This document shows, piece after piece, positions 1 to 64,000 of a stretch of DNA of 64,000 nucleotides. The translations under genes and the position numbers were made by a program. The DNA comes from Nitrospiraceae bacterium (GTDB lineage: Bacteria > Nitrospirota > Nitrospiria > Nitrospirales > Nitrospiraceae). The notes beneath the pieces were generated by a model, which saw only the letters and a list, made by a program, of their open reading frames with translations, did not search any database and was not told the DNA's origin. The DNA is taken from assembly GCA_050246315.1 (NCBI GenBank), contig JBFWWG010000003.1, forward strand, positions 224,001-288,000, read 5' to 3'. Positions within the stretch are counted from its first letter, which is position 1, and each line of letters starts with the position of its first letter.

Positions 1-385
1 TGATTTCCAGGGTGACCGGCGCCATCAGCAACACCGTGGTCACATTGTCCAGCATGGCCGAAAGGAGAGCCGTGATCGCCGACAGCAGCAGGATCATGCG
101 AAAGGGCTGCGCCTGGGCCCGCTTGGCCGACCAGATCGCCAAGACCTCGAACAGGCCTGTCTCGCGGGTGATGTTGATGATCACCATCATGCCGATCAGG
201 AGAAAGATCACGTTGTAGTCGACACCGAATTCGTGCGAGTAGAACGCCTCTTCCTGCGTGACCACGCCCAAACTGATCATTAAGGCCGCGCCGAACAGCG
301 CCACGATCGTCTTGTGGATACGTTCGGTGACGATGGCCAGATAACAGGCGCCGAAAATGAACAGGGCGAGTGTCGTGGGATTCAT
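1..385 (-). CDS. ArsB/NhaD (SLC13-like) ion transporter, 5' part; runs off the window start
   Basis: Hand translation of the minus strand from ATG 385 (alternative 394): MNPTTLALFIFGACYLAIVTERIHKTIVALFGAALM...VDYNVIFLLIGMMVII...LSAMLDNVTTVLLMAPVT. Hydrophobic, with the DNVTT motif. Absent from the ORF track because it is truncated. Confidence 0.8.
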   Translation of the reverse strand, partial: MNPTTLALFIFGACYLAIVTERIHKTIVALFGAALMISLGVVTQEEAFYSHEFGVDYNVIFLLIGMMVIINITRETGLFEVLAIWSAKRAQAQPFRMILLLSAITALLSAMLDNVTTVLLMAPVTLEI

Positions 386-549
386 GAGCTCCATGTGTCC
401 GTAAGTGATCGAACGATGCACACAGGTCGCACTGTACCGATCACGAGGGGCGTGCGCAACGGACTTCGGCCGATCGACAGGTGTCACGGCCGTTATCGAG
501 CGGATGCACCCGTGGTGGTCTCGTCCAAGACCGACACGGACGTCGAGAA

Positions 550-1644
550 CTACGGGGGGAGCAGCACCTTGCCGGACGAGTCGTCGGCATCTGGAAGCGG
601 CCTTCCCCCTGCCTCCGGCAGGATGCGAAACTGGGTAATCGCATAGGAGACCGCCTTGCCGACTTCGAGCCGGCTGCGACGAAAGTCTTCCTTGTTGAGG
701 CGTGAACGAAGGATCAACCCCTCCGACGTTTCGATCTCCAATCGATAGGCGACGCCGAGGAAGTAGATGTGCCGCAGACGCGCTTGGAGTCGGTACAGAG
801 CCGGGTCCTCGGAAACTTTGACGTAATAGGGACGGAAACCGATCTGTAGCTCCTTGTCATCCGGAAATCCCGGCGCGGGGAATTCCAGCGCGCCCACGCG
901 GACGAGCCCGCCCCGTACATATCCGGACACGATGTTCATCGCCCCGATGAACCGGGCAACGAACTCGGTGGCCGGTTCCTCATAAATTTCAGCCGGCGTG
1001 CCGATCTGCTCCAGTCGGCCTTTCGAGAAGACGAGAATTCGATCGGAAACCTCCATGGCCTCTTCCTGATCATGCGTCACGAACAGGCTGGTGACGTTCA
1101 ATTCATCATGAAGTCGGATCAACCATTCGCGCAGTTCCTGCCGCACCAGCGCATCGACGGCACCGAACGGCTCATCGAGAAGAAGCACGCTGGGGCGTGG
1201 AGCCAGGGCTCTGGCAATCGCCACCCGCTGGCGTTGTCCCCCAGAGAGTTGGCCGGGATAGCGCGCCTCAAGACCGGGGAGGCCCAGCAGGTTCATCAAC
1301 TCCTTGACGCGCGCGGCTTGGTCCTTTCCCGACCACTTGCGTATCTTGAGCCCGAATGCGATGTTTTCAAACACCGTCAGATGTTTGAACAGCGCATAAT
1401 GCTGAAAGACAAATCCGATATTCCGTTGCTGAACCGGCAGATCATTGACCAATCGGCCGTCGAGATAGATCTCTCCCGTCGTCGGTATTTCCAATCCGGC
1501 CAACATTCTCAGCACGGTGGTTTTCCCGCTGCCGCTCGGACCGAGAATGCCCATCAATTCCCCTTCGCGCACAGTGAAGGAAACCGCCGAGACGACCTCC
1601 ACCGGTCCGAAACGTTTGGAGAGCTGTCGAATATCGATCTTCAT
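550..1644 (-). CDS. cysA: Sulfate/thiosulfate ABC transporter ATP-binding subunit
   Basis: Walker A GPSGSGKT, LSGGQRQR signature, LLLDEPF, C-terminal TOBE-like region. Start at MKIDIRQ behind GGAG. Adjacent to cysW/cysT. Confidence 0.92.
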   Translation of the reverse strand: MKIDIRQLSKRFGPVEVVSAVSFTVREGELMGILGPSGSGKTTVLRMLAGLEIPTTGEIYLDGRLVNDLPVQQRNIGFVFQHYALFKHLTVFENIAFGLKIRKWSGKDQAARVKELMNLLGLPGLEARYPGQLSGGQRQRVAIARALAPRPSVLLLDEPFGAVDALVRQELREWLIRLHDELNVTSLFVTHDQEEAMEVSDRILVFSKGRLEQIGTPAEIYEEPATEFVARFIGAMNIVSGYVRGGLVRVGALEFPAPGFPDDKELQIGFRPYYVKVSEDPALYRLQARLRHIYFLGVAYRLEIETSEGLILRSRLNKEDFRRSRLEVGKAVSYAITQFRILPEAGGRPLPDADDSSGKVLLPP

Positions 1645-1654
1645 CACTCCTCGG

Positions 1655-2455
1655 TCATAGCGAGGCCTTGGCGGAGCGCGCCTTGGCAATCTCCAGCACG
1701 ATCAGGATAAGAAACGAGACGGCGAGCAAGGTCGTCGCTACGGCATAGGCGCCCGCATAGTTGAAATCGACGTAGCTTTGATAAATATGCAAGGTCGCGG
1801 TCTGCGTGAGCAGCAGCACGTTCCCCGAGACCACCAACACCGCCCCGAACTCACCGATTGCCCGGGCCACGGTCAAGGTGACACCGTAAATCAACCCCCA
1901 ACGGATCGCCGGCAGTGTGACCTTGAGAAACACCTGCCATTCGTTGGCTCCCAGCGTTCTGGCCGCTTCCTCACTCTCCGTTCCGATCGTCTGGAGCACC
2001 GGCGTCAGTTCCCGCACGACGAACGGATAGGTCACGAACAGCGTGGCCAGAATCATGGCCGGCTTGGCAAAGAGAATTTTGACCCCGGCGGTGCCGAAAA
2101 ATTGACCGAGCCACGTCTCCGGCCCGAACAGCAGGATGAGCATGAATCCCGCGATGACCGGGGAAACGGCAAAGGGCAGGTCGATCACGCCGCTGAGGAA
2201 CGCACGGCCCCAGAACCGTTGCCGAACCAGCACAAACGCGGTGATGGTGCCGAACAGAACGTTGAGCACGACGACGATCGCAGTAATTTCCGCCGTTAGG
2301 GCGAAGCCATGCATCGCTTCCGGCCTGGTCAGTTCGCTCCAAAACATGGCAATTCCATCACCGAAGGCTTGCGATGAGACATAGGCGATCGGGCCGACCA
2401 GCAGGATCAGGAAGTAGGCCCACACGAGGGTGATGAGCAGGCGGCGCATGGTCAC
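1655..2455 (-). CDS. cysW: Sulfate ABC transporter permease CysW
   Basis: IDLPFAVSPVIAG, EEAARTLGA (EAA loop), ARAIGEFGAV. Confidence 0.9.
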   Translation of the reverse strand: MTMRRLLITLVWAYFLILLVGPIAYVSSQAFGDGIAMFWSELTRPEAMHGFALTAEITAIVVVLNVLFGTITAFVLVRQRFWGRAFLSGVIDLPFAVSPVIAGFMLILLFGPETWLGQFFGTAGVKILFAKPAMILATLFVTYPFVVRELTPVLQTIGTESEEAARTLGANEWQVFLKVTLPAIRWGLIYGVTLTVARAIGEFGAVLVVSGNVLLLTQTATLHIYQSYVDFNYAGAYAVATTLLAVSFLILIVLEIAKARSAKASL

Positions 2456-2462
2456 CGCTCCA

Positions 2463-3338
2463 TCACGACGGGAGAACCCCGGAAGGAGATGAAACTTGCC
2501 TACGGACGGGCATCCGCCTGAACCAGGCAGGGAGTCGCTCGCCGGGCGGCCTGACCAACCGCTCCAGCACTAACAGCGCGGCAAACGACAGGACCAACAT
2601 CAGGACGGAAACCGACGTGGCCCCGCGCGGGTTATAGCTTTCGATCTCTCCATAGACATAGACCGACGCCACCTGCGTCTTCATCGGGATATTGCCCGCC
2701 GCAATCACGATCGCGCCGAATTCCCCGAGCGCCCGTACGAAGGTCAGAAACACCCCCGTCAGGAGGCCGGGTAGGGTGGCGGGCACGGTAACCCTCCAGA
2801 ACGTAACCCACGCACTCGCGCCCAAAGTATAGGCTGCCTCTTCCTGCTCCCGTTCCAATTCCATCAGGACCGGCTGAAGCGCGCGCACGACAAAAGGCAT
2901 GGTGACAAACACCATCGCCAAGACAATGCCCGGTCGCTCATAAATGATAGACAACCCGAGCAACTGCAACTCGCTTCCGATGAAACTGGTCGGACCGTAG
3001 ACCGCGACGATCATCAGGCCGGCCACCAGGGTCGGGATGGCGAACGGGAGGTCCACCAGGGAATTAAGCAACCAGCGGCCGGGGAATTCGTATCGCACCA
3101 ATGTCACAGCCGTCACCGTTCCGAAGACGGCATTGATGATGGTGGTGAGGAGCGCGGCACCAACGGTCAGTTTTACAGCCGCCCACGCCTGCGGGTGGGA
3201 GACATCGTCCAGAAAGCCGGCCGGCCCGTTCGCGAATGAGGCCTGGACAATGACTGCTAGAGGCAGCACGATCAAGGCGAACACATAGCCGATGCTCGTC
3301 ACACGGAGCGCGGTCTTGACAAGGGAGCGGGGCAACAT
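2463..3338 (-). CDS. cysT: Sulfate ABC transporter permease CysT (CysU)
   Basis: VDLPFAIPTLVAG, EEAAYTLGAS, RALGEFG, GNIPMKT. Confidence 0.9.
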   Translation of the reverse strand: MLPRSLVKTALRVTSIGYVFALIVLPLAVIVQASFANGPAGFLDDVSHPQAWAAVKLTVGAALLTTIINAVFGTVTAVTLVRYEFPGRWLLNSLVDLPFAIPTLVAGLMIVAVYGPTSFIGSELQLLGLSIIYERPGIVLAMVFVTMPFVVRALQPVLMELEREQEEAAYTLGASAWVTFWRVTVPATLPGLLTGVFLTFVRALGEFGAIVIAAGNIPMKTQVASVYVYGEIESYNPRGATSVSVLMLVLSFAALLVLERLVRPPGERLPAWFRRMPVRRQVSSPSGVLPS

Positions 3339-3419
3339 GCAACTCTCACGGGCGCTTCGGGGACGCGCATTCGATTCATCGCCGATGGGAGACCGCTCCC
3401 TTCGGCACGTCTGGACGCT

Positions 3420-4463
3420 TCACCGGGTACGGGCCAATTCTTCTATCGCCTTGGTCCACACCCCCTGAGGACCGAACACCTGAGCGGTGACGGACTCCCA
3501 TCCTCCCAATTCTTTGATGGAAAAAATCTCAGAGGGCTGGGCTGCAGGCACGCCGCCGGCAGGACCGGCAGCGGGGCGGAATCCCAGATCTGCGAAGGCC
3601 TGTTGAGCTTGCGCGTCATGCAAGAACGCGACGAAGGCCTCCGCGACATCCCTGACCCGATGCTTATCGGCATACCGGTCCACCACCGCCACCGGATTTT
3701 CGATCAGGATGGTGGTGGGCGGCGTGACGATCTCGTAGAGGCGGCCGAGCTTCACGCGAGGCACGAGCTCGTTTTCATAGGTCACGATGACGTCCCCGAT
3801 ACCCCGCTCGAACGTCGTCACCGACTCGCGTCCGCTCTTGTCCATCACCTTGACGTTCTTCTGAATCCGTTTCAGTAAATCCGCTGCGTAGGATGACGGG
3901 TTGGCCGTTCCCGGCGGAGGCTGACGGAGACCCGCACCGTAAATCGCCAGAATGTCCCACATGGCACCGCCGGAAGTCTTGGGGTTCGGATAGAGCACGT
4001 CGATCCCCCCTTTCGCAAGATCCTCCCAAGTCTTGATCCTCTTAGGGTTGCCCTTTCTGGTTCCCCATACCACGAGCGACGTGGTGACGATGCCGCGGTG
4101 GGGGCCTTGTTTCCAGTCGTGCGTAATCAGCCCGGCCTTGATGATTTGGGCCAAGTCGCCTTCGAGGGAAAGAGCGGCGACATCGGCTTCGAACCCGCCG
4201 AGGATGGCTCTGGTTTGTGCGCCGGAGGCGCTGTACGACGATCGCACTCGAAGATCTTGGCCGGTCTTGGCCTTCCAATGCGCCTGAAATGCCGGAATGA
4301 TCTGTTTCTCATACGCTTCTTTGGGCACACTGTAGGAGGCGATGACGAGTTCCCGTGTTTCGGCGCCGACCGGAACCGCCGCCGACAGAAGGAAGCCAAC
4401 CCAGCAGAAAAGTCCGAACCATCTTCGAGCCCGATTGAGTCTGTCGATGAGAGAGCCGACCAT
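3420..4463 (-). CDS. sbp: Sulfate ABC transporter substrate-binding protein
   Basis: Signal peptide; SYSASGAQTRA, GNPKRIKTWEDL, PNPKTSGGA, GDVIVTYENE. Confidence 0.9.
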   Translation of the reverse strand: MVGSLIDRLNRARRWFGLFCWVGFLLSAAVPVGAETRELVIASYSVPKEAYEKQIIPAFQAHWKAKTGQDLRVRSSYSASGAQTRAILGGFEADVAALSLEGDLAQIIKAGLITHDWKQGPHRGIVTTSLVVWGTRKGNPKRIKTWEDLAKGGIDVLYPNPKTSGGAMWDILAIYGAGLRQPPPGTANPSSYAADLLKRIQKNVKVMDKSGRESVTTFERGIGDVIVTYENELVPRVKLGRLYEIVTPPTTILIENPVAVVDRYADKHRVRDVAEAFVAFLHDAQAQQAFADLGFRPAAGPAGGVPAAQPSEIFSIKELGGWESVTAQVFGPQGVWTKAIEELARTR

Positions 4464-4464
4464 A

Positions 4465-4902
4465 TCAGCGGCCTCCTTTCACGCCCTTGGAGAAATCGTG
4501 AAGCGTGTAGTTGTCCAGGATGGATGCGATCGCGTTGCGCACCTCTCCCATGGCGTCCTGCAACGGGCAAAATTCCTTTTTCGCATAGGGACAGTCATGG
4601 CATTTTTGATAGGCGGTCTTGCTCACGCAGCCGATTGGCGCCAACGGACCGTCCAGGAGCCGAATGACCTGTCCCAATGTAATCTCCTTCGGCGCCTTGA
4701 TCAGCTCATATCCGCCGCGGATGCCTCGTCGGCTCGCGAGGATTCCGGCACGCTTGAGGGCCAACAGGATCTGTTCGAGAAACTCAACCGGGATCCGCTG
4801 CCGCTCGCCGATCTCCTGGCGCTGAATCAGCCGCTCGTTGTAGTGCAGCGCGAGTTCCAGCAAGGCCCGCAGGCCGTATTCGCTCTTCTTGGAAAATTTC
4901 AT
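4465..4902 (-). CDS. Rrf2-family transcriptional regulator heading the sulfate uptake operon
   Basis: SKKSEYGLRALLEL, FLEQIL, SRRGIRGGYEL, Cys-rich C-terminal segment. Confidence 0.9.
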   Translation of the reverse strand: MKFSKKSEYGLRALLELALHYNERLIQRQEIGERQRIPVEFLEQILLALKRAGILASRRGIRGGYELIKAPKEITLGQVIRLLDGPLAPIGCVSKTAYQKCHDCPYAKKEFCPLQDAMGEVRNAIASILDNYTLHDFSKGVKGGR

Positions 4903-4916
4903 TTCCGCTCGAAGTA

Positions 4917-4932
4917 ACTAAAGTGATTTAGT
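4917..4932. promoter_or_regulatory. Palindrome ACTAAA-N4-TTTAGT, candidate Rrf2 operator
   Basis: Inverted repeat 15-30 bp upstream of the rrf2 start. A minus-strand TTGACA lies at 4968-4973. Confidence 0.4.
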
Positions 4933-5084
4933 CAACTTGAACGAGAAGTACTCCATCGTCCGACCATTGTCAAGCCGCGCCGAGCGCATCCGACGGCGGT
5001 GCATGCTCTCGTCAGGGTCGCCATACCCTCGTTCCGTGACAGGCAAGGATGCTCGTCGTCATTGCACAGCCATAGATCGCCCGC

Positions 5085-5113
5085 TTGACAGGGTGGTGTG
5101 TTCTTGTTACGTT
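5085..5113 (+). promoter_or_regulatory. sigma70-like promoter for glyQS
   Basis: TTGACA-N17-TACGTT. Confidence 0.5.
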
Positions 5114-5166
5114 CGCTTCTCTAAAACACATTGATCGACAAGGGTTTTTGAAGGGTTTTTCAGCCT

Positions 5167-6108
5167 GTGACCTTCCAGGACGTGATTCTCTCGCTCCACC
5201 GTTTTTGGGCCGATCAAGGCTGCGTCGTCCACCAACCGTATGACCTGGAAATGGGGGCCGGCACCTTCCATCCGGCCACCTTCTTGCGTGCCCTTGGGCC
5301 GGAGCCCTGGCGCTCAGCCTATGCGCAGCCCTGCCGGCGTCCGACCGATGGGCGATACGGAGACAATCCCAACCGATTACAGCACTACTATCAGTACCAA
5401 GTGGTGCTCAAACCCGCCCCGCCCGACATTCAGGATCTCTACCTCCGCAGCCTGGCCTTCTTGGGGATCGATCCAAAGGAGCACGACATTCGCTTCATGC
5501 AGGACGACTGGGAATCCCCGACGTTGGGAGCCTGGGGACTGGGCTGGGAAGTCCGGCTGGACGGCATGGAAATCACCCAGTTCACATATTTTCAGGAAAT
5601 CGGTGGCATCGAACTTCAACCGATTACGGTCGAATTGACCTATGGCACGGAACGAATCGCCATGTACTTGCAGGGCGTCGACAACGTCTTCGACCTGGCC
5701 TGGAACGAGTCGATCTCCTATGGCGACATTCACCATCGCACCGAGGTGGAGTTCTCCAAGCACAATTTCGAGGAAGCGAATGTCCCCATGCTGATGGCGG
5801 GGTTTCAAGCCTATGAAGCCGAGTGTCAGTCGTTATTGGCCAAGCGATTGACCTTACCGGCCTATGACTACTGCATCAAGTCGTCGCACCTGTTCAACCT
5901 GCTCGACGCCAGAGGCGCGATCAGCGTGACCGAACGGACCGGCTACATCGCGCGCGTCCGCGCCCTCGCAAGACAATGTGCCGAGCACTATGTACAGGAT
6001 CGAGAAACGATGGGCTTTCCTCTGCTGGCCCGCACGGGTCAGGGACTTCCGCGGCGAGGCGCCAAGGAGCGCAGTCGCTCACGCACCCCGCACAAGCGGC
6101 CTAGGTAA
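5167..6108 (+). CDS. glyQ: Glycine--tRNA ligase alpha subunit
   Basis: TFQDVIL...[10 protein letters not shown]...[20 protein letters not shown]...[17 protein letters not shown]. Confidence 0.97.
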
Positions 6109-6143
6109 GACCGACAACCCACGGAACGCATTGCACAGAACTC

Positions 6144-8381
6144 ATGCTCTCCTCATCTCAATCAGGATCGACCCGATCGACACGTGCCCGTTCAACCGCG
6201 AGGGAGCCGCGCGAGGATTTCGTGCTGGAAATCGGCACGGAAGAGTTGCCCTATCAATTCATAGCCCCGACGCTCCGCTCACTTCAAGAACTGACCGAAC
6301 GGCTGCTTACTGAGCAGCGACTGGCCTTTGGAGCCGTCTCGACGGCCGGCACCCCTCGGCGGTTGGCAGTGGAAGTGCGGAGTTTGGCGCTTCGCCAGGC
6401 TTCGGCCGTCAAGGAAGTCATGGGACCTCCCAAATCCGCCGCCTACGACGGGACCGGACAACCGACCAAGGCTGCGCTGGGGTTCGCAGCTTCGCAGGGC
6501 GTCTCCGTCTCGGATCTTGAGGTACGCCAGATGCCCAAGGGTGAGTACCTCTTCGCCGTAAGGCGGGAGCCAGGCGAAGCGGCCGAATCGGTCCTGCGCG
6601 TCCAGCTCCCTCAGCTTATTCAACGCCTGTCGTTCCCCAAAGCGATGAAATGGAACGAGACCGGCTTCCGATTCGCGCGGCCCATCCGGTGGTTGTTAGC
6701 TCTCTTGGGAGAGAAGCTGATTCCGTTCGAGGTCGGTGGTATGACGTCTGCCCGGTTGACCTACGGCCATCGCTTTCTCGGTGGATCGGCAAAGGTACGC
6801 TCATCCGGTATCATCGCCAAGAATGCCGCCTCCTACCGGTCGTTGCTGGAGAAACATGGTGTCGTCGTTGATCCAGTCCGGCGCCGCTCGCTGATCGAGG
6901 AATCCCTTCAGAGCCTGGCCCGCAAGGCGAAGGCCGAGCTGCGGATGGACCACGAGCTGCTCGAACAGGCGACCTACGCCGTTGAATTTCCGTCCGCCAT
7001 CCTCGGCGAGTTCGATGCACGCTATCTGAAGCTGCCGCCCGATATCATCGAAACCGCCATGCGGGAACACCAGGGGTTCTTTGTGCTCCGCAACCAGCAG
7101 GGAGGCCTACTTCCGCAGTTTCTCGCAGTCACGAACATCCGCCCTCACGACCAATCGCTGATCCGCAAGGGAAACGAGAGAGTGCTGGCGGCGCGGCTCG
7201 CGGATGCGGCCTTCTATTTTGACGCAGATCGGAAGGCCAACCTTGCGGACCGGGTCGAGAAACTGAAGCACGTCGTATTCCATCAAAAGCTGGGCACGCT
7301 GCACCAGAAGACCCAACGGCTGATCGCGCTTGCCGGATATCTGGCCGAGCATCTGGGACAGAGCCATTTGGTGGACGCCTGCAAGCGCGCGGCCCTGCTG
7401 AGCAAGACCGACCTGCTGACCGGTGTCGTCGGAGAGTTTCCAACCTTGCAGGGGCTGATGGGCCGCGAGTACGCCGCACACGATGGAGAATCCGCGGAAG
7501 TCGCCCTGGCCTTGCAGGAACAGTATCGGCCCCGCACGTTGGAGGACGACGGTCCTTCCAGTGCTGCCGGAAAAATTCTTGCTCTGGCGGACCGGCTCGA
7601 CAACGTCGCAGCTTTTTTCTCCGCCGGCCTCATCCCGACTGGATCGGAGGACCCCTTCGCGCTAAGACGCCAAGCCTCGGGACTCGTCCGAATCCTCGTT
7701 GAAGGGGACTTACGCCTCGATCTGGCTGGAGCGCTCACGCATGCCGCCGCTCTCGTCCGCGAGCAGGGGTTCGGCTCGTGTACCCAGACCGACCCGCAAA
7801 TTCCGGCGCCCCAGAAGGCCGGACGAAGCCCAAGTACCCAGGCTGATCCGCTGGAATTCGTCCTCGAACGGTTCCGCTACTATGGTCAGACGGTGCAGGG
7901 GCTCCGCGACGACGTGATGCAGGCGGTGACAAGGACACCCGGACTCAGAGAATACGACCTGAGCGACCTGCTCGCACGGATCAAATGCTTACAGGCCCTG
8001 ACCGCCAAAACGGATTTCGATCCGCTGATCGTCGGCTTCAAACGCGCCCATCGGCTCATCGAGAAAGAGCGCTGGACGTCGGATTCCATTACTCCGGAAC
8101 TGTTCGAACACGAGGCCGAAAGTCGGCTGTACGAGGCGTTGCTTCAGGCACAGCACCGGGTTCCTGATTGGCTCCAAGCTCGGGACTATGCACTCGCCTT
8201 GGGCGAACTCATTGCACTCAAACCCGCCATCGATGAATTCTTCGCGAGAGTGATGGTCAACACCGAGCATTCTGGGTTACGATCGAATCGGCTGTCGTTG
8301 CTCTATGTGATCGACGTACTCTTTCTCTCATGCGCCGACTTGTCGCTGATCGCCGCACAGGGAACCGAACGGGGGGCCTGA
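6144..8381 (+). CDS. glyS: Glycine--tRNA ligase beta subunit
   Basis: LEIGTEELP, TPRRLA, FARPIRW, GEFPTLQG, GSEDPFALRR. Follows glyQ. Confidence 0.95.
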   Translation: MLSSSQSGSTRSTRARSTAREPREDFVLEIGTEELPYQFIAPTLRSLQELTERLLTEQRLAFGAVSTAGTPRRLAVEVRSLALRQASAVKEVMGPPKSAAYDGTGQPTKAALGFAASQGVSVSDLEVRQMPKGEYLFAVRREPGEAAESVLRVQLPQLIQRLSFPKAMKWNETGFRFARPIRWLLALLGEKLIPFEVGGMTSARLTYGHRFLGGSAKVRSSGIIAKNAASYRSLLEKHGVVVDPVRRRSLIEESLQSLARKAKAELRMDHELLEQATYAVEFPSAILGEFDARYLKLPPDIIETAMREHQGFFVLRNQQGGLLPQFLAVTNIRPHDQSLIRKGNERVLAARLADAAFYFDADRKANLADRVEKLKHVVFHQKLGTLHQKTQRLIALAGYLAEHLGQSHLVDACKRAALLSKTDLLTGVVGEFPTLQGLMGREYAAHDGESAEVALALQEQYRPRTLEDDGPSSAAGKILALADRLDNVAAFFSAGLIPTGSEDPFALRRQASGLVRILVEGDLRLDLAGALTHAAALVREQGFGSCTQTDPQIPAPQKAGRSPSTQADPLEFVLERFRYYGQTVQGLRDDVMQAVTRTPGLREYDLSDLLARIKCLQALTAKTDFDPLIVGFKRAHRLIEKERWTSDSITPELFEHEAESRLYEALLQAQHRVPDWLQARDYALALGELIALKPAIDEFFARVMVNTEHSGLRSNRLSLLYVIDVLFLSCADLSLIAAQGTERGA

Positions 8382-8408
8382 CCGTCAACGCATCAGGGGA
8401 GGTCGGGG

Positions 8409-8969
8409 ATGGATTCACGCAATGCCTCGGTCAATCCGTGCCCAGAGCCACATCGGACGCCGGATCCGACGCCGCGCACGCCTGAATTCTCAGACGGAGA
8501 CGGGAAGACGCGTCTCGTCCGGCGGTATGCCACCGGCGTCACGGTGGTGCTGATGATCCTCTGTCCCGCCCTGTTCTTTCTCGGCCTCTGGGTCAGCGAC
8601 ATTCGTGCCGACCAGTTGTTCCGGCTTCCCGACGTCTTCCATCCGGCCAAGGATGTCTGCCTGCGATTGGGGTGGCAAAGGGTCTCGGGCAAAGAGGATC
8701 TGGTCCAGGTCTGTTCCGAATGGATCCACCTCTCCGATCCTTCTGGAGAAACCCACAGCCTGACGAGGGAAACGACGATCCGGGAAGGGGCGGACGGCAA
8801 ACTTTATTTCGACTATGGTTCGTTGACGGATTGGCGATTGTTCGCCTATGTCGGATTGGTGGTCGCGATCCTTGCATTCGGGTGGTTTGTACGGCGCTAC
8901 CTCGTCACCCGATACCGCCTGCGGCTCGAAGCCGCCGCGCGACAGACATCCATCATGCATTGGTCATAA
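8409..8969 (+). CDS. Hypothetical membrane protein with two hydrophobic segments
   Basis: Fills the gap between glyS and ppdK; two TM-like stretches. Start uncertain. Confidence 0.6.
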   Translation: MDSRNASVNPCPEPHRTPDPTPRTPEFSDGDGKTRLVRRYATGVTVVLMILCPALFFLGLWVSDIRADQLFRLPDVFHPAKDVCLRLGWQRVSGKEDLVQVCSEWIHLSDPSGETHSLTRETTIREGADGKLYFDYGSLTDWRLFAYVGLVVAILAFGWFVRRYLVTRYRLRLEAAARQTSIMHWS

Positions 8970-8989
8970 GAGGGAAGGAGCACACGACC

Positions 8990-11794
8990 GTGGGAGCCAA
9001 GAAGAAATACGTCTACTTTTTCGGCGACGGGAAGGCAGAAGGCAAGGGCGAGATGAAAAACCTGCTGGGAGGCAAAGGCGCCGGCCTGGCCGAGATGACG
9101 AACCTGAAGATATCCGTGCCCGCCGGCTTCACCATCACCACCGAAGCCTGCGTCGAATACTACAAGCGCGGCAAGACCTATCCGTCGGGGATGTGGGAGG
9201 AAGCGCTCCAAGCCTTGAAGCGTGTCGAACGATCAATGGGAGCCAAGTTCGGCGACCCCGCGAATCCTTTGCTGGTGTCGGTGCGATCCGGCGCCCGCGC
9301 CTCCATGCCCGGCATGATGGACACGGTGTTGAACGTCGGGTTGACGACCAAGACCGTCGAGGGTCTGGCGGCCAAGACCCGCAACGAGCGCTTTGCTCAG
9401 GACAGTTACCGGCGGTTCGTCACGATGTTCGGTAGCATCGTGATGGGCGTCTCGCGCGAGCATTTCGAGGAAATCCTCGCCCACAAGAAGGCCGAACTGG
9501 GCCTAACCCAGGACACCCATTTGGACGCGAAAGCCCTTCGCGAATTAGTGGCCAGCTTCAAAGAGCTGATTCACCACGATACCGGCGAGACCTTCCCCGA
9601 CGACCCCATCGACCAATTGCGAATGGCCACCAATGCCGTGTTTTCGTCCTGGTACGGAGCGCGCGCCATCACCTACCGCAAGCTCTACAGCATTCCCGAT
9701 ACCTGGGGCACCGCCGTCAACGTGGTGGCGATGGTGTTCGGCAATATGGGTGAAACAAGCGGCACCGGCGTGGCATTCACGAGGGATCCCTCCACTGGCG
9801 AAAAACGGTTCTTCGGCGAATGCCTCCTGAACGCGCAGGGCGAGGACGTGGTCGCAGGCATTCGCACGCCGCTGCCCGTTGCCGAACTGGGGAAGACCGT
9901 ACCGCATGCGTTTCGGGATTTGGAGACTACCTATAAGAAGCTGGAGAAGCACTATCGCGACATGCTCGACATCGAGTTCACGATCCAGGAAGGCAAACTC
10001 TACATGTTGCAGACCAGAGTCGGGAAACGGACCGGCATCGCCGCCGTCCGGATTGCCGCAGACATGGTCAAGGAAGGACTGATCACAAGAGAAGAGGCGG
10101 TCAGGCGGGTTGAACCGGACCACCTCTCTCAATACCTCTATCCGATTTTCGACCTGGCGGAAGAATCCAAGCGATCGCCGCTCGGCAAAGGGCTACCGGC
10201 TGGGCCGGGGGCCGCCGCCGGAAAGATCGCCCTCACGCCGGATCGCGCCGTCGAAATGCAGGCGGCGGGCAGCCGGGTCATCCTGGTCCGTCAAGAAACC
10301 AGTCCGGACGACATCCACGGCATGAACGCCTCGCTCGGCTTTCTCACGGCGCGCGGCGGCATGACGTCCCACGCCGCAGTCGTTGCCCGGCAAATGGGAA
10401 AGGTCTGCGTGGCCGGTTGTGAGGGCGTGGAGGTGGAGGGGAACCAAAGTGTGCGGATCGGCAACAAGGTATTCCGCGAGGGCGACTATCTCTCGATCAA
10501 CGGATCGACCGGCAACGTCTACGACGGGGATATTCCGGTCGTCGCTTCGGAGGTCATTCAGGTCCTGGAAGGAAAACTCGCTTCGGCTCAGTCCGACAAG
10601 TACCAACGGTTCGAGACCATTCTAAAATGGGCGGACGAGATCCGCTCGCTCAAGATCCGGGCCAATGCGGACGTCCCGGATCAGGCCCGTATCGCGCGAG
10701 GCTTCGGCGCGGAAGGGATCGGCCTCTGCCGCACGGAACACATGTTCTTCGCCGAGGATCGCATTCCGATCATGCAGAAGATGATCCTGGCCAGGTCGTC
10801 CCAAGACCGTGAGCGATATCTGGAACAACTGCTGCCGCTGCAAAAGCAGGACTTCCTGGGCCTGTACCGGGAGATGAAAGGGCATCCAGTGACGATCCGG
10901 CTGCTCGACCCGCCATTGCACGAATTTCTGCCGAAGCGGGAGGAGTTGATGGTGGAAATTGCGAAATATGAGTTGACCGGCGGCAATCCCGCCATGCTGG
11001 ACGAGAAGCGGAAGTTGTTGGCCCGGGTCGAGGAGTTACACGAGTTCAATCCGATGCTCGGACTCCGCGGCTGCCGCCTCGGCATCACCATGCCGGAGAT
11101 TACCCGGATGCAGGTGCGCGCGATCATCGAAGCCGCGTGCGAAATCGCCAAGGAAGGCAAGAAGATCGTGCCCGAAATCATGATCCCGCTCGTCGGCATG
11201 ATTACGGAAATGAAGGCGCAGAAGGATCTCGTTCGCGAGGTGGCGCAAGAGACGATGAAGCGGCACGGAGTCAAGTTGAACTATCTGGTCGGCACCATGA
11301 TCGAATTGCCGCGGGCGGCCGTCACCGCCGGGCAGATCGCGCAGGAAGCCGAGTTCTTCTCCTTCGGCACCAACGATCTCACGCAGACCACGTTCGGATT
11401 CTCCCGCGACGATGCGGCCAAGTTCGTCGGCATTTACAAGGATCAAAAAATTCTCGAAGCCGACCCCTTTGAGACGATCGACCGGGAAGGGGTGGGCGAG
11501 ATCATGCGCTTGGCCATCGGAGACGGACGCAAGACCCGAGCGGACCTCAAGCTGGGCATCTGCGGAGAGCACGGCGGCGACCCGAGATCCATCGAGTTTT
11601 GTCACCAGTTGGGCCTCGACTATGTGAGCTGTTCTCCTTATCGAGTCGCCATTGCGCGGTTGGCAGCGGCACACTCGGTCTTGAACGGCAAGCCAGCCGG
11701 AAAGCCATCGGCCAAGGAGAGAAAGAGCGGCATGTCCGCTCGCGCCAGGACGTCGGTCAGCCGCGCCAAGAAGGCGCGTCGCGCAAAGCGGTGA
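8990..11794 (+). CDS. ppdK: Pyruvate, phosphate dikinase
   Basis: KKYVYFF...LLGGKGAGLAEM, GGMTSHAAVVAR (phospho-His), GIGLCRTEHMF, FFSFGTNDLTQ, GICGEHGG. GTG start at 8990 behind AAGGAG. Confidence 0.97.
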   Translation: MGAKKKYVYFFGDGKAEGKGEMKNLLGGKGAGLAEMTNLKISVPAGFTITTEACVEYYKRGKTYPSGMWEEALQALKRVERSMGAKFGDPANPLLVSVRSGARASMPGMMDTVLNVGLTTKTVEGLAAKTRNERFAQDSYRRFVTMFGSIVMGVSREHFEEILAHKKAELGLTQDTHLDAKALRELVASFKELIHHDTGETFPDDPIDQLRMATNAVFSSWYGARAITYRKLYSIPDTWGTAVNVVAMVFGNMGETSGTGVAFTRDPSTGEKRFFGECLLNAQGEDVVAGIRTPLPVAELGKTVPHAFRDLETTYKKLEKHYRDMLDIEFTIQEGKLYMLQTRVGKRTGIAAVRIAADMVKEGLITREEAVRRVEPDHLSQYLYPIFDLAEESKRSPLGKGLPAGPGAAAGKIALTPDRAVEMQAAGSRVILVRQETSPDDIHGMNASLGFLTARGGMTSHAAVVARQMGKVCVAGCEGVEVEGNQSVRIGNKVFREGDYLSINGSTGNVYDGDIPVVASEVIQVLEGKLASAQSDKYQRFETILKWADEIRSLKIRANADVPDQARIARGFGAEGIGLCRTEHMFFAEDRIPIMQKMILARSSQDRERYLEQLLPLQKQDFLGLYREMKGHPVTIRLLDPPLHEFLPKREELMVEIAKYELTGGNPAMLDEKRKLLARVEELHEFNPMLGLRGCRLGITMPEITRMQVRAIIEAACEIAKEGKKIVPEIMIPLVGMITEMKAQKDLVREVAQETMKRHGVKLNYLVGTMIELPRAAVTAGQIAQEAEFFSFGTNDLTQTTFGFSRDDAAKFVGIYKDQKILEADPFETIDREGVGEIMRLAIGDGRKTRADLKLGICGEHGGDPRSIEFCHQLGLDYVSCSPYRVAIARLAAAHSVLNGKPAGKPSAKERKSGMSARARTSVSRAKKARRAKR

Positions 11795-12945
11795 CACACT
11801 CGGAGACCGACGGACGCTTCATGGGTCTGGCCCTCAGGCTCGCCGCGCGCGGGAAGGGCCGGACCAGTCCCAATCCGATGGTGGGAGCGGTGGTCGTCTC
11901 CGGCGGACGCATCGTCGGCCAGGCGTACCATCGAAAAGCCGGCGAATCCCATGCCGAGGTGTTGGCCCTGCATCAGGCCGGTCCTCGTGCGCGCGGCGCC
12001 ACCCTCTATCTGACGCTCGAGCCCTGCTGCCACCACAACAAGCGCACCCCGCCCTGTGTCCCACTGCTGATCGCCGCTCACCTTCGCCGGGTCGTGGTGG
12101 CGATGAAGGACCCAAATCCCTCGGTCCGTGGACGCGGCATCCGAGCCCTTCACCGAGCCGGGATTTCGGTCTCAGTCGGCTGCCTTGGAAACGAAGCGGC
12201 GGCGCTCAACCGCATCTATTGCCATTGGATGACAACGGGCAGACCGTGGGTGATTCTCAAGGCCGGCATGACGCTCGACGGAAAGATCGCCACGGCCCGC
12301 GGAGAATCGCAATGGATCACTGGGCCGCGCGCCCGGCGCGAGGCGCATCGGCTCCGAGCTGAAGTCGATGCCATTCTGGTCGGGATCGGGACCGTGCGGG
12401 CCGATGATCCGAAGCTCACGGTCCGACTGCCCCGTAGGGCAGGACGGTCCGGAGCGGTTCGATCGGCGCACCCGCTGCGGGTCATCGTGGACAGCAACTT
12501 GGCGATTCCGCCCACCGCATCGGTCATCTCTCAACTCGCCCGTGCCGACACAATGATTGCCACCACCACGAATGCGCCGCTGCGGCGAGTGAGGGATCTC
12601 AGGCAGGCCGGAGTCGAGGTGTTGCAGTTGCCGGATCGACAAGGTCGTGTTCCGATGGCAAGGCTTCTGCGGGAGTTAGGCCGGCGAGGGATTTCGTCCC
12701 TTCTCGTGGAAGGGGGCGGCACGATTAGCGCCGCGTTCTGGAAGGAGAGGCTTGTGAACGAAGCGCGACTCTTTGTGGCGCCGCTCCTGCTGGGAGGACA
12801 GGATGCCATATCGGTGATTGGCGGCGCGTCGCCGGGCCGGCTGGCCGACGCAGTGAAACTACAGAGCGTGCGTGTTCGTCAGGTAGGATCGGATTTCCTC
12901 GTGCAGGGATTAGTCCCGCCACCATCAACGTCCCGCCACCGTTGA
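11791..12945 (+). CDS. ribD: Riboflavin biosynthesis deaminase/reductase
   Basis: TSPNPMVGAV, HAEV, TLEPCCH...TPPC, TLDGKIAT, LLVEGG. GTG start overlaps the ppdK stop. Confidence 0.95.
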   Translation: MTHSETDGRFMGLALRLAARGKGRTSPNPMVGAVVVSGGRIVGQAYHRKAGESHAEVLALHQAGPRARGATLYLTLEPCCHHNKRTPPCVPLLIAAHLRRVVVAMKDPNPSVRGRGIRALHRAGISVSVGCLGNEAAALNRIYCHWMTTGRPWVILKAGMTLDGKIATARGESQWITGPRARREAHRLRAEVDAILVGIGTVRADDPKLTVRLPRRAGRSGAVRSAHPLRVIVDSNLAIPPTASVISQLARADTMIATTTNAPLRRVRDLRQAGVEVLQLPDRQGRVPMARLLRELGRRGISSLLVEGGGTISAAFWKERLVNEARLFVAPLLLGGQDAISVIGGASPGRLADAVKLQSVRVRQVGSDFLVQGLVPPPSTSRHR

Positions 12946-12952
12946 AATCAGA

Positions 12953-14332
12953 ATGCGACCGCACGATCGTCACACATCGCTCTCGATCATCGCCCTCTGG
13001 TTAGGCTTCCTGTTGCCCATTGCGGCTAGTCCCAGCAGCGCAGAAGAGAGTCCGCCCTCTTCCGACAACCTTGTCCGCGAATACCTCGACACGCCGGACG
13101 CGGAGCGGGCCGACCACCTGCTCTCCACAATCCTTGCCGATCCTCGTTCCACCCTCTCAGTCGTGCGCGACCAGATCTTGCGCCCGCGCGAGTATGGCCC
13201 GGCCGCTACCGGCGTTCAGCTCAACGTTCCATTGTCGGTGCGAGGCCGGTCGCACAACTTTGCCCTCTTTGTGCCGGAGCACTATCAGCCGACCCGCGAC
13301 TACGGCCTGGTGATCTGCCTCCACGGAGCCGGGTTCACGGGCGAGGCCTATCTCGATCGATGGAAACCACGCCTGGGAGACGACTACATCCTGGCCTGTC
13401 CGACCTACGGCATGGGCGCCTGGTGGGAGCGAGGCGCCGAGGAATTGGTCCTGGCCACGATGCGAACCGTCTGGTCTCACTACCGTATCGACCGCAACCG
13501 AGTGTTCCTCACCGGCATGTCGAACGGCGGGATCGGGGCCTGGATCATCGGGATGCATCACGCCGATCTGTTTGCCGGCTTGGCCCCCATGGCCTCAGGC
13601 ATCGACGATGTGTTGTATCCGTTCTTGTCGAACCTGCGCACGACACCGGTCTACATGATCCACGGCTCGCAGGACGAGGTCATGCCGGTGCGGCTCAGCC
13701 GCGAATTGGCGGCCGAGCTGACCAAGCTGGGGTACGAGTTCGTCTATCGCGAGCATGACCGTAGCCATCCGATGGCGGGAGGCCACTTTTTCCCTCGTGA
13801 GGAGTTACCGGCGCTGGTGGATTGGATGAACAAACGACAGCGAGTCGTCTGGCCGATGCACCTTTCGACGACGCGGGACGCCAGCCATTTGGAAGCGTTT
13901 GCGTGGACTCGAATTGATGCGACCGACCGAATCGCCATGTTCAGCGAGAATCTCTTCGAGGGCACAGATCGCTTCATTACAGACCGCGTCTATGCGAAGC
14001 TCGACGCCCAGATTGTCGAGCGGAACCGGATCGAGGTCCGGGCGAAACATGTGCTGCGCTATTCGTTGTTCCTGAACGAAGAGCTGATCGACCTCTCTCG
14101 ACCGGTTGTGGTCATCACGAACGGGACAGAAAGTTTCCGGGGGCTTCTCACACCCTCCGTCGAAACGATGTTGCGGCAGGCCAGGCTCCGCGGCGATCCG
14201 AACCGAACCTTCTCCGTCCAGGTCACGATCACAACCATCCCGGCGGACGACCCAGTCGATCGACTGGAACAAACCGAACCGGTCAAGCCAAGCTCACCGG
14301 CCTCGCCGTCTCCCAGCCCGGACCTTCCATGA
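12953..14332 (+). CDS. Secreted alpha/beta hydrolase (esterase/peptidase-like)
   Basis: Signal peptide, ICLHGAG, nucleophile elbow GMSNG, HGSQDEV, GGH. Confidence 0.75.
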   Translation: MRPHDRHTSLSIIALWLGFLLPIAASPSSAEESPPSSDNLVREYLDTPDAERADHLLSTILADPRSTLSVVRDQILRPREYGPAATGVQLNVPLSVRGRSHNFALFVPEHYQPTRDYGLVICLHGAGFTGEAYLDRWKPRLGDDYILACPTYGMGAWWERGAEELVLATMRTVWSHYRIDRNRVFLTGMSNGGIGAWIIGMHHADLFAGLAPMASGIDDVLYPFLSNLRTTPVYMIHGSQDEVMPVRLSRELAAELTKLGYEFVYREHDRSHPMAGGHFFPREELPALVDWMNKRQRVVWPMHLSTTRDASHLEAFAWTRIDATDRIAMFSENLFEGTDRFITDRVYAKLDAQIVERNRIEVRAKHVLRYSLFLNEELIDLSRPVVVITNGTESFRGLLTPSVETMLRQARLRGDPNRTFSVQVTITTIPADDPVDRLEQTEPVKPSSPASPSPSPDLP

Positions 14333-15507
14333 CACGCCAGCAGAGCTATGCCACCCTCTGCGCGGTCGGGGTCTGTTGTTTCATCAGCTATAACCTCATC
14401 CGCATGCCGGTCCTTTCACTGTTCGCACAGTCGCTCGGAGCCTCGCCGGAGGAAATCGGCCTGATCGTGTCCGTCTCCACCTTGACCGGCGTGTTGTTGA
14501 AACTGCCGGGCGGGGCCCTGTCGGATATCTATGGACGACGCCTGCTGCTTCGCATCGGGGTCCTGGCCTTCGGACTGCCGCCTTTCGTCTATCCCTTCAT
14601 CACCGAAATCGGGACCTTGACGGGATTGCGATTCGTGCACGGCCTGGCCACGGCGCTCTTTGCTCCCGCCGCCTTGGCAACCGTGGCGGAGCTCTTCCAG
14701 GAACGACGCGGCGCGGCCTTGGGTGGCTACACCGCATCCACGCAAGCCGGTGCCCTGCTGGGCCCAGTCCTCGGTGGTTGGCTTGTTTATGCGGTCGGCT
14801 TCCCCACGACCTTCATCACGGCCGGCCTTTGCGGCGGTCTCGGCTTGATCTGCTTTCTGGCACTGCGGCTCAGTCCTCCTCCGCCTCTGGGAGAGAAGAG
14901 CCTGCGACGAGTCGCGCAGGAAATGTGGCAGGGGTTCCGTATCGTCGCCAACAATACGGCGGTCCTCGTCACTAGTGCGACCGACGGCGCCAAGATGATC
15001 GCCAACGGCGCCCTCATGGCGTTTCTTCCGATCTATGGCACTTCAGTCGGATTGAATCCGGGCCAGATCGGCGTTCTCTTCGGTGTGCAGGGCGTCACCT
15101 CGTTTCTGTCTAAACCGATCATGGGCCGAGCCTCCGACCACATCGGCCGGCGGCCGTTGATCCTTCTGGGACTATTGCTCTGCGCGGTCTCCTTCGTCCT
15201 GATTCCACAAGTCGCAACCTTTCCCGCGCTCATCGTTCTGGCGGCTCTATTCGGCTATGGGGAGGCGGTGGTCTCCTCATCGACCTCCGCCCTCGTGGCG
15301 GATGTCTCCGACATCAAGCGGCTCGGGGCGGGGATGGGCATGCAGGGCACGATCATGGACATCGGCCACGCGAGCGGCCCCCTGCTGGCCGGATTCCTGA
15401 TTGCGGTATCGGGCTATGCGATCACCTTCGCCATCATTGCCGCCATTCAACTTCTCGCAGCCGGGCTGTTCTGGTCGACAGTCCGCCCGTCGTCTCCCCC
15501 TCAATAA
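14329..15507 (+). CDS. MFS transporter
   Basis: About 12 TM segments; GALSDIYGRR and GRASDHIGRR motif A. Confidence 0.9.
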   Translation: MTRQQSYATLCAVGVCCFISYNLIRMPVLSLFAQSLGASPEEIGLIVSVSTLTGVLLKLPGGALSDIYGRRLLLRIGVLAFGLPPFVYPFITEIGTLTGLRFVHGLATALFAPAALATVAELFQERRGAALGGYTASTQAGALLGPVLGGWLVYAVGFPTTFITAGLCGGLGLICFLALRLSPPPPLGEKSLRRVAQEMWQGFRIVANNTAVLVTSATDGAKMIANGALMAFLPIYGTSVGLNPGQIGVLFGVQGVTSFLSKPIMGRASDHIGRRPLILLGLLLCAVSFVLIPQVATFPALIVLAALFGYGEAVVSSSTSALVADVSDIKRLGAGMGMQGTIMDIGHASGPLLAGFLIAVSGYAITFAIIAAIQLLAAGLFWSTVRPSSPPQ

Positions 15508-15547
15508 CGAGCGAAGCGAGCCGCGCAGAGTCCGTCAGGACCTGAGC

Positions 15548-15620
15548 GATCGTGCGTGTGCTTTCGCACGATCCGCGCATCGTGCTTTCGCACAACCCGC
15601 GCATCGTGCTTTTGAACGAC
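15548..15620. repeat. 24-bp tandem repeat (about 2.5 copies) with an overlapping 9-bp hairpin
   Basis: GTGCTTTCGCACGATCCGCGCATC (15558-15581), GTGCTTTCGCACAACCCGCGCATC (15582-15605), partial third copy; GATCGTGCG-N8-CGCACGATC at 15548-15573. Confidence 0.7.
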
Positions 15621-15878
15621 ACACCGTTGCCTTTCACGGATTAGGCACATCCGCATCTCCTACCCATGACGAGATCCCAGCCGAAGACGGCGTCAAAAAG
15701 CGGATGGGATGTGTCGAAGAACAGAATCGCATGGTCTTGCGAGGCGATAGAGCATGTGGCAACCACGCTGGACTAGCGGTCTGGTCTGTCCGTAGTGCAA
15801 CCTCTGGGGATTGATAATTGCATGAAGGTCTCAATAGTCCATGGCTTCACACCATCGACCAACCATGGCGAGGATCAG

Positions 15879-16511
15879 ATGAATCTCAAAGGTCTCATTC
15901 ATCGAGAACTGGGGGAAGGACTCACCGAGAAAGAGCTGGCCACTGCGATCGGTGTCTCTCCGCGAACCATCGACAGGATTCTCGCGAATCAGCCCCCGAA
16001 CGATCCAGCCGTCTGGCATCGGTTCGCCAAGTACTTTCGGATGGATGCGGATTTCCTTCGCGCCGGTGGTCCGAATACGCGGGCTGCACGTTCCAAGAAG
16101 GGCGACGTGGCCCCGACCGTCCCGATGAGAAAGGTTCCGTTGGTGAGTTGGGAGGCGATCGGTCGAGTGGTTGCAGGCGAACCCGACGCCATCCACCACG
16201 ATGGCGCTGCGATGATCGAAACGGATGTTCAAGGGCCGCGCACGTTTGCTCTACGTGTGAAGGACGATTCCATGTATCCGCTCTTCGGTAAAGGCGAGGT
16301 CATTTTCGTCAACCCGGATTTCGACCGTGAGCCGGGACAGTATGTCATCGCGGGTCCGCGCCAGACTCCTGACCAGGCGGTCTTGAGAGAACTCCGAATG
16401 ATCGGAGACCATTACGTATTGCACCCGCTCAATCGAGGACGGAAGGATCTGCTCATGACGGAAGACTACTGCCTGTGGGGTAAAGTCATCCGGTTGCGAA
16501 AGAACCTTTGA
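15879..16511 (+). CDS. XRE-type HTH plus S24 (LexA/CI-like) domain regulator
   Basis: N-terminal HTH (LTEKELATAIGVSPRTIDRIL); C-terminal FALRVKDDSMYP...LHPLN...GKVI. Confidence 0.85.
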   Translation: MNLKGLIHRELGEGLTEKELATAIGVSPRTIDRILANQPPNDPAVWHRFAKYFRMDADFLRAGGPNTRAARSKKGDVAPTVPMRKVPLVSWEAIGRVVAGEPDAIHHDGAAMIETDVQGPRTFALRVKDDSMYPLFGKGEVIFVNPDFDREPGQYVIAGPRQTPDQAVLRELRMIGDHYVLHPLNRGRKDLLMTEDYCLWGKVIRLRKNL

Positions 16512-16548
16512 ACAACGTGTTTCTGAACCCTCTCACGGAAAGGAGCGC

Positions 16549-17355
16549 ATGATGACACGACACACTCTGTGGCAGGCAGCCGTTCTCACAACGGGCGTAT
16601 TCGGGCTACTCGGCTTGACAACCTTTGCCGGCGCCGCTCCAGGAGCCGAAGCGGATGCTCACCAACTGTTGCCGGGAGACCGAGTTCTCATCGGCACGGT
16701 TGAGAGCATTCGAAGCGACCAGGCCCAAGTCAAGACCGGCGAGTTGCAGCCACGTTTCGTCCCTCTTGGGGTGCGCAGAGCCAAGGGACTGCCGGACCTG
16801 AAACCAGGCGATCGCCTCGAGATCACGGTCAATGATCAGAACCTCCTCGTAGATGCGCACGTGACCGGCGAATCAAGCCATCACCTGGTCGTGCATGGCC
16901 AATTGGCTCAGCCGTTGGTCACCGGTCACGACAAGGCGGTCATTCGCACCCCCGACGGAAAAGAGGAGTCGCACTTCGTACGGCCTGTCGCCAGAGCCAA
17001 GACGGCTTCCATTCCGGTGGGCGTGGATGCGGTCTTCCTCATCGACGAATTGAATCGGATCGTGGACGTGACCTTCGAGAGCAAGGAAGCGGTCCATCGT
17101 GCCGCCGAACTCTGGCAAAAGATGACGCCGCTGAAGAGCAACTTTCGCCGAGAGAACGTGGTGGTTGTGAAACCCTTGGAGCATGACATGATTGCGGTTC
17201 GGACGGATGAGGGAAACGAGCGCCGATACGAAGTTCGCCCGCTCGTTCAACCTCGGATGGCGCAGTTGGCGAAGGGCGATGAAGCCGTGTTGTTGATGGA
17301 TGACGAAAGTAAAGTGACGGACGTGGCCATTCCGCGACATGTCAAAGAGAACTAA
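16549..17355 (+). CDS. Hypothetical exported protein with internally repeated beta-rich domains
   Basis: AAGGAG RBS, signal peptide, repeated segments (VRPVARAK...VFLIDELNRIVDV and VRPLVQPR...VLLMDDESKVTDV). Confidence 0.7.
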   Translation: MMTRHTLWQAAVLTTGVFGLLGLTTFAGAAPGAEADAHQLLPGDRVLIGTVESIRSDQAQVKTGELQPRFVPLGVRRAKGLPDLKPGDRLEITVNDQNLLVDAHVTGESSHHLVVHGQLAQPLVTGHDKAVIRTPDGKEESHFVRPVARAKTASIPVGVDAVFLIDELNRIVDVTFESKEAVHRAAELWQKMTPLKSNFRRENVVVVKPLEHDMIAVRTDEGNERRYEVRPLVQPRMAQLAKGDEAVLLMDDESKVTDVAIPRHVKEN

Positions 17356-17395
17356 TGTGGGCCGCTAGTCCGCATGGTTCATGATGACTTCCACT

Positions 17396-17450
17396 GCTAC
17401 CGCCGTACAACCCGTTGTCGATCGACGGCAACGGGTTGTACGGCGGTAGC
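17396..17450. repeat. Perfect 22-bp inverted repeat (hairpin)
   Basis: GCTACCGCCGTACAACCCGTTG-N11-CAACGGGTTGTACGGCGGTAGC. Confidence 0.85.
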
Positions 17451-17823
17451 GCCATAGGAGTAGCCCTTCCGCTCCTGCGTATCAGCCCCTACCTCGCCCC
17501 TGAACCTGACTCGCTCGTGCTCGTTTCCGTCTCTCGCTTCCATCGGGTCTACCGAGTAGCCCCGGCACCGGATGAGCCTACCCGGCTGTCTATCGCCCGC
17601 TGCTTGCTCCTCGACCGAGCAGTGCAGCATCACTCCGTGTCGCAATCCACTCTCGGTGTCATCCGGTGAATACAGCACATCGCCTGCCGCGAGGAACGGG
17701 CCTCCTGGGTGCTGAATTCTTCCGTTCATCGTTCAGCACAACTCTCAGCCCACAACCGCTGGAACCACACGGCGGCCGGATCGAAATGGGCCTCCTAACT
17801 GATGCTATAATGCAGCCGCCTAA

Positions 17824-17965
17824 CCCACATTAGTCATGAACGCTTCTACTGCAACCGCCGATACGCCGCTGCCACGAGCCAGCATGCGGCCTGGAACGCA
17901 GGCGGGCGGGCAGGCTCGCCTGGCGACTCCGCAATTTCTCGACGAACTGTCATGAATAATGCGGG
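17824..17965 (-). mobile_element. MITE-like element, copy 1 (142 bp)
   Basis: Imperfect 16-bp TIRs CCCACATTAGTCATGA / TCATGAATAATGCGGG, flanks CTAA/TTAA. Both ends are homologous, in inverted orientation, to 19805-20014. Confidence 0.7.
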
Positions 17966-18141
17966 TTAAGCGGGCCGTCACACATGAGGGAATACGCCAC
18001 CGAAGATCTCATGATCGGGGTGCTCGCCGCGCTCGACGTGGCTGACGCTCATCGTGGTATTGGTGCTGGTGGTCCGGCAGGTCATGGGAAAGTCCTTACG
18101 CCGCTGGCAAATGAGAATGACTCTCTACGGAGCTGATCGCT

Positions 18142-18798
18142 ATGTTTACCGGCATCGTTGAAGAAATGGGCGCAGTCACCTCGATCGAGAAGTCGCTCGC
18201 AGGCACGCGCATGACCCTTCTGGCCTCGACCGTAATGAGCGATCTGAAGGTCGGGGATAGTGTGAGCGTCAACGGGACTTGTTTGACGGTCGTCAGCAGG
18301 GGAGAGCGGGAATTTTCAGTCGAGGTGTCGCCGGAAACACTGGCGGTCACGACGCTCGGTCGATTGACAGCCGGAGCGCCGGTCAACCTCGAACGGGCCA
18401 TGAGATTGAACGAACGGCTCGGCGGGCACATGGTCGCGGGGCATGTGGACGGTATCGGGACGATTCTCGCCCGACTGCCCGACAGCAACGCGATCATCCT
18501 GGAATGCGAAGCGCCCAAGGAGGTCCTGCGCTATTGCGTGCCGAAGGGCTCGATCACGGTCGATGGCATCAGTCTGACGATCAATCAGGTCACCGACCGG
18601 TCCTTCGCCGTTGCGATCATCCCACACACGGCCAATGTCACCACCTTGGGTCTTATACAAGTCGGCGATCGGGTCAACCTCGAATCAGACTTGATCGGCA
18701 AGTACGTCGAGCGGCTCTTGCAGGAACGCGGCGTGCTCCCCACCAAACCGGCCCCCCCCATCGATGTGGACTATCTCAAGAAACGCGGATTGATTTGA
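18142..18798 (+). CDS. ribE: Riboflavin synthase (alpha chain; ribC in E. coli nomenclature)
   Basis: MFTGIVEE N-terminus, GDSVSVNGTCLTV, VNLERA, GGHMVAGHVDG, KGSITVDGISLT. Confidence 0.96.
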   Translation: MFTGIVEEMGAVTSIEKSLAGTRMTLLASTVMSDLKVGDSVSVNGTCLTVVSRGEREFSVEVSPETLAVTTLGRLTAGAPVNLERAMRLNERLGGHMVAGHVDGIGTILARLPDSNAIILECEAPKEVLRYCVPKGSITVDGISLTINQVTDRSFAVAIIPHTANVTTLGLIQVGDRVNLESDLIGKYVERLLQERGVLPTKPAPPIDVDYLKKRGLI

Positions 18799-18820
18799 TC
18801 GTCCTTCGACTCAAGCCGAA

Positions 18821-18862
18821 TTGACAGCGCTGATATAGACGTATATCCTCACGTATATACGT
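18821..18862 (+). promoter_or_regulatory. vapBC promoter with palindromic operators
   Basis: TTGACA-N17-TATCCT, overlapped by GATATA-N4-TATATC (18832-18847) and followed by the perfect palindrome ACGTATATACGT (18851-18862). Confidence 0.6.
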
Positions 18863-18883
18863 CCACCCCAGAGAGGCGCTGCC

Positions 18884-19126
18884 ATGGCCAAAAAGACCAC
18901 TCGGTTGTTCTTCAGCGGGAATAGCCAGGCCGTCCGCATTCCGAAAGAGTTTCAGATGGAAGGCGATGAGGTCGAGATCCAGCGCAGGGGCAACACCCTT
19001 GTGCTCCGCCCCATGAAAAAGTCCTGGGCAGCGTTGACCGATAGCTTGAAGAACTTTACGCGAGACTTTATGGAAAGCGGACGGCAGCAGCCCCTCTCAC
19101 AGAAACGGAAGCGGCCCTTTTCATGA
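18884..19126 (+). CDS. vapB: VapB antitoxin (AbrB/MazE fold)
   Basis: LFFSGNSQAVRIPKEF; ATGA overlap with the PIN toxin. Confidence 0.9.
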   Translation: MAKKTTRLFFSGNSQAVRIPKEFQMEGDEVEIQRRGNTLVLRPMKKSWAALTDSLKNFTRDFMESGRQQPLSQKRKRPFS

Positions 19127-19524
19127 AGGTGATGCTGGACACCAACATCTGCATCTATCTCATCAAGAAGCAACCTCCTTCCGTGCTGGAACGTTTCACG
19201 GACCATCCGGTCGGCGACATCGGCATCTCGGTCATCACATTGGCAGAACTCGAATACGGTGCGAGCAAGAGCCGGCATCCGCTGCGAAATCGGCTGGCCC
19301 TTTACCAATTCATTACGCCACTGGAAGTGGCTGACCTCGATCGGAATGCAGCGACCACCTATGGAAGACTCCGTGCTTCTCTAGAGACCAAGGGCACAGT
19401 CGTCGGAGCAATGGACCTCTTGATCGCTGCCCACGCGATCTGCCTGGGAGTCAAGCTGGTGACCAACAATGTACGGGAGTTTCAGCGAATCCCTGGATTG
19501 CGAGTGGACAATTGGGTGTCGTGA
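19123..19524 (+). CDS. vapC: VapC PIN-domain toxin
   Basis: MLDTNICI, ISVITLAEL, GAMDLLIAAHA, LVTNNVREF. Confidence 0.93.
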   Translation: MKVMLDTNICIYLIKKQPPSVLERFTDHPVGDIGISVITLAELEYGASKSRHPLRNRLALYQFITPLEVADLDRNAATTYGRLRASLETKGTVVGAMDLLIAAHAICLGVKLVTNNVREFQRIPGLRVDNWVS

Positions 19525-19557
19525 CCGACAACAGAGGCTGAAACGGTGCTCATCACT

Positions 19558-20254
19558 ATGAAGATCCAATCAGTGACCTATAACAACCGCAAAACGGCGT
19601 TTCAGGTGAGAGGGTCCAAGAAGTCAATGCTGCTTCCCTATTCGAAGGTCGATCCTCAACCCAGTGCCGACGATCCCATTGCCAAGCTCTACGTGGACAG
19701 GGAGCTTGGGCGGGAAGGGTTCACCTATGTGTTGGCCTCGGGCAAAGAAGGGACCGTCCATAGTGAGCAGGTCCTGGAGTACAACCAGGATCCGAACTAT
19801 CTAGCCCGCATTATTCATGACGATGCGTCACGAAATGGCGGAGTCGCATGGCGAGACGGGCGTGCGGAGCCGCAAGGAAGGGAGGCAGACTTGAAACAGT
19901 CTGTTGACCGACCGAGCGGCGAGTCCGCCAGCCTGCACACCATGGACCCCGTGCGCAGGCTTGTCGCAGCGGCGAATCCGTCATTGCAGTAGAAACGTTC
20001 ATGAATATTGCGGACCAGGAGATGCCTTGTTGCATAAGTTGACGGACGAGGCGCAACGACGAACGAAGGTCAGTCCTTTATCAAAGCGTGAGATGATCCG
20101 CAGGCTCGGGACCTCCGCCACGCAACTCTATCGCTTGCTCGACCAGACCAACTACCGCAAGTCGATCGACCAACTCTTGGCCCTGCTGCACATATTGGAT
20201 TGCGATGTCGATGTACTCGTGCGAACAAAACGCTCGCCGAGCAAGGCCGTCTAA
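19558..20254 (+). pseudogene. HTH-containing (antitoxin-like) gene interrupted by a MITE
   Basis: Removing 19805-20018 fuses ...YNQDPNYL to GDALLHKLTDEAQ...LSKREMIRRLGTSATQLYRLLD... in frame, giving one 160-aa ORF with a C-terminal HTH. Confidence 0.75.
19805..20014 (+). mobile_element. MITE-like element, copy 2 (210 bp)
   Basis: TIRs CCCGCATTATTCATGA / TCATGAATATTGCGGA, flanks CTAG/CCAG. Inserted in a coding sequence. Confidence 0.75.
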
Positions 20255-20464
20255 TCTCCGAAGGCACGGGCAGTGAGAGAGCACGACGATTTCTCAAGAT
20301 TGAAGGGACGTAGGAATCCCTATATCCTGTCGTTGAAGCAGCCGATTACGATGGGACTGGGCGACTGTCGAAAACAGGCATCCGTGAAGAGGACAAGGAA
20401 GACATCTGGTCGGGCTCCGTTCGTGAGCGCTAAGTAGATGGCTTCATAAGTCAATTCTCATGCC

Positions 20465-20514
20465 TGACCCTCTACTCTGCTCCTCTACTCTGCTCATGAC
20501 CCTCTACTCTGCTC
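20465..20514. repeat. Three copies of the 13-mer CTCTACTCTGCTC
   Basis: At 20470-20482, 20483-20495 and 20502-20514; copies 1 and 3 are preceded by TGACC. Confidence 0.8.
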
Positions 20515-20823
20515 CGAGCAAGGCCGCGTGATATCTGTAGGCGGATGAAGCGGAAGGGGACATCAGGAGAGGAGGCGGATCAACTGGGGAGCGACGCGGG
20601 AGCTGATACTCGGCGAGGAATGGCGCTCTGTGGACTATCGAGGAAACTCGCGATCGGGGCCGTCGGCTTTCGCCAATCGGCCCCGATCGCGCCACCCCAG
20701 GCCCTCTCTTCGGCGTTCCCGCGTCGGCGAGAGGCCGGGAAGCAGGCTCATGGACACCCGCTGCCTCACCCGGCCTGTCCGTGAACAGACCGGCTCCGGG
20801 CCGGCCAGAGCCGTGCGGGCGGA

Positions 20824-20944
20824 CTGGACAAGACGGAATCCCAGGTTGTTGTTCCGGTTGTCGGCATTGTTCCTGTTCCGGTTCGACGCACGGAGGTTCT
20901 CCGGTTTGTTGTTCCAGGACCCGCCGCGGATCACACGCTGGCCG
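20824..20944 (-). ncRNA. DGR template repeat (TR)
   Basis: 121-bp ungapped match to 22498-22618 with 17 mismatches, all at TR adenines (minus strand). Contains 10 AAC codons. Confidence 0.95.
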
Positions 20945-22013
20945 TCTTGTGGCCCGCTCCCCTTGTGAACACGGCCTGGGAGAAGATCGCTCTGCGTAGA
21001 CCCTCCGTGTCGGCATGTTTCGCATGGCCGATCCAGCTCTGAATGGAGGCCACCATCATGGTCCATTCCAGGCGCCCGGTTCGATAGATCTGCGCCATCC
21101 GGCGGAATCGCCGTGCGAACCGATGACCGTTATCGTTCCGGAGCCGACGGTGCTCTGGATAGACGATGTACCCCAGGATATTGAGCCCGTCAACCGTGCG
21201 CGTCACGTGGGCCTTGTTGGGATGGGGTTGGAGCCGGTCGGTGGCAAGCCGCTCACGGACGGCTGCGCGAATGTCGGTCAGTCTGGCTTTATCGTCCCCC
21301 AGCACGACCAAATCATCCACGTAGCGCAGGTAGGGCCGGACGCGCAACCCCTGCTTGATGTAGTGATCCAGGTCGTCCAGGTAGAGATTGGCAAAAAATT
21401 GGCTCGTCAGGTTGCCGATGGGGATGCCCACCCGTCGTTCCCACGGCGTAAAGAGATTATCGCCGGCAAAATAGCATGGCTCGGTCCCCTGTCTTGGAGA
21501 CCCATCGATAATACGATCCAACAGGGCCAGGACGCACCTATCCTTGATACGCCGGCGAAGCTTCGCCTTGAGCAGCTCGTGATCGATGGAGGGGAAGTAC
21601 TGCCGGACGTCCATCTTCAAGACGTACCGATAGGTCTGCGCCCAGGCTTGATAGCGGTCCACCGCCGCATGGACGCCCTTGCCGTGACGGCAGGCATAGG
21701 AGTCGGCAATGAAGGTCCGGTCGAGCGGTGGCTCGATCACGTTCATGACCGCATGGTGCACGACCCGGTCGCGAAACGGTGCGGCGGCAATCACACGCGG
21801 CTTGCGTTCATAAATTGTGAACAGACGGTAGTCATCCGGCCGATAGGTCCCCTCCTGAAGCTCGCGCTGGAGCGACAGTACCTCCCCTTCAAGAGCAAGA
21901 CCAAAATCCGCGACGCCCTGACGACTCCGCTTGCCCCGCCGCGCCTTCCGATAGGCGGCGAGCAAATTCTCAAAACTGACCAGCCGCGGCCACAGTTCCC
22001 CGAGTCGTGTCAT
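20931..22013 (-). CDS. DGR reverse transcriptase
   Basis: APFRDRVVHHA, LKMDVRQYFPSIDH, GIPIGNLTSQFFAN (DGR-type), YLRYVDD. 360 aa with no maturase or endonuclease extension. Confidence 0.95.
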   Translation of the reverse strand: MTRLGELWPRLVSFENLLAAYRKARRGKRSRQGVADFGLALEGEVLSLQRELQEGTYRPDDYRLFTIYERKPRVIAAAPFRDRVVHHAVMNVIEPPLDRTFIADSYACRHGKGVHAAVDRYQAWAQTYRYVLKMDVRQYFPSIDHELLKAKLRRRIKDRCVLALLDRIIDGSPRQGTEPCYFAGDNLFTPWERRVGIPIGNLTSQFFANLYLDDLDHYIKQGLRVRPYLRYVDDLVVLGDDKARLTDIRAAVRERLATDRLQPHPNKAHVTRTVDGLNILGYIVYPEHRRLRNDNGHRFARRFRRMAQIYRTGRLEWTMMVASIQSWIGHAKHADTEGLRRAIFSQAVFTRGAGHKTASV

Positions 22014-22366
22014 ATGTTTTCTTGAGACGCAGCTCGACTACGGACCCAGCCGCCGATCTGCCGCCCGAGGTCATCAAGGAGTCTCGCTCCATGCTCGTAC
22101 TGCCGGATCGCCATAACTCCTAGTTCGTGGGCCAGCCGCCAGAGGTGGCGCACGACCTCCAGACGCAGATTCGCGCGATGCAACGGCACGTCCTTGTTCC
22201 GCGCATAGGCTGCCTCCACCAACAGCTCCAGCACCTCAAGCAATCCGGCTTCCAACCGCTCGCCCAATGTGAACCGCCGGGCACGGGGGAATTTATCGAG
22301 TTGCGGGATCAGCCACAGAAGCAAGTCATGACAGGATTGGACAGCTTGGGGGAGGCTGGTCGTCAT
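22010..22366 (-). CDS. avd: DGR accessory variability determinant (four-helix bundle)
   Basis: 118 aa, DKFPRARRFTLGERL...IGGW; ATGA overlap with the RT. Confidence 0.9.
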   Translation of the reverse strand: MTTSLPQAVQSCHDLLLWLIPQLDKFPRARRFTLGERLEAGLLEVLELLVEAAYARNKDVPLHRANLRLEVVRHLWRLAHELGVMAIRQYEHGARLLDDLGRQIGGWVRSRAASQENI

Positions 22367-22401
22367 GTGCCGTCAACCTGAGCCGTTTAGGATTTCTCTG
22401 A

Positions 22402-22438
22402 CCGGCCCTCGCCCGATGTCGAATCGGGCGAGGGCCGG
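22402..22438. other. Perfect 16-bp stem, 5-nt loop hairpin downstream of the DGR target
   Basis: CCGGCCCTCGCCCGAT-GTCGA-ATCGGGCGAGGGCCGG, about 45 bp after the target stop codon. Confidence 0.8.
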
Positions 22439-22482
22439 CCTCTTTCGGAAGTGTAAAGGGTAAAAGGACAAAGGATAAAGGG

Positions 22483-24402
22483 TTATTCGGTCATGTCCTG
22501 GACAAGACGGAATCCCAGGTTGCCGTCCCGGAAGTCGGCATTGACCCCGTTCCGGTTCGACGCACGGAGGAGCTCCGGCCTGTCGACCCAGGACCCGCCG
22601 CGGAGCACACGCCGGCCGCAATCGCCTTTGCCCCCCTCGAGCCAAGCAGAGCCATCAGTCGGCGCCCCTTGATAATCATCGTGCCAGCAATCCTCCACCC
22701 ATTCCCACACATTCCCGCTCATATCATGCAGCTCAAAACTGTTTTTTGTCTTCTGCCCAACAGGGTCGGTGCGATCGGTGCCGTAGACTGCGTAATCCTT
22801 CAATTCTTGCGGTGACGAGGCTCCAGCCCACTTGTTGTTCTTCTCTCTGCCTCGCGCCGCATACTCCCACTCGGATTCGGTCGGAAGTCGATAGGCGTTC
22901 CCTGTTGCCCTGGACAGCCACTTGGCATAGTCTTTCGCCTCACCCCACGAGACATAGATCACGGGCCGTCTGTCACGACCCCAGCCTGCATCCCCTGGTC
23001 GCTGCCCACCTGCCAATTCCAGATACCGGTCATACTCTTCAAAGGTCACTTCGTATCTGCCCATCTTAAACCCATTGATCCGGACTTGGTGTTTCTCATC
23101 GTCACCCTGTTCATAGGTGCCTTCAGGAATCTCCACCATGGCTGGCTTAGCGACCTGCACAACACCAGAGCGAACCAGGAGACTGGATCCGACATATCGA
23201 ATCTCTTTCCACAGAAAAGCGACTGGCAAGCCAACCAGCGCCAGGATGAGGCCGGCACTTAAAAGCTGTACCGTGTGCTTCGCTCGGCGTTCATTCCAAC
23301 CCTGAATCCAATGCGCCACCTGCCCGACGAGATAATCATGCTTGAATTCGTACCAGTCTGTTCCTTGACGCTCTTCGTGGCGAAGGACTCCATTACCGGC
23401 AAGACTTGTGAGGATAGTCCGTATCCGCTGGTCGTTGGAGACGCGTAAGGTATCCCTTAGGTCTTCGATGGGTCGATAGCGTTTCGTATTATCGGGCGTC
23501 TTCAGTGCGTTAAGAATGCGGACCATTAACGGTTTCTGCGTCCGAGGCATCGAGTTCAATGGCTCGAACACGCTCTTCTCGAGTATGTCTTTGGCTTTCC
23601 CACATGCCTCATAGTCCGCAGGCGTGATTGCGCCTCCTCCTTGCGGCTGTCTTCTCTGAAACTCTCTCCACAGAGTCCAGCAGACAATTTGGAGTTTGAT
23701 CGGCGCAACTCTGCCTGATCCATCCTTCAGGTCTTCGATAAGCCGATCCACAAGGTCCGATTCATAGTCATACCCGACGACTCTCACAGGCATCTCAATC
23801 GCGCGACGCGCCTCTTGCGTTGCTAACGAGGTCAGCCGGACATTCGCATTGTTTTGAAAGATCGACGGGATGACCTCCCTGAACTCGTGCAGGTCGGCGA
23901 AGTAATCCTCACGGAGAGACAGCACGAGGAACACAGGAAGCTGCTCGTCGTATCGGACGAGCGCGACCTGACGAATAAACTCTTCCCTTAACTTTGGACT
24001 CTCACGGAAGACGATGAAAAATTCTTCAAACTGGTCGACAAAGACGACGAGTCGAATTTTCCTATCTTCGACGATTTTCGTGAGAAACCCATGGAGTTCC
24101 TTAGGCTGTCCGTCGACATTGAGTTCCTTCGACACGGCATCTTGGATCGAGGTGACGGGATTGCTTTCCAGTCTGGTATGGATGGTCTTATAGCCGAGCT
24201 TTTCGAGTTCCGGCCTGACCCCTGCGTTGATCAAGGACGTCTTGCCTGAGCCGGAAGGAGAAAATAAGACGAGCAGCCGTGAGGAAAGCACCTCGCCAAC
24301 CATTTTTTGAACTTCCTGCTCCCGTCCAAAAAACAAGTCCGCATCCTCAAGGCGGTAGTAATCCAGATATCGATAGGGAGACCTGACGGGTGTATCGTTC
24401 AC
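22483..24402 (-). CDS. DGR target: nSTAND1-like NTPase + TM helix + FGE-sulfatase (C-type lectin fold) domain
   Basis: SPYRYLDYY..LFFGRE, Walker A SPSGSGKTS, Walker B VFVDQFEEFF, LSLREDY, YEFKHDYL; TM LLSAGLILALVGLPVAFLW; RLPTESEWEYAARG, DMSGNVWEW, RGGSW, LGFRLV. VR at the C-terminus. Confidence 0.9.
   Translation of the reverse strand: MNDTPVRSPYRYLDYYRLEDADLFFGREQEVQKMVGEVLSSRLLVLFSPSGSGKTSLINAGVRPELEKLGYKTIHTRLESNPVTSIQDAVSKELNVDGQPKELHGFLTKIVEDRKIRLVVFVDQFEEFFIVFRESPKLREEFIRQVALVRYDEQLPVFLVLSLREDYFADLHEFREVIPSIFQNNANVRLTSLATQEARRAIEMPVRVVGYDYESDLVDRLIEDLKDGSGRVAPIKLQIVCWTLWREFQRRQPQGGGAITPADYEACGKAKDILEKSVFEPLNSMPRTQKPLMVRILNALKTPDNTKRYRPIEDLRDTLRVSNDQRIRTILTSLAGNGVLRHEERQGTDWYEFKHDYLVGQVAHWIQGWNERRAKHTVQLLSAGLILALVGLPVAFLWKEIRYVGSSLLVRSGVVQVAKPAMVEIPEGTYEQGDDEKHQVRINGFKMGRYEVTFEEYDRYLELAGGQRPGDAGWGRDRRPVIYVSWGEAKDYAKWLSRATGNAYRLPTESEWEYAARGREKNNKWAGASSPQELKDYAVYGTDRTDPVGQKTKNSFELHDMSGNVWEWVEDCWHDDYQGAPTDGSAWLEGGKGDCGRRVLRGGSWVDRPELLRASNRNGVNADFRDGNLGFRLVQDMTE
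22498..22618 (-). repeat. DGR variable repeat (VR)
   Basis: Encodes GRRVLRGGSWVDRPELLRASNRNGVNADFRDGNLGFRLVQ versus TR GQRVIRGGSWNNKPENLRASNRNRNNADNRNNNLGFRLVQ. The last 25 nt are identical to TR. Confidence 0.95.
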
Positions 24403-25286
24403 GGGGTCCTACGAATTCCGAGTTGGGGAACGTCGAGGGTAAACTTCACGGCAACTTTTCTGGCAAATTCGGTTAGGTCTTCGTCGAAGATCTGTATATT
24501 TCGTCGCAACCAGTATGATCGAATGAAATGCGACGGGCTCTTCATGAGGGCATAGGCCGTGATGGCTCTTGATCTCGCGGTTTGCGTGGAGAGCACCCCC
24601 TCCCAGATCACGCGAAAGTTCCAATCTTCGAGACTGTATCCCAGGAACAAGAGACTGCATTGTGGGATTACTTGCTTGCGGAAATATTCAGGCATTCCCT
24701 TATCGATGTCGGTCAGATTTGCCAAGTATTGAATGTAGTCCGATTGGGTAATGACAAGACTTTCGGGATCTTCGATCGTGCCATGCATCTTATGCATAAC
24801 GAGTTCTCGGTCGCGAAACTGGAATGGCCCCCTAAAATGACCGGTCCTTGGATCCAGCGGCTTATGGACATGCTTGGTCAGAATCCGACCTTGTGACGTA
24901 AGTGCAGTCTCCAAAAGCGTGTCGTAATTTGATGTCAGAATGATCTTGATGTGGTTCAGTTGGGAGAGCACAGTGTGGATGGGCCGTGGCTGACAAGGTA
25001 CCTGAAGCTGCTGCTGCAAAGCGCTTTCCAGCGGCTGTCTGTTGCCTCCATGGAAATAGACATGGTGCTCAGCGACTTTGGCAAGATCATAGGCCCCGTT
25101 TGCATATTGGCACTGTGCAGCTAAGACCTTTGCCAGCTCACCTCCGGTAGGAAGACCAGGATTCTGCGCTCCGTCTGTCCCAGGGTAAGCCGTGCAGGCG
25201 CCCGCACCCAGGAATACCACGCATTGTTGAGATTCAAGGGCGGTGAAGATGATGCTGAGATCCTGGTCAGCCAGCCCATTCATCAC
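24399..25286 (-). CDS. SIR2-family (SIR2_2-like) protein
   Basis: VFLGAGA, ILTSNYD, KMHGT, LLFLGYSLEDWN. Its stop overlaps the GTG start of the DGR target (GTGA). Confidence 0.88.
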   Translation of the reverse strand: MMNGLADQDLSIIFTALESQQCVVFLGAGACTAYPGTDGAQNPGLPTGGELAKVLAAQCQYANGAYDLAKVAEHHVYFHGGNRQPLESALQQQLQVPCQPRPIHTVLSQLNHIKIILTSNYDTLLETALTSQGRILTKHVHKPLDPRTGHFRGPFQFRDRELVMHKMHGTIEDPESLVITQSDYIQYLANLTDIDKGMPEYFRKQVIPQCSLLFLGYSLEDWNFRVIWEGVLSTQTARSRAITAYALMKSPSHFIRSYWLRRNIQIFDEDLTEFARKVAVKFTLDVPQLGIRRTP

Positions 25287-25827
25287 GGGACTCGCAACGG
25301 CTCTCGTTCGGTGAATCTGCTTTGGTTTTCATTGGGGGCATTGGAGATAGCTGTAGATGAGGCTGGACGAGTCGCTGGAGCAACTGAACGGCTGTCCCCA
25401 CACCAGCACCTCACAGATATGAGGTACGATCATTTCATACCACTGTGGCCAGCGCGTAGGCAGGTCAACGAATTATCTGCATCTGCCGATTGGGAGTCAA
25501 GCCAGCCGACTCATGGTTTCGACGAAATACATGTATTTCCGAAAGGTGACACGGTCGATCGGACGGGTCGTGCGGTCCAATGCCATTCTTAGTAGAATTT
25601 GCGAAGCGGTTTCCACCGTGAGCCCTGTCCAATTCTCCTCCTCACGAGGGTTCTCGGACGTGGGAGTAAACAGGGTAGTAAGAATGGGATATTCTGATTT
25701 TCTGACCGTGACCATTCGCTGTTCGTCTCCGGCAAACTAGAATGTCCTCAAGTTAGCCGGCTGGAACGGATGCGCGGTGAGGTTGGAGCGACGGCAGGAC
25801 CTGCCGTGATAGAGACGGGCGGTCACT

Positions 25828-25914
25828 GTTCGCGGCATCATGGCGCGACCGAACCCGTGCACCATTCGTCAGCCGACCACCTTTAGTCTTCCAGCGTCGA
25901 AATATCCCCCGCGT
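25828..25914. repeat. Diverged direct repeat of the acs 3' end and downstream DNA (copy A)
   Basis: 77/87 identity with 27085-27171. A further 24/25 match joins 25758-25782 to 26934-26958. Confidence 0.85.
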
Positions 25915-26028
25915 ACGGGCCTTGGCCTCAGCAGGTGATTCAGCAAGTGCCCGTGACTCCACCGGCGGCTTCACGATAGTTGCATTTTTGCAATTGTTGT
26001 CGGATAGTGAATGTTAGGAGAACGGAGT

Positions 26029-26235
26029 ATGAAATTCACGGTCACCATTACGCGAGACGAAGACGGGATGTTCATTTCCGAATGCCCGGCTATTCCAGGC
26101 TGCGTCAGTCAAGGCAAGACGGAAGAGGAAGCGCAGTCGAACATTCAGGACGCCATCAAACAATGTTTGGAAGTCCGTGCTGAGATGGGCATGCCGCTCA
26201 CCATCACCACACGCCAAGTCGAAGTTCCGGTGTAA
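26029..26235 (+). CDS. hicB: HicB-family antitoxin (short form)
   Basis: MKFTVTITRDEDGMFISECPAIPGCVSQGKTEEEA. Confidence 0.88.
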   Translation: MKFTVTITRDEDGMFISECPAIPGCVSQGKTEEEAQSNIQDAIKQCLEVRAEMGMPLTITTRQVEVPV

Positions 26236-26465
26236 TGCCGCCTCCTCCTGTTCTTTCTCCCGCAGCAGTCATCAAGACCTTCGAGCGACTCGGTTGGCGA
26301 GTGGTTCGACAGAAAGGCAGTCATATCATCATGACAAAATCCGGCCACATTGCCACCCTGTCGATTCCTAATCATTCAGAAGTTGCGCGAGGCACGCTTC
26401 GCACCCTGATCTCCAGAGCAGGGTTGACGGTGGAACAGTTTATCGAAGTCCTACAGAGGGACTGA
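26235..26465 (+). CDS. hicA: HicA-family toxin
   Basis: GWRVVRQKGSHIIM...LSIPNH.EVARGTLRTLI; TAATG overlap with hicB. Confidence 0.9.
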   Translation: MPPPPVLSPAAVIKTFERLGWRVVRQKGSHIIMTKSGHIATLSIPNHSEVARGTLRTLISRAGLTVEQFIEVLQRD

Positions 26466-26551
26466 GCGGTAAGCCCGCCGGCTGAATGGGTCATAGGAAG
26501 GGTGGCCAAATCGGAGGCAGACATATGGCTAACCGAATTCGGAAGCTCCAA

Positions 26552-26800
26552 ATGAAGGAAGTTCCGCTTTCTGAGGTGAAGGATGATCTGTCGCACCTGC
26601 TTCGCGAGGCAGAGAAGCAGGAGATCGTGATTACCCGGTATGGCAAACCTGCCGGGGTCCTGATCGGATTCAAGTCCGAAGACGACTGGTTCGATTATCC
26701 ACTTGAGAACGACCCACGGTTCCTTCGGCGTATCGAGGCCGCGCGGGAAAGTTTGCGCACAGGCCGCGGCGTCAAGCTCGAAGATGTAAAGGGACGGTGA
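26552..26800 (+). CDS. Phd/YefM-family antitoxin with no intact partner toxin
   Basis: MKEVPLSEVKDDLSHLLREAEKQEIVITRYGKPAGVLIG. Confidence 0.85.
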   Translation: MKEVPLSEVKDDLSHLLREAEKQEIVITRYGKPAGVLIGFKSEDDWFDYPLENDPRFLRRIEAARESLRTGRGVKLEDVKGR

Positions 26801-27084
26801 GCGGGTGGGGGAATCTCGATTGCGCCCATCGAACGAGCACTGCCCGACACTGACAATTCAAATTGATCCCGCCGGCGCGTTCTGGGAACAAAGAATAGGC
26901 ACACTTCCTCGTCCAAGCTTGCTGATGTTTTCTCGGCTGGAACGGATGCGCGGGGAGGGCGGCGCCATGGCAGAGGGTGCCGCTCGGCCAGCCTCAGCAA
27001 TCCCGAGCGCGACGACATGCGACGCCGCGTCGCAGTTTTATAGGAGCACTCGGCTAGACAGAAAAACACGCAAGAGCCGTCCAG

Positions 27085-27171
27085 GTTCGCTGCATCATGG
27101 CGCGACCGAACCCGCGCGCCGTTCGCCAGCCGACTGCCCTTAGTCTTCCAACGTCGAAATATCTCCCGCGT
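27085..27171. repeat. Direct repeat copy B, overlapping the acs stop codon
   Basis: Pairs with 25828-25914. Confidence 0.85.
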
Positions 27172-29032
27172 CCTGGCCCAACTCCTTCGCCTTCAGCACA
27201 CGGCGCATGATCTTGCCCGACCGCGTCTTGGGCAGCGAGGGTACAATATCGATCTCTGCCGGCACCGCGATCTTGCCCAACTCGGTCAGCACGTGGTTCT
27301 TGAGCGACTGAATCAGGTCCGTACTGTCCTGGTGTCCGTGCTTCAGAATCACGAAGGCCTTGATCGATTCGCCGACGGTTGCATGCGGCTTGCCGATGAC
27401 CGCCGCTTCCGCCACGGCCGGATGGCTCACGAGCGCGCTTTCCACTTCCGCCGTGCCGATCCGGTTGCCGGCCACCTTGATCACGTCGTCGGCCCGGCCC
27501 ATGAACCAGAGATACCCGTCTTCATCTTTCCGGCAGACATCGCCCGCGGTGTAGCAATTGGGAATGGTGTTCCAGTAGACCTTGTAGCGGTCCGGGTCTT
27601 TGTAGATCGTCCGCATCATGGCCGGCCAAGGTTTCTTCACCACGGCAAAGCCGCCGGCATTGGCCGGCAGGCTCTTTCCCTCCCGGTCCACGACATCCGC
27701 CTCTACTCCTAGAAACGGCCTCGTCGCCGAGCCAGGTTTGAGCGGCACGGAGGGGAGGGGCGTCACCAGAATCATGCCGGTCTCCGTCTGCCACCAGGTG
27801 TCCATGATCGGCTTGTCGCCGCCCGTCACGCGATGGAACCATTCCCAGGCTTCGGGGTTGATCGGTTCGCCCACGCTGCCGAGCACCCGCAGGCTGGCGA
27901 GGTCGTACTTTCTCGGCCAGTCCTCTCCATAGCGCATGAGCAATCGAATCGCCGTCGGCGTCGTATAAAACACCGTGACGCCGTAGCGGGCAATGATGTC
28001 CCACCAGCGGCCGGGGTTCGGATAATCCGGCTTGCCCTCGGCCGTCAGGATCGTGGCGCCGTTCAAGAGCGGTCCATAGACGATGTAACTGTGTCCCGTG
28101 ACCCAGCCCGGGTCGGCCACGCAGAAATAGAGATCGTCCTCTTTCAGATTGAACACGTACTTCGTCGTCAAGTAGGTCCCGACCATGTAGCCGCCGTGCA
28201 CATGGACGACACCCTTCGGCTTGCCGGTTGTGCCGGAGGTATAAAGAATGTACAGCGGGGTTTCCGAATCGAGTGGCTCGGCTTCGCAGACCGCAGGCTG
28301 ATCCCTCAGCCAGTCCTCCCAATCGATTTCCTTGGGCGCGGCGAGTGGCCCGCCGGGTTTCTCGCGTCGGACCACCACCACGTGCTCGACGGTCCGGCAG
28401 TGGGCCACCGCCTGATCGACGACCGGCTTCAGTTGAATCACCTTGGCTCGGTCGTACCCGACATCCGCCGTGATCACCAGTCGCGACTCGGCATCCTGAA
28501 TGCGACTTTCAAGGGCCGGCGCGCTGAAGCCGGAATAGACCACGCTATGGATCAAACCGAGACGCGCACAGGCCAGCATCGCGACCATTTGTTCGGGAAT
28601 CTTCGGCAGATAGATCGTGACCCGATCGCCCTTCCGCAACCCAAGCGCTTTGAGCGCGTTCGCGCAACGGCAGACCTGGCGATACAGCTCGGCATAGGTG
28701 AAAATGCGCTCCTCGCCCTTTTCGCCGACCCAAATAAGGGCGACCTTGTGGCGACGCCAGGTTTTGACGTGGCGATCGAGGCAGTTGTACGCCATGTTGC
28801 AGGTCCCGCCGACGAACCATTGGGCCCAGGGATACTTCCATTCCAACACCTGCTTCCAGGGAGTGAACCAGTCGAGTTCCTTGGCCGCCTGCTCCCAAAA
28901 GGCCTCGGGGTTCTGGATCGACAGCCGATAGGCTGTCTCGTAGTCCGGGATGTAGGTCGAGGCGACGGTTTCGTGATTCGGTCGGTAGACGCGGGCTTCC
29001 TTCAACAGCGTATCCACTTTATCGTCGGCCAT
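27140..29032 (-). CDS. acs: Acetyl-CoA synthetase
   Basis: YILYTSGTTGKPKG, ADPGWVTGHSY, SVGEPINPEAW, DTWWQTETG, PKTRSGKIMRR. Confidence 0.96.
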   Translation of the reverse strand: MADDKVDTLLKEARVYRPNHETVASTYIPDYETAYRLSIQNPEAFWEQAAKELDWFTPWKQVLEWKYPWAQWFVGGTCNMAYNCLDRHVKTWRRHKVALIWVGEKGEERIFTYAELYRQVCRCANALKALGLRKGDRVTIYLPKIPEQMVAMLACARLGLIHSVVYSGFSAPALESRIQDAESRLVITADVGYDRAKVIQLKPVVDQAVAHCRTVEHVVVVRREKPGGPLAAPKEIDWEDWLRDQPAVCEAEPLDSETPLYILYTSGTTGKPKGVVHVHGGYMVGTYLTTKYVFNLKEDDLYFCVADPGWVTGHSYIVYGPLLNGATILTAEGKPDYPNPGRWWDIIARYGVTVFYTTPTAIRLLMRYGEDWPRKYDLASLRVLGSVGEPINPEAWEWFHRVTGGDKPIMDTWWQTETGMILVTPLPSVPLKPGSATRPFLGVEADVVDREGKSLPANAGGFAVVKKPWPAMMRTIYKDPDRYKVYWNTIPNCYTAGDVCRKDEDGYLWFMGRADDVIKVAGNRIGTAEVESALVSHPAVAEAAVIGKPHATVGESIKAFVILKHGHQDSTDLIQSLKNHVLTELGKIAVPAEIDIVPSLPKTRSGKIMRRVLKAKELGQDAGDISTLED

Positions 29033-29223
29033 TCCTTGCTCCTTCGCCTGTGTGAGGGATTCTAAAACCCCTGCCGCTGCCACACCAGAACGGCGACATT
29101 ATGGGCAACGACTCGACACAGCGCAACCCCGTGGGCATCGAATGATCTGCGTCTGCGTCCACGGCACTGAATGCCACGGAGCTTTCTTGACAGGCCATCA
29201 GGGCGAAGAGTAGGTTACCTCAA

Positions 29224-30615
29224 ATGGTGCAAGCCTCCTGCCGTCCGCTTTCGCTGACCGCTTGGATTGTTCGCTCCGGTCTCTTTCTCCTCCCATGGGC
29301 CGCCCTCGTCGCTGTGCCCACCCCCGCACAGGCGCAGGCGGGAAAACCCGAAGGTCTCTACTATAAGTCTTGGGCGGTCGTGGTTGGGATCGAAGACTAT
29401 CTCGTCGCGCCAAAGGTCCCCGGCGCCGCCGCCGACGCCAAGGCCATGGCTGAATCCCTGCGCGGACTCGGCTTTGAGGAAGTGATCGAACTTTACGACA
29501 AGAAGGTCACGTCCAAACAATTCCATTTCATTTTGAACGACGTGTTGCCACGAAAGGTCGGACGGGGCGACCGTTTGGTGTTGTACTTCGCGGGACACGC
29601 CGGCCAGACCACCGATGCGGGCGGGGCTCCCTTGGGCTACCTGGTGCCGTGGGATGCGCAACTGGGGAGCGTGGCGAAGTCCGTAACGCTGGATCAATTG
29701 AAGGAATTCAGCCGGCGGGTGATGGCCAAACATATTTTCCTGATTCTTGATACGCCGGTCACCGGTTGGGACGTGACCGCACCCCAGCAACTCTCGTTAG
29801 AAGGACGCATGGCGCCGGAACAGGATACGGACAAGCGGGCCGTCCAGGTCCTGACTGCGGCGAAGAGTGGAGAAGAGATCGCGCGGTCGGAAACCACCAG
29901 CCTGTTTATGCAGGTCCTGAAGGAGGGCCTGTCGGGACAGGCCGATCGCAACAAGAACGGTTGGTTGATGGCCACGGAATTGGCCTCGTACGTGCAGGAA
30001 CAGGTCGAGGCCCGCTCCAAGGGAACCCAACACCCGCAATTTGCCAGGCTGGACGGGGACGGGGACACGATCCTGATCGAAGGACGGAAGGTCGATTTCA
30101 CTGTCGGAGTCGGTCCCGAGACCGAACAGGAGCGTATGGCAGCAGCCAAGGCCCATTATGATGAGGCGTTCCGCCTCTTGCAGGCCCGCAAGGACCCAGA
30201 AGAAGCCCTGACCCGGTTGAACAAGGCCATTGCCTTGGCCCCCTCCTTCGGCGACGCCTATGTCTTGAAGAGTTACATGCAGTTGGAAGTCCTCCCGAAC
30301 CTGGACGAAGCGTTACAAACCGCGAATTTGGCCGTTGCCCATGCCCCGGAAAATCCGGATTCTCACTACACGCTCGGGCTGATTCAGGAAAAGAATGGAC
30401 GGTATCAGGAAGCGGAACGGGCCTACCTCAAGGCGCTGGAAATCAATCCCGACTATGCCGACGTGCTCCTCTCCCTGGGCCTATTGTACGAGGACCACCT
30501 GAAGCAGGACCAAAAGGCGGCGGATGCCTATCGCCGCTACAGTGAATTGGGCGGAACCGACAGCCGAGCCACCAAGTTCCTCGAAGGCCACGCCCAGCCT
30601 TCGAGCTCGCAGTAA
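29224..30615 (+). CDS. Exported caspase-like (C14) domain + TPR protein, probably catalytically inactive
   Basis: Signal peptide; SWAVVVGIEDY, LYFAGHA; LILDTP replaces the D-x-C motif; C-terminal TPRs. Confidence 0.8.
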   Translation: MVQASCRPLSLTAWIVRSGLFLLPWAALVAVPTPAQAQAGKPEGLYYKSWAVVVGIEDYLVAPKVPGAAADAKAMAESLRGLGFEEVIELYDKKVTSKQFHFILNDVLPRKVGRGDRLVLYFAGHAGQTTDAGGAPLGYLVPWDAQLGSVAKSVTLDQLKEFSRRVMAKHIFLILDTPVTGWDVTAPQQLSLEGRMAPEQDTDKRAVQVLTAAKSGEEIARSETTSLFMQVLKEGLSGQADRNKNGWLMATELASYVQEQVEARSKGTQHPQFARLDGDGDTILIEGRKVDFTVGVGPETEQERMAAAKAHYDEAFRLLQARKDPEEALTRLNKAIALAPSFGDAYVLKSYMQLEVLPNLDEALQTANLAVAHAPENPDSHYTLGLIQEKNGRYQEAERAYLKALEINPDYADVLLSLGLLYEDHLKQDQKAADAYRRYSELGGTDSRATKFLEGHAQPSSSQ

Positions 30616-30992
30616 CGGACGTCTTCCCTCGCACCGGCGAGACCGGTCAATCCTTTGCTCCTCCCTTCATGTAGCCCAATCCGATCTTCAAGGCTCGTCT
30701 GGTAATTTCCGCCCATCGGGCGACCGGGTACTCGGCCAGTACCGCCGCTGCTTTCGGATCCTGCACATCGAGTTCCACCACGCGAATGATGCCATCTTCG
30801 ATCCTTATCTCAGCCACAGGGACGCCTCCTCCTCAAATGAGTGACACCTGATATCTGAACTCCGCCTGTCACTTTCGCTGCGTTGCGTTGACACCCCCCC
30901 CATCGCATGCTAGCATCCGCTTGTGCTCATACTTGGAAATACGGATGCGGCGATCGCTCCCGGACCCGGCTTCTAGAGCAAGGAGGAAGGCA

Positions 30993-31565
30993 ATGGTAAC
31001 ACATCAGATCTCGCCGACGCGACGAATGGGGGCCCTGTTCGTACTCCTGCTGGCCCTCGGGCTGACTGCCTGCGGCGGCCCTCCCAAATGGGTCAAACAG
31101 GGATCCGGCGCGTATAATGAAAAGGACGCGAAAAACTTCTACGGGGTCGGGGCCGTAACCGGCGTGCGCAATGAGCCGTTGGCCTGGGATACGGCCGAGA
31201 ATCGCGCCAGGGCCGAGATCGCGAAGACGTTCGATACCTACACCGGCTATCTGATGCGGGACTACGCCGCCTCAACGACCGCCGGAGACTTTACCCGCAA
31301 CACCGAAGAGCAGAACGTCGAGCGGGCGATCAAGACCATCACGACCACCACCCTGTCCGGCGTGCGTCCCATCGACCGGTACAAGGACGACAAGACCAGT
31401 CCTCCCACGTATTATGTTCTGACGAAACTCAGCCTTGACGACATGAAAGAAAACATGATGAAGGCCAAGGAATTGAACGCCGAGGTCCGTGACTATGTGC
31501 GAAAGAATGCTGATCGATTGTTCGAGCGACTGGAACAGGAAGAGGAAAAGCGCGGCATCAGATGA
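30993..31565 (+). CDS. LPP20-like lipoprotein
   Basis: Lipobox LTAC; PPKWV...FYGVG...AENRARAEIAK. Confidence 0.7.
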   Translation: MVTHQISPTRRMGALFVLLLALGLTACGGPPKWVKQGSGAYNEKDAKNFYGVGAVTGVRNEPLAWDTAENRARAEIAKTFDTYTGYLMRDYAASTTAGDFTRNTEEQNVERAIKTITTTTLSGVRPIDRYKDDKTSPPTYYVLTKLSLDDMKENMMKAKELNAEVRDYVRKNADRLFERLEQEEEKRGIR

Positions 31566-32235
31566 ACCGGCCCTTGCGGAGTTTGATCCGCCGCAGCATG
31601 CGGCTTCGTTCAGGACGGCCGGTCTGATACAGCGGTGTGGACATCGGCTCTGGCCCGGCTTGATTCTCTTGACGCTGCTGACCGGGTGCGGGCATGAGAC
31701 AAGAGTCACGCGGGTTGATACCGGCGTCGTCACCGACCTGAGCGGCCGGTGGAACGACACGGACTCTCGTATGGTCGCCGAAGAGATGGTCAAGGCCTCG
31801 CTCGGCAGTCCCTGGCTGACTGGTTACCAACAGGAGAAGCGTCGGCAACCGGTCGTCATCGTCGGCACCGTCGCCAACCGCAGCCACGAGCACATCAACG
31901 TCCAAACGTTCATCAACGACCTCTCACGTGAGCTCATCAACTCAGGCAAAGTGAAGTTCGTCTCGTCTAAAGGAGAGAGGGATGAGATTCGGGAGGAACG
32001 GCGGGACCAGGCGATCTATGCCAAGGAAGAGACCCAGAAGGCACCTGGAAAGGAAACAGGCGCCGACTATATGATGAAGGGTAGCATCTCCACGATTCTC
32101 GACGAAGCCGACGGAACGAAGGCTGTCTATTACCAGGTCGACCTGGAATTGGTGAATCTGGAGAGCAACGAAAAATCCTGGATCGGCCAGCGAAAGATTA
32201 AGAAGGTCGTCGAACGGAAACGGACCATCTTCTAG
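31489..32235 (+). CDS. LpoB/CsgG-like lipoprotein (true start probably further downstream)
   Basis: Lipobox LTGC; DLSGRWNDTDS, NRSHEHI, GADYMMKGSI, YYQVDLEL. Confidence 0.75.
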   Translation: MTMCERMLIDCSSDWNRKRKSAASDEPALAEFDPPQHAASFRTAGLIQRCGHRLWPGLILLTLLTGCGHETRVTRVDTGVVTDLSGRWNDTDSRMVAEEMVKASLGSPWLTGYQQEKRRQPVVIVGTVANRSHEHINVQTFINDLSRELINSGKVKFVSSKGERDEIREERRDQAIYAKEETQKAPGKETGADYMMKGSISTILDEADGTKAVYYQVDLELVNLESNEKSWIGQRKIKKVVERKRTIF

Positions 32236-32258
32236 CCATCGTCTTTTCCTCCAGTCCT

Positions 32259-33782
32259 TTGGCTGTTTTTTTCTCTGCTGTGCCTGCCGGCGCTCCCCCC
32301 GAGAGGGGTCGCGTCTTTCATCGTGTCTCCTCAACGTTTCCCGTCGTCCTCCTGCTGAGCCTCTGCCTGCTGGCGCCGGCCTGTGCCTCCGGCCCGAGCC
32401 GCTATCAACTTGTCGAACAAAACCTCCTGGCTGGAAGGCCGCTTCAGGCCGATGCGGTCCTGCAACAAGCCGAGGAAGACTACGGGTCGAAAAACCTCGT
32501 GTTGTACGGTATGGACCGTGGGGTGGTGCTTCAGTTGGCCGGCCGCTACCAGGACAGCAACGTGCTGCTCACTCAAGCCGAGGATGAAATCGAGCGGCTG
32601 TACACGAGGAAGATCCGCAACGAAGCCCTGTCCTTTCTGCTCAACGACAACGAACTCCCGTTCGAAGGAGATCCTCACGAACAGGTCATGATCAACGTCG
32701 TGAAGGCGGTGAACTACGCGCTGATGGAAGATTGGTCCGGCGCCTTGGTCGAGGCCCGGCGCATCGACCATCGCTTGAACGTGATCTCGGATCGCGAGAC
32801 AGGCAAGGATGCGTACCGTGACGACGGGTTCGCTCGATATCTGACCGGCATCCTCTATGAGATCGGCGGTGACCTGAACAACGCCTTCGTCGCCTATCGC
32901 CGCGCTTACGACGGCTATCAGTCCAACCGCGGCTGGTCACGCACGCCTGTCCCCCCCAGTTTGAAATCCGATCTCCTGCGGGCGGCCGACCGCCTGCATC
33001 TGACCGAGGAGGTAGAAGATTATCGGCGGGAATTTCCTGAGACCGCCTGGGAACCCGTGAGCAGTCGAGCGCACCTCGCCCAGATCATTCTGATTAGTTA
33101 TAATGGCCGCGCGCCGATCCGGGTGGATCAGTTTTTAGACATTCCACTCAGCCTCGACGCCGCCCGGCTGGTATTACTGGCCAGAGGGTACGGAGGCGGC
33201 TCTCAGCGGACACGCACCGCCGACAGTCTTCTATATGGACTCAACGGTCGGGTCGTGCGCGTGGCGATTCCCCGACTCATCCCTCAGCGCAATCAGGTGG
33301 CGGGCGGGCAATTGTCGCTCATCGGCGACTCGGGTGTGTTCACGGCTAGAACCGAGATGGTGCACGACCTGACAGCCATGGCGGAGAAAAGCCTGTCGGA
33401 TCAGCTCCCCGGCATCATGGTTCGTGCCGCCGCGCGCGCCGCTGTTAAGTACGGACTGGCCGAAGGCATCGAGCAGGGTGTGCGCTCAGCCACGCGACAG
33501 CGCAATCGGAACGGGGATCGGGCGGACTTGGAATGGGTGGCGTTCGTGGTCGGTTCCCTCCTGAAAACCATGGCGATCGCGACGGAGGAGGCGGACAAAC
33601 GCTGTTGGCAAACCCTGCCTGCCCAGATTCACGTGGCACGGCTGTGGGTGCCGGCAGGCGAGTACGACCTGCGGACTCGATCGCTGGCTCAACAGGGGGG
33701 CCTCGTCAGGCCGGAGACGGCAACGCGGGTCACCCTGCGTGCCGGAGACACCCGCTTCGTCGTGGAGCGAGTCCTGCAATGA
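32259..33782 (+). CDS. COG3014-like TPR lipoprotein (start uncertain)
   Basis: Lipobox-like APAC; FEGDPHEQVMIN, ALVEARR, EEADKRCWQTLP. Confidence 0.7.
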   Translation: MAVFFSAVPAGAPPERGRVFHRVSSTFPVVLLLSLCLLAPACASGPSRYQLVEQNLLAGRPLQADAVLQQAEEDYGSKNLVLYGMDRGVVLQLAGRYQDSNVLLTQAEDEIERLYTRKIRNEALSFLLNDNELPFEGDPHEQVMINVVKAVNYALMEDWSGALVEARRIDHRLNVISDRETGKDAYRDDGFARYLTGILYEIGGDLNNAFVAYRRAYDGYQSNRGWSRTPVPPSLKSDLLRAADRLHLTEEVEDYRREFPETAWEPVSSRAHLAQIILISYNGRAPIRVDQFLDIPLSLDAARLVLLARGYGGGSQRTRTADSLLYGLNGRVVRVAIPRLIPQRNQVAGGQLSLIGDSGVFTARTEMVHDLTAMAEKSLSDQLPGIMVRAAARAAVKYGLAEGIEQGVRSATRQRNRNGDRADLEWVAFVVGSLLKTMAIATEEADKRCWQTLPAQIHVARLWVPAGEYDLRTRSLAQQGGLVRPETATRVTLRAGDTRFVVERVLQ

Positions 33783-34939
33783 AGCGGTATCGATGGAGAA
33801 TGCACCAGGCACAGGCCACGGGTACACTCGCGCTGTTAATCGCGTCGGGTTGTACATGGTGGGACGGCTCATCCGATTCCGACTGGATGAAACGGACGAA
33901 CAAGACCTTCCCCCCCGCGCAGTATCTGGTCGGCCACGGCGAGGGGGAGTCCGGGACGGTGGCCGCCGAACGGGCCTATGCGGCGGTCGCGAAGATCTTT
34001 CGAGCCGAGATCAATTCCCAGGCGAAGGAATGGGAATCCTATCTCCTGATCGAGAACAAGGGGAGAAGTCGGGACGAACGGCAGCTCACCCTGGACCATG
34101 TCACCAGCGTGTCCACGGATAAGGTGCTGGAGAACGTCAGAGTGCTCGACGAGTGGTACGACGACGACCGGCGATTGCATCATGCGTTGGCCGGCATGAA
34201 CCGGAGCCAGACTGAAACGGCCACGCTCGAACGGATCAACGAGTTCGACGAGATTGTCGCCCATCATGTCGCAAAGTCTCGGGACAGCACCGAGCCTCTC
34301 GCGCATGCTCGTCACCTGAAGCGGGCCGTCACCGCGCTCGTCTTGCGGGAGGCTCACAACGCCGACCTGCGCGTGATCCGGCCGAACGGTCAGGGACTGG
34401 CGTCACCCTACCAAGTCGCAGCCTTGAGCGGTGAATTGGAACGGTTTCTGGCCACCGGCCTTCCGCTCGAACTGGATCTCTCCGGAGACTACACGGAGCC
34501 GATCGGACGCGCCCTGATCGAGGGGCTGGCCCGCGAGGGGCTCTCCGTGACCGAGTTCTCGACAGGAGGTGCCTCGGTCCGACCAGTGCCGTCCGATCGA
34601 CGTCCGGTCCTGCTTATCAAAGGACTCGTCCGCCTCTGGCCCATCGAAGTCCAGGACCCGGCGTTCCGTTACGTCCGCTGGTGCAGCGATTTCCTTATCG
34701 TGGAAGCGGGGACCGGCCGGGCCCTCGGCGCCCTCTCCAAGGGCGATCGTGTCGGCCATGTCTCCACGAAGGAAGCGACGGTCAAAGCGCTGAGACAGAT
34801 CCAGCAGGATCTGTCGGTACAATTGACGAGGCGACTCACAGATTATATTTATGGAGACCTGGAACCGTCCGAGGTTCCAGCTTCGGGAGGCGCCTGTCCC
34901 CGATCCGCCGCAGCAGGCGGCCTCAGACCGGCAATCTGA
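33779..34939 (+). CDS. LPP20-like lipoprotein
   Basis: ATGA overlap with the upstream gene; lipobox ASGC; FPPAQYLVGHG...AAERAYAAVAKIF. Confidence 0.65.
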   Translation: MKRYRWRMHQAQATGTLALLIASGCTWWDGSSDSDWMKRTNKTFPPAQYLVGHGEGESGTVAAERAYAAVAKIFRAEINSQAKEWESYLLIENKGRSRDERQLTLDHVTSVSTDKVLENVRVLDEWYDDDRRLHHALAGMNRSQTETATLERINEFDEIVAHHVAKSRDSTEPLAHARHLKRAVTALVLREAHNADLRVIRPNGQGLASPYQVAALSGELERFLATGLPLELDLSGDYTEPIGRALIEGLAREGLSVTEFSTGGASVRPVPSDRRPVLLIKGLVRLWPIEVQDPAFRYVRWCSDFLIVEAGTGRALGALSKGDRVGHVSTKEATVKALRQIQQDLSVQLTRRLTDYIYGDLEPSEVPASGGACPRSAAAGGLRPAI

Positions 34940-34960
34940 CGACCACACCAAGGAGGAGAA

Positions 34961-35254
34961 ATGGGAAAACAGACTGAGAAACTCGATTCCGGCTCCAGAG
35001 CCACCGGGAGGGGTAGTGTGCGCGACCCCAGGCCGGGCGTGATTTCGGTGACCAAGCGGCGCGGCCCCAGCCGGCTCGCCAAGGCCAATCTGCGTGACCG
35101 CATCCGTCGCGACACTGCATCCATGCTGGACGGCTCGTTTCTGGACATGCTGAAGAAGCAGGGGTATGAGGAGGTCCCGTTGGAGGAGTTGCAGGATCGG
35201 CTGTCGAAACTTCGCGATGAACTGGCACCGTTGATCGTAGCCGGGAGAGGATGA
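34961..35254 (+). CDS. Small protein, putative antitoxin of the downstream PIN protein
   Basis: Strong RBS AAGGAGGAG; ends 3 bp upstream of the PIN gene. Confidence 0.5.
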   Translation: MGKQTEKLDSGSRATGRGSVRDPRPGVISVTKRRGPSRLAKANLRDRIRRDTASMLDGSFLDMLKKQGYEEVPLEELQDRLSKLRDELAPLIVAGRG

Positions 35255-35257
35255 CCG

Positions 35258-35704
35258 ATGCCGTATTTCTATTTCGACTCAACCGCCCTCATCAAACGCT
35301 ACAGCCGAGAACGCGGGACCCGAATCGTCAACAAGCTCCTGGTCAAACGCGGGAAAGTCATCCTGGTGCCGAGTCAGAGCTTAGTGGAACTCTATTCGAT
35401 TCTGGCCAATCAGACCAAGAAGGAGCTGCTGACCCGGGACGACTGGTATTCGGTGGTGTTTCGCTTCGAGCAGGAAATGTTACAGGGGCTCTATCACTTC
35501 GTCACGCCCACGCACGACACCTACTTATCCGTCAAAGAGCTCTCGTTGCACCATCCGCAACTCCGAGCGAGCCAACTCTTGCACTTGGCTCTGGCCATCG
35601 AACTCAAACCGCTTCGATTGACGATGGTGAGTACGGACACGGCCCTGCTTGAATGTTGCCGTCCCTACGGCATCAAACAGATTAATCCGGAGGATGATCA
35701 GTAG
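35258..35704 (+). CDS. PIN-domain (VapC-like) protein
   Basis: YFYFDSTALIKRYSRERGT, SLVELYS, LRASQLLHLALA, MVSTD. Confidence 0.8.
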   Translation: MPYFYFDSTALIKRYSRERGTRIVNKLLVKRGKVILVPSQSLVELYSILANQTKKELLTRDDWYSVVFRFEQEMLQGLYHFVTPTHDTYLSVKELSLHHPQLRASQLLHLALAIELKPLRLTMVSTDTALLECCRPYGIKQINPEDDQ

Positions 35705-36230
35705 ACGGGCTCGCCTCGGGACACTGAAAGTCCGCCGTCATCGACGCAAGGACGGTGGTCCAGTCGTCTGCCGAAGTCCGCAACTGTTTGATCCGCGTCG
35801 TATCGGGAGGAGATAGAGCCTGCAACGCCTGCTCGTCCAGGTTCAGGTTCACCATGGCCTTGCGTAATCCGAGGTGGGCGGATCGGAGGGTGTGGCAGAC
35901 GCCGCTCGAGGCCGGAGCCTGTCCCCCGGCCCGATGAAATAACGCAAGCGCCCGGTAGCCCTGCTCTTGCGCGCGAAAGAACGTTTCGGCTCCTCGGTAG
36001 ACGAGACCCTTCGGTTGATTACCGTATCGTTTGCCCAACTGCTGGGCCATCAGCGCCGCCCGTCCCATGCTCATCGCCGCACCTTCCGCGTCGCCATTGG
36101 CCATAGACTCCTCGGCTCGCGCCTGCAACCGGTCCAGCTCGGCCTCATCCCCGATCGTTTGCGCCGGCAGTCCGGTCGTCATCCCCGCCCAAAGCATCAG
36201 GGCAGACAGGACGATCTGCCCGCGACCCAC
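35682..36230 (-). CDS. Hypothetical exported helical protein (start uncertain)
   Basis: Signal-like IVLSALMLWAG followed by AQTIGDEAELDRLQ. Co-oriented with the HEAT gene. Confidence 0.6.
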   Translation of the reverse strand: MGRGQIVLSALMLWAGMTTGLPAQTIGDEAELDRLQARAEESMANGDAEGAAMSMGRAALMAQQLGKRYGNQPKGLVYRGAETFFRAQEQGYRALALFHRAGGQAPASSGVCHTLRSAHLGLRKAMVNLNLDEQALQALSPPDTTRIKQLRTSADDWTTVLASMTADFQCPEASPSTDHPPD

Positions 36231-36267
36231 GCGATGATCCCGTAGCGCCCCGGACGAACCACGCGTC

Positions 36268-37371
36268 TTAGTGCTCGATCCCATCAATCTGTTTGAGCGT
36301 GTAGTGGAGCGCGTCGTACAACTTGCCCTCCGGCGATTCACGATCAGCCACCCGCTTATCCCCCATCGAGGCCTGCAATTTCAGCAAGGGTTCGTAGGCC
36401 CGTCGGTCGGGAAGTTGCCCAAGCGCCCAGACGGCGGCCGTTTGCAGTTTGATGTCGCCGGTCTCCATGGCATGGATCAGCGGAGGAACAACCGAGGCAT
36501 CGCCATGGAGCGCCCCGACCTTGCCAAGCCCTCGGCAGGCCTCGATCTGCAACTCCGGCGGCCCGGTTTGGAGTACGTCCACCAGCATCGCGATGCCTTC
36601 CCGGTGCCCGATGTTCCCCACTGCAATGATCGCGGCTTTGGCCACCTCCATATCCGGATCCTTGAGCAGAGGCTTCAGATGCGGGACAGCGGAGCCGGCA
36701 AACAGTTCTCCGAAGGCCTGAATCAGCGCAATCTTCCTGCCCGAGGTCAGATCCGGCTTCTGAAACATCTTGAGGAGGCGAGCCTCCTGGCCCCATTCAG
36801 TGGTGAGGAACACCGGAAATTCATACTTCGCCAGCCGCTCTTGCAACCGGGTGATGGCAAACATCCCCGGATCACGTTCTCCGGCCTCGTTCGCCGCCTT
36901 GAGGGCATCTTCAAAGTCCGTCCGCACTTCTTTGGCCCATGCCATTGGCTTGCCGTCCATCAGGTACCGCAACTGACAGGCTGGCCCTCTCCAGACTCGA
37001 GACGGGGAGTCCGGGAGGTCCGCATCGCCGCCGGCTGAGACAGTTCCCTCCCACGTCTTGCGCTGTTCGCATTTGACGCGGAGCACCGCATCGCTCGGCT
37101 CGGTCGGATCCTTGACGATCTCGTACTCGAACTCTTCCATCTTCTTGGCGACGAGGTCGTGGACCGCGGTCGCATCCTCCTGTCCCTGGTCGGTCAGGAC
37201 CAACGCCTGGACTTGGATCCTCTGAATCTTCTCAAGTGCCTGCCGTTCCGTTTCCGTCAAACTGGGCCGTCGAGCCTGCGCCTCGACCGCCAGGACACTC
37301 ATGACACAGATTCCCGCAAGCACCACCCTTACAGAATGAAAATGAGTCGGCATCACGCCCCTGTTGATCAT
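36268..37371 (-). CDS. Exported HEAT-repeat protein
   Basis: Signal peptide; repeats LKDPDMEVAKAAIIAVGNIG, LQIEACRGLGKVG, LQTAAVWALGQL. Confidence 0.8.
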   Translation of the reverse strand: MINRGVMPTHFHSVRVVLAGICVMSVLAVEAQARRPSLTETERQALEKIQRIQVQALVLTDQGQEDATAVHDLVAKKMEEFEYEIVKDPTEPSDAVLRVKCEQRKTWEGTVSAGGDADLPDSPSRVWRGPACQLRYLMDGKPMAWAKEVRTDFEDALKAANEAGERDPGMFAITRLQERLAKYEFPVFLTTEWGQEARLLKMFQKPDLTSGRKIALIQAFGELFAGSAVPHLKPLLKDPDMEVAKAAIIAVGNIGHREGIAMLVDVLQTGPPELQIEACRGLGKVGALHGDASVVPPLIHAMETGDIKLQTAAVWALGQLPDRRAYEPLLKLQASMGDKRVADRESPEGKLYDALHYTLKQIDGIEH

Positions 37372-37494
37372 AGATGACTCCTTTCGACCGGCGGGCCTTC
37401 GTGCCACACCTCGCTGACTGCCACAGTACTGTACTGCTCCGGCCAGAACGGTGCAAGTTGAAGGCCCGCCGAGGCCACAGTATAATCGCGCCCA

Positions 37495-38322
37495 ATGTTT
37501 GCCGGACAGCAGATCGCGTTCATCGGCGGCGGTAATATGACTGAGGCGTTGGTGTCGGGCCTCCTCAAAACGGGGCAGGTCACCCCCGCACAGCTCATCG
37601 CGACCGATGTCCGCCCGGAACGGCTGGAGTACCTGGCGCGCGCCTTTTCGATTCGCGTGTCTTCCGACAATGTCCGCGCGATCACGGGGGCGCAGATGAC
37701 GGTCCTCTCCGTCGAACCGCAAGTCCTCGACGACGTGCTCAAGGCGTTGGCTCCTTCTCTCGATCCTGAGACACTGATCCTGTCCGTAGCGGCCGGCTAC
37801 CCCCTGTCCCGCCTCGGGCGGATTCTGGCGCGAACGGCGCGATTGATTCGTGCCATGCCCAATACGCCTGCTATTGTGGGCCGCGGCGCCACGGCGCTTG
37901 CCCTGTCGCCGGGCCTGTCGCCCCAGGATCTCGCACGCGCCACCGCGCTCTTCAAATCAGTCGGCTCGGTCACCGTCGTTGAGGAGCGTCTGATGGACGC
38001 CGTCACGGGGCTCAGCGGAAGCGGACCGGCCTATGTGTTCCTGATCATCGAAGCTCTGGCCGACGGCGGCGTCAAAGTCGGGTTGCCGCGTCCCGTGGCC
38101 GTCACGCTCGCCGCGCAAACCGTGCTGGGGGCCGCGACAATGGTCCTCGAAACCGGTCTGCATCCGGCGGAACTGAAGGACCGGGTGGCGTCGCCGGGCG
38201 GCACCACGATCGCCGGTCTGCATGCGCTTGAACGAGGCGGCTTGAGGGCCGCCCTCATCTCGGCCGTGGAAGCCGCAACCCAACGATCGGCGGATCTCGG
38301 CAGCGAACCACCCTTACACTAG
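37495..38322 (+). CDS. proC: Pyrroline-5-carboxylate reductase
   Basis: IGGGNM, RAMPNTP, TGLSGSGPAY, VASPGGTT. Confidence 0.96.
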   Translation: MFAGQQIAFIGGGNMTEALVSGLLKTGQVTPAQLIATDVRPERLEYLARAFSIRVSSDNVRAITGAQMTVLSVEPQVLDDVLKALAPSLDPETLILSVAAGYPLSRLGRILARTARLIRAMPNTPAIVGRGATALALSPGLSPQDLARATALFKSVGSVTVVEERLMDAVTGLSGSGPAYVFLIIEALADGGVKVGLPRPVAVTLAAQTVLGAATMVLETGLHPAELKDRVASPGGTTIAGLHALERGGLRAALISAVEAATQRSADLGSEPPLH

Positions 38323-38331
38323 GAGCCTACC

Positions 38332-38526
38332 GTGCAGTATTGGGTCAAAGTCGTCTTTACGGATAATCAGGAACTGATGGTCAAGGATGCCATCCGCCAC
38401 ACGATCAGCGAGGACATGGAGGTGTTGGAAATTGACACGCCACAGGAGGTGACGATCATTCCGGTCAAGCAGATCAAGTACGTCTCCTGCGACGCAACCG
38501 TCTTCAACAAGAAACCGAAGGTGTAG
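38332..38526 (+). CDS. Small hypothetical protein
   Basis: AGGAG RBS, host-like codon usage, 64 aa. Confidence 0.65.
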   Translation: MQYWVKVVFTDNQELMVKDAIRHTISEDMEVLEIDTPQEVTIIPVKQIKYVSCDATVFNKKPKV

Positions 38527-38670
38527 GACGCCGCGCCCGTCGCTGAGGCGAGGCTCGTCACCGCCGCCCGGATTGAACCGCCCGAGGCCTTGTGACGAGG
38601 CCTTGTGAATGGTGTCCCGCACATCGCGTGGCCGGAGCCGATCTCCGCCCTCCAGGAACCGGTGGCTCGT

Positions 38671-38699
38671 TTGACCCCCCGTCGATGGATTGTTACAAT
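38671..38699 (+). promoter_or_regulatory. sigma70-like promoter for aroQ-efp-accBC
   Basis: TTGACC-N17-TACAAT with a TG extended -10. Confidence 0.55.
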
Positions 38700-38781
38700 A
38701 CCGCCGCCTTCAGATCGCCACACAAGGATACTCGGCGCTTAGCCCGTTAGCCCCGGCTACAACGATGGCAGTGGAGTGTGC

Positions 38782-39312
38782 ATGCTTCGAGTGCTGGTCT
38801 TGCACGGGCCGAATCTGAATCTGTTGGGTACCCGTGAACCGTCTCTCTACGGGATGGCGGATTTGGCAACCATCAACCACTCCCTTCGCCGGCTCGCGAC
38901 GCAGGAGGGGATCGGGATCGAGTGCCGGCAGTCCAACCTGGAAGGGGAGCTGGTAACCTGGATCCAGGAGGCCAGGCGGCGGTTCGACGGTCTGTTGATT
39001 AATCCCGCGGCCTACACCCATACCAGCGTCGCGATCCGCGACGCGATCGCGGCCGTGCAGATTCCGACCGTCGAGGTGCACCTGTCCAACATTCATCAGC
39101 GAGAAGAGTTCCGGCATCATTCGTATATCGCCGGGGTGGCTGTGGGCCAGATCGCCGGATTCGGGCCGGACAGCTACCTCTTGGGACTGCACGGTCTCCT
39201 CCATCACCTCAATGGAATCCATGGGCCCAATGGGGCGCAGCCGACCGGCTCTGCAACCCGTCACATCAAACGCAAACCTGCAACCAAGCGGACCCGTATC
39301 ACATCAACGTGA
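38782..39312 (+). CDS. aroQ: Type II 3-dehydroquinate dehydratase
   Basis: [45 protein letters not shown]. Confidence 0.96.
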
Positions 39313-39352
39313 GCATCGAGCGCCCCGCTGAGGAGAATAAGGAGTACCCATC

Positions 39353-39913
39353 GTGATTTCGACCGCAGATTTTCGCAACGGGGTCCGGCTGGAAATCGAC
39401 GGAGAACCCTTTTATATCGTGGAATTTCAGCACGTGAAGCCCGGCAAGGGCGGCGCGTTCGTCCGAACCAAGCTCAAGAGTTACAAGACGGGGAACGTGC
39501 TCGACCGAACCTTTCGGTCGGGGGAGAAATTCGATGAGCCCGAATTGGAAGAGCGGGAAATGCAATTCCTTTACGCATCCGGCGAACAGTATACCTTCAT
39601 GGATACGGACACCTACGAGCAGTTCTCGTATGACAAGGCTCACCTCGGTGAAAACGCGGACTTGCTGAAAGAGGACATGCGGGTCAACATCCTCGTCTAT
39701 CACCATGCGCCCCTGGCCGTCGAGTTGCCGATCTTCATCGAATTGAAGGTGGTCGACGCCGACCCTGGTATCAGAGGCGATACGGCCTCCGGCGGCAGCA
39801 AACCGGCCAGGGTCGAGACCGGGGCCACGATCAAAGTACCGCTGTACCTCGAAGTCGGCGAGACCATCAAGATCGACACGCGCACCCGCGCCTACGTGGA
39901 GCGTGTGCGGTGA
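39353..39913 (+). CDS. efp: Elongation factor P
   Basis: HVKPGKGGAFVR, PGIRGDTA, KPARVETG. Confidence 0.97.
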   Translation: MISTADFRNGVRLEIDGEPFYIVEFQHVKPGKGGAFVRTKLKSYKTGNVLDRTFRSGEKFDEPELEEREMQFLYASGEQYTFMDTDTYEQFSYDKAHLGENADLLKEDMRVNILVYHHAPLAVELPIFIELKVVDADPGIRGDTASGGSKPARVETGATIKVPLYLEVGETIKIDTRTRAYVERVR

Positions 39914-40470
39914 GCAGGAAGAAACCTTCTCCGACAGGATCGGCCTCCGGCCGCAAGGCACCGATTCTGGTCCCTGGACGGTTGCTGGAATCGGACCGAC
40001 ACCAGCCGGCCGAAGATCGAGCGAAGCTGATCCAGGATCTGGCCGATTTGCTTCGGAAGAACAACCTCAGCGAGCTGGAGTTCGAGCGTGAGGGGCTGCG
40101 GGTGCGCCTTCGACAGGAGTACACCTCGAAACCGGCCGGCCTGGTTCCTCCGGAGCCGGTGGCAGGCCAGACACCATCGCTTCCTTCATATATCGCGACG
40201 CCTCCGGCCGACACGAGGGGCTTGGTCACGATCACATCGCCGATCGTGGGAACGTTTTATCGTTCACCCTCTCCCGATGCCGATCCCTACGTCGAGGAGG
40301 GGGATACGGTCAAGAAGGGGCAGGTGCTCTGCATCGTGGAAGCCATGAAACTGATGAACGAAATCGAATCGGAAGTCGACGGCCGCGTCGTCAAAATTCT
40401 GGTGGAAAGCGCCAAGCCGGTCGAATATGGACAACCCTTGTTCCTCATCGAACCCACGCCTGCTGCCTGA
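39910..40470 (+). CDS. accB: Biotin carboxyl carrier protein
   Basis: SPIVGTFYR, EAMKLMNEI. Confidence 0.95.
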   Translation: MSRKKPSPTGSASGRKAPILVPGRLLESDRHQPAEDRAKLIQDLADLLRKNNLSELEFEREGLRVRLRQEYTSKPAGLVPPEPVAGQTPSLPSYIATPPADTRGLVTITSPIVGTFYRSPSPDADPYVEEGDTVKKGQVLCIVEAMKLMNEIESEVDGRVVKILVESAKPVEYGQPLFLIEPTPAA

Positions 40471-40500
40471 CGCACCCATCCACGAATTTCGGAGGCAGCC

Positions 40501-41850
<1,350 letters not shown>

Positions 41851-41896
41851 CCCCACGGGCGACTCGGCCGGTTGAATCCCCACGAGACGATGTTCC

Positions 41897-44140
<2,244 letters not shown>

Positions 44141-44240
44141 GATCCACCGTCTACTCAGCGCGCCCTCGCCTGTCAGCCGATCGCCTTGCCCGCCTGTCGG
44201 CCCCTGTGATACGGTCCCCCGATTGTCGAAAGGAATCCCT

Positions 44241-45086
44241 ATGCCTGACTCCGTTCCTCGCCTCTGGTTGTCGTGCGGTTTTGCCATTCTGATTTGGTAT
44301 ATCGGCCCGGCGTGGGCCGACCAACTGCTGACTGTTGAGGACTCGCCGGCCTATTTCCCAGACGACGTCGGCAACTATTGGTCCTATCGAGGTGAAGTCA
44401 CGGAAGGCCCCGTGCAATCGATCGAACACAAGATCTTCGTCAACGAGTCGAAGGTCCTTCGCACCGAGAAACGGAAGGGCGTCGAGTTGACGGTGTTTCA
44501 TGATTCGAATGCGGGGAACCACGGCCCATCCGACAGTTATTACCGGCGGGACGCCGTGGGCATCGTCTACCATGGTTCCGAGCCCGGCACGCCGCTCGAG
44601 CGACAGCTGGTTCCCTATCAGATCGTACAGTTTCCGCTTCGATATCCGTCGAGCTTTCAGCAGTTCGATCGGAACCAATTGGACTTCGGAAACGACCTGG
44701 ACGGCGACGGCGTCAACGAGCGGGTGGACGTCCAAGGCGTGGCATCGGTCGTGGGACGCGACAGCGTGACCGTGCCGGCCGGGAAGTTCCCTGATACGGT
44801 CCATCTCGAAGCCCGCATGATGCTGCGGATCACGCTGTCCGCCAACAAGCATGCGGTGACCGGAACAGATGTGATGAATGCCTGGTTCGCGAAGGGCGTC
44901 GGGATGGTCAAATATGTCGAGCGTCAAGAGTTGCCGCCGCTGCGGCGCGACCGAGGGCTGGTCAGCGAGATCCAGGAGGAATTGGTGGACTATCAGGTGA
45001 AGGGTCCGCTTCAGTCATTCGATCGGCGCGAATCCCCGCCGCAGGGTATTTTCGCTCACGACACGCGCGGTCATGAATTGCAGTAA
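44241..45086 (+). CDS. Hypothetical exported protein
   Basis: Signal peptide; YFP...GNYWSY; VTVPAGKF...WFAKGVGMVK. Confidence 0.7.
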   Translation: MPDSVPRLWLSCGFAILIWYIGPAWADQLLTVEDSPAYFPDDVGNYWSYRGEVTEGPVQSIEHKIFVNESKVLRTEKRKGVELTVFHDSNAGNHGPSDSYYRRDAVGIVYHGSEPGTPLERQLVPYQIVQFPLRYPSSFQQFDRNQLDFGNDLDGDGVNERVDVQGVASVVGRDSVTVPAGKFPDTVHLEARMMLRITLSANKHAVTGTDVMNAWFAKGVGMVKYVERQELPPLRRDRGLVSEIQEELVDYQVKGPLQSFDRRESPPQGIFAHDTRGHELQ

Positions 45087-47978
45087 GTAGTCGTCGCCTC
45101 CTGCCTTGGTCCCGACGCCGGACAGCCTGTGTCCTCCGAACGGCTGCCGACCGACCAGCGCCCCGGTAATCGGCCGGTTGATGTAGAGATTTCCTACATC
45201 GAACCGCTCCCTTGCGATCTGAAGATTCTTGGGGCTCCTCGAATAGACCCCACCGGTCAGCGCGTAGTCGGTTGCGTTGGCCATGCCCAGCGCCTGGGAA
45301 AAGTCCGGCGCCCGCATCACAGCCAACACCGGACCGAAGATCTCCTCCTGGGCCAACCGATGCTCGGGACGAATCTCGGCGATCAGGACCGGTCCCTGAA
45401 AATAGCCGGGCCCGGGCATGGCGCGGTCGATGATCAGGCGCCCCTCGTGTCGGCCGATCTCCACATAGTCTCGGACGGTCTTCAGCGCACGCTCGTCGAT
45501 CATCGGCCCCATCCGTGATCCCGGGTCTTCAGGCGGGCCGATCGTGACGGCCAGGACGGCTTCGGTTAAGCGTTGCACAAACAGGTCGTGCACGGCCTCA
45601 TGCACGATGACGCGCGAGCAGGCCGAACACTTTTGTCCCTGGTAGCCGGTGAACGAGGCGACGACGCCCGATACCGCTTCGTCGAGGTCCGCCGTCTCAT
45701 CCACGATGATTGCGTTCTTCCCACCCATCTCGGCAATCACGCGCTTGACGTGCCGTTGCCCCTTCCTCACCTGAACCGCTTGACCGAGAATCCACAGCCC
45801 CGCGTCCTTTGAACCGGTGAAGGCAATCACGCCGACGTCGGGATGTTCCACCAAGACCCTTCCAAGGGCCGGACCGCCGGGCAACACCTGCAAGACACCA
45901 GCCGGTAGACCCGCCTCGGCAAGGATACGTCCGAGCAGACATCCGACCATCGGTGCCCGCTCGGAGGGTTTAAACAGCACAACGTTGCCGGTGACCAACG
46001 CCGCGGAGACCATCCCAGTCGGGATCGCCAGCGGGAAATTCCAGGGCGCGATCACCGCCGCAATCCCCCTGGATTGATAACTCTGATGGTTGAGCTCACC
46101 CGGCTCATGTCCCAGCCGCCGAGGGGCTCCCAACTGTTCCATCCGGTGCGCATAAAACAGCAGGAAGTCGATGGCTTCCGCCACATCCGCATCCGCTTCA
46201 CGCCAGGGTTTTCCTTCCTCCAACACTTCCCAGGCCGCCAGCTCGTACCGCCTCTGCTTCATCAGGGACGCGGCCCTCCTCATGATACTCGCTCGCTCGG
46301 AAACAGGCGTGCCGCTCCATGGCGGCAGCCGCCGCTTCGCCTCCTCCATCACCGCGGACAGATCCGAAGGCAAGACCGTCGGGACGGTTCCCAAAATTTC
46401 ATCGGGCCGGCTGGGATTCCTCACCACGAGGGGTGGACCGAGAGACGGCCCGTCCGAGACCCATGGGATGGAGACCGGTCCTCCAAGGCTACGGCGCACC
46501 GATTGAATCGCCGCCGCCATCGACGCGCGGACCGGCGCCAACGAGAAATCGGAATGGGGCTCATTCCGGAAGGCGACCGCTTCCGCTGCTGGCTCACGTG
46601 TCTCCTTTGAAAGGTGAACAGGCAGGTCCGGTTTGGCCAACAGCACATCGAGCGGTTGAGATTCGACGTATTCCTTCCGTAGGAACGATTCGTTTGAGGT
46701 ATTTTCGAGCAGCCGTCTGACCAGGTACGCCATCCCCGGCAATAACTCGCCAACCGGCGTATATAGTCTGAGCCGCCGCCCCCGTTGAGTGACGGCAGCT
46801 TGAAGCGGCTCGGCCATGCCGTAAATCATTTGATATTCCCACGCATGGGCAGGAAGGTTCAGTCGGCTCGCGTAGGCCTCCGCATGGGCCAATGTACGCA
46901 GGTTGTGAGTACCGAAAGCCGGGCGAATGACTTGGTGGTGATCCAACAACATCCTGGTCAAGGATTCGTAGGCGACGTCGGTTTCGGATTTCTGGGTGAA
47001 CAGCGGGATCGGCCACCCTCGCTGTGTGTACCGAATCCAATCAGAATCCCAGTAGGCGCCCTTGACGAGCCGGACCGTAATCGGCGTCCCTCGCTTCCGG
47101 CACCACGCAATCAGATCAGCCACATCCTGGACCGTGTTCTTGTGATAGGCCTGAAGCGCAAGCCCGGCATGGGGGAAGGCACGATAGGCCGGCTCGGACA
47201 GGAGCCGCATGAAGATGAACAGGGTGAGGTCCTTGAGTTCAGCCTGTTCCATGTCGAAGATGACGCCGGCCGAAATGGATTGGGCGAGGTCCAGCAGCGG
47301 CCGCAATCGATCGGCGACCGCCGCATAGCTGCCTTCCGGATCGATGGGGTCAAGTTGCGAATAGAGCGCGGAAATCTTAATGGACAACTGGGCGCGTGGA
47401 ATGCCCCCGACATGACCCCGCTCAAGCAGGGGAGCGGCGGGCCAACCGACGGCGGTCTGGGCCAACTCACGCAACGCCGATAGGCACCGGTCTCGATAAC
47501 GATCGGCTTCCACTTCCGAGACCGTCGCTTCCCCGAGCAAATCGACCGAGCAGGCGCGGCCATCCTTCCAGAGTTGCGTCAGGATCGGAGCGGCCTGCGA
47601 CACCGTCGCACCGGCAATAAATGTTCCGGCCATCTGCTCGACCTGCTTGCGGAGCGACCGGGCGCCGAGTTTGGCCGCCACAGTCGAGCCGGCCATGAAT
47701 TTCATGCCCCATTGGAACAGCCGGCCCAGGCGCTCCTGGTCGCTGAAGTATTCGTCCACCAGACGGACGACCTGTTCGTCATGACGCAACACCGGCAGGA
47801 CATCGACAAATCGGAACAACTGGACCTTGAATTCCGGATCGTGCATGGCCCAATCCAGCAGACCTTGCGACCAGCGCTTGCGGTCGAACACCGTGGGTGC
47901 CGCTCCGGCCATACCTTGAGCCATGGCGGTTCCAATCTGATGAATCAACGGTTCGAGTGAGAGGGGATCGATCGACAT
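45015..47978 (-). CDS. putA: Bifunctional proline dehydrogenase / P5C dehydrogenase
   Basis: RLVKGAYWD, GTHN, AYLVRRLLEN, PWNFPLAI, FTGS, EMGGKN, GQKCSAC, EEIFGP. Confidence 0.95.
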   Translation of the reverse strand: MSIDPLSLEPLIHQIGTAMAQGMAGAAPTVFDRKRWSQGLLDWAMHDPEFKVQLFRFVDVLPVLRHDEQVVRLVDEYFSDQERLGRLFQWGMKFMAGSTVAAKLGARSLRKQVEQMAGTFIAGATVSQAAPILTQLWKDGRACSVDLLGEATVSEVEADRYRDRCLSALRELAQTAVGWPAAPLLERGHVGGIPRAQLSIKISALYSQLDPIDPEGSYAAVADRLRPLLDLAQSISAGVIFDMEQAELKDLTLFIFMRLLSEPAYRAFPHAGLALQAYHKNTVQDVADLIAWCRKRGTPITVRLVKGAYWDSDWIRYTQRGWPIPLFTQKSETDVAYESLTRMLLDHHQVIRPAFGTHNLRTLAHAEAYASRLNLPAHAWEYQMIYGMAEPLQAAVTQRGRRLRLYTPVGELLPGMAYLVRRLLENTSNESFLRKEYVESQPLDVLLAKPDLPVHLSKETREPAAEAVAFRNEPHSDFSLAPVRASMAAAIQSVRRSLGGPVSIPWVSDGPSLGPPLVVRNPSRPDEILGTVPTVLPSDLSAVMEEAKRRLPPWSGTPVSERASIMRRAASLMKQRRYELAAWEVLEEGKPWREADADVAEAIDFLLFYAHRMEQLGAPRRLGHEPGELNHQSYQSRGIAAVIAPWNFPLAIPTGMVSAALVTGNVVLFKPSERAPMVGCLLGRILAEAGLPAGVLQVLPGGPALGRVLVEHPDVGVIAFTGSKDAGLWILGQAVQVRKGQRHVKRVIAEMGGKNAIIVDETADLDEAVSGVVASFTGYQGQKCSACSRVIVHEAVHDLFVQRLTEAVLAVTIGPPEDPGSRMGPMIDERALKTVRDYVEIGRHEGRLIIDRAMPGPGYFQGPVLIAEIRPEHRLAQEEIFGPVLAVMRAPDFSQALGMANATDYALTGGVYSRSPKNLQIARERFDVGNLYINRPITGALVGRQPFGGHRLSGVGTKAGGDDYLLQFMTARVVSENTLRRGFAPIE

Positions 47979-48469
47979 CACAGCCCCCAGGCAGGATGAG
48001 GTGTTTGAAGCCCGTCCGACATTGCCGTTCCTGACGAGGCGAAGCAGGCGCTGGCAGATGCCAGGCCACCGGCCGCGAAAAACCGGAGGTACATTCGCTG
48101 GAATCGGGACCCATTGCTCCGCAGAATGCAATGGGGGCTTCGGTGTATTCGGGGCCGAGAACGAATCAGATGGCGGTGCATCCTTCGCCGAAGTAGAAAG
48201 GGCAATGTCGAACAGACTCCTGCCTTCAGTATACACCGACCCAACCAACGGGCCGAGCTCCGCCTTCGTATATTCTCGGGAAGAGATTGCGGGTAGAACG
48301 TCGGACCATCGGGTTTGATCGCAGAGGCGCCTGTGCCATTTCAATTCAACCGGAAGATCGCTTATGATGGGACTCGTCGCCAACGAATTCTTGATGAACC
48401 CGACCGTGCCGGTCCACCGCCGTGGCAAACGGTAGACCCACGCGGGACTATAGAGGTGGAGGAGCTTTC

Positions 48470-49357
48470 ATGTCGCAGGAACACACAGAACAGCCGTCCG
48501 GAACGGGAGACGGGCCGGCCCGATCCAGCCTGATCCCTGGGGTAAAGTATGCCCTCGCCGTCAGCAGCGGGAAGGGTGGGGTCGGCAAATCCACGGTGGC
48601 CGTCAATCTGGCGGTCGCGCTCCGTCGGTCCGGCGCGACGGTGGGTTTGCTTGACGCCGACATCTACGGACCCAACATCCCGATGATGATGGGCGTGACC
48701 AAACCGCCGGAACAACGGGATGGGAAAATCTTGCCGGCCGAAAATCATGGGGTGAAGCTCATCTCGATGGGCTTTTTCGTCCCGGAGGAAACGGCGGTCG
48801 TGTGGCGAGGTCCAATGGTACACACCGCCATCCAGCAATTTTTCCGTGATGTGCAGTGGGGAGACCTGGATTACCTTCTCATCGATCTCCCGCCTGGGAC
48901 GGGCGACGCCCAACTGACGCTGACTCAACTGGTTCCGCTCCGTGGCGCCATCACGGTGACCACCCCGCAGAATGTCGCACTGTACGACGTCCGTAAAGGC
49001 ATCATGATGTTCCAGAAAGTCAACGTGCCGCTGCTCGGGTTGGTCGAAAACATGAGCCACTTCGTCTGCGGTCACTGCGGAGAGAAGACCGAGATCTTCT
49101 CGTATGGCGGAGGAGAGCGCGCCGCCCAGGCCATGGGCATCCCATTTCTCGGCCGCATCCCGATCGATCCCGCGATCCGCACCGGAGGTGACAGTGGGTT
49201 GCCAATCGTCGTGAGCCAACCGGACTCTCCCCAGACACAGGCATTTCTGGACATCGCCGCAAAGATCCGGGAGGAAGTGGAGCAAGCGCCATCGACGACG
49301 CCTCCTCCGCTGGAAAGTTTGCTGAAAAAGATCAAGGCGCCGTTTGGCAAAAGTTGA
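48470..49357 (+). CDS. mrp: Mrp/NBP35 (ApbC) Fe-S cluster carrier ATPase
   Basis: [38 protein letters not shown]. Confidence 0.93.
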
Positions 49358-49397
49358 CCGACATCAAGTTCACCTGGTCGATCAAGGAGAGGACAAC

Positions 49398-49703
49398 ATG
49401 GCAGAGTTCGTCAGGGTGGCGAGCACAGACGACGTCAAACCGGGCACGGGCATCGTTGTAGAAATGAACGACAAGGCCCTGGCTCTCTTTAGTATCGACG
49501 GCACCATCTATGCCATCGACAACACCTGTGTCCATCGGGGCGGCCCGCTGGGGGAGGGCGAGCTAGAAGGAGACATGGTGTCCTGTCCCTGGCATGGATG
49601 GCAGTATCACGTGAGGACCGGAGCCTGCGTGAACAATCCCTCGGCCAAGGTTGACACCTATCAGGTAAAGGTAGAGGGAACGGACATCAAAGTCCTACTG
49701 TAG
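49398..49703 (+). CDS. Rieske-type ferredoxin
   Basis: CVHRGGPL...CPWHGW. Confidence 0.9.
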   Translation: MAEFVRVASTDDVKPGTGIVVEMNDKALALFSIDGTIYAIDNTCVHRGGPLGEGELEGDMVSCPWHGWQYHVRTGACVNNPSAKVDTYQVKVEGTDIKVLL

Positions 49704-49764
49704 CCTTACAACCTGCACACCATGATCATCCATTTTCCTACTTAACGAGAGGATCAACACCGTC

Positions 49765-50133
49765 ATGAGTCACAATTCCCAGTCGCCCACACACATCGAC
49801 CTGACCGAAACCTTCGTTCGGCTGTATGTCTTCTTGAGCCAATACCTCGATCGCTGCCTGGACGAAGGGCTCAGGCGGAGCTATCCCGAGGAGGAGCTCC
49901 AGAAGCATCTCGCCGACACCAGGGCGCACCTCCTCGATATCATCTCGATCAATCCGGTGGTCCGTCAAAAGGTCGAGGCCGAATGCGAAGAGATCCTCCG
50001 CCTTGGCGGGGTCTGCCTCCGGGAAGGCAAAACCAAACCGAATGCCGGCGAGCAGGTTCAGGCCTCCCGGACCATGCTGAAAAACAAGGTGATCGCGCTG
50101 AGCGATTTGCTGGCGGTGTTCCGCGCCGTGTGA
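49765..50133 (+). CDS. Hypothetical protein
   Basis: Co-oriented ORF with RBS (GAGG); helical composition. Confidence 0.6.
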   Translation: MSHNSQSPTHIDLTETFVRLYVFLSQYLDRCLDEGLRRSYPEEELQKHLADTRAHLLDIISINPVVRQKVEAECEEILRLGGVCLREGKTKPNAGEQVQASRTMLKNKVIALSDLLAVFRAV

Positions 50134-50136
50134 TTC

Positions 50137-50493
50137 ATGCCCGAGGCGGTCGTGACCCAGTATCAGGTGGCCGGCCTGGACGAGCGAGAACGAGGCTTCA
50201 ATCGGACAGTCGAGGTCCGTCGGGACGGTGACCGGCACCGCGCGCTGCTTCGCTACGAACAGCTTCACCTCTCCACCTCCTGGCATCCGACGCATGACGA
50301 GACGCTCGGCGAGTTGCTACAATTATTACAGGACCGCGGCTATCGCCAGCTCAAGTATCGCGCAATCTTTCGCGGCGACACCTATTTGGGCAACCAGGAG
50401 ACCTGGAGCGAGCACCCGGATCCCCCGCAGCCTGCCGAACCTTCGAGTTGGTTTTCGAGGCTGATCAAACGGCTGGGTTTTCCTGGTTATTAA
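50137..50493 (+). CDS. Hypothetical protein
   Basis: Tightly packed between neighbours on the + strand. Confidence 0.6.
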   Translation: MPEAVVTQYQVAGLDERERGFNRTVEVRRDGDRHRALLRYEQLHLSTSWHPTHDETLGELLQLLQDRGYRQLKYRAIFRGDTYLGNQETWSEHPDPPQPAEPSSWFSRLIKRLGFPGY

Positions 50494-50501
50494 AAGGATG
50501 G

Positions 50502-51407
50502 ATGAGGCTGATTCCCACCACCGCATTGACGCAATCCGGCCGACGCCTCCCGGACTGGTTCAAGGTGCGTCTGACGACCGGCCCCGATTATCAGGAGGTC
50601 CGGCACATCGTGGACCGGTTAGGACTGCACACGATCTGCGAAGAGGCGCGCTGTCCGAACCGCTGGGAATGCTGGAATCACCGCACTGCCACCTTTCTTA
50701 TTTTGGGCGATATCTGCACCAGGCGATGTCACTACTGTTCAGTCGGCACCGGCAGACCGCTCCCGATCGATCGAGACGAGCCGGGCCGTGTGGCGGAGGC
50801 GGTGCACGCCATGGGACTTCGCCATGCCGTGATTACTTCGGTCAATCGTGATGAGCTCCCCGACGGAGGCGCTTCGATCTTCGCTGAGACGATCCGCTCC
50901 GTTCGGCGACTCACCCCGACCTGCGCGATCGAAGTCCTGATCCCGGACTTCGAAGGCAACGAGGCGGCACTCCAGACTGTGCTCGACGAGCGCCCGGACA
51001 TTCTCAACCACAATATCGAAACGGTCAGGCGGTTGTTTCCCTCCATTCGGCCGCAGGGCAAATACGACCGGTCTCTCAATTTACTGGATCGCGCCAGCCG
51101 GTTGGGCGCCAGAACCAAGTCCGGCGTGATTGCAGGAATGGGTGAGACCGCCGACGAAATCCGCGAGGTGATGCGCGATCTGCGCTCGGTCCGCTGCGAG
51201 ATCCTGACGATCGGACAGTATCTCCAGCCGAGCGCGCAGCATCTGCCGGTCGCTCACTTTTACCATCCTGACGACTTTGCCACCTTCAGAGACGACGCCT
51301 ATGCGATGGGCTTCACACATGTGGAATCGGGGCCGCTGGTACGTAGCTCCTATCATGCGGCGGAACAGGCAAGCCACTCCCACATCGATGCCGGCAAGGC
51401 CACCTGA
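50502..51407 (+). CDS. lipA: Lipoyl synthase
   Basis: CEEARCPNRWEC, CTRRCHYC, NHNIETV, VRSSY. Confidence 0.96.
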   Translation: MRLIPTTALTQSGRRLPDWFKVRLTTGPDYQEVRHIVDRLGLHTICEEARCPNRWECWNHRTATFLILGDICTRRCHYCSVGTGRPLPIDRDEPGRVAEAVHAMGLRHAVITSVNRDELPDGGASIFAETIRSVRRLTPTCAIEVLIPDFEGNEAALQTVLDERPDILNHNIETVRRLFPSIRPQGKYDRSLNLLDRASRLGARTKSGVIAGMGETADEIREVMRDLRSVRCEILTIGQYLQPSAQHLPVAHFYHPDDFATFRDDAYAMGFTHVESGPLVRSSYHAAEQASHSHIDAGKAT

Positions 51408-51578
51408 CCAACGCGACGATCGCCCGGCTCCCATCCCGTTCAACCTCGGTGACAGTGATTCCCGGCTTCGCGCAAAATTGACTCTCCACGACACCGTCAC
51501 TATAATCACCTCATCATCGTTCCTGTCGTTGTTCGATTTCGCTCCAGCGTTACGCTCCAATCGTTGCGATTGACGCCG

Positions 51579-51944
51579 ATGATCCCGCGTCCGAAAGCTC
51601 CCTTCACAGAACGGCTTCGGAAACTCCGTCCTCAGTTGGCGCATGCCTTTGCGGTTCATCCCGAGGGACGCCTGCTATCACGGGAGGATGAGGCGCTGCT
51701 CGAACGGTTGGCCTCGACCATCATCGATCGCCGCATGGCGATGCCGGCGCTGTTGTTTTTCGAGTCGATGGGCCCGATGAATTTTCTCGGCAGTCAGGTC
51801 CTTCATTTCCTCACGCCTCTCCTCAACCTTGCCTGTCATGCGGCGGAGTTCGACCACGCCGCCCGCCTGCTGGAACGCCGCGACACGATCCCCCGCTTGA
51901 TTGCGCTCATCGAGGCCAAGGCTTCGGTCGCCGCGACCCGATGA
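51579..51944 (+). CDS. Hypothetical protein, first gene of the GlmL-like operon
   Basis: PALLFFESMGPMNFLGSQ; ATGA overlap with the next gene. Confidence 0.7.
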   Translation: MIPRPKAPFTERLRKLRPQLAHAFAVHPEGRLLSREDEALLERLASTIIDRRMAMPALLFFESMGPMNFLGSQVLHFLTPLLNLACHAAEFDHAARLLERRDTIPRLIALIEAKASVAATR

Positions 51945-53812
51945 CGGAGCGGCCGTCCACTCACCTCGCCGCGGACCTGCCGCTGTCCGTCATCATCGCC
52001 ACGGATTGCGGCAGCACCACTACCAAAGCCATCCTCATTGAAAAAATCGGACAGGAATACCGGCAGACGTTCCGGGGCGAGGCTCCGACCACGGTAGAAG
52101 CCCCATTCGAGGATGTCACCCGAGGAGTCCTGAACGCGTTTGCCGAACTCGAGGAGCTATCCGGGAGAAGGATTCTGGACGGCGACCGCCTCATTATTCC
52201 GAGCCGGGTGGAGTCCGACGGCGCGCGAGTCGGCGTGGACATCTATGTCTCGACCAGCAGCGCGGGGGGTGGATTGCAGATGGTCGTCACCGGCGTGGTC
52301 CGCAGTATGACCGGAGAAAGCGCACAGCGTTGTGCCCTCGGAGCCGGCGCCATCGTGATCGACGTCCTGACCTCCAACGACGGCCGGCTGCCGCACGAAA
52401 AGATCGAGCGGATCCGTTCGCTCCGGCCCGACATGATTCTGATGGCCGGCGGAACCGACGGCGGCACGGTAAAGCACGTGGTCGAGATGGCCCAGTACGT
52501 CTCCGCGGCCGAGCCACGCCCCCGGTTTGGCAGCGGCTTCACGCTGCCCGTCGTCTATGCGGGGAACCAAGACGTCCGCCCACAGGTTCAGGACCTGCTC
52601 GGAACCAAGACCGCCCTCGTGCTCGCGCCGAACATCAGGCCGAGGCTCGAAGAAGAGCATCTCGCGCCCGCGCGGGACAAGATCCACGAGTTGTTCCTTG
52701 AACATGTCATGAAGGAGGCGCCGGGCTACCGCAAGTTGATCGAGATGGCCGGCGCACCCATCATGCCGACACCGGCCGCCGTCGGTCTCATCATGGAGAA
52801 AATCGCCAAGCGCCAGCAGATCAATCTGCTCGGCGTTGATATCGGAGGGGCCACGACGGACGTGTTTTCCGTCTTTGATGGCATGTTTAACCGCACGGTG
52901 AGCGCCAATTTGGGTATGTCCTACAGCGTCTCCAATGTGCTGGTCGAGGCCGGCATTTCGAACATTATGCGCTGGGTGCCTTTCACGATCGACGAGCAGA
53001 CACTGCGGAACCGGATCAAGAACAAGATGATCCGGCCGACGACCATCCCACAGACGCTGGATGAGCTCATGGTCGAGCATGCGATCGCCAGAGAGGCATT
53101 GCGGCTCGCTCTGGTCCATCACAAGTCACTCGCAACCGGCCTCAAGGGCATTCGCCAGCAACGCACGATTTCGGATATCTTCGAGCAGCGGCAGACCGGC
53201 CGTTCATTGATCGACATGCTGCGACTCGACCTGATCGTCGGGAGCGGCGGCATTCTGTCCCACGCCCCGCGTCGCGTGCAGTCCATGCTCATGATGGTGG
53301 ATGCCTACGAACCGCTGGGGTTCACGATGCTGTCCGTGGACAGCATCTTCATGATGCCGCATCTGGGCGTGCTCTCCACGGTCAACGAACAGGCGGCGAC
53401 CGACGTGTTCCTGCGCGACTGCCTCATCTATCTCGGCACGTGTGTGGCACCCATCGGACAGGGGAGAACGGGAGAGACGTGTGCCGACTATCGCATTACG
53501 TTCTCAGACGGTCGGTCACCCGAATCCGGACGTCTGGCATTCGGCGAGCTGATCCTGATCCCCTTAGCGCACGAGCACCCGGCGACCATCGCGCTGATGC
53601 CGGATCCCTTGTGCGATGTCGGGCAGGGGAAGGGACAGCCGGTCACCCGAGAGGTCCGGGGAGGGATCGTGGGGCTCTTACTCGACGGCCGGGGGCGGCC
53701 GTTGCAATTGCCCTCGGACCCATCGATCAGGCAGGCCCAGTTGGAACGATGGTCTCGCACGTTGGATCTCTATCCCGCCGCATCATGGCACACGCTTACA
53801 CTCCAGGCCTAA
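51941..53812 (+). CDS. Glutamate mutase L (GlmL/MutL)-like ASKHA ATPase
   Basis: TDCGSTTTK, SSAGGGL, AGGTDGG, MPTP, GVDIGGATTDVFS, RTVSANLGM. Confidence 0.8.
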   Translation: MTERPSTHLAADLPLSVIIATDCGSTTTKAILIEKIGQEYRQTFRGEAPTTVEAPFEDVTRGVLNAFAELEELSGRRILDGDRLIIPSRVESDGARVGVDIYVSTSSAGGGLQMVVTGVVRSMTGESAQRCALGAGAIVIDVLTSNDGRLPHEKIERIRSLRPDMILMAGGTDGGTVKHVVEMAQYVSAAEPRPRFGSGFTLPVVYAGNQDVRPQVQDLLGTKTALVLAPNIRPRLEEEHLAPARDKIHELFLEHVMKEAPGYRKLIEMAGAPIMPTPAAVGLIMEKIAKRQQINLLGVDIGGATTDVFSVFDGMFNRTVSANLGMSYSVSNVLVEAGISNIMRWVPFTIDEQTLRNRIKNKMIRPTTIPQTLDELMVEHAIAREALRLALVHHKSLATGLKGIRQQRTISDIFEQRQTGRSLIDMLRLDLIVGSGGILSHAPRRVQSMLMMVDAYEPLGFTMLSVDSIFMMPHLGVLSTVNEQAATDVFLRDCLIYLGTCVAPIGQGRTGETCADYRITFSDGRSPESGRLAFGELILIPLAHEHPATIALMPDPLCDVGQGKGQPVTREVRGGIVGLLLDGRGRPLQLPSDPSIRQAQLERWSRTLDLYPAASWHTLTLQA

Positions 53813-54915
53813 CGGTCACCGAGCAGGCGAGGGTGCGGCGGCGGCGCCTGCTGCCGCTCGCCGGGACGGTCATCGTACAGGCGGGACAACAGGTAGCCGC
53901 CAAACAGGTCGTCGCGCAGACCAGCCTCCCCGGTAAGGTGTATCCGGTCAACGTTGCCAACCAACTCGGCATCGCTCCGGATGAGATCCTGCACTATCTC
54001 ACCAAGCACGTCGGCGACCCGGTGCAAAAAGACGAGATCGTCGCCGAGAACAAGCCGCTCTTGAAATGGCTCAAGATGGAGATTCCGTCTCCGATCGGCG
54101 GAACGGTCGATTCGGCCTCGCCGATCACCGGACAGATCCTGCTGCGGGAACCTCCGCTCGTGCTCGATTTGCTGGCCTATTTGGATGGTGTCGTCGCCGA
54201 AGTCCACGGTCGTGAAGGCGTTACCATCGAAGCCGTTTGCACGCTGGTTCAGGGCATCTTCGGGGTCGGCGGAGAAACCTGGGGGCCGATCGTCATGGGT
54301 GTGTCCTCGCCCGATGAATCGCTGTCCGCCGAACGGTTGACCCCTTCGATGAAAGGCTGCGTGGTTGTCGGCGGCTCGTTTCTGTCCTACGAGACGATGA
54401 GGCGCGCGAAGGAGTTGGGGATCATCGGATTAGTGGTCGGGGGAGTGCACGACCAGGATATTCGGAGCCTCCTCGGGTACGACCTTGGCGTGGCGATCAC
54501 GGGAACTGAGCGGATCGGCTTCACGTTGATCCTCACGGAGGGATTCGGGACCATTCCAATGGCCGCCCGCACCTTCGCCCTCCTGTCCAAGTCTGAGGGT
54601 CGGCAAGCCTCCGTATCGGGCGCCACACAAATCCGCGCCGGCGTCATCCGGCCGGAAATCATCATCGCCCAAGGGTCGGACGACGGGTTCCGCAATGGAT
54701 CGGACGATCTCGGGTCGAAGGAGGGAATTCAGATCGGCGATCACGTCCGGATCATTCGAGATCCGCTGTTCGGCCGAATCGGCGAGGTCTCGGCCTTACC
54801 CTCCGAGCCCTCTAGGATTGCGACGGAAAGCCTGGTCCGGGTTCTCGGCGTCAGGTTTTCCAATGGCGAAGAGGCTTTCATTCCACGGGCCAACATCGAG
54901 GTTATTGAAGGATAA
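53785..54915 (+). CDS. Conserved hypothetical protein with barrel-sandwich-hybrid-like segments and a C-terminal KOW/SH3-like segment
   Basis: MAHAYTPGL; VQAGQQV, KHVGDPVQKDEIVA, SPIGGTV; IGDHVRIIRDPLFGRIGEV. Confidence 0.7.
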   Translation: MAHAYTPGLTVTEQARVRRRRLLPLAGTVIVQAGQQVAAKQVVAQTSLPGKVYPVNVANQLGIAPDEILHYLTKHVGDPVQKDEIVAENKPLLKWLKMEIPSPIGGTVDSASPITGQILLREPPLVLDLLAYLDGVVAEVHGREGVTIEAVCTLVQGIFGVGGETWGPIVMGVSSPDESLSAERLTPSMKGCVVVGGSFLSYETMRRAKELGIIGLVVGGVHDQDIRSLLGYDLGVAITGTERIGFTLILTEGFGTIPMAARTFALLSKSEGRQASVSGATQIRAGVIRPEIIIAQGSDDGFRNGSDDLGSKEGIQIGDHVRIIRDPLFGRIGEVSALPSEPSRIATESLVRVLGVRFSNGEEAFIPRANIEVIEG

Positions 54916-54916
54916 C

Positions 54917-56182
54917 ATGAGGTTTTTCGCCAGTACGATATCGGTCCTGATCATGGTGCAGACCGCCGCGCTGTCCGCACCGATCGCACAGGGGCTTGCC
55001 GCGATGGAATCAACCCTGCCGATACCCCAACAGGTCCAGGCCTTTGACACGCCCAGCGACGGCGGCGGTCGTATCACGGTACTCTGGGCTCCCTCGCCTG
55101 GAGACGGCCCGGATCTGCACTACCAGGTGTTGCTCCAGGAGGGACCGCCGCCCGCAGACCCAGCCAAGATGAAGGTCATTGCGGAATTTCCCTCGAATAC
55201 CCACCATGTCAAAGATGCCAACCAGCCCTGGTGGACCAGCCGCGACGGAACCGGCTCTCATCTCTACCAGATCCGCAGCGGCAGAGGGGTCGAGATCAAG
55301 AACGGGATGCCCTATTCGATTGCGGTCGCATCGGTGCAGGGCGGGCAGCGAGCGTTTGCGCCGCCCGTACGGGCGATCGCATCGCCCAATTGGTTCAACT
55401 GGAATGCGTTGAATAATCTCGTCATCGCGCTCTCGTTCGGTCTGCTCGTCCTCTTTGCAATCCGGAGGGCGCACCGGAAACCGATCTTTCTCCGCTATAT
55501 CCCGGGCCTGGACGCCGTGGACGAGGCGATCGGGCGGGCCACCGAACTGGGAAAGCCGGTCATGTACCTGACCGGCGCGCATGACATGAGTGATCCGTCC
55601 ACGGTTGCGGCGGCTGTCATTCTTGGACGCGTGGCGACCCGCACCGCGGCCTACGAGACCGATCTCATGGTCCCCCATCGCAACCCGATCACGATGGCCG
55701 TCTGCCAGGAAATCACTCGACAGGCCTATTTTGAAGCTGGCAAGCCGGATCTCTTCCGCGAAGACGCCAACTTCTTCATCACTGCCGATCAGTTCAGCTA
55801 CACCGCCTCGGTGGACGGCATCATGCTTCGGACCAAGCCGGCCGCCAACTTCTTCATGGGTGCATATTTTGCCGAAGCCCTCCTGTTGACAGAAACCGGC
55901 GCCAGCACCGGTGCTATCCAGATTGCCGGCACCGATTCCGATCACCAGTTGCCGTTCTTTGTGACCACCTGCGACTACACTTTGATCGGCGAGGAACTCT
56001 ACGCCGCCAGCGCGTATCTTTCTCGGGAACCGGTACAGGTCGGCACGTTGCTGGGGCAGGATATCGGGAAACTCACGGTGCTGAGCTTGATTGCAATCGG
56101 CAGCATCGCCGCCACCCTCAAGCTGGGATTCGGCGTCGAATGGGCGCACCTCTTGCTCGATGCCCTGCGGGACGTGAAATGA
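54917..56182 (+). CDS. FN3-like domain + DUF6754-like membrane protein
   Basis: Signal peptide; AFDTPSDGGGRITVLW; TM; LRYIPGLDAVDEAIGRATELGKPV; LIGEELYAASAYL. Confidence 0.7.
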   Translation: MRFFASTISVLIMVQTAALSAPIAQGLAAMESTLPIPQQVQAFDTPSDGGGRITVLWAPSPGDGPDLHYQVLLQEGPPPADPAKMKVIAEFPSNTHHVKDANQPWWTSRDGTGSHLYQIRSGRGVEIKNGMPYSIAVASVQGGQRAFAPPVRAIASPNWFNWNALNNLVIALSFGLLVLFAIRRAHRKPIFLRYIPGLDAVDEAIGRATELGKPVMYLTGAHDMSDPSTVAAAVILGRVATRTAAYETDLMVPHRNPITMAVCQEITRQAYFEAGKPDLFREDANFFITADQFSYTASVDGIMLRTKPAANFFMGAYFAEALLLTETGASTGAIQIAGTDSDHQLPFFVTTCDYTLIGEELYAASAYLSREPVQVGTLLGQDIGKLTVLSLIAIGSIAATLKLGFGVEWAHLLLDALRDVK

Positions 56183-56829
56183 ATCTGCTCCGTCGCCAAC
56201 TGCCGCTCTTGGTCGCGATGATCACCGGCCTCCTCTTCGCCGGACAATATTACGTTCCCCATCCGGCCTCCGAGGAGATGCTCACCGCCGTCACAAAGTG
56301 GATGCAGATCATCGGCGGCTTTGCCTTGATCCTCGGCATCACCAGCCTGTTCACCGTCCATGCGACCAAGATCCGTCGCAAAGAGGCCGGCTGGGGGTAC
56401 AGCGTCATTCTCTACGCCGGGATACTGGGCACGGTGGCGATGGGGCTCTGGTCGGAAGGCAAGGAAGCGGTCGAGGGAGCGACGACGGCATTCGGATGGG
56501 TCTACAGCTACATGATGGTGCCGCTGCAGGGGACGATGTTCTCGTTGCTGGCCTTTTTCATCGCCTCGGCCGCCTACCGCTCCTTCCGAGCCCGCAGCCG
56601 CGAGGCGGCCGTGCTCCTGACCGCGGCCGTGATCGTCATGATGGGGCGGGTGCCCTTGGGCGAGTACCTGATTCCGATCAGCGGCGACCTCTCGCAATGG
56701 ATCTTGAACGTGCTGAACGCCTCGGTGCGTCGGGCCATTCTCATCGGTGTGAGCCTCGGGGCCGTTGCCCTGTCCTTCAAAATCATCTTCGGCATCGAGC
56801 GCTCATACCTGGGGGGTGGGAAGGAATGA
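56179..56829 (+). CDS. Multi-pass membrane protein
   Basis: About 6 TM; TMFSLLAFFIASAAYRSFRAR; ATGA overlap. Confidence 0.75.
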   Translation: MNLLRRQLPLLVAMITGLLFAGQYYVPHPASEEMLTAVTKWMQIIGGFALILGITSLFTVHATKIRRKEAGWGYSVILYAGILGTVAMGLWSEGKEAVEGATTAFGWVYSYMMVPLQGTMFSLLAFFIASAAYRSFRARSREAAVLLTAAVIVMMGRVPLGEYLIPISGDLSQWILNVLNASVRRAILIGVSLGAVALSFKIIFGIERSYLGGGKE

Positions 56830-56830
56830 C

Positions 56831-56900
56831 GTTCACGGTTCACCGTTGGTTGGCCCACGAAGAAGCCGACCAGTTCACGTTTCACGATTCACGAATCACG
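56831..56900. repeat. Intergenic heptamer repeats (nTTCACG)
   Basis: GTTCACG GTTCACC ... GTTCACG TTTCACG ATTCACG AATCACG. Confidence 0.55.
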
Positions 56901-56908
56901 GTCTCCTG

Positions 56909-57748
56909 ATGACATTCGCGGAACGAATGTTGGCCATCGATCGCCGGATCATTTTTGTCGTGATCGGCCTGTGCACCCTGCTGCCTCTCCTCTATCCGGT
57001 GGGGCTCCCGATCAGAATCTCCCCGGAGGTCAAGGGCATCTACGACTACATCGAAGCGATGCCGGAAGGCTCCGTGCTCCTCCTGTCGCTCGACTTCGAC
57101 CCGGCCTCGAAGCCGGAACTGTACCCGCAGGCGGTCTCCATTTTGCGTCATGCGTTCAAGAAAAACCTTCGTGTGGTGGCCATGACCCTCTGGGTGACCG
57201 GCACCGGCATGGCGGACCAGGTGGTCACACAGATCGCCAAGGAGGCAGGCAAGACGAACGGCCGGGACTACGTCTTCCTTGGCTGGAGTCCGGGTGGCAG
57301 CGCGGTCATCATCAATTTGGGACAAGATCTGTACACGACGTTCCCCACCGACTACGGCGGCCGCCCTACCGAGGGCCTGCCGGTGCTCGCCGGAGTCCGG
57401 AATCTCCGCGACATGGACTATGCCGTCTGTCTTGGTGCAGGCAATCCCGGAGTCGGCGAATGGTACGTGTTCGGCAAAGATAAGTATAAGTTCGAGCTGG
57501 GAGGAGGATCGACCGGCGTGATCGCGCCGGGCCTGTATCCCTTACTGAGGAGCGGTCAGATTAATGGGCTCATCGGTGGCCTCAGGGGAGCGGCGGAATA
57601 CGAGAGCCTGATCGGGCAGAAGGGGAGGGCCGTGGCCGGGATGGACGCGCAGTCGGCCACGCATCTTGCCATCATCGTGCTCGTGATCATCTGCAACCTG
57701 TTCTATTTTTCTCTGCAGCACAAGCGCAGGCAGAGCGATCTGCGCTGA
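56909..57748 (+). CDS. Membrane-anchored conserved hypothetical protein
   Basis: N- and C-terminal TM; DFDPASKPEL, GLIGGLRGAAEYE, MDAQS. Confidence 0.75.
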   Translation: MTFAERMLAIDRRIIFVVIGLCTLLPLLYPVGLPIRISPEVKGIYDYIEAMPEGSVLLLSLDFDPASKPELYPQAVSILRHAFKKNLRVVAMTLWVTGTGMADQVVTQIAKEAGKTNGRDYVFLGWSPGGSAVIINLGQDLYTTFPTDYGGRPTEGLPVLAGVRNLRDMDYAVCLGAGNPGVGEWYVFGKDKYKFELGGGSTGVIAPGLYPLLRSGQINGLIGGLRGAAEYESLIGQKGRAVAGMDAQSATHLAIIVLVIICNLFYFSLQHKRRQSDLR

Positions 57749-57770
57749 TCCGTCGAAAGGAGCCTGACGC

Positions 57771-58520
57771 GTGTCGTTCGAGATGCTGTTCGGGGCCTGG
57801 GTCGCGACGGGGTTGACCCTGTTCATCATGACCTTCCTCTATCAGGATAACCCGTTGTTCAAGGCGGCTGAACATCTCTACGTCGGCGTCTCGGTGGGGT
57901 ACGAGATCGTCAAGGCGACGGATATTGTTCTGTTGCGCTTGATCATCAAGCCGATCGCGGAAAACGGCGAATGGTCGCTGTTGATCCCGGTCGGCATCGG
58001 CCTGCTGATGTTGACCCGTTACGTGCCGAAGGTCTCCTGGCTCTCTCGCTATGCCTTCGCCTTCATCGTCGGAGTGGGAGCGGGATTGGCGATCCCGCGC
58101 ACGATCTCCTCCTTCATCCTCAAGCAGATCGAGGATACCGTTCGTCCGCTGTTGACTCTCGACGCCGTGGACGGGATCAGCTTCTCTCTGAGCCTGTTGA
58201 ATCCAGCCAGCAATCTGAACGCCGTGATCATTTTGGTGGGCGTCGCCAGCGTCCTGTACTATTTTCTGTTCACCGTCGAACATGCGGGGCTGGGGCGCGC
58301 CGTAGCCCGCATAGGGATCCTATTTCTCATGATCTCCTTCGGCGCGGCCTTCGGCTACACGGTCATGGCTCGCATGTCGCTCTTGATCGGCCGGCTGACC
58401 GATCTGATCGAATTCGCTTCTCCCGCTTATCACTATGCCAGCCTCTGGCTTGCGGCCGCGACGATCGCCACACTCGCCCTGCGCGCGACCAGACGGAAGG
58501 ATGTTCCGCCTTCCCATTGA
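57771..58520 (+). CDS. Multi-pass membrane protein
   Basis: SFLY-like TFLYQDNPLFKAAEHLYVGVSVGY; FLMISFGAAFGYTVMARMSLLIGR. Confidence 0.75.
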   Translation: MSFEMLFGAWVATGLTLFIMTFLYQDNPLFKAAEHLYVGVSVGYEIVKATDIVLLRLIIKPIAENGEWSLLIPVGIGLLMLTRYVPKVSWLSRYAFAFIVGVGAGLAIPRTISSFILKQIEDTVRPLLTLDAVDGISFSLSLLNPASNLNAVIILVGVASVLYYFLFTVEHAGLGRAVARIGILFLMISFGAAFGYTVMARMSLLIGRLTDLIEFASPAYHYASLWLAAATIATLALRATRRKDVPPSH

Positions 58521-58599
58521 GGTTCCGACTTGGTTGCGGGCCCGCGCACCCCTCGGGTAGAATGCATCCGCGGATACGTCAACAGCGAGGCTGTACGCG

Positions 58600-59850
58600 A
58601 TGGATACGTCCTCAACGACCAAACCGGACCGGGTTCAGAGCCATCCGGTGCTCCGGAACCTGCAATACTCGCCGATCAAGGAACAGGACGAACAGTACAT
58701 CGTCCTCTGGGATCCGTCCGGGGTCAGCATCGAGAGGCTCGTGCTCCCGCTGAACTACTTCTTCGTCGTCCAGCACTTTGACGGACAGCATTCGCTTGAC
58801 CAGATTGGGGCACTGTACCTGAATCGCTTCGGCGAGTTCCTGTTGCCGGAAAGGTTGCACCGGCTGGTGGTGGAGCTCGAAGCCAAGCTGTTTTTGGAGG
58901 GGCCCGCATCGGAAGCGGCCAAGGAAGCCCGCCGCAGAGCGTTCCGACAAGGTCCCGTCCGCCGCGCCGCTCATGCTGGAAAGAGCTATGAGGCGGAGGG
59001 ATTTAAACTGCGCCGGCAGATCGAAAGTTGGTATCAATCGAAGGAAGGCCCCGAGCAGAAACCTTCTCCCAACAAGGGGAAACGTATCAAGGGACTGGTG
59101 GCTCCGGCCTATGATCTGAAACAGGCCGGTCCGATTTACGCGTGGGCCTACAAGGAGCTCAATGAGGCGGAGAGCCCGGATGTCTTTGTGCTGCTGGCCC
59201 CCTGCCACGCCGGGATGGACTCCCTGTTCGCCTTCACGGACAAGGACTTCGAGACTCCGCTCGGAACGGTGCCCGTCAACAAACCAATGCTCGAACACTT
59301 ACAGCGGCACGGCGAGGAATTCTTCACCGACGACGCAGCCCATGAGCAGGAGCATGCGCTGGAATTTCAGCTTCCTCTCCTGCTGGACGCGGTCGGCAAG
59401 CAAAGGCCTTGCACGATCGTGCCGATCCTCTGCAGCTTTTCGGCCCAGGATCTGAAAGAGCCCACGGTCAGGACCGGCATCGACCGCATCGTGGACCTTC
59501 TCCGTCATGCCTCATCCGAGGCCGAGGTCGAGCCCTGCGTGATCGCCAGTGCCGACCTCGCCCACATCGGTATGCGGTACGGCGATGCGGCCCCGCCGAC
59601 GGACTTTTCATTCCACCGCTGCATGCAACAGGACCTGGCCATGTTGAAGTTCGTGGAGGATCTCAAACCGGAGGAGTTCGCGTCATTCATTCAGCAGGAA
59701 GGGGACAGTCGGCGCATCACCGGGTTCGCGCCCATCTACAGCCTGCTGCGAATGATCACGGCGGAGTCGGGACAGGTCCACCGCTACGACCGAGGGATTA
59801 CCGACCAATACAATAGCACGGTGACGTACGCCAGCATGGCCTTCTTCTGA
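58600..59850 (+). CDS. MEMO1-family (AmmeMemoRadiSam protein B-like) protein with an N-terminal extension
   Basis: RRAAHAGKSY, FETPLG, HEQEHALEFQLP, IASADLAHIG, VTYASMAF. Confidence 0.8.
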   Translation: MDTSSTTKPDRVQSHPVLRNLQYSPIKEQDEQYIVLWDPSGVSIERLVLPLNYFFVVQHFDGQHSLDQIGALYLNRFGEFLLPERLHRLVVELEAKLFLEGPASEAAKEARRRAFRQGPVRRAAHAGKSYEAEGFKLRRQIESWYQSKEGPEQKPSPNKGKRIKGLVAPAYDLKQAGPIYAWAYKELNEAESPDVFVLLAPCHAGMDSLFAFTDKDFETPLGTVPVNKPMLEHLQRHGEEFFTDDAAHEQEHALEFQLPLLLDAVGKQRPCTIVPILCSFSAQDLKEPTVRTGIDRIVDLLRHASSEAEVEPCVIASADLAHIGMRYGDAAPPTDFSFHRCMQQDLAMLKFVEDLKPEEFASFIQQEGDSRRITGFAPIYSLLRMITAESGQVHRYDRGITDQYNSTVTYASMAFF

Positions 59851-59945
59851 ATTGCCCATCGTTATTCGTCATCCGTCAGCCGGCCGGAGCGGTGTTCTCA
59901 TTCCGCTCGATTGACCTATGACGAGTGACGAATGACGCTTGCTCG

Positions 59946-60470
59946 CTACTCCTTTACCGTGATCGTCATCGAAATCGGTTCAAGCGGATTGTCGGCCTGA
60001 TCTCGCGCCAGCGCCACGATCTTGTCCACGACCTCCATCCCACGGAACACCTCGCCGAAGACGGTATAGGTCCGGTCCAACCCGCTGTTCTCGCCGACCG
60101 AAATGTAAAACTGCGATCCACTGTCGTTGAAATCACGCGTGCGGTTGTTTTCTCGAGGCATCTTGGCCATGGCGACGGCGCCCCGCTTGTGGGGGCGATC
60201 GTTCGGCTCGGGAGGCAGAAAATAGCCTGGGCCTCCCGTTCCATGCTTCGTACGATCCTGGCTCTTACTCAACGGATCGCCGCCTTGAATGATAAAACCC
60301 GGTACCACACGATGGAAAGTCGTTCCATTGTAGAAACCCATCTTAGCCAAATTGATGAAGTTCTCCACGTGTCGCGGGGCTTCATCCGGATAGAATCGGA
60401 TCTTGATCTCGCCGAACTTGGTTGTAATCGTCACGCGTGGATCTTTCTTCTCGAATCCAAGTGTCGCCAT
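59946..60470 (-). CDS. Cyclophilin-type peptidyl-prolyl cis-trans isomerase
   Basis: APRHVENF, FYNGTTFHRV, IQGGDP, GSQFYI, YTVFGEV. Confidence 0.93.
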   Translation of the reverse strand: MATLGFEKKDPRVTITTKFGEIKIRFYPDEAPRHVENFINLAKMGFYNGTTFHRVVPGFIIQGGDPLSKSQDRTKHGTGGPGYFLPPEPNDRPHKRGAVAMAKMPRENNRTRDFNDSGSQFYISVGENSGLDRTYTVFGEVFRGMEVVDKIVALARDQADNPLEPISMTITVKE

Positions 60471-60522
60471 GGTCAGACTCTAGCGAAGTCGCAAGCCAAT
60501 CTGCAACCGGTTCTCCACAGGA

Positions 60523-61839
60523 TCATCCGGACAGTCCGTCTCCTGGTCTGATCCACCACCACAGCAGTCCTCCGAGGCAGGCGGCGCCGGCGGCGACGCC
60601 GAGCGCCACAGCCCAGCCGAACTGGTCCGCCAGCCAAGGGGTCAGGGTCGGGGAGAGGCTTCCACCCAGGTTCGCCCCCGTATTCATCAGGCCGGAGAGG
60701 GTTCCGGCGTAGGGCGGAGCCAGATGGACAGTGGAGGACCAGTAGGCTCCCACGGTGAAGTACAAGCAACCGGCCCCAAAGGAGAGCCAAAGCACGGCCG
60801 GAAGCGGATGGTCCACCCACGCGCCCAGCGCGATCGACGCACCGGATAGTCCCATTCCGCCCATGCCGGTCAAACACCGGGCCTTTGTGACGCCCAGAGG
60901 GAGGGTGAGCCGATCCGTGAGCCACCCACCGATCGGACAACCGACCAGCATCGCCAAGAACGGAGCCGTCGCAAACGCCGCGCCGCGTAACTCCCCGAAT
61001 CCACGAACGTTCACCAAATACAAATAAAACCAGCTCATGTAGACATAGGCCACATAGCCGAGACACGCATAACTGCCGACGAGCCACCAGACCGTCGGAG
61101 TCCGCAGGATCCGCCGCCAGGGTGTCGTGCCAGGTGACACGGTCGCCGGTCGGCCTTCGAGAATGACCCGGAGTTCCGCACTGTTGATCCCCGGATGATC
61201 ACGCGGATGGTCTCGCGCATACCAGTACCAGAACAGCGCGACCATGAGGCCGAGCCCGGCGGAGAGATAGAAGACGGTCTGCCACCGCCAATTCACCATA
61301 ATCCAAGCGCTGAGAGGCGGCGTGAGGGCGGCTCCGACGCCGATACCGCCGATCGCAACGCCGATCCCCAGCGCCTGCTCTTTCTGAGGCAACCAGTCGG
61401 CCACGGCACGGGTGAAATTCGGCAAGGCGGCCGATTCTCCGATGCCGAGGAGGAACCGTGCCGCCACCAACGAGAGCAGAACGCCGACACCCGAGGCGAT
61501 GCCGATCACGGGAGCGGTCGCCGTCAGAGCGGTCCAGACCGACCACCAGATGACCGCACCGGCCAGCACACGCCTCGCGCCCCAACGGTCTCCCAACCAT
61601 CCGCCGGGAACCTGACAGAGCGCATAGCCCACAACAAAGGCCGAGAACACGTACCCCATTTGCTGATCCGTCAACCCGAACGCAGGCATCATTTGCCTGG
61701 CGGTCACGGAGATGTTCACTCGATCCACGTAGGTGACCACGCTGATCGCGAAGAGCAAGGCGAGAAGGCGCCAGCGCACGTTCGTGGGGGACTCGGTAGG
61801 CGTTGACGGAGAAACCTCGGGGTTGACGGGACTCTTCAT
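60523..61839 (-). CDS. MFS transporter (anion:cation symporter-like)
   Basis: VTYVDRVNIS, QVPGGWLGDRWGAR, RFLLGIGES, SGLMNTGANLGG. Confidence 0.9.
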   Translation of the reverse strand: MKSPVNPEVSPSTPTESPTNVRWRLLALLFAISVVTYVDRVNISVTARQMMPAFGLTDQQMGYVFSAFVVGYALCQVPGGWLGDRWGARRVLAGAVIWWSVWTALTATAPVIGIASGVGVLLSLVAARFLLGIGESAALPNFTRAVADWLPQKEQALGIGVAIGGIGVGAALTPPLSAWIMVNWRWQTVFYLSAGLGLMVALFWYWYARDHPRDHPGINSAELRVILEGRPATVSPGTTPWRRILRTPTVWWLVGSYACLGYVAYVYMSWFYLYLVNVRGFGELRGAAFATAPFLAMLVGCPIGGWLTDRLTLPLGVTKARCLTGMGGMGLSGASIALGAWVDHPLPAVLWLSFGAGCLYFTVGAYWSSTVHLAPPYAGTLSGLMNTGANLGGSLSPTLTPWLADQFGWAVALGVAAGAACLGGLLWWWIRPGDGLSG

Positions 61840-62019
61840 CGGGAATCAGGTTGAGGAGGCATTATAGTGGTCACGGCGGCGATGCTCCAGCGGAAGCTTT
61901 GAGATTCGACCAGGTCCCGCGAATGCGCGCCGCGATGGCAGCGAGAGAATTGGATTTCCCATCACCCTTTCAGTACTATGAGAAAAAGGGAGCCATACGT
62001 CCCACCTGAGCATTTGTCG

Positions 62020-64000
62020 ATGCGCCGTATTCTTCGATTCGTCGTTTTGTCGCTGGTGGCGGGTATGCTGCTCGCCATCGCGAGCCTCTTCCTGGTCCGT
62101 TCCACAACCGGACGCGACTACGTCAAAGAGTTCTTCGTCCACCAAATCGAACAGAATATCGGTCGCAGGTTGGAGGTGGGGATGGTCCGCATCGTGCTGT
62201 TCCCGGGCATCCATCTCGACCTGCGCGATGTGACCATCTATGAACCGGACGGCCGTCAGGTGTTCGTCACGGCCCAGCGAATTGACACGGTGCTTCGCCT
62301 GCTCCCGTTGCTCCGGCGCCAGGTCATCGGCAAACGTCTCGTCATTGAAAAGCCGGAGATCACGTTACGTCGCACGGCACCGAGTTCATGGAACATCGCG
62401 ACGATCGCTTCGGCTGCCGGCACCACCTCGACCGGTCACAAGCCCGGGGATTGGCTGATGTTCGTCAACGAAACCACGGTTCAACAGGGCACGCTGCGGC
62501 TGATCGATGAAGCCCGTCCGGATGGAACACGAACGATGCAGTTACAGGATGTCACCGCGTCGTTCATGGTCCGTCCGGAGTTACAACGGGCCGAAGTTGG
62601 ACTGACAGCCCGGCTACAGAGCGACCCTGGGGTCGCATCCCTGTCATTGACCGGCACTGTCGGCCAAACCTCGCCTTCCGTCGGATTCGGGTTGGACAAC
62701 CCACGTCAAACCGGCCCACTGTATCAATTCGATGGGCTCATGCAAGCCGACCACCTTCAGATTCGACAGATAGCCGACCTCTTGGGACCCAGGCCGATTC
62801 CGCAGGAACTGGCCGGTGCACTCAACGTCCAAGGTCGCCTCCGAGTTGTCCCTGGCGTGAGCGGTTATGACATGCTGTTTCATGAGGTCACGGCACGCTT
62901 GGACAAGCTCGCCCTGACCGGACGAGCCAGCCTCGCCGGAGTCCTGTCCCCCCAGCCGACGGTATCCATCACATTCAGCGCCTCTCCCGTCAAGCTTCAG
63001 GATCTCGTAACCTATGTGCCGCTGCGCTGGATCCATCCGGAGATCCAGGCCGTCCTGGCGGAACGCGAAGTCGACGGCACCGTGGAGGTCGCGAATGCCA
63101 CGGTGACCGGCTCACCCGATCCCAACCCGCAATTCGGCATCACGGGAGAGTTTCGCATCCGCGAAGGGAGAGCGCTCCTCGGAACAGACCGCGTGCTCAC
63201 GCAACATCTGACAGGCACCGTGTTCGTCGACGCCGGACGCATCCGCATTCCGGCCTTTTCCGGAGACTACGGAGCCCTGCACATCAGCCAGGGCAAGGCA
63301 TTGGTCTCATTTCTTGACGCGGGTCCTTGGCTGGAGTTGGATCTCACCGGGGACATGACAGCGGCGGATCTCGTCGGGTATCTGGCCACCTCGCTTCGCG
63401 CTCCCGGCGTTTCTCGGTTCCTGACCTCGATTCGAAATATCCAAGGCTCGGCGGTCCCGACGTTTCGTTTGGTCGGCGCCCTCAACCAGCCAGGCGGGAT
63501 CACCTTCGTCGGAGGGGAGGTGAGAGCTGACGACCTCAGCTTTGACACGCCGACAGTGCCGCAGCGCGTGCAACATGTGACCGGCCTCGTCCGATATTCG
63601 CAAAGCGGGACGGAATTCGATGCAGTCGCCGGACAAGTGGGCTCAACCACCTTCCGTGTCCATGGGACCGTGACAGCCGGAGCGACCGGCGCCTTTCAGG
63701 ATCTCTCGATCCAGACCAAAGGCGAGATAGCAGAGTTGGCACCGCTCATGCCTGGTCAGGTCGCGCAGATGACGACCAGACTCATGCAGGGCCCGGTGTC
63801 GCTGTCGATCATCCTGTCCGGTCCGGCCGAGAAGCCGCGCCTGCGCGCACAGGCTCACCTGGCAGATGCGCTGCTCCGCCTGCCCTGGATCGGTGAAAAG
63901 CCGTCCGGTATTCCTGCATCGGTGGAACTCGAAGGGGAACTCGCCCCCCGCGGTTTCACGATCACACAGCTCGACGCGGTGCTCCCTCCGACGCGGATCG
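62020..64000 (+). CDS. AsmA/YhdP-like protein, 5' part; runs off the window end
   Basis: Hand translation MRRILRFVVLSLVAGMLLAIASLFLV...QIEQNIGRRLEVGMVRIVLFPGIHLDLRDVTI...LRLLPLLRRQV. N-terminal TM then beta-rich sequence. Absent from the ORF track because it has no stop in the window; only the 5' part was translated carefully. Confidence 0.75.
   Translation, partial: MRRILRFVVLSLVAGMLLAIASLFLVRSTTGRDYVKEFFVHQIEQNIGRRLEVGMVRIVLFPGIHLDLRDVTIYEPDGRQVFVTAQRIDTVLRLLPLLRRQVIGKRLVIEKPEITLRRTAPSSWNIATIASAAGTTSTGHKPGDWLMFVNETTVQQGTLRLIDEARPDGTRTMQLQDVTASFMVRPELQRAEVGLTARLQSDPGVASLSLTGTVGQTSPSVGFGLDNPRQTGPLYQFDGLMQADHLQIRQIADLLGPRPIPQELAGALNVQGRLRVVPGVSGYDMLFHEVTARLDKLALTGRASLAGVLSPQPTVSITFSASPVKLQDLVTYVPLRWIHPEIQAVLAEREVDGTVEVANATVTGSPDPNPQFGITGEFRIREGRALLGTDRVLTQHLTGTVFVDAGRIRIPAFSGDYGALHISQGKALVSFLDAGPWLELDLTGDMTAADLVGYLATSLRAPGVSRFLTSIRNIQGSAVPTFRLVGALNQPGGITFVGGEVRADDLSFDTPTVPQRVQHVTGLVRYSQSGTEFDAVAGQVGSTTFRVHGTVTAGATGAFQDLSIQTKGEIAELAPLMPGQVAQMTTRLMQGPVSLSIILSGPAEKPRLRAQAHLADALLRLPWIGEKPSGIPASVELEGELAPRGFTITQLDAVLPPTRI

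Follow-up and report, generated by a model that had tools for sequence, protein, structure and literature searches.

Bacterial STAND NTPases that carry FGS sensor domains and are served by diversity-generating retroelements (DGRs) have already been published, including cases with remote targets and with multiple loci per genome (eLife 2021, PMC8195603; PNAS 2024, PMC10907252). The idea that such DGR-diversified sensors could be the bacterial counterpart of adaptive immune receptors has been put forward, and the published papers call it untested. In the conflict systems of Kaur, Iyer, Burroughs and Aravind (PMC8195603), DGR-diversified proteins combine nSTAND1 with a C-terminal FGS/FGE domain, and effectors such as TIR, DRHyd, calcineurin, caspase, trypsin, kinase or FHA are fused at the N terminus or connected through adaptors. 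The locus studied here shares with them the central nSTAND1, the C-terminal FGS/FGE lectin fold and the reverse transcriptase (RT) with a four-helix accessory protein, as well as DGRs adjacent to the target or elsewhere in the genome and several copies with differing N-terminal effectors. It differs in a bare N terminus with a separate SIR2 gene ahead; the main text of PMC8195603 mentions SIR2 once, in another system.

Similar nSTAND1/NACHT-CLec targets belong to the clade 5D cellular DGRs of multicellular bacteria, for example, DGR 3 and 6 of Thiohalocapsa PB-PSB1 (Dore et al., PNAS 2024, PMC10907252). These also resemble the present locus in often having two targets per DGR, in incomplete loci and several DGRs per genome and in variable region (VR) diversity in environmental metagenomes. 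Here, in contrast, the host belongs to the Nitrospira lineage, and the fit to this clade is seen in the types of target and in the tendency of relatives to have two. SIR2 has no occurrence in the main text of PMC10907252.

The Bordetella phage BPP-1 DGR (mtd-avd-TR-brt; bioRxiv 10.1101/2023.10.23.563531, PMC3240598) has in common with our locus adenine-specific transfer from the template region (TR) to the VR, Avd, a lectin-fold target, a GC-rich inverted repeat 3′ of the VR and a structured RNA after the TR with a TR-end duplex and a tetraloop stem-loop of ~9-10 bp. Unlike in BPP-1, the TR here follows the RT, with its first 14 nt inside the RT gene, and there are no IMH/IMH* differences, the last 25 nt of TR and VR being identical. 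A longer hairpin with a loop of 5 nt begins 57 nt past the VR, a pyrimidine motif lies between the two, and what is diversified is a signalling protein of the cell rather than a phage tail fibre.

Closest to the upstream half of the locus are SIR2 + nSTAND1-HEAT modules in metagenomes (L056, L057, L065, L066, L068 and L069), with SIR2 proteins 35-64% identical to that found here. In L057, the NTPase and following hydrophobic segment are 51% identical to the target, with an equal 4-nt gene overlap. These modules end in HEAT repeats (in L068, the NTPase alone is visible), whereas the present target ends in a DGR-served FGE domain, and a scan of 16 loci revealed no TR/VR pair. The locus belongs to an already published kind, to which its SIR2 partner and the pyrimidine motif after the VRs are modest additions.

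Adenine-only divergence between template and variable region

The window analyzed was a 64,000-nt stretch of a Nitrospiraceae genome (GCA_050246315.1, contig JBFWWG010000003.1, positions 224,001-288,000), from a bacterium of the nitrite-oxidiser type, and its DGR features are listed in Table 1. A repeat search paired TR1 with VR1a over 121 nt at 86% identity, and an extended comparison showed that similarity ceases at either edge of this segment. On the minus strand, ungapped comparison placed 17/17 mismatches at TR adenines (10 A>G, 5 A>T and 2 A>C). TR1 contains 32 A in 121 nt, and the probability that all 17 mismatches fall on A by chance is p = 2.6e-12 (hypergeometric). Read in the frame of the target ORF (22483-24402, minus strand), they alter 11 codons from TR1 to VR1a (Q>R, I>L, N>V, N>D, K>R, N>L, R>G, N>V, N>F, N>D and N>G). 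Ten AAC codons occur in TR1, its 3′ 25 nt equal those of VR1a without a difference, and the 14 nt shared with the RT gene end include the RT stop codon.

Table 1 Features of the DGR locus, in positions of the window
Feature	Position	Strand	Description
TR1 (template region)	20824..20944	-	121-nt repeat partner of VR1a
VR1a (variable region)	22498..22618	-	Codons 596-635 of the 639-aa target gene
DGR target gene, 639 aa	22483..24402	-	nSTAND1, hydrophobic helix and FGE/C-type-lectin-type domain
DGR reverse transcriptase, 360 aa	20931..22013	-	RVT_1, E 8.1e-19
avd, 118 aa, accessory variability determinant	22010..22366	-	NCBIfam NF033474 DivGenRetAVD
SIR2-like gene, 295 aa, predicted NAD-consuming effector	24399..25286	-	Pfam SIR2_2, E 3.5e-25
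Pyrimidine-rich motif (CCCTTT..CCTTT..CTTTT..CCCTTTAC)	22453..22482	-	Directly 3′ of the target stop codon
GC-rich inverted repeat, 18-bp stem, 5-nt loop	22400..22440	-	Begins 57 nt past the VR end
Structured non-coding RNA 3′ of TR1	20650..20823	-	Counterpart of the Bordetella phage DGR RNA Spacer

A first-pass annotation made from the sequence had described a complete DGR with a gapless 121-bp alignment whose 17 mismatches all fell on TR adenines. Recomputation returned an identical alignment with the same substitution classes, the same 11 changed codons and residues, and the same figures for TR adenines, AAC codons and the invariant 3′ end; no non-A mismatch appeared in the computed TR1/VR1a comparison. 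The PIGNLTSQ and YVDD motifs that it had assigned to the RT are both in the translation of the 360-aa open frame, and its description of avd and RT as intact agrees with this frame and with an Avd score of 97.1 bits against the NCBIfam cut-off of 80 for NF033474 DivGenRetAVD. The defining parts of a DGR, namely Avd, RT and a lectin-type target, are all present and intact. That annotation included neither a second VR at a remote site nor the paralogous DGR, and it did not identify what kind of protein the target is.

A second, remote target and further DGR loci

TR1 has a second, remote target, VR1b, in a TIR-FGE gene on another contig (C14:41788-41908), where 18/18 mismatches to TR1 lie at TR adenines and none at other bases. 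The C14 and VR1a loci are near-identical over ~90 nt upstream of the VR and ~45 nt after it. The genome further contains a second, paralogous DGR (C5), three decayed DGRs and six FGE-tailed sensor genes. An adenine-only pattern is not automatic in this genome, since the decayed cis VR of the C5 DGR has eight non-A mismatches to its own TR. Tails of the TR2 type have 11-12 non-A differences.

Operon genes and target architecture

The minus-strand operon runs in the order SIR2, nSTAND1-TM-FGE target with its VR, Avd, RT, TR and then a structured RNA of ~175 nt. Overlaps of 4 nt join the SIR2 gene to the target start and avd to the RT start. The best solved relative of the RT was PDB 8ub7_A (E 3.3e-53), with group II and retron RTs scoring far lower; no DGR-RT-specific model matched it in the libraries searched. 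It contains IGNLTSQ and YVDD, which we take to be the mark of DGR RTs. A tree of 29 RTs placed it inside a clade whose members adjoin A-biased TR/VR pairs, and 19/20 related loci with a detectable pair have the TR at the 3′ end of the RT. Avd also matched Pfam bAvd (E 9.4e-17), while no solved structure matched it by sequence at E <= 0.01.

The SIR2 protein matched the ThsA-type SIR2 of PADLOC (E 2.1e-23), and its relatives stand upstream of nSTAND1 genes in six metagenome loci. Its residues T118, N120, Y121, D122, H168 and G169 (TxNYD and H-G) are invariant among 14 relatives and are presumably the catalytic positions. Toxin-antitoxin genes lie on the flanks of the DGR locus.

In the target, nSTAND1 spans aa 9-367 (Pfam E 1.4e-52) with invariant Walker A and B residues, and an FGE-sulfatase domain (PF03781, aa 420-634, Pfam E 8.1e-47) encloses the VR and matches the Treponema DGR variable protein TvpA, PDB 2y3c (E 4.3e-19). 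A hydrophobic helix lies between them at aa 376-401 (hydropathy peak 2.29 at aa 380); 4/4 targets examined have one such segment each. With nSTAND1 beginning at residue 9, the target has no N-terminal effector or adaptor domain. Paralogs in the genome have TIR or DUF4062 fused at the NTPase protein, whereas the candidate effector of this target is the separate upstream SIR2 gene. Over residues 1-400, identity is 51% with an nSTAND1-HEAT protein linked to SIR2 and 24-25% with paralogs from the same genome; over residues 401-639, the C5 paralog shares 60% identity. The target is thus a chimera, in which the NTPase head belongs to a SIR2 + nSTAND1-HEAT module that is conserved elsewhere and the tail to the DGR cassette.

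Candidate downstream signals and structured RNA

A 14-nt core of the pyrimidine motif has six copies in the 4.39-Mb genome against 0.07 expected, and 6/6 lie immediately 3′ of FGE-type tails. A looser pattern followed 25/31 VR tails in the genome and in relatives from three phyla; no copy was found 3′ of TRs. The GC-rich hairpin (dG -25.0 kcal/mol, DNA parameters) is kept, with varying loops, 3′ of 5/6 FGE tails in the genome. It is absent 3′ of VR1b, yet VR1b shows the adenine-only pattern. No T-run follows the hairpin, and terminator prediction did not call it. Phage DGR hairpins have stems of 7-10 bp, GRNA loops and distances of 4-34 bp (PMC3240598), from which the present hairpin departs in stem, loop and distance (18 bp, 5 nt and 57 nt).

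For the RNA after the TR, RNAalifold gave a 44-pair structure in an alignment of 17 sequences. Paired alignment cells amounted to 96.7%, compared to 39-46% with slid partners, and the covariation score was 0.298 versus 0.05-0.10, a value reached by 0/500 shuffles. No Rfam family matched. In this structure, a loop of 4 nt caps a stem of up to 10 pairs, and the 3′ end of the TR forms a duplex, matching the Avd-binding stem-loop and TR:Sp duplex of the Bordetella phage ribonucleoprotein (bioRxiv 10.1101/2023.10.23.563531). By analogy with that complex, the RNA may support cis-primed cDNA synthesis.

Natural variation in metagenomes

Population evidence came from Logan contigs of four runs (X12, X16, X17 and X20) belonging to four independent studies, none flagged as a possible source; as assembled contigs rather than reads, they give no frequencies. 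In contigs from all four studies, exact matches covered the TR, avd, the RT gene and the part of the target gene that precedes the VR, with no other letters at 22684-25300 or 22618-25300 and at 20896-21649 (in X17, 20909-21345 and 21319-21649). The TR piece 20776-20923 (20776-20919 in X20) was likewise unchanged in 4/4 runs. In X16 and X17, contigs stop at 22618, the VR edge. VR-spanning contigs had 15 differences in X16 and X17 and 24 in X20, and among the matches listed, 24/24 differences within 22498-22618 (20 distinct positions) fell at TR-A sites. These metagenome variants differ from both VR1a and VR1b of this genome. X16 and X17 carry an identical variant at 12 of the 15 differences among the matches listed and, therefore, do not represent two independent events. 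The X20 VR contig corresponds to the C14 paralog instead of VR1a; it differs from the genome's VR1b, again at TR-A sites.

The first-pass annotation had anticipated polymorphism confined to TR-adenine positions with an invariant TR, and this held in the contigs of the four runs among the matches listed. Its suggestion of recent or ongoing retrohoming is backed, at the contig level, by VR variation against zero differences in the TR and long flanks. Diversification in nature is supported, as VR contigs vary at TR-A sites while their flanks are identical.

Alternative explanations

Cross-mapped paralogous tails (C14, C5 and C4) or mis-assembled contigs could produce artefactual VR variation. The near-identical surroundings of the C14 VR would favor such confusion, and the X20 contig indeed comes from that paralog, but its differences from the genome's VR1b lie at TR-A sites. 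The X17 contig at 22485-22617 spans the 13 nt past the VR where VR1a and VR1b differ, with no difference there among the matches listed, and at 7/12 positions among the matches listed its letters are those of neither VR. TR2-type tails would bring 11-12 non-A changes, none of which occurs among the matches listed. We consider an artefact highly improbable. That the DGR is intact but now inactive, its VR differences being old standing polymorphism between strains, is also very unlikely. Contigs are unable to show ongoing change, the X16 and X17 matches listed share one variant at 12 positions, and decayed DGR loci in the genome indicate that decay does occur in the lineage. However, 2.6-kb flanks together with TR, RT and avd have no differences in four studies, whereas the VR differs at up to 15/32 adenine sites; with the VR variable and its flanks invariant, the VR rate must be far above that elsewhere. 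All DGR genes are open frames, and neither target has a non-A mismatch, compared to eight for the C5 DGR, whose cis VR has decayed.

The DGR could work on a protein that is not a defence sensor but binds ligands in another role, for example in recognition between cells, in discriminating kin or in signalling about the environment within aggregates. Prediction puts the variable domain outside the cytoplasm, which would suit ligands at the surface or in the periplasm, the literature emphasizes that an antigen-sensor function of these targets is untested (PMC10907252), and regulatory tuning was proposed earlier for cyanobacterial DGR targets (PMC7517822). On the other hand, the partners are SIR2 and TIR domains matching PADLOC anti-phage models (ThsA), the NTPase head belongs to a conserved SIR2 + nSTAND1-repeat module, which has the layout of STAND defence proteins (PMC10907252), and toxin-antitoxin genes flank the locus. 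We regard a non-defence role as rather unlikely, if still a serious candidate.

Proposed mechanism and function

The locus is very probably a working DGR because its parts are intact, two targets show adenine-only divergence and, among the matches listed, the VR varies between populations at TR-A sites only. By homology, minus-strand transcription would pass through SIR2, target, avd, RT, TR1 and the ~175-nt structured RNA. By analogy with the Bordetella phage, this RNA would be bound by an RT-Avd complex, the duplex of the TR 3′ end and downstream RNA would place the priming nucleotide, and the TR would be copied to cDNA with random incorporation opposite adenines. The cDNA would then replace VR1a in the adjacent target and VR1b in the TIR-FGE gene on C14, recoding up to 18 codons and allowing ~10^17.7 protein variants.

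For the target, we give about even weight to a single-pass membrane protein with a cytoplasmic NTPase and the variable lectin-fold domain outside, a ligand sensor that would switch on the co-transcribed SIR2 to consume NAD+ in a STAND-type abortive-infection or conflict response. The defence role is suggested by domain families and published comparative genomics. More tentatively, the FGE tail with its VR, the pyrimidine motif, hairpin, avd, RT, TR and structured RNA might form a portable adaptive-sensor cassette that took the place of the germline HEAT-repeat sensor of a SIR2 + nSTAND1 defence pair at a junction by the membrane helix, the pyrimidine motif rather than the hairpin being the signal for genome-wide targets of one TR. 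If so, the diversified lectin domain would face the periplasm, and the locus would represent a natural domain swap, showing that a lectin domain diversified by a DGR can take over from repeats as the sensor in a STAND immune protein.

Among the advantages of the locus are a predicted output enzyme, SIR2, that is easily assayed, two targets per TR and a built-in comparison in relatives, where the same NTPase head is joined to a sensor made of ordinary repeats. In wastewater plants, the lineage of the host plays a central part in nitrification. Because the same DNA recurs at strain level in metagenomes of seven studies, in a nitrification-relevant lineage, the VRs could, as sequences that evolve fast, be used in engineered ecosystems to trace the history of populations or the pressure from phages.

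Organization of the DGR operon

DGR 1 lies on the minus strand of the window, where genes for a SIR2-like protein, an nSTAND1-FGE target, Avd and an RT are followed by TR1 and a structured RNA. Adjacent genes overlap by 4 nt at both the SIR2/target and the avd/RT junctions. The nSTAND1 domain retains the Walker A motif GSGKTS and a DQFEE motif, and the SIR2 protein the residues TxNYD and H-G. Between its NTPase and FGE domains, the target contains a single strongly hydrophobic stretch (aa 376-401; Kyte-Doolittle 19-residue mean 2.29), with RRAKH just ahead of it. The FGE domain finds a match in 2y3c, the DGR variable protein of Treponema denticola (E 4.3e-19). For the RT, the best solved relative was 8ub7_A (E 3.3e-53), presumably the Bordetella phage RT, with a group II RT as runner-up (E 6.8e-21). 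The target protein matched no PADLOC model, and Avd yielded no PDB sequence match at E <= 0.01. Sites from a promoter and terminator scan were no commoner than in shuffled sequence; one promoter-like site, at 25500-25472(-), scored 10/12.

Features of DGR 1 in the window and of the other FGE-tailed genes in the genome (contig C3 carries the window and is given in window positions; L005 and L006 are extracted loci)
Contig	Feature	Coordinates	Strand	Remarks
C3	SIR2-like protein	24399-25286	-	SIR2_2 E 3.5e-25; ThsA-type SIR2 in PADLOC
C3	Target: nSTAND1 NTPase (aa 9-367) and FGE-sulfatase domain (aa 420-634), C-terminal VR	22483-24402	-	Domain matches; intact DGR 1
C3	VR1a (cis)	22498-22618	-	0 non-A mismatches to TR1
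C3	Avd	22010-22366	-	NF033474, 97.1 bits (cut-off 80)
C3	RT	20931-22013	-	RVT_1; IGNLTSQ and YVDD motifs
C3	TR1	20824-20944	-	5' 14 nt overlap RT gene end, stop codon included
C3	Post-TR RNA	20650-20823	-	~175 nt
C14	VR1b of TIR-FGE, 470 aa	41788-41908		Remote VR matching TR1, 0 non-A mismatches
C5	TIR-nSTAND1-FGE, Avd, RT, TR2	67032-67152 (cis VR; L005 7033-7153)		Intact DGR 2; RT 79% identical
C4	TIR-nSTAND1-FGE	22024-22144 (L006 7025-7145)		TR2 match from position 8 onward
C14	TIR-FGE, 411 aa	18778-18898		Adjoining 32-aa Avd fragment; no matching TR
C18	DUF4062-nSTAND1-FGE, 905 aa			No adjoining DGR genes

Adenine-restricted variation in the variable region

A repeat search returned TR1 and VR1a as a 121-nt direct pair of 86% identity, located where the first-pass annotation had placed it. 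The claim that mismatches are confined to adenines also held in a computed ungapped minus-strand alignment, in which 17/17 fell on TR adenines (10 A>G, 5 A>T and 2 A>C; p = 2.6e-12 given 32 A in TR1). Translation in the frame of the target ORF gave a list of 11 codon changes identical to the one reported earlier, and we likewise counted 10 AAC codons in TR1 and found its final 25 nt unchanged in VR1a. In an extended alignment view, the likeness breaks off sharply at either edge. The computed repertoire of VR1a comprises at most 18 variable codons and ~10^17.7 proteins, with K608 (AAA) as the sole codon able to turn into a stop.

Near-identical DNA occurred in 20 runs from seven studies, covering landfill, wastewater, bioreactor, aquatic and sludge metagenomes. 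We compared Logan contigs of four runs (X12, X16, X17 and X20) over 20500-25300; these represent four studies, none flagged as a possible source. In all four, no letter differed across the SIR2 gene plus the greater part of the target (22684-25300 or 22618-25300), in the contig pieces covering RT and avd, or in TR1 (20776-20923, or 20776-20919 in X20, and 20896-21649, which X17 covers as 20909-21345 and then 21319-21649). The long contigs of X16 and X17 end at 22618, the edge of the VR. Short contigs crossing the VR carry 15 differences each (X16, 22493-22635; X17, 22485-22617), the one from X17 being assigned to VR1a because no difference is listed in the 13 nt past the VR, where VR1a and VR1b differ. 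A 1,391-nt contig of X20 represents the C14 paralog: its match to the window is limited to 22441-22647 and contains 24 differences plus 2 gaps, beyond which the sequences diverge. X12 has no contig over the VR core (22521-22587).

Among the differences listed, 24/24 inside 22498-22618 (20 distinct positions) lie at TR-A sites, and the metagenome variants, read from assembled contigs that carry no variant frequencies, match neither VR1a nor VR1b of the assembly. Kilobases of unchanged sequence flanking a VR in which as many as 15 of 32 adenine sites differ are the pattern predicted for an active DGR, and both targets of TR1 fit. The recent or ongoing retrohoming proposed from the window is thus upheld by listed VR variation at TR-A sites alongside an invariant TR, and we consider operation by the established DGR mechanism very probable and well supported. 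X16 and X17 come from different studies, aquatic and sludge, yet share one VR1a variant, with the same letters at 12/12 positions among those listed. This common variant points to either a shared population origin or selection of one variant.

Remote targets and decayed DGRs

The window corresponds to C3:224001-288000 in an assembly of 4.39 Mb and 30 contigs, all of which were searched for sites resembling TR1 with only non-adenine mismatches counted. VR1b, the second VR for TR1, differs from it at 18 A positions and ends a TIR-FGE protein with a hydrophobic segment of its own. Altogether, we count six genes with FGE tails in the genome, along with two DGRs that are intact and three that have decayed. 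DGR 2 on contig C5 differs from its own cis VR by 18 A and 8 non-A mismatches. The tail of the C4 gene, whose adjoining RT is reduced to a 31-aa fragment, has 14/14 mismatches to TR2 at A from position 8 onward (p 1.5e-9). Each intact DGR appears to serve a remote target, and the cis target of DGR 2 seems to have dropped out while the C4 target was kept.

A degenerate orphan TR copy was observed 1.2 kb downstream of VR1b (C14:40303-40625; L004 5304-5626). It keeps the downstream RNA and the final ~27 nt of an RT gene without avd or RT, and differs from VR1b at 15 non-A positions; VR1b matches the C3 TR instead. We also noted a ~90-nt block upstream of the VR (window 22619-22710) in which the C3 and C14 targets share 83-97% identity, compared with 57-77% over the remaining FGE domain. 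Copying from the TR does not account for this block because the sequence upstream of the TR is the RT gene, and the pattern suggests gene conversion between the targets.

A putative sensor swap in the target

The SIR2 protein had no match at E <= 1e-20 among 200 other genomes of the host family; relatives with 35-64% identity were found in metagenome contigs. In 6/16 of these SIR2 loci, the next gene encodes an nSTAND1 protein beginning at the NTPase itself, which runs on into HEAT repeats in L056, L057, L065, L066 and L069 and shows the NTPase alone in L068. Two further loci (L059 and L060) have downstream space, yet no same-strand ORF of at least 150 aa. No TR/VR pair was detected in the 16 SIR2 metagenome loci scanned. 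Residues 1-400 of the target are 51% identical to the L057 protein, hydrophobic segment included (E 3e-143), and 24-25% identical to the TIR-nSTAND1-FGE paralogs in the same genome; residues 401-639 are 60% identical to the C5 paralog. At the DNA level, likeness to the paralogous loci starts near 23070-23157 and, for C5, extends across avd, RT, TR and RNA to 20655. As the simplest reading, we infer that a SIR2 and nSTAND1 module swapped its repeat sensor for the FGE tail of a DGR cassette, with a junction near the membrane helix.

Among the SIR2 loci, we also observed SIR2 fused to a caspase-like CHAT domain in a protein of ~500 aa (L056, L058, L059, L060, L064 and L068), followed by an nSTAND1 gene in L056 and L068.

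Related retroelements

Searching GTDB genome contigs with the RT provided 48 loci. TR/VR pairs were recognised by an A-bias detector in 36/48, including 20 of the 25 loci with RT identity of at least 49%; in 19 of these 20, the TR lies at the RT 3' end, as in the window. Six have VRs on both sides, and two a downstream VR alone. Genes bearing VRs encode DUF4062-nSTAND1-FGE (three Nitrospira-lineage loci), TIR-FGE, caspase-(PEGA)-FGE, kinase-FGE, metallophosphatase-NACHT-FGE and NACHT-FGE proteins; SIR2 occurred in 0/35 of the ORFs scanned. In an RT tree of 29 sequences, from which L014, L018, L031 and L043 were excluded because their tblastn range contained internal stops, both RTs of the genome belong to a Nitrospirota clade (support 97/92) with Pseudomonadota RTs, mainly from Competibacteraceae, as sister. 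The two are not sisters of each other (92/81, not strong). Within the host family, 14/201 genomes, including the present one and the unpublished G006, match the RT at E <= 1e-60; these span 8/39 genera and include 3/3 other genomes of the same genus.

Conserved RNA after the TR and signals after the VR

The region 3' of TR1 is conserved in the other TR copies of the genome and in relatives. An alignment of 17 sequences (three from this genome, three of Nitrospira lineage and 11 from Pseudomonadota, eight of them Competibacteraceae) gave an RNAalifold consensus of 44 pairs. Of the cells, 96.7% are paired, compared with 39-46% in control versions with partners shifted by 1-3 columns, and both-side changes occur in 51 cells versus 2-13 in these slid controls. 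Covariation scored 0.298, above the 0.05-0.10 of the slid versions, and was equalled by 0/500 shuffles. Related sequences may exceed shuffles even without structure; of the two controls, the slid one carries more weight. The terminal CAG of TR1, together with the adjoining CGCCCGC, forms a duplex with GCGGGUG...CAUG further downstream, and a stem of up to 10 pairs with a 4-nt loop sits between the two strands of this duplex. In the Bordetella phage DGR RNA, as described in bioRxiv 10.1101/2023.10.23.563531, the priming adenosine is presented by a duplex of TR and Spacer, and Avd binds a tetraloop-capped stem-loop of ~9 bp immediately 3' of the TR; stem-loops of this type are predicted in 207/278 DGRs. 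The RNA described here has the same plan of TR-end duplex and tetraloop stem and, by analogy, may work like the Bordetella phage Spacer RNA. Compared with Rfam at E <= 1, the interval 19500-26000 matched no family; P10 and, at the post-VR hairpin, Antizyme_FSE appeared as sub-threshold chance matches.

Directly after the stop codon, a ~30-nt pyrimidine-rich motif is present at 6/6 FGE tails of the genome and absent after the TRs. Its 14-nt core has 6 genome copies versus 0.07 expected, none outside FGE tails. A loose pattern occurs after 25/31 VR tails from this genome and relatives labelled Nitrospirota, Pseudomonadota and Myxococcota, and several of the misses show the motif by eye. No paper listed by a literature search described such a motif after DGR VRs, and PMC3240598 contains 0 instances of 'pyrimidine'. 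Beyond the motif, 5/6 tails, VR1b being the exception, carry a GC-rich inverted repeat, forming hairpins with stems of 11-18 bp (9-18 pairs in the terminal hairpin) and varying 3-5-nt loops. Many Competibacteraceae loci have a 9-bp stem after the VR, frequently followed by a T-run. Post-VR hairpins or cruciforms are a known homing enhancer, as described in PMC3240598.

DUF559 endonuclease-like genes were observed just past the post-VR hairpin on C18 (L076 5232-5651) and C4 (L006 6582-6842), one full (139 aa) and one a fragment (86 aa), with avd and RT missing or fragmentary at both loci.

Predicted function and genomic surroundings

PMC8195603 describes STAND NTPase-FGS proteins, including nSTAND1 types, with interchangeable N-terminal effectors, several copies per genome and a DGR linked nearby or elsewhere. 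For the present system, the variable lectin domain would bind a ligand outside the cytoplasm, upon which the nSTAND1 NTPase might switch or oligomerise and SIR2 would in turn consume NAD+. We give this predicted chain as a whole about an even chance of being right, on the basis of domain families, conserved residues, the TIR fused in paralogs and published comparative work (PMC8195603 and PMC10907252). A complex prediction for SIR2 with the nSTAND1 head scored 0.00 in both runs and weighs neither way. The locus adds to known systems a SIR2 partner as a separate gene, with evidence of a swapped-in sensor half, a Nitrospira-lineage host across many engineered systems, a covariation-backed post-TR RNA in this RT lineage and a conserved motif after the VR.

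Toxin-antitoxin genes occur on either side of the operon (window 18884-19524, 26011-26465 and 26486-26800), comprising a MazE-type antitoxin with a PIN toxin, HicB with HicA and a Phd/YefM antitoxin. The surroundings further include an HTH gene at 19904-20254 and, upstream of the SIR2 gene, a 94-nt direct repeat of 87% identity at 25828-25921 and 27085-27178 (C3:251085-251178).

Follow-up and report, generated by a model that had tools for sequence, protein, structure and literature searches.

A stand-alone SIR2 gene coupled to a DGR-diversified nSTAND1 NTPase-lectin gene in a Nitrospiraceae bacterium: a candidate membrane-spanning receptor with a putative NAD+-depleting effector

Two comparative-genomic studies have predicted NLR-like "antigen sensors" that are diversified by DGRs (PMC8195603, PMC10907252), and the parts of these two papers considered here report no experimental test of them. 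Kaur, Iyer, Burroughs and Aravind (2021, eLife; PMC8195603) described conflict systems of STAND NTPase-FGS (lectin) proteins linked to DGRs, for which NAD+-processing effectors such as TIR are named. Doré et al. (2024, PNAS; PMC10907252) described DGR clade 5D as diversifying 'putative antigen sensors' of multicellular bacteria and linked such DGRs to multicellular or aggregating bacteria; their DGR tables include a Nitrospira genome. Avs5 (AVAST type 5), a SIR2-STAND (nSTAND3)-repeat sensor that is activated by filamentation, was shown experimentally to be anti-phage (PMC11897194, PMC12931631). All statements on these four papers, apart from the term counts given below, refer to parts of their text.

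The locus described here lies within the window, i.e. the whole analysed stretch of 64,000 nucleotides from a Nitrospiraceae bacterium (GCA_050246315.1, contig JBFWWG010000003.1, positions 224,001 to 288,000). It shares the DGR-diversified NTPase-lectin architecture with the predicted sensors and the combination of SIR2 and a STAND NTPase with Avs5. An earlier note, made from the sequence of the window, had read it as a SIR2 effector coupled to a hypermutated STAND receptor.

Gene order and domain architecture

The ORF listing and the Pfam assignments gave the minus-strand order SIR2, nSTAND1 NTPase-TM-FGE/CLec, avd, RT and TR, which makes a compact locus of two sensor/effector genes plus the DGR parts; all features below lie on the minus strand. 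The stand-alone SIR2_2 gene (24399..25286, 295 aa; Pfam SIR2_2 3.5e-25) is followed by the DGR target gene (22483..24402, 639 aa, GTG start). According to the ORF coordinates, the SIR2 stop and the GTG start share a 4-nt overlap, by which, judged from the sequence, the two ORFs are translationally coupled. Both ORFs are intact and retain all motifs, namely GAGA, TSNYD, KMHGT and FLGYS in the SIR2 translation and SPSGSGKTS and VFVDQFEEFF in that of the NTPase. ORF listing and translations thus reproduced the coordinates, start, overlap and motifs of the earlier note, and its three domain assignments were recovered by the Pfam profiles. Toxin-antitoxin pairs and a caspase-TPR gene surround the locus, a setting that is defence-island-like.

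The SIR2 domain fills the entire 295-aa protein, for which Pfam showed no adaptor domain. Since the closest homologue begins at the matching Met, the true start is probably the ATG at 25283, one codon inward of the annotated ORF start. The ThsA-type SIR2 profile of PADLOC matched with 2.1e-23 and was covered from position 14 to 227 of 478, comprising the SIR2 part only. The best solved relatives were anti-phage SIR2 NADases (ThsA-like 7uxt, KomC 8zsf, ThsA 8wc0/6lhx and DSR2 8k98; E-values of 8e-12 to 2e-4 for the ThsA, KomC and DSR2 matches), and the sequence similarity to NADase-type defence SIR2s exceeded that to protein deacetylases of known function. N120 (TSNYD) and H168 (KMHG) were invariant in the window protein and its 23 close homologues (n=24), and in the alignments they take the places of the catalytic Asn and His in the solved anti-phage SIR2 NADases; H168 corresponds to KomC H146, the residue mutated in PDB entry 9xvc. 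The catalytic positions behind the effector role proposed in the earlier note are therefore kept, and the pattern of conserved residues suggests NADase activity.

The nSTAND1 NTPase domain (residues 9-367, 23302..24378; Pfam 1.4e-52) carries Walker A as GSGKTS (51-56) and Walker B as DQFEE (123-127), and G51, G53, K54, S56, D123, Q124, E126 and E127 were invariant in 30 homologues. A fused N-terminal effector or effector-associated domain is absent from the target protein, nSTAND1 beginning at residue 9. In the AlphaFold2 model of the 639-aa protein, the pLDDT exceeded 90 across residues 1-390, and Foldseek retrieved ORC/Cdc6 AAA+ proteins, plant resistosomes, Apaf-1, CED-4, NLRC4 and NLRP with E-values of 1e-10 to 1e-6. 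Accordingly, the Walker A and B motifs and, as modelled, a STAND-type fold are both present. PADLOC-DB v2 matched the NTPase with 0 families.

One hydrophobic segment was found in the target protein (residues 380-398, 23209..23265; Kyte-Doolittle 19-residue mean of 2.29). It sits inside one continuous helix (356-409) of the AlphaFold2 model and is predicted to be a single transmembrane helix. An equivalent segment was present in four of the five own-genome paralogues (KD19 of 2.0-2.3), while the KD19 scan of the paralogue on contig C18 showed none. Of 70 SIR2-linked nSTAND1 proteins, 49 have a hydrophobic helix behind the NTPase, and in the other 21 none was detected at the chosen threshold. 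For the 49 helix-bearing partners, the K+R count of the flanking 15 aa averaged 5.35 N-terminally and 2.18 C-terminally; the N side was the richer one in 44 of 49, and these sequences follow the positive-inside rule. Hydropathy, charge bias and the predicted helix thus agree with the earlier statement that a membrane span separates the NTPase from the lectin domain, and they suggest a topology with a cytoplasmic NTPase and a periplasmic FGE/CLec domain. The occurrence of the helix between NTPase and sensor in most members points to an envelope-facing rather than cytosolic surveillance by this bacterial STAND family.

The FGE-sulfatase/C-type-lectin-fold domain (residues 420-634, 22501..23145; Pfam 8.1e-47) is predicted to be periplasmic. 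Its closest solved relative is PvdO (5hha, 1.2e-33), a periplasmic protein, and the DGR variable protein TvpA (2y3c) matched with 4.3e-19. An identity as formylglycine-generating enzyme was rejected: in the alignment with 6muj/2q17, the two-Cys stretch, which presumably holds the catalytic cysteine pair of these enzymes, faces DRPEL and a gap, i.e. non-Cys residues, in the lectin domain.

The retroelement and the variation of its variable repeat

The accessory gene avd (22010..22366, 118 aa; Pfam bAvd 9.4e-17) reached 97.1 bits with NCBIfam NF033474 compared to a cut-off of 80. The DGR reverse transcriptase (20931..22013, 360 aa; RVT_1 8.1e-19, PADLOC RT 2.4e-53) shows YVDD and IGNLTSQ in its translation, the latter presumably being a DGR-typical motif, and is 79% identical to the second RT of the genome on contig C5. 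The TR (20824..20944) shares 14 nt with the end of the RT ORF, and the TR/VR comparison placed the VR (22498..22618) at codons 597-635 of the 639-codon target gene. Both repeats comprise 121 nt, and all 17 mismatches between them are located at TR adenines, which is far beyond chance since adenine accounts for just 32 of the 121 TR bases. The TR contains 10 in-frame AAC codons, and the 18 variable codons of the VR allow about 10^17.7 protein variants. From this anatomy, avd, RT and TR form an intact DGR that rewrites 18 codons at the tip of the C-terminal lectin fold, which is where the earlier note had located the variable repeat. A second match of the TR is a remote VR on contig C14, where 18 of 18 mismatches fall on adenines; the TR of the SIR2 locus serves a remote TIR-TM-FGE gene. 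Decayed DGR parts were observed in the same genome.

Just 3' of the VR and the stop codon, a conserved CCCTTT-rich tract is followed by a GC-rich hairpin with a 16-bp stem and a 5-nt loop (22402..22438; fold z-score of -5.55), and 0 of 200 shuffles folded equally well. Tract and hairpin stand behind four of the five VRs of the genome. In DGRs, elements 3' of the VR (IMH, hairpin) act in target recognition, and by analogy the tract and hairpin may have this role here. The sequence 3' of the TR (20694..20823) is conserved among TR_C3, TR_C5 and a TR relic on C14 and may be a spacer-like part of the DGR RNA.

In the DNA runs X3, X12 and X13, long contigs showed 0 differences to the window from 22618/22683 to 25300, i.e. 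over a flank of at least 2618 nt. For X3 and X12, separate contigs of 133-157 nt covered the VR with 15-18 differences, while no contig over the VR core was among the matches listed for X13. All 20 variant places listed inside the VR face a TR adenine, as read from assembled contigs rather than raw reads and with contigs of paralogous VRs also aligning onto this stretch. Since contigs with identical flanks differ in the VR, and there at template-adenine sites only, the DGR is, on the evidence of these contigs, recently active. The contigs with 0-difference flanks come from runs of several studies. RNA-library contigs extend across the junction between SIR2 and the NTPase (24119-24828), and a VR variant is also present among them; they may derive from DNA and are taken as a hint of expression. 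The samples in which the organism was found are sludge, bioreactor, wastewater and landfill, all of which are biofilm habitats.

Conservation of the gene pair and origin of the target gene

In 79 of 80 genome loci and 18 of 19 metagenome loci, the next gene downstream of the SIR2 homologue encodes an nSTAND1 protein and has the same orientation; at both exceptions the contig ends inside SIR2. Four-nucleotide overlaps are common among these pairs, and a third conserved gene was not found at the loci. On these gene neighbourhoods, this nSTAND1 clade has SIR2 as its fixed partner in many phyla, and the pair represents a conserved two-gene module whose NTPase is without a match in PADLOC-DB v2. 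The co-occurrence of SIR2 and NTPase that the earlier note had set as a check was thereby confirmed, whereas a joint conservation with avd and RT was not: the SIR2-linked NTPase bears an FGE domain in 1 of 80 cases from genomes and 0 of 18 from metagenomes, and an RT was found at 0 of 80 genome and 0 of 19 metagenome loci with a SIR2 homologue. The usual sensors are HEAT, TPR or WD40. Since FGE sensors are rare on SIR2-linked NTPases, the SIR2/nSTAND1-FGE combination is young and of uncertain fitness value.

The composition of the locus is uneven, with a GC content of 0.52 for SIR2 and the NTPase and 0.575 for TM-FGE compared to 0.60 for the genome. The NTPase showed 50-58% identity to nSTAND1-HEAT proteins of other phyla and only 24-26% to its own-genome paralogues, and among 200 further genomes of the family just 1 had a SIR2 homologue, with an identity of 25%. 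Four own-genome DGR targets carry a fused TIR or DUF4062 at the N-terminus, which in three of them precedes an nSTAND1 NTPase. The target gene looks chimeric, with foreign-looking, low-GC SIR2 and NTPase sequences joined to the resident TM-lectin module of the DGR targets of this genome. Such an origin illustrates how a resident hypermutation module can become re-wired to a newly acquired death effector.

Proposed function and comparison with known systems

A functional reading can build on what the data show, namely the anatomy of the DGR, the differences among samples that are specific to template adenines, the conservation of the two genes as a pair, their intact motifs and the chimeric make-up of the target gene. 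We consider it moderately probable that the locus encodes a DGR-diversified membrane-spanning NLR-like receptor with a SIR2 effector that acts in abortive defence. A ligand in the periplasm, such as a toxin or material from a phage or from the envelope of a foreign cell, would be bound by the variable ectodomain and would cause the receptor to cluster, and the NTPase would then oligomerise on the inner membrane face. The oligomer would activate SIR2, and the resulting NAD+ hydrolysis would lead to arrest or death of the cell. The topology, ligand sensing, SIR2 activation, NADase activity and an immune role are inferred.

The same architecture could serve a job outside defence, which we regard as rather unlikely. 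The ectodomain would then serve allorecognition or signalling within aggregates by binding kin or non-kin cells, matrix or ligands from the environment, with SIR2 imposing growth arrest or regulating metabolism. The predicted periplasmic position of the sensor, whereas phage proteins accumulate in the cytoplasm, would fit this, as would the biofilm origin of the samples and the connection that Doré et al. (PMC10907252) make, in the parts considered, between such DGRs and multicellular or aggregating bacteria. However, the closest characterised SIR2_2 proteins and STAND NTPases work in anti-phage defence, the toxin-antitoxin pairs and the caspase-TPR gene form a defence-island-like setting, and elsewhere SIR2 homologues occur in fusion with CHAT and TIR, both death-type effectors, as well as with DUF4062. 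About equally improbable is a SIR2 protein that does not deplete NAD+ but acts as a regulator or modifier (deacylase or ADP-ribosyltransferase on the NTPase or another target) or as a nucleotide-binding sensor subunit. In distant relatives whose SIR2-like domain is fused to nSTAND1, the loss affects either the catalytic His or Asn and His together, so that the domain may be a non-NADase in parts of the family and a non-catalytic role is conceivable, and no NCBIfam model gives the window protein a name. Against this stand the invariance of N120 and H168 in the protein and its 23 close homologues, the similarity peaking with NADase-type defence SIR2s rather than deacetylases, and the presence of TIR, another NAD+-processing domain, at the equivalent position of the paralogues.

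A protein that stays entirely in the cytoplasm and detects invader molecules there with its lectin domain, as proposed for FGS by Kaur et al. (PMC8195603), is still less probable. The C18 paralogue and the 21 partners below the threshold would agree with it, but the hydropathy of four of the five paralogues, the strong charge bias and the one continuous helix of the model argue for a membrane span, and so does the periplasmic PvdO as the closest solved relative of the lectin domain. Least probable of all is that the target gene arose recently as an accidental chimera and has lost its function or not yet gained one, with the DGR mutating the VR of a useless protein. The uneven GC content, the low identity of the NTPase to its paralogues, the near absence of the SIR2 from the family and the decayed DGR parts could be read in this way; the intact ORFs with their retained 4-nt coupling, VR variants changed at TR-adenine places only, and the flank contigs without differences from several studies together with the RNA-library contigs over the genes speak against it.

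The receptor with a SIR2 effector hence remains the preferred reading. A wider one is less likely than not: NLR-like receptors that span the membrane may be widespread in the form of nSTAND1 proteins, with the NTPase inside the cell together with an effector that consumes NAD+ (SIR2 in trans or TIR in cis) and the sensor (HEAT, WD40, TPR or lectin) outside the cytoplasm, one DGR template of this genome feeding both SIR2/nSTAND1-TM-CLec and a Toll-like-receptor-shaped TIR-TM-CLec protein. If this were true, a clonal population would come to possess receptors that face the envelope, are wired to death effectors and form a somatically diversified repertoire, and the removal of self-reactive variants by their own effector would be a bacterial counterpart of clonal deletion. 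Due to the compact locus, the easy NAD+ read-out and the natural VR variants in public samples, the system offers a practical entry point for experiments.

Compared to the systems of Kaur et al. (PMC8195603), the locus shares an nSTAND1 fused to a C-terminal FGE/FGS domain that is diversified by an adjoining RT and a four-helix accessory protein, and the genome likewise holds several paralogous NTPase-FGS genes with differing effectors. In those systems, however, an effector or adaptor (EAD) is fused to the NTPase N-terminus, while here a separate, coupled SIR2 gene is present and no EAD; moreover, FGS is described there as an intracellular invader-sensing lectin-like domain, whereas a TM helix precedes FGE here. 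The parts of that paper considered do not name SIR2 for the STAND NTPase-FGS system, and its supplement file 1, with 8 mentions of SIR2 compared to 1355 of nSTAND1, contains no SIR2->nSTAND1 operon; in the nearest case, SIR2 is several genes off in another transcription unit. With Doré et al. (PMC10907252), the locus has in common CLec domains on nSTAND1 (there also on NACHT) diversified by DGRs, multiple DGRs, remote targets and decayed copies per genome, VR variation between natural samples, and predicted periplasmic lectin domains in some targets. The N-terminal effectors described there are peptidases or TIR, in contrast to the SIR2 in a separate gene; the term SIR2 occurs 0 times in their main text and in 9 supplementary files, and a chimeric origin or a conserved SIR2+nSTAND1 pair is not described in the parts considered. 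We found no report in the literature of the SIR2+nSTAND1 pair as a tested defence system. The novelty assigned in the earlier note was therefore overrated, since DGR-diversified STAND NTPase-FGE/CLec sensors with NAD+-processing effectors are already in print (PMC8195603, PMC10907252), while the SIR2 partner, the split-gene form and the chimeric origin of this copy are new.

Treponema TvpA (2y3c) and Bordetella phage Mtd share the position of the VR at the C-terminal end of an FGE-type CLec fold as well as the adenine-specific mutagenesis from an AAC-rich template, but they are stand-alone surface or tail-fibre binders without NTPase or effector. ThsA, KomC and DSR2, the closest solved SIR2 domains, have the catalytic Asn and His positions in common with the window SIR2. 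They are NADases switched on by small-molecule signals or by direct binding of phage proteins, and besides SIR2 they have a SLOG domain or a large C-terminal sensor domain, whereas the window SIR2 is a bare domain paired with an NTPase. An assignment to Thoeris (ThsA + ThsB) was rejected, as only the SIR2 domain is present without SLOG/Macro and the neighbour is an NTPase and not ThsB. In Avs5, a SIR2 domain of the same Pfam family (PF13289) is combined with a STAND NTPase and a sensor that varies at the C-terminus, in one cytosolic polypeptide with nSTAND3 and TPR/Sel1/PPR repeats (PMC11897194, PMC12931631). The locus differs by its two genes, nSTAND1, the TM helix and the DGR-diversified lectin domain; on the grounds of the gene number, nSTAND1, the TM + FGE C-terminus and the lack of a PADLOC family for the NTPase, an identity with Avs5 was rejected. 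Judged from the parts of the Avs5 papers considered and from the shared domains, Avs5 is nonetheless the best experimental precedent for SIR2 as the effector of a STAND sensor.

Anatomy and activity of the diversity-generating retroelement

The system in the window is real and intact. On the minus strand, a SIR2 gene of 295 aa (25286..24399; Pfam SIR2_2, 3.5e-25) overlaps by 4 nt at its stop with a GTG-initiated receptor gene of 639 aa (24402..22483), which comprises an nSTAND1 domain (residues 9-367; Pfam, 1.4e-52) and an FGE-sulfatase domain (residues 420-634; Pfam, 8.1e-47). On the same strand lie avd (22366..22010; bAvd, 9.4e-17), the reverse transcriptase (RT) gene (22013..20931; RVT_1, 8.1e-19) and the template repeat (TR) of 121 nt (20944..20824), which overlaps the RT stop. 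Avd reached 97.1 bits against a cut-off of 80 for the curated NCBIfam family of Avd proteins of diversity-generating retroelements (DGRs). The earlier note had described a SIR2 gene followed by an NTPase-TM-lectin gene, and all motifs quoted for them were found in the sequences; the HMM searches bore out the family assignments. Its claim that the C-terminal FGE/CLec domain carries the variable repeat (VR; 22618..22498, minus strand) also proved correct; all 17 differences from TR (17/17) face template adenines. With 32 adenines and 10 in-frame AAC codons, TR renders 18 codons variable, corresponding to ~10^17.7 possible protein variants with a stop reachable at only one codon.

The genome contains two full RTs, on the window's contig (C3) and on contig C5, which are 79% identical. 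The window TR also matches a remote VR on contig C14 (18/18 mismatches at adenines) in a TIR-TM-FGE protein of 470 aa (C14:41773-43185, corresponding to 8774-10186 of the retrieved locus L009, minus strand; TIR_2, TM helix 196-214, FGE). In predicted topology this protein resembles a Toll-like receptor: a single TM helix would connect a variable ectodomain to a TIR domain in the cytosol. The TR of the second DGR (C5:64279-68838, locus L010) corresponds to VRs in a TIR-nSTAND1-TM-FGE protein on contig C4 (C4:22009-24618, L011; 14/14 mismatches at adenines), in a DUF4062-nSTAND1-FGE protein on contig C18 (C18:27817-30534, L012; 15/19) and in an adjacent TIR-nSTAND1-TM-FGE protein (18/26). Since 8 of the 26 mismatches in the last case are not at adenines, this VR may have drifted out of service. 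Altogether, TIR or DUF4062 forms the N-terminus of the four other DGR targets of the genome, three of them fused to nSTAND1, and this is the place taken by the separate SIR2 gene in the window.

A conserved CCCTTT-rich tract was found 3' of all five VRs, and a GC hairpin 3' of four (window copy 22402-22438, z-score -5.55), the C14 VR being the only one without it. The sequence 3' of TR is conserved in both TRs and in a TR-like relic with a spacer-like 3' sequence (C14:40478-40598). This relic, an RT scrap of 32 aa just downstream of the C4 target (C4:21481-21576) and an Avd scrap of 31 aa beside another FGE gene (C14:18558-18650) are decayed DGR parts.

The window locus was present at a word share of 0.96-0.98 in 14 DNA runs of six studies, originating from landfill, wastewater, bioreactor, aquatic and sludge habitats, of which 11 are possibly the source of the assembly. 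Contigs of three public DNA runs (X3, X12, X13; three studies, two unflagged as possible source) and of the RNA run X15 were aligned to window 20800-25300. In X3, X12 and X13 a long contig (22618/22683-25300) showed 0 differences and ended at the upstream VR edge. In X3 and X12 the VR was located on separate contigs, 133-157 nt long, which showed 15-18 differences and a depth below that of the flanks; no VR-core contig was among those listed for X13. Among the rows listed, all variant places inside the VR (20/20) face a template adenine (chance 6e-15), 13 of them already mutated in the window and 7 at adenines kept there, in a comparison of assembled contigs in which contigs of paralogous VRs also aligned nearby. 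The RNA-library contigs, which may include DNA, cover the SIR2/NTPase junction (24119-24828) and parts of the NTPase gene, avd and RT, and include a VR variant that was also found, unchanged, in DNA run X12. These patterns indicate that the window DGR has been active recently.

A conserved gene pair and the origin of the window copy

A profile built from 24 SIR2 homologues returned 80 reference-genome loci, and a search with the single window SIR2 protein 19 metagenome loci. By local profiles, an nSTAND1 ORF lies immediately downstream on the same strand in 76/80 and 18/19 of them, respectively, and Pfam confirmed the domain in 33/33 partner ORFs checked out of the 76. Three further loci missed by the local profiles (L070, L042, L049) do carry nSTAND1 according to Pfam and six-frame searches, and in the remaining two (L023, L115) the contig ends inside SIR2. 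Thus, of the conserved neighbourhood that had been expected, the pairing of SIR2 with the NTPase held in all 97 loci with DNA downstream of SIR2 (97/97), frequently with the 4-nt overlap seen in the window, and an additional conserved gene was not found: third genes showed lineage-local synteny only, in at most 14/87 loci upstream and 13/69 downstream. The SIR2 and nSTAND1 genes belong together as a conserved pair.

The C-terminal regions of the 33 scanned partners comprise HEAT repeats (13), TPR (8), WD40 (4), Peptidase_S8 plus FGE (1) or nothing further (7, of which 5 run off the contig). The single FGE case is an Anaerolineales protein of 1165 aa (L032:3280-6777; nSTAND1-TM-Peptidase_S8-FGE); in the 80 genome loci, no other SIR2-linked partner besides the window receptor carries an FGE domain, and no RT was found within the 10 kb of locus L032. 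On a metagenome contig, a NACHT-FGE protein of 967 aa (L103:360-3263) is encoded ~4.7 kb upstream of a SIR2-CHAT plus nSTAND1 pair, an arrangement which indicates that lectin-tipped and SIR2-linked STAND systems co-occur elsewhere.

The SIR2 family has 546 members at E<=1e-10. Most of them are ~295 aa long, and fusions to CHAT, TIR or DUF4062 also occur, so that the family appears to behave as an effector module. In some relatives the SIR2 protein is a double effector, either as SIR2_2 plus CHAT (~500 aa; L100:8001-9503, P0010, P0013, P0015, P0021 and others) or as SIR2_2 plus TIR_2 (575 aa) or SIR2_2 plus DUF4062 (518 aa), the last two forms being represented by entries P0205 and P0208. The longer fused forms in the clade of the window SIR2 are SIR2 plus TIR, SIR2 plus DUF4062 and two others; a SIR2-nSTAND1 fusion was not found there at E<=1e-15, a blank of this kind being weak evidence.

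The composition of the window copy is uneven. Compared to a genome GC of 0.597, SIR2 (0.518) and NTPase residues 1-378 (0.523) are low, the TM-FGE part is at 0.575, avd at 0.605 and RT at 0.608. The NTPase part is 50-58% identical to nSTAND1-HEAT proteins of other phyla (KSB1, Acidobacteriota, Aminicenantes) and 24-26% to own-genome paralogues. The TM-linker is 52% identical to own-genome paralogues, and the FGE domain 61-64% to those on C5, C14 and C4 and 33% to that on C18. A SIR2 homologue was detected in 1/200 other genomes of the family (25% identity) and in 0/3 genomes of the same genus. All three congeners (G024, G052, G070) contain related DGR RTs; in G024 and G070 these neighbour FGE-only or TIR genes, and neither SIR2 nor nSTAND1 was found beside them, hence these two genomes provided no syntenic ancestor of the fusion. 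These sequence data are most economically read as the fusion of an imported SIR2+nSTAND1 module with the TM-lectin module of a resident DGR target, the junction lying at or near the TM segment common to both.

Topology, proposed function and alternatives

The earlier note had placed a TM segment between NTPase and lectin domain, and the present data agree. Receptor residues 380-398 are strongly hydrophobic (Kyte-Doolittle 19-residue mean 2.29) and lie inside one predicted helix spanning 356-409 in the AlphaFold2 model. In 4/5 own-genome DGR targets an equivalent segment precedes the FGE domain and separates it from the cytoplasmic part. Of the SIR2-linked nSTAND1 proteins, 70 were of sufficient length for assessment, and 49 of them have a comparable segment after the NTPase, whichever C-terminal sensor they carry. 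In these 49, the 15 residues flanking it on the N side contain on average 5.35 Lys+Arg, compared to 2.18 in the 15 on the C side; Lys+Arg are more frequent on the N side in 44 proteins, less frequent there in 2 and equally frequent on both sides in 3. Since the receptor has no N-terminal signal peptide and its N-terminal domain depends on ATP, the simplest reading is a predicted N-in/C-out orientation, which would make the lectin domain periplasmic. The partners with HEAT, TPR or WD40 sensors (genome loci L013-L092, metagenome loci L100-L118) mostly show a TM-like helix straight after the NTPase as well; repeat sensors of this NLR-like nSTAND1 family would accordingly be predicted outside the cytoplasm, for which no discussion was found in the accessible parts of the cited literature.

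The individual parts look functional by conservation and predicted fold. N120 and H168 of SIR2 are invariant among 24 homologues, H168 corresponds in the alignment to H146 of KomC, which is mutated in PDB entry 9xvc, and the closest solved relatives are anti-phage NADases, namely a ThsA-like protein, KomC, ThsA and DSR2. Walker A and Walker B residues of the NTPase are invariant among 30 homologues. Its residues 1-390 were modelled by AlphaFold2 at pLDDT >90, and Foldseek matched the model to ORC/Cdc6 AAA+ and to NLR/STAND proteins (wheat and Arabidopsis resistosomes, Apaf-1, CED-4, NLRC4, NLRP); no PADLOC-DB v2 family matched the NTPase. The FGE/VR part was modelled poorly (pLDDT <50 over residues 570-628). 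The lectin-fold domain is nearest to PvdO (1.2e-33) and also related to the DGR variable protein TvpA (4.3e-19). In the alignment, the stretch with the cysteine pair of true FGE enzymes, presumably the catalytic pair, is replaced, which fits a binding role and not an enzyme.

Based on these data, the system is probably a DGR-diversified, membrane-spanning NLR-like receptor that activates its partner SIR2 to deplete NAD+ in defence or conflict. Ligand binding would cause oligomerisation of the receptor, which would switch on the partnered SIR2, and the resulting NAD+ depletion would serve defence or conflict. A complex prediction for SIR2 and NTPase residues 1-378 with their own alignments gave a score of 0.00, which weighs neither for nor against contact.

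A diversified receptor could also sense kin or the environment and not serve in defence, which we regard as unlikely. The genomic setting is compatible with a defence island: within 5 kb, three pairs of toxin-antitoxin type on either side of the cassette, namely MazE+PIN (18884-19524), HicB+HicA (26011-26465) and a Phd/YefM antitoxin followed by an ORF of 112 aa without family (26486-27143), and, on the plus strand, a caspase (Peptidase_C14)-TPR gene (463 aa; 29224-30615) were identified. The product of the latter resembles the NCBIfam 'caspase, EACC1-associated type' but scores below cut-off, and may act as a further conflict-system effector close by. No tRNA was found near the cassette. A TTGACT-17-GATAAT site lies 190 nt upstream of SIR2; with 2 such sites in the region and 2.9 expected, this is not above chance.

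About equally improbable is that SIR2 acts as a regulator and not as an NADase effector. Distant relatives, some of which also carry FGE (P0187, P0190), fuse a SIR2-like domain to nSTAND1, in P0188 and P0192-P0196 at the C-terminus. These fusions support the association of the two domains; since the catalytic His is replaced in all of those named, and Asn too in two cases, they caution against taking every SIR2-like domain of the family for an NADase, and those of the fused relatives may be inactive with another role. The window SIR2 retains both residues. A receptor residing wholly in the cytoplasm would place NTPase and lectin domain on one side, which is doubtful to a still greater degree given the hydrophobic segment and the charge bias of the relatives. 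The mixed ancestry of the receptor would suit a recent chimera without function; with invariant catalytic residues and a DGR that appears recently active, this is very improbable. The DGR-diversified receptor acting through SIR2 is the reading we prefer.

Comparison with known systems

Kaur et al. 2021 (PMC8195603) defined nSTAND1 and described STAND NTPase-FGS systems that are linked to DGRs and often occur more than once, in several copies, in a genome; in its accessible parts, the N-terminal adaptors or effectors are TIR, DRHyd, calcineurin, caspase, trypsin, kinase and FHA, SIR2 is mentioned for another system, and supplement file 1 lists no SIR2->nSTAND1 operon. The main text of Kaur 2020 does not mention SIR2. 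In the parts available, Doré et al. 2024 (PMC10907252) report nSTAND1/NACHT-CLec proteins diversified by DGRs as "putative antigen sensors"; the effectors are peptidases or TIR, and some of the lectin domains are predicted as periplasmic. SIR2 is absent from the main text and from the text of the 9 supplementary files. A full-text literature search found no published description of a DGR/STAND pairing with SIR2 or sirtuin.

The wider side findings are the conserved SIR2+nSTAND1 gene pair and the predicted TM helix, which in many nSTAND1 proteins would put the sensor on the far side of the membrane from the cytoplasm. For a STAND NTPase that works with a SIR2_2 effector, the best precedent from experiments is Avs5, as far as the accessible parts of its description go; Avs5 is fused, cytosolic and of the nSTAND3 type, whereas the window pair consists of two genes with nSTAND1. 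Altogether, the window system is a variant of a computationally predicted kind already known, and no new category, and it is valuable as a compact test case.
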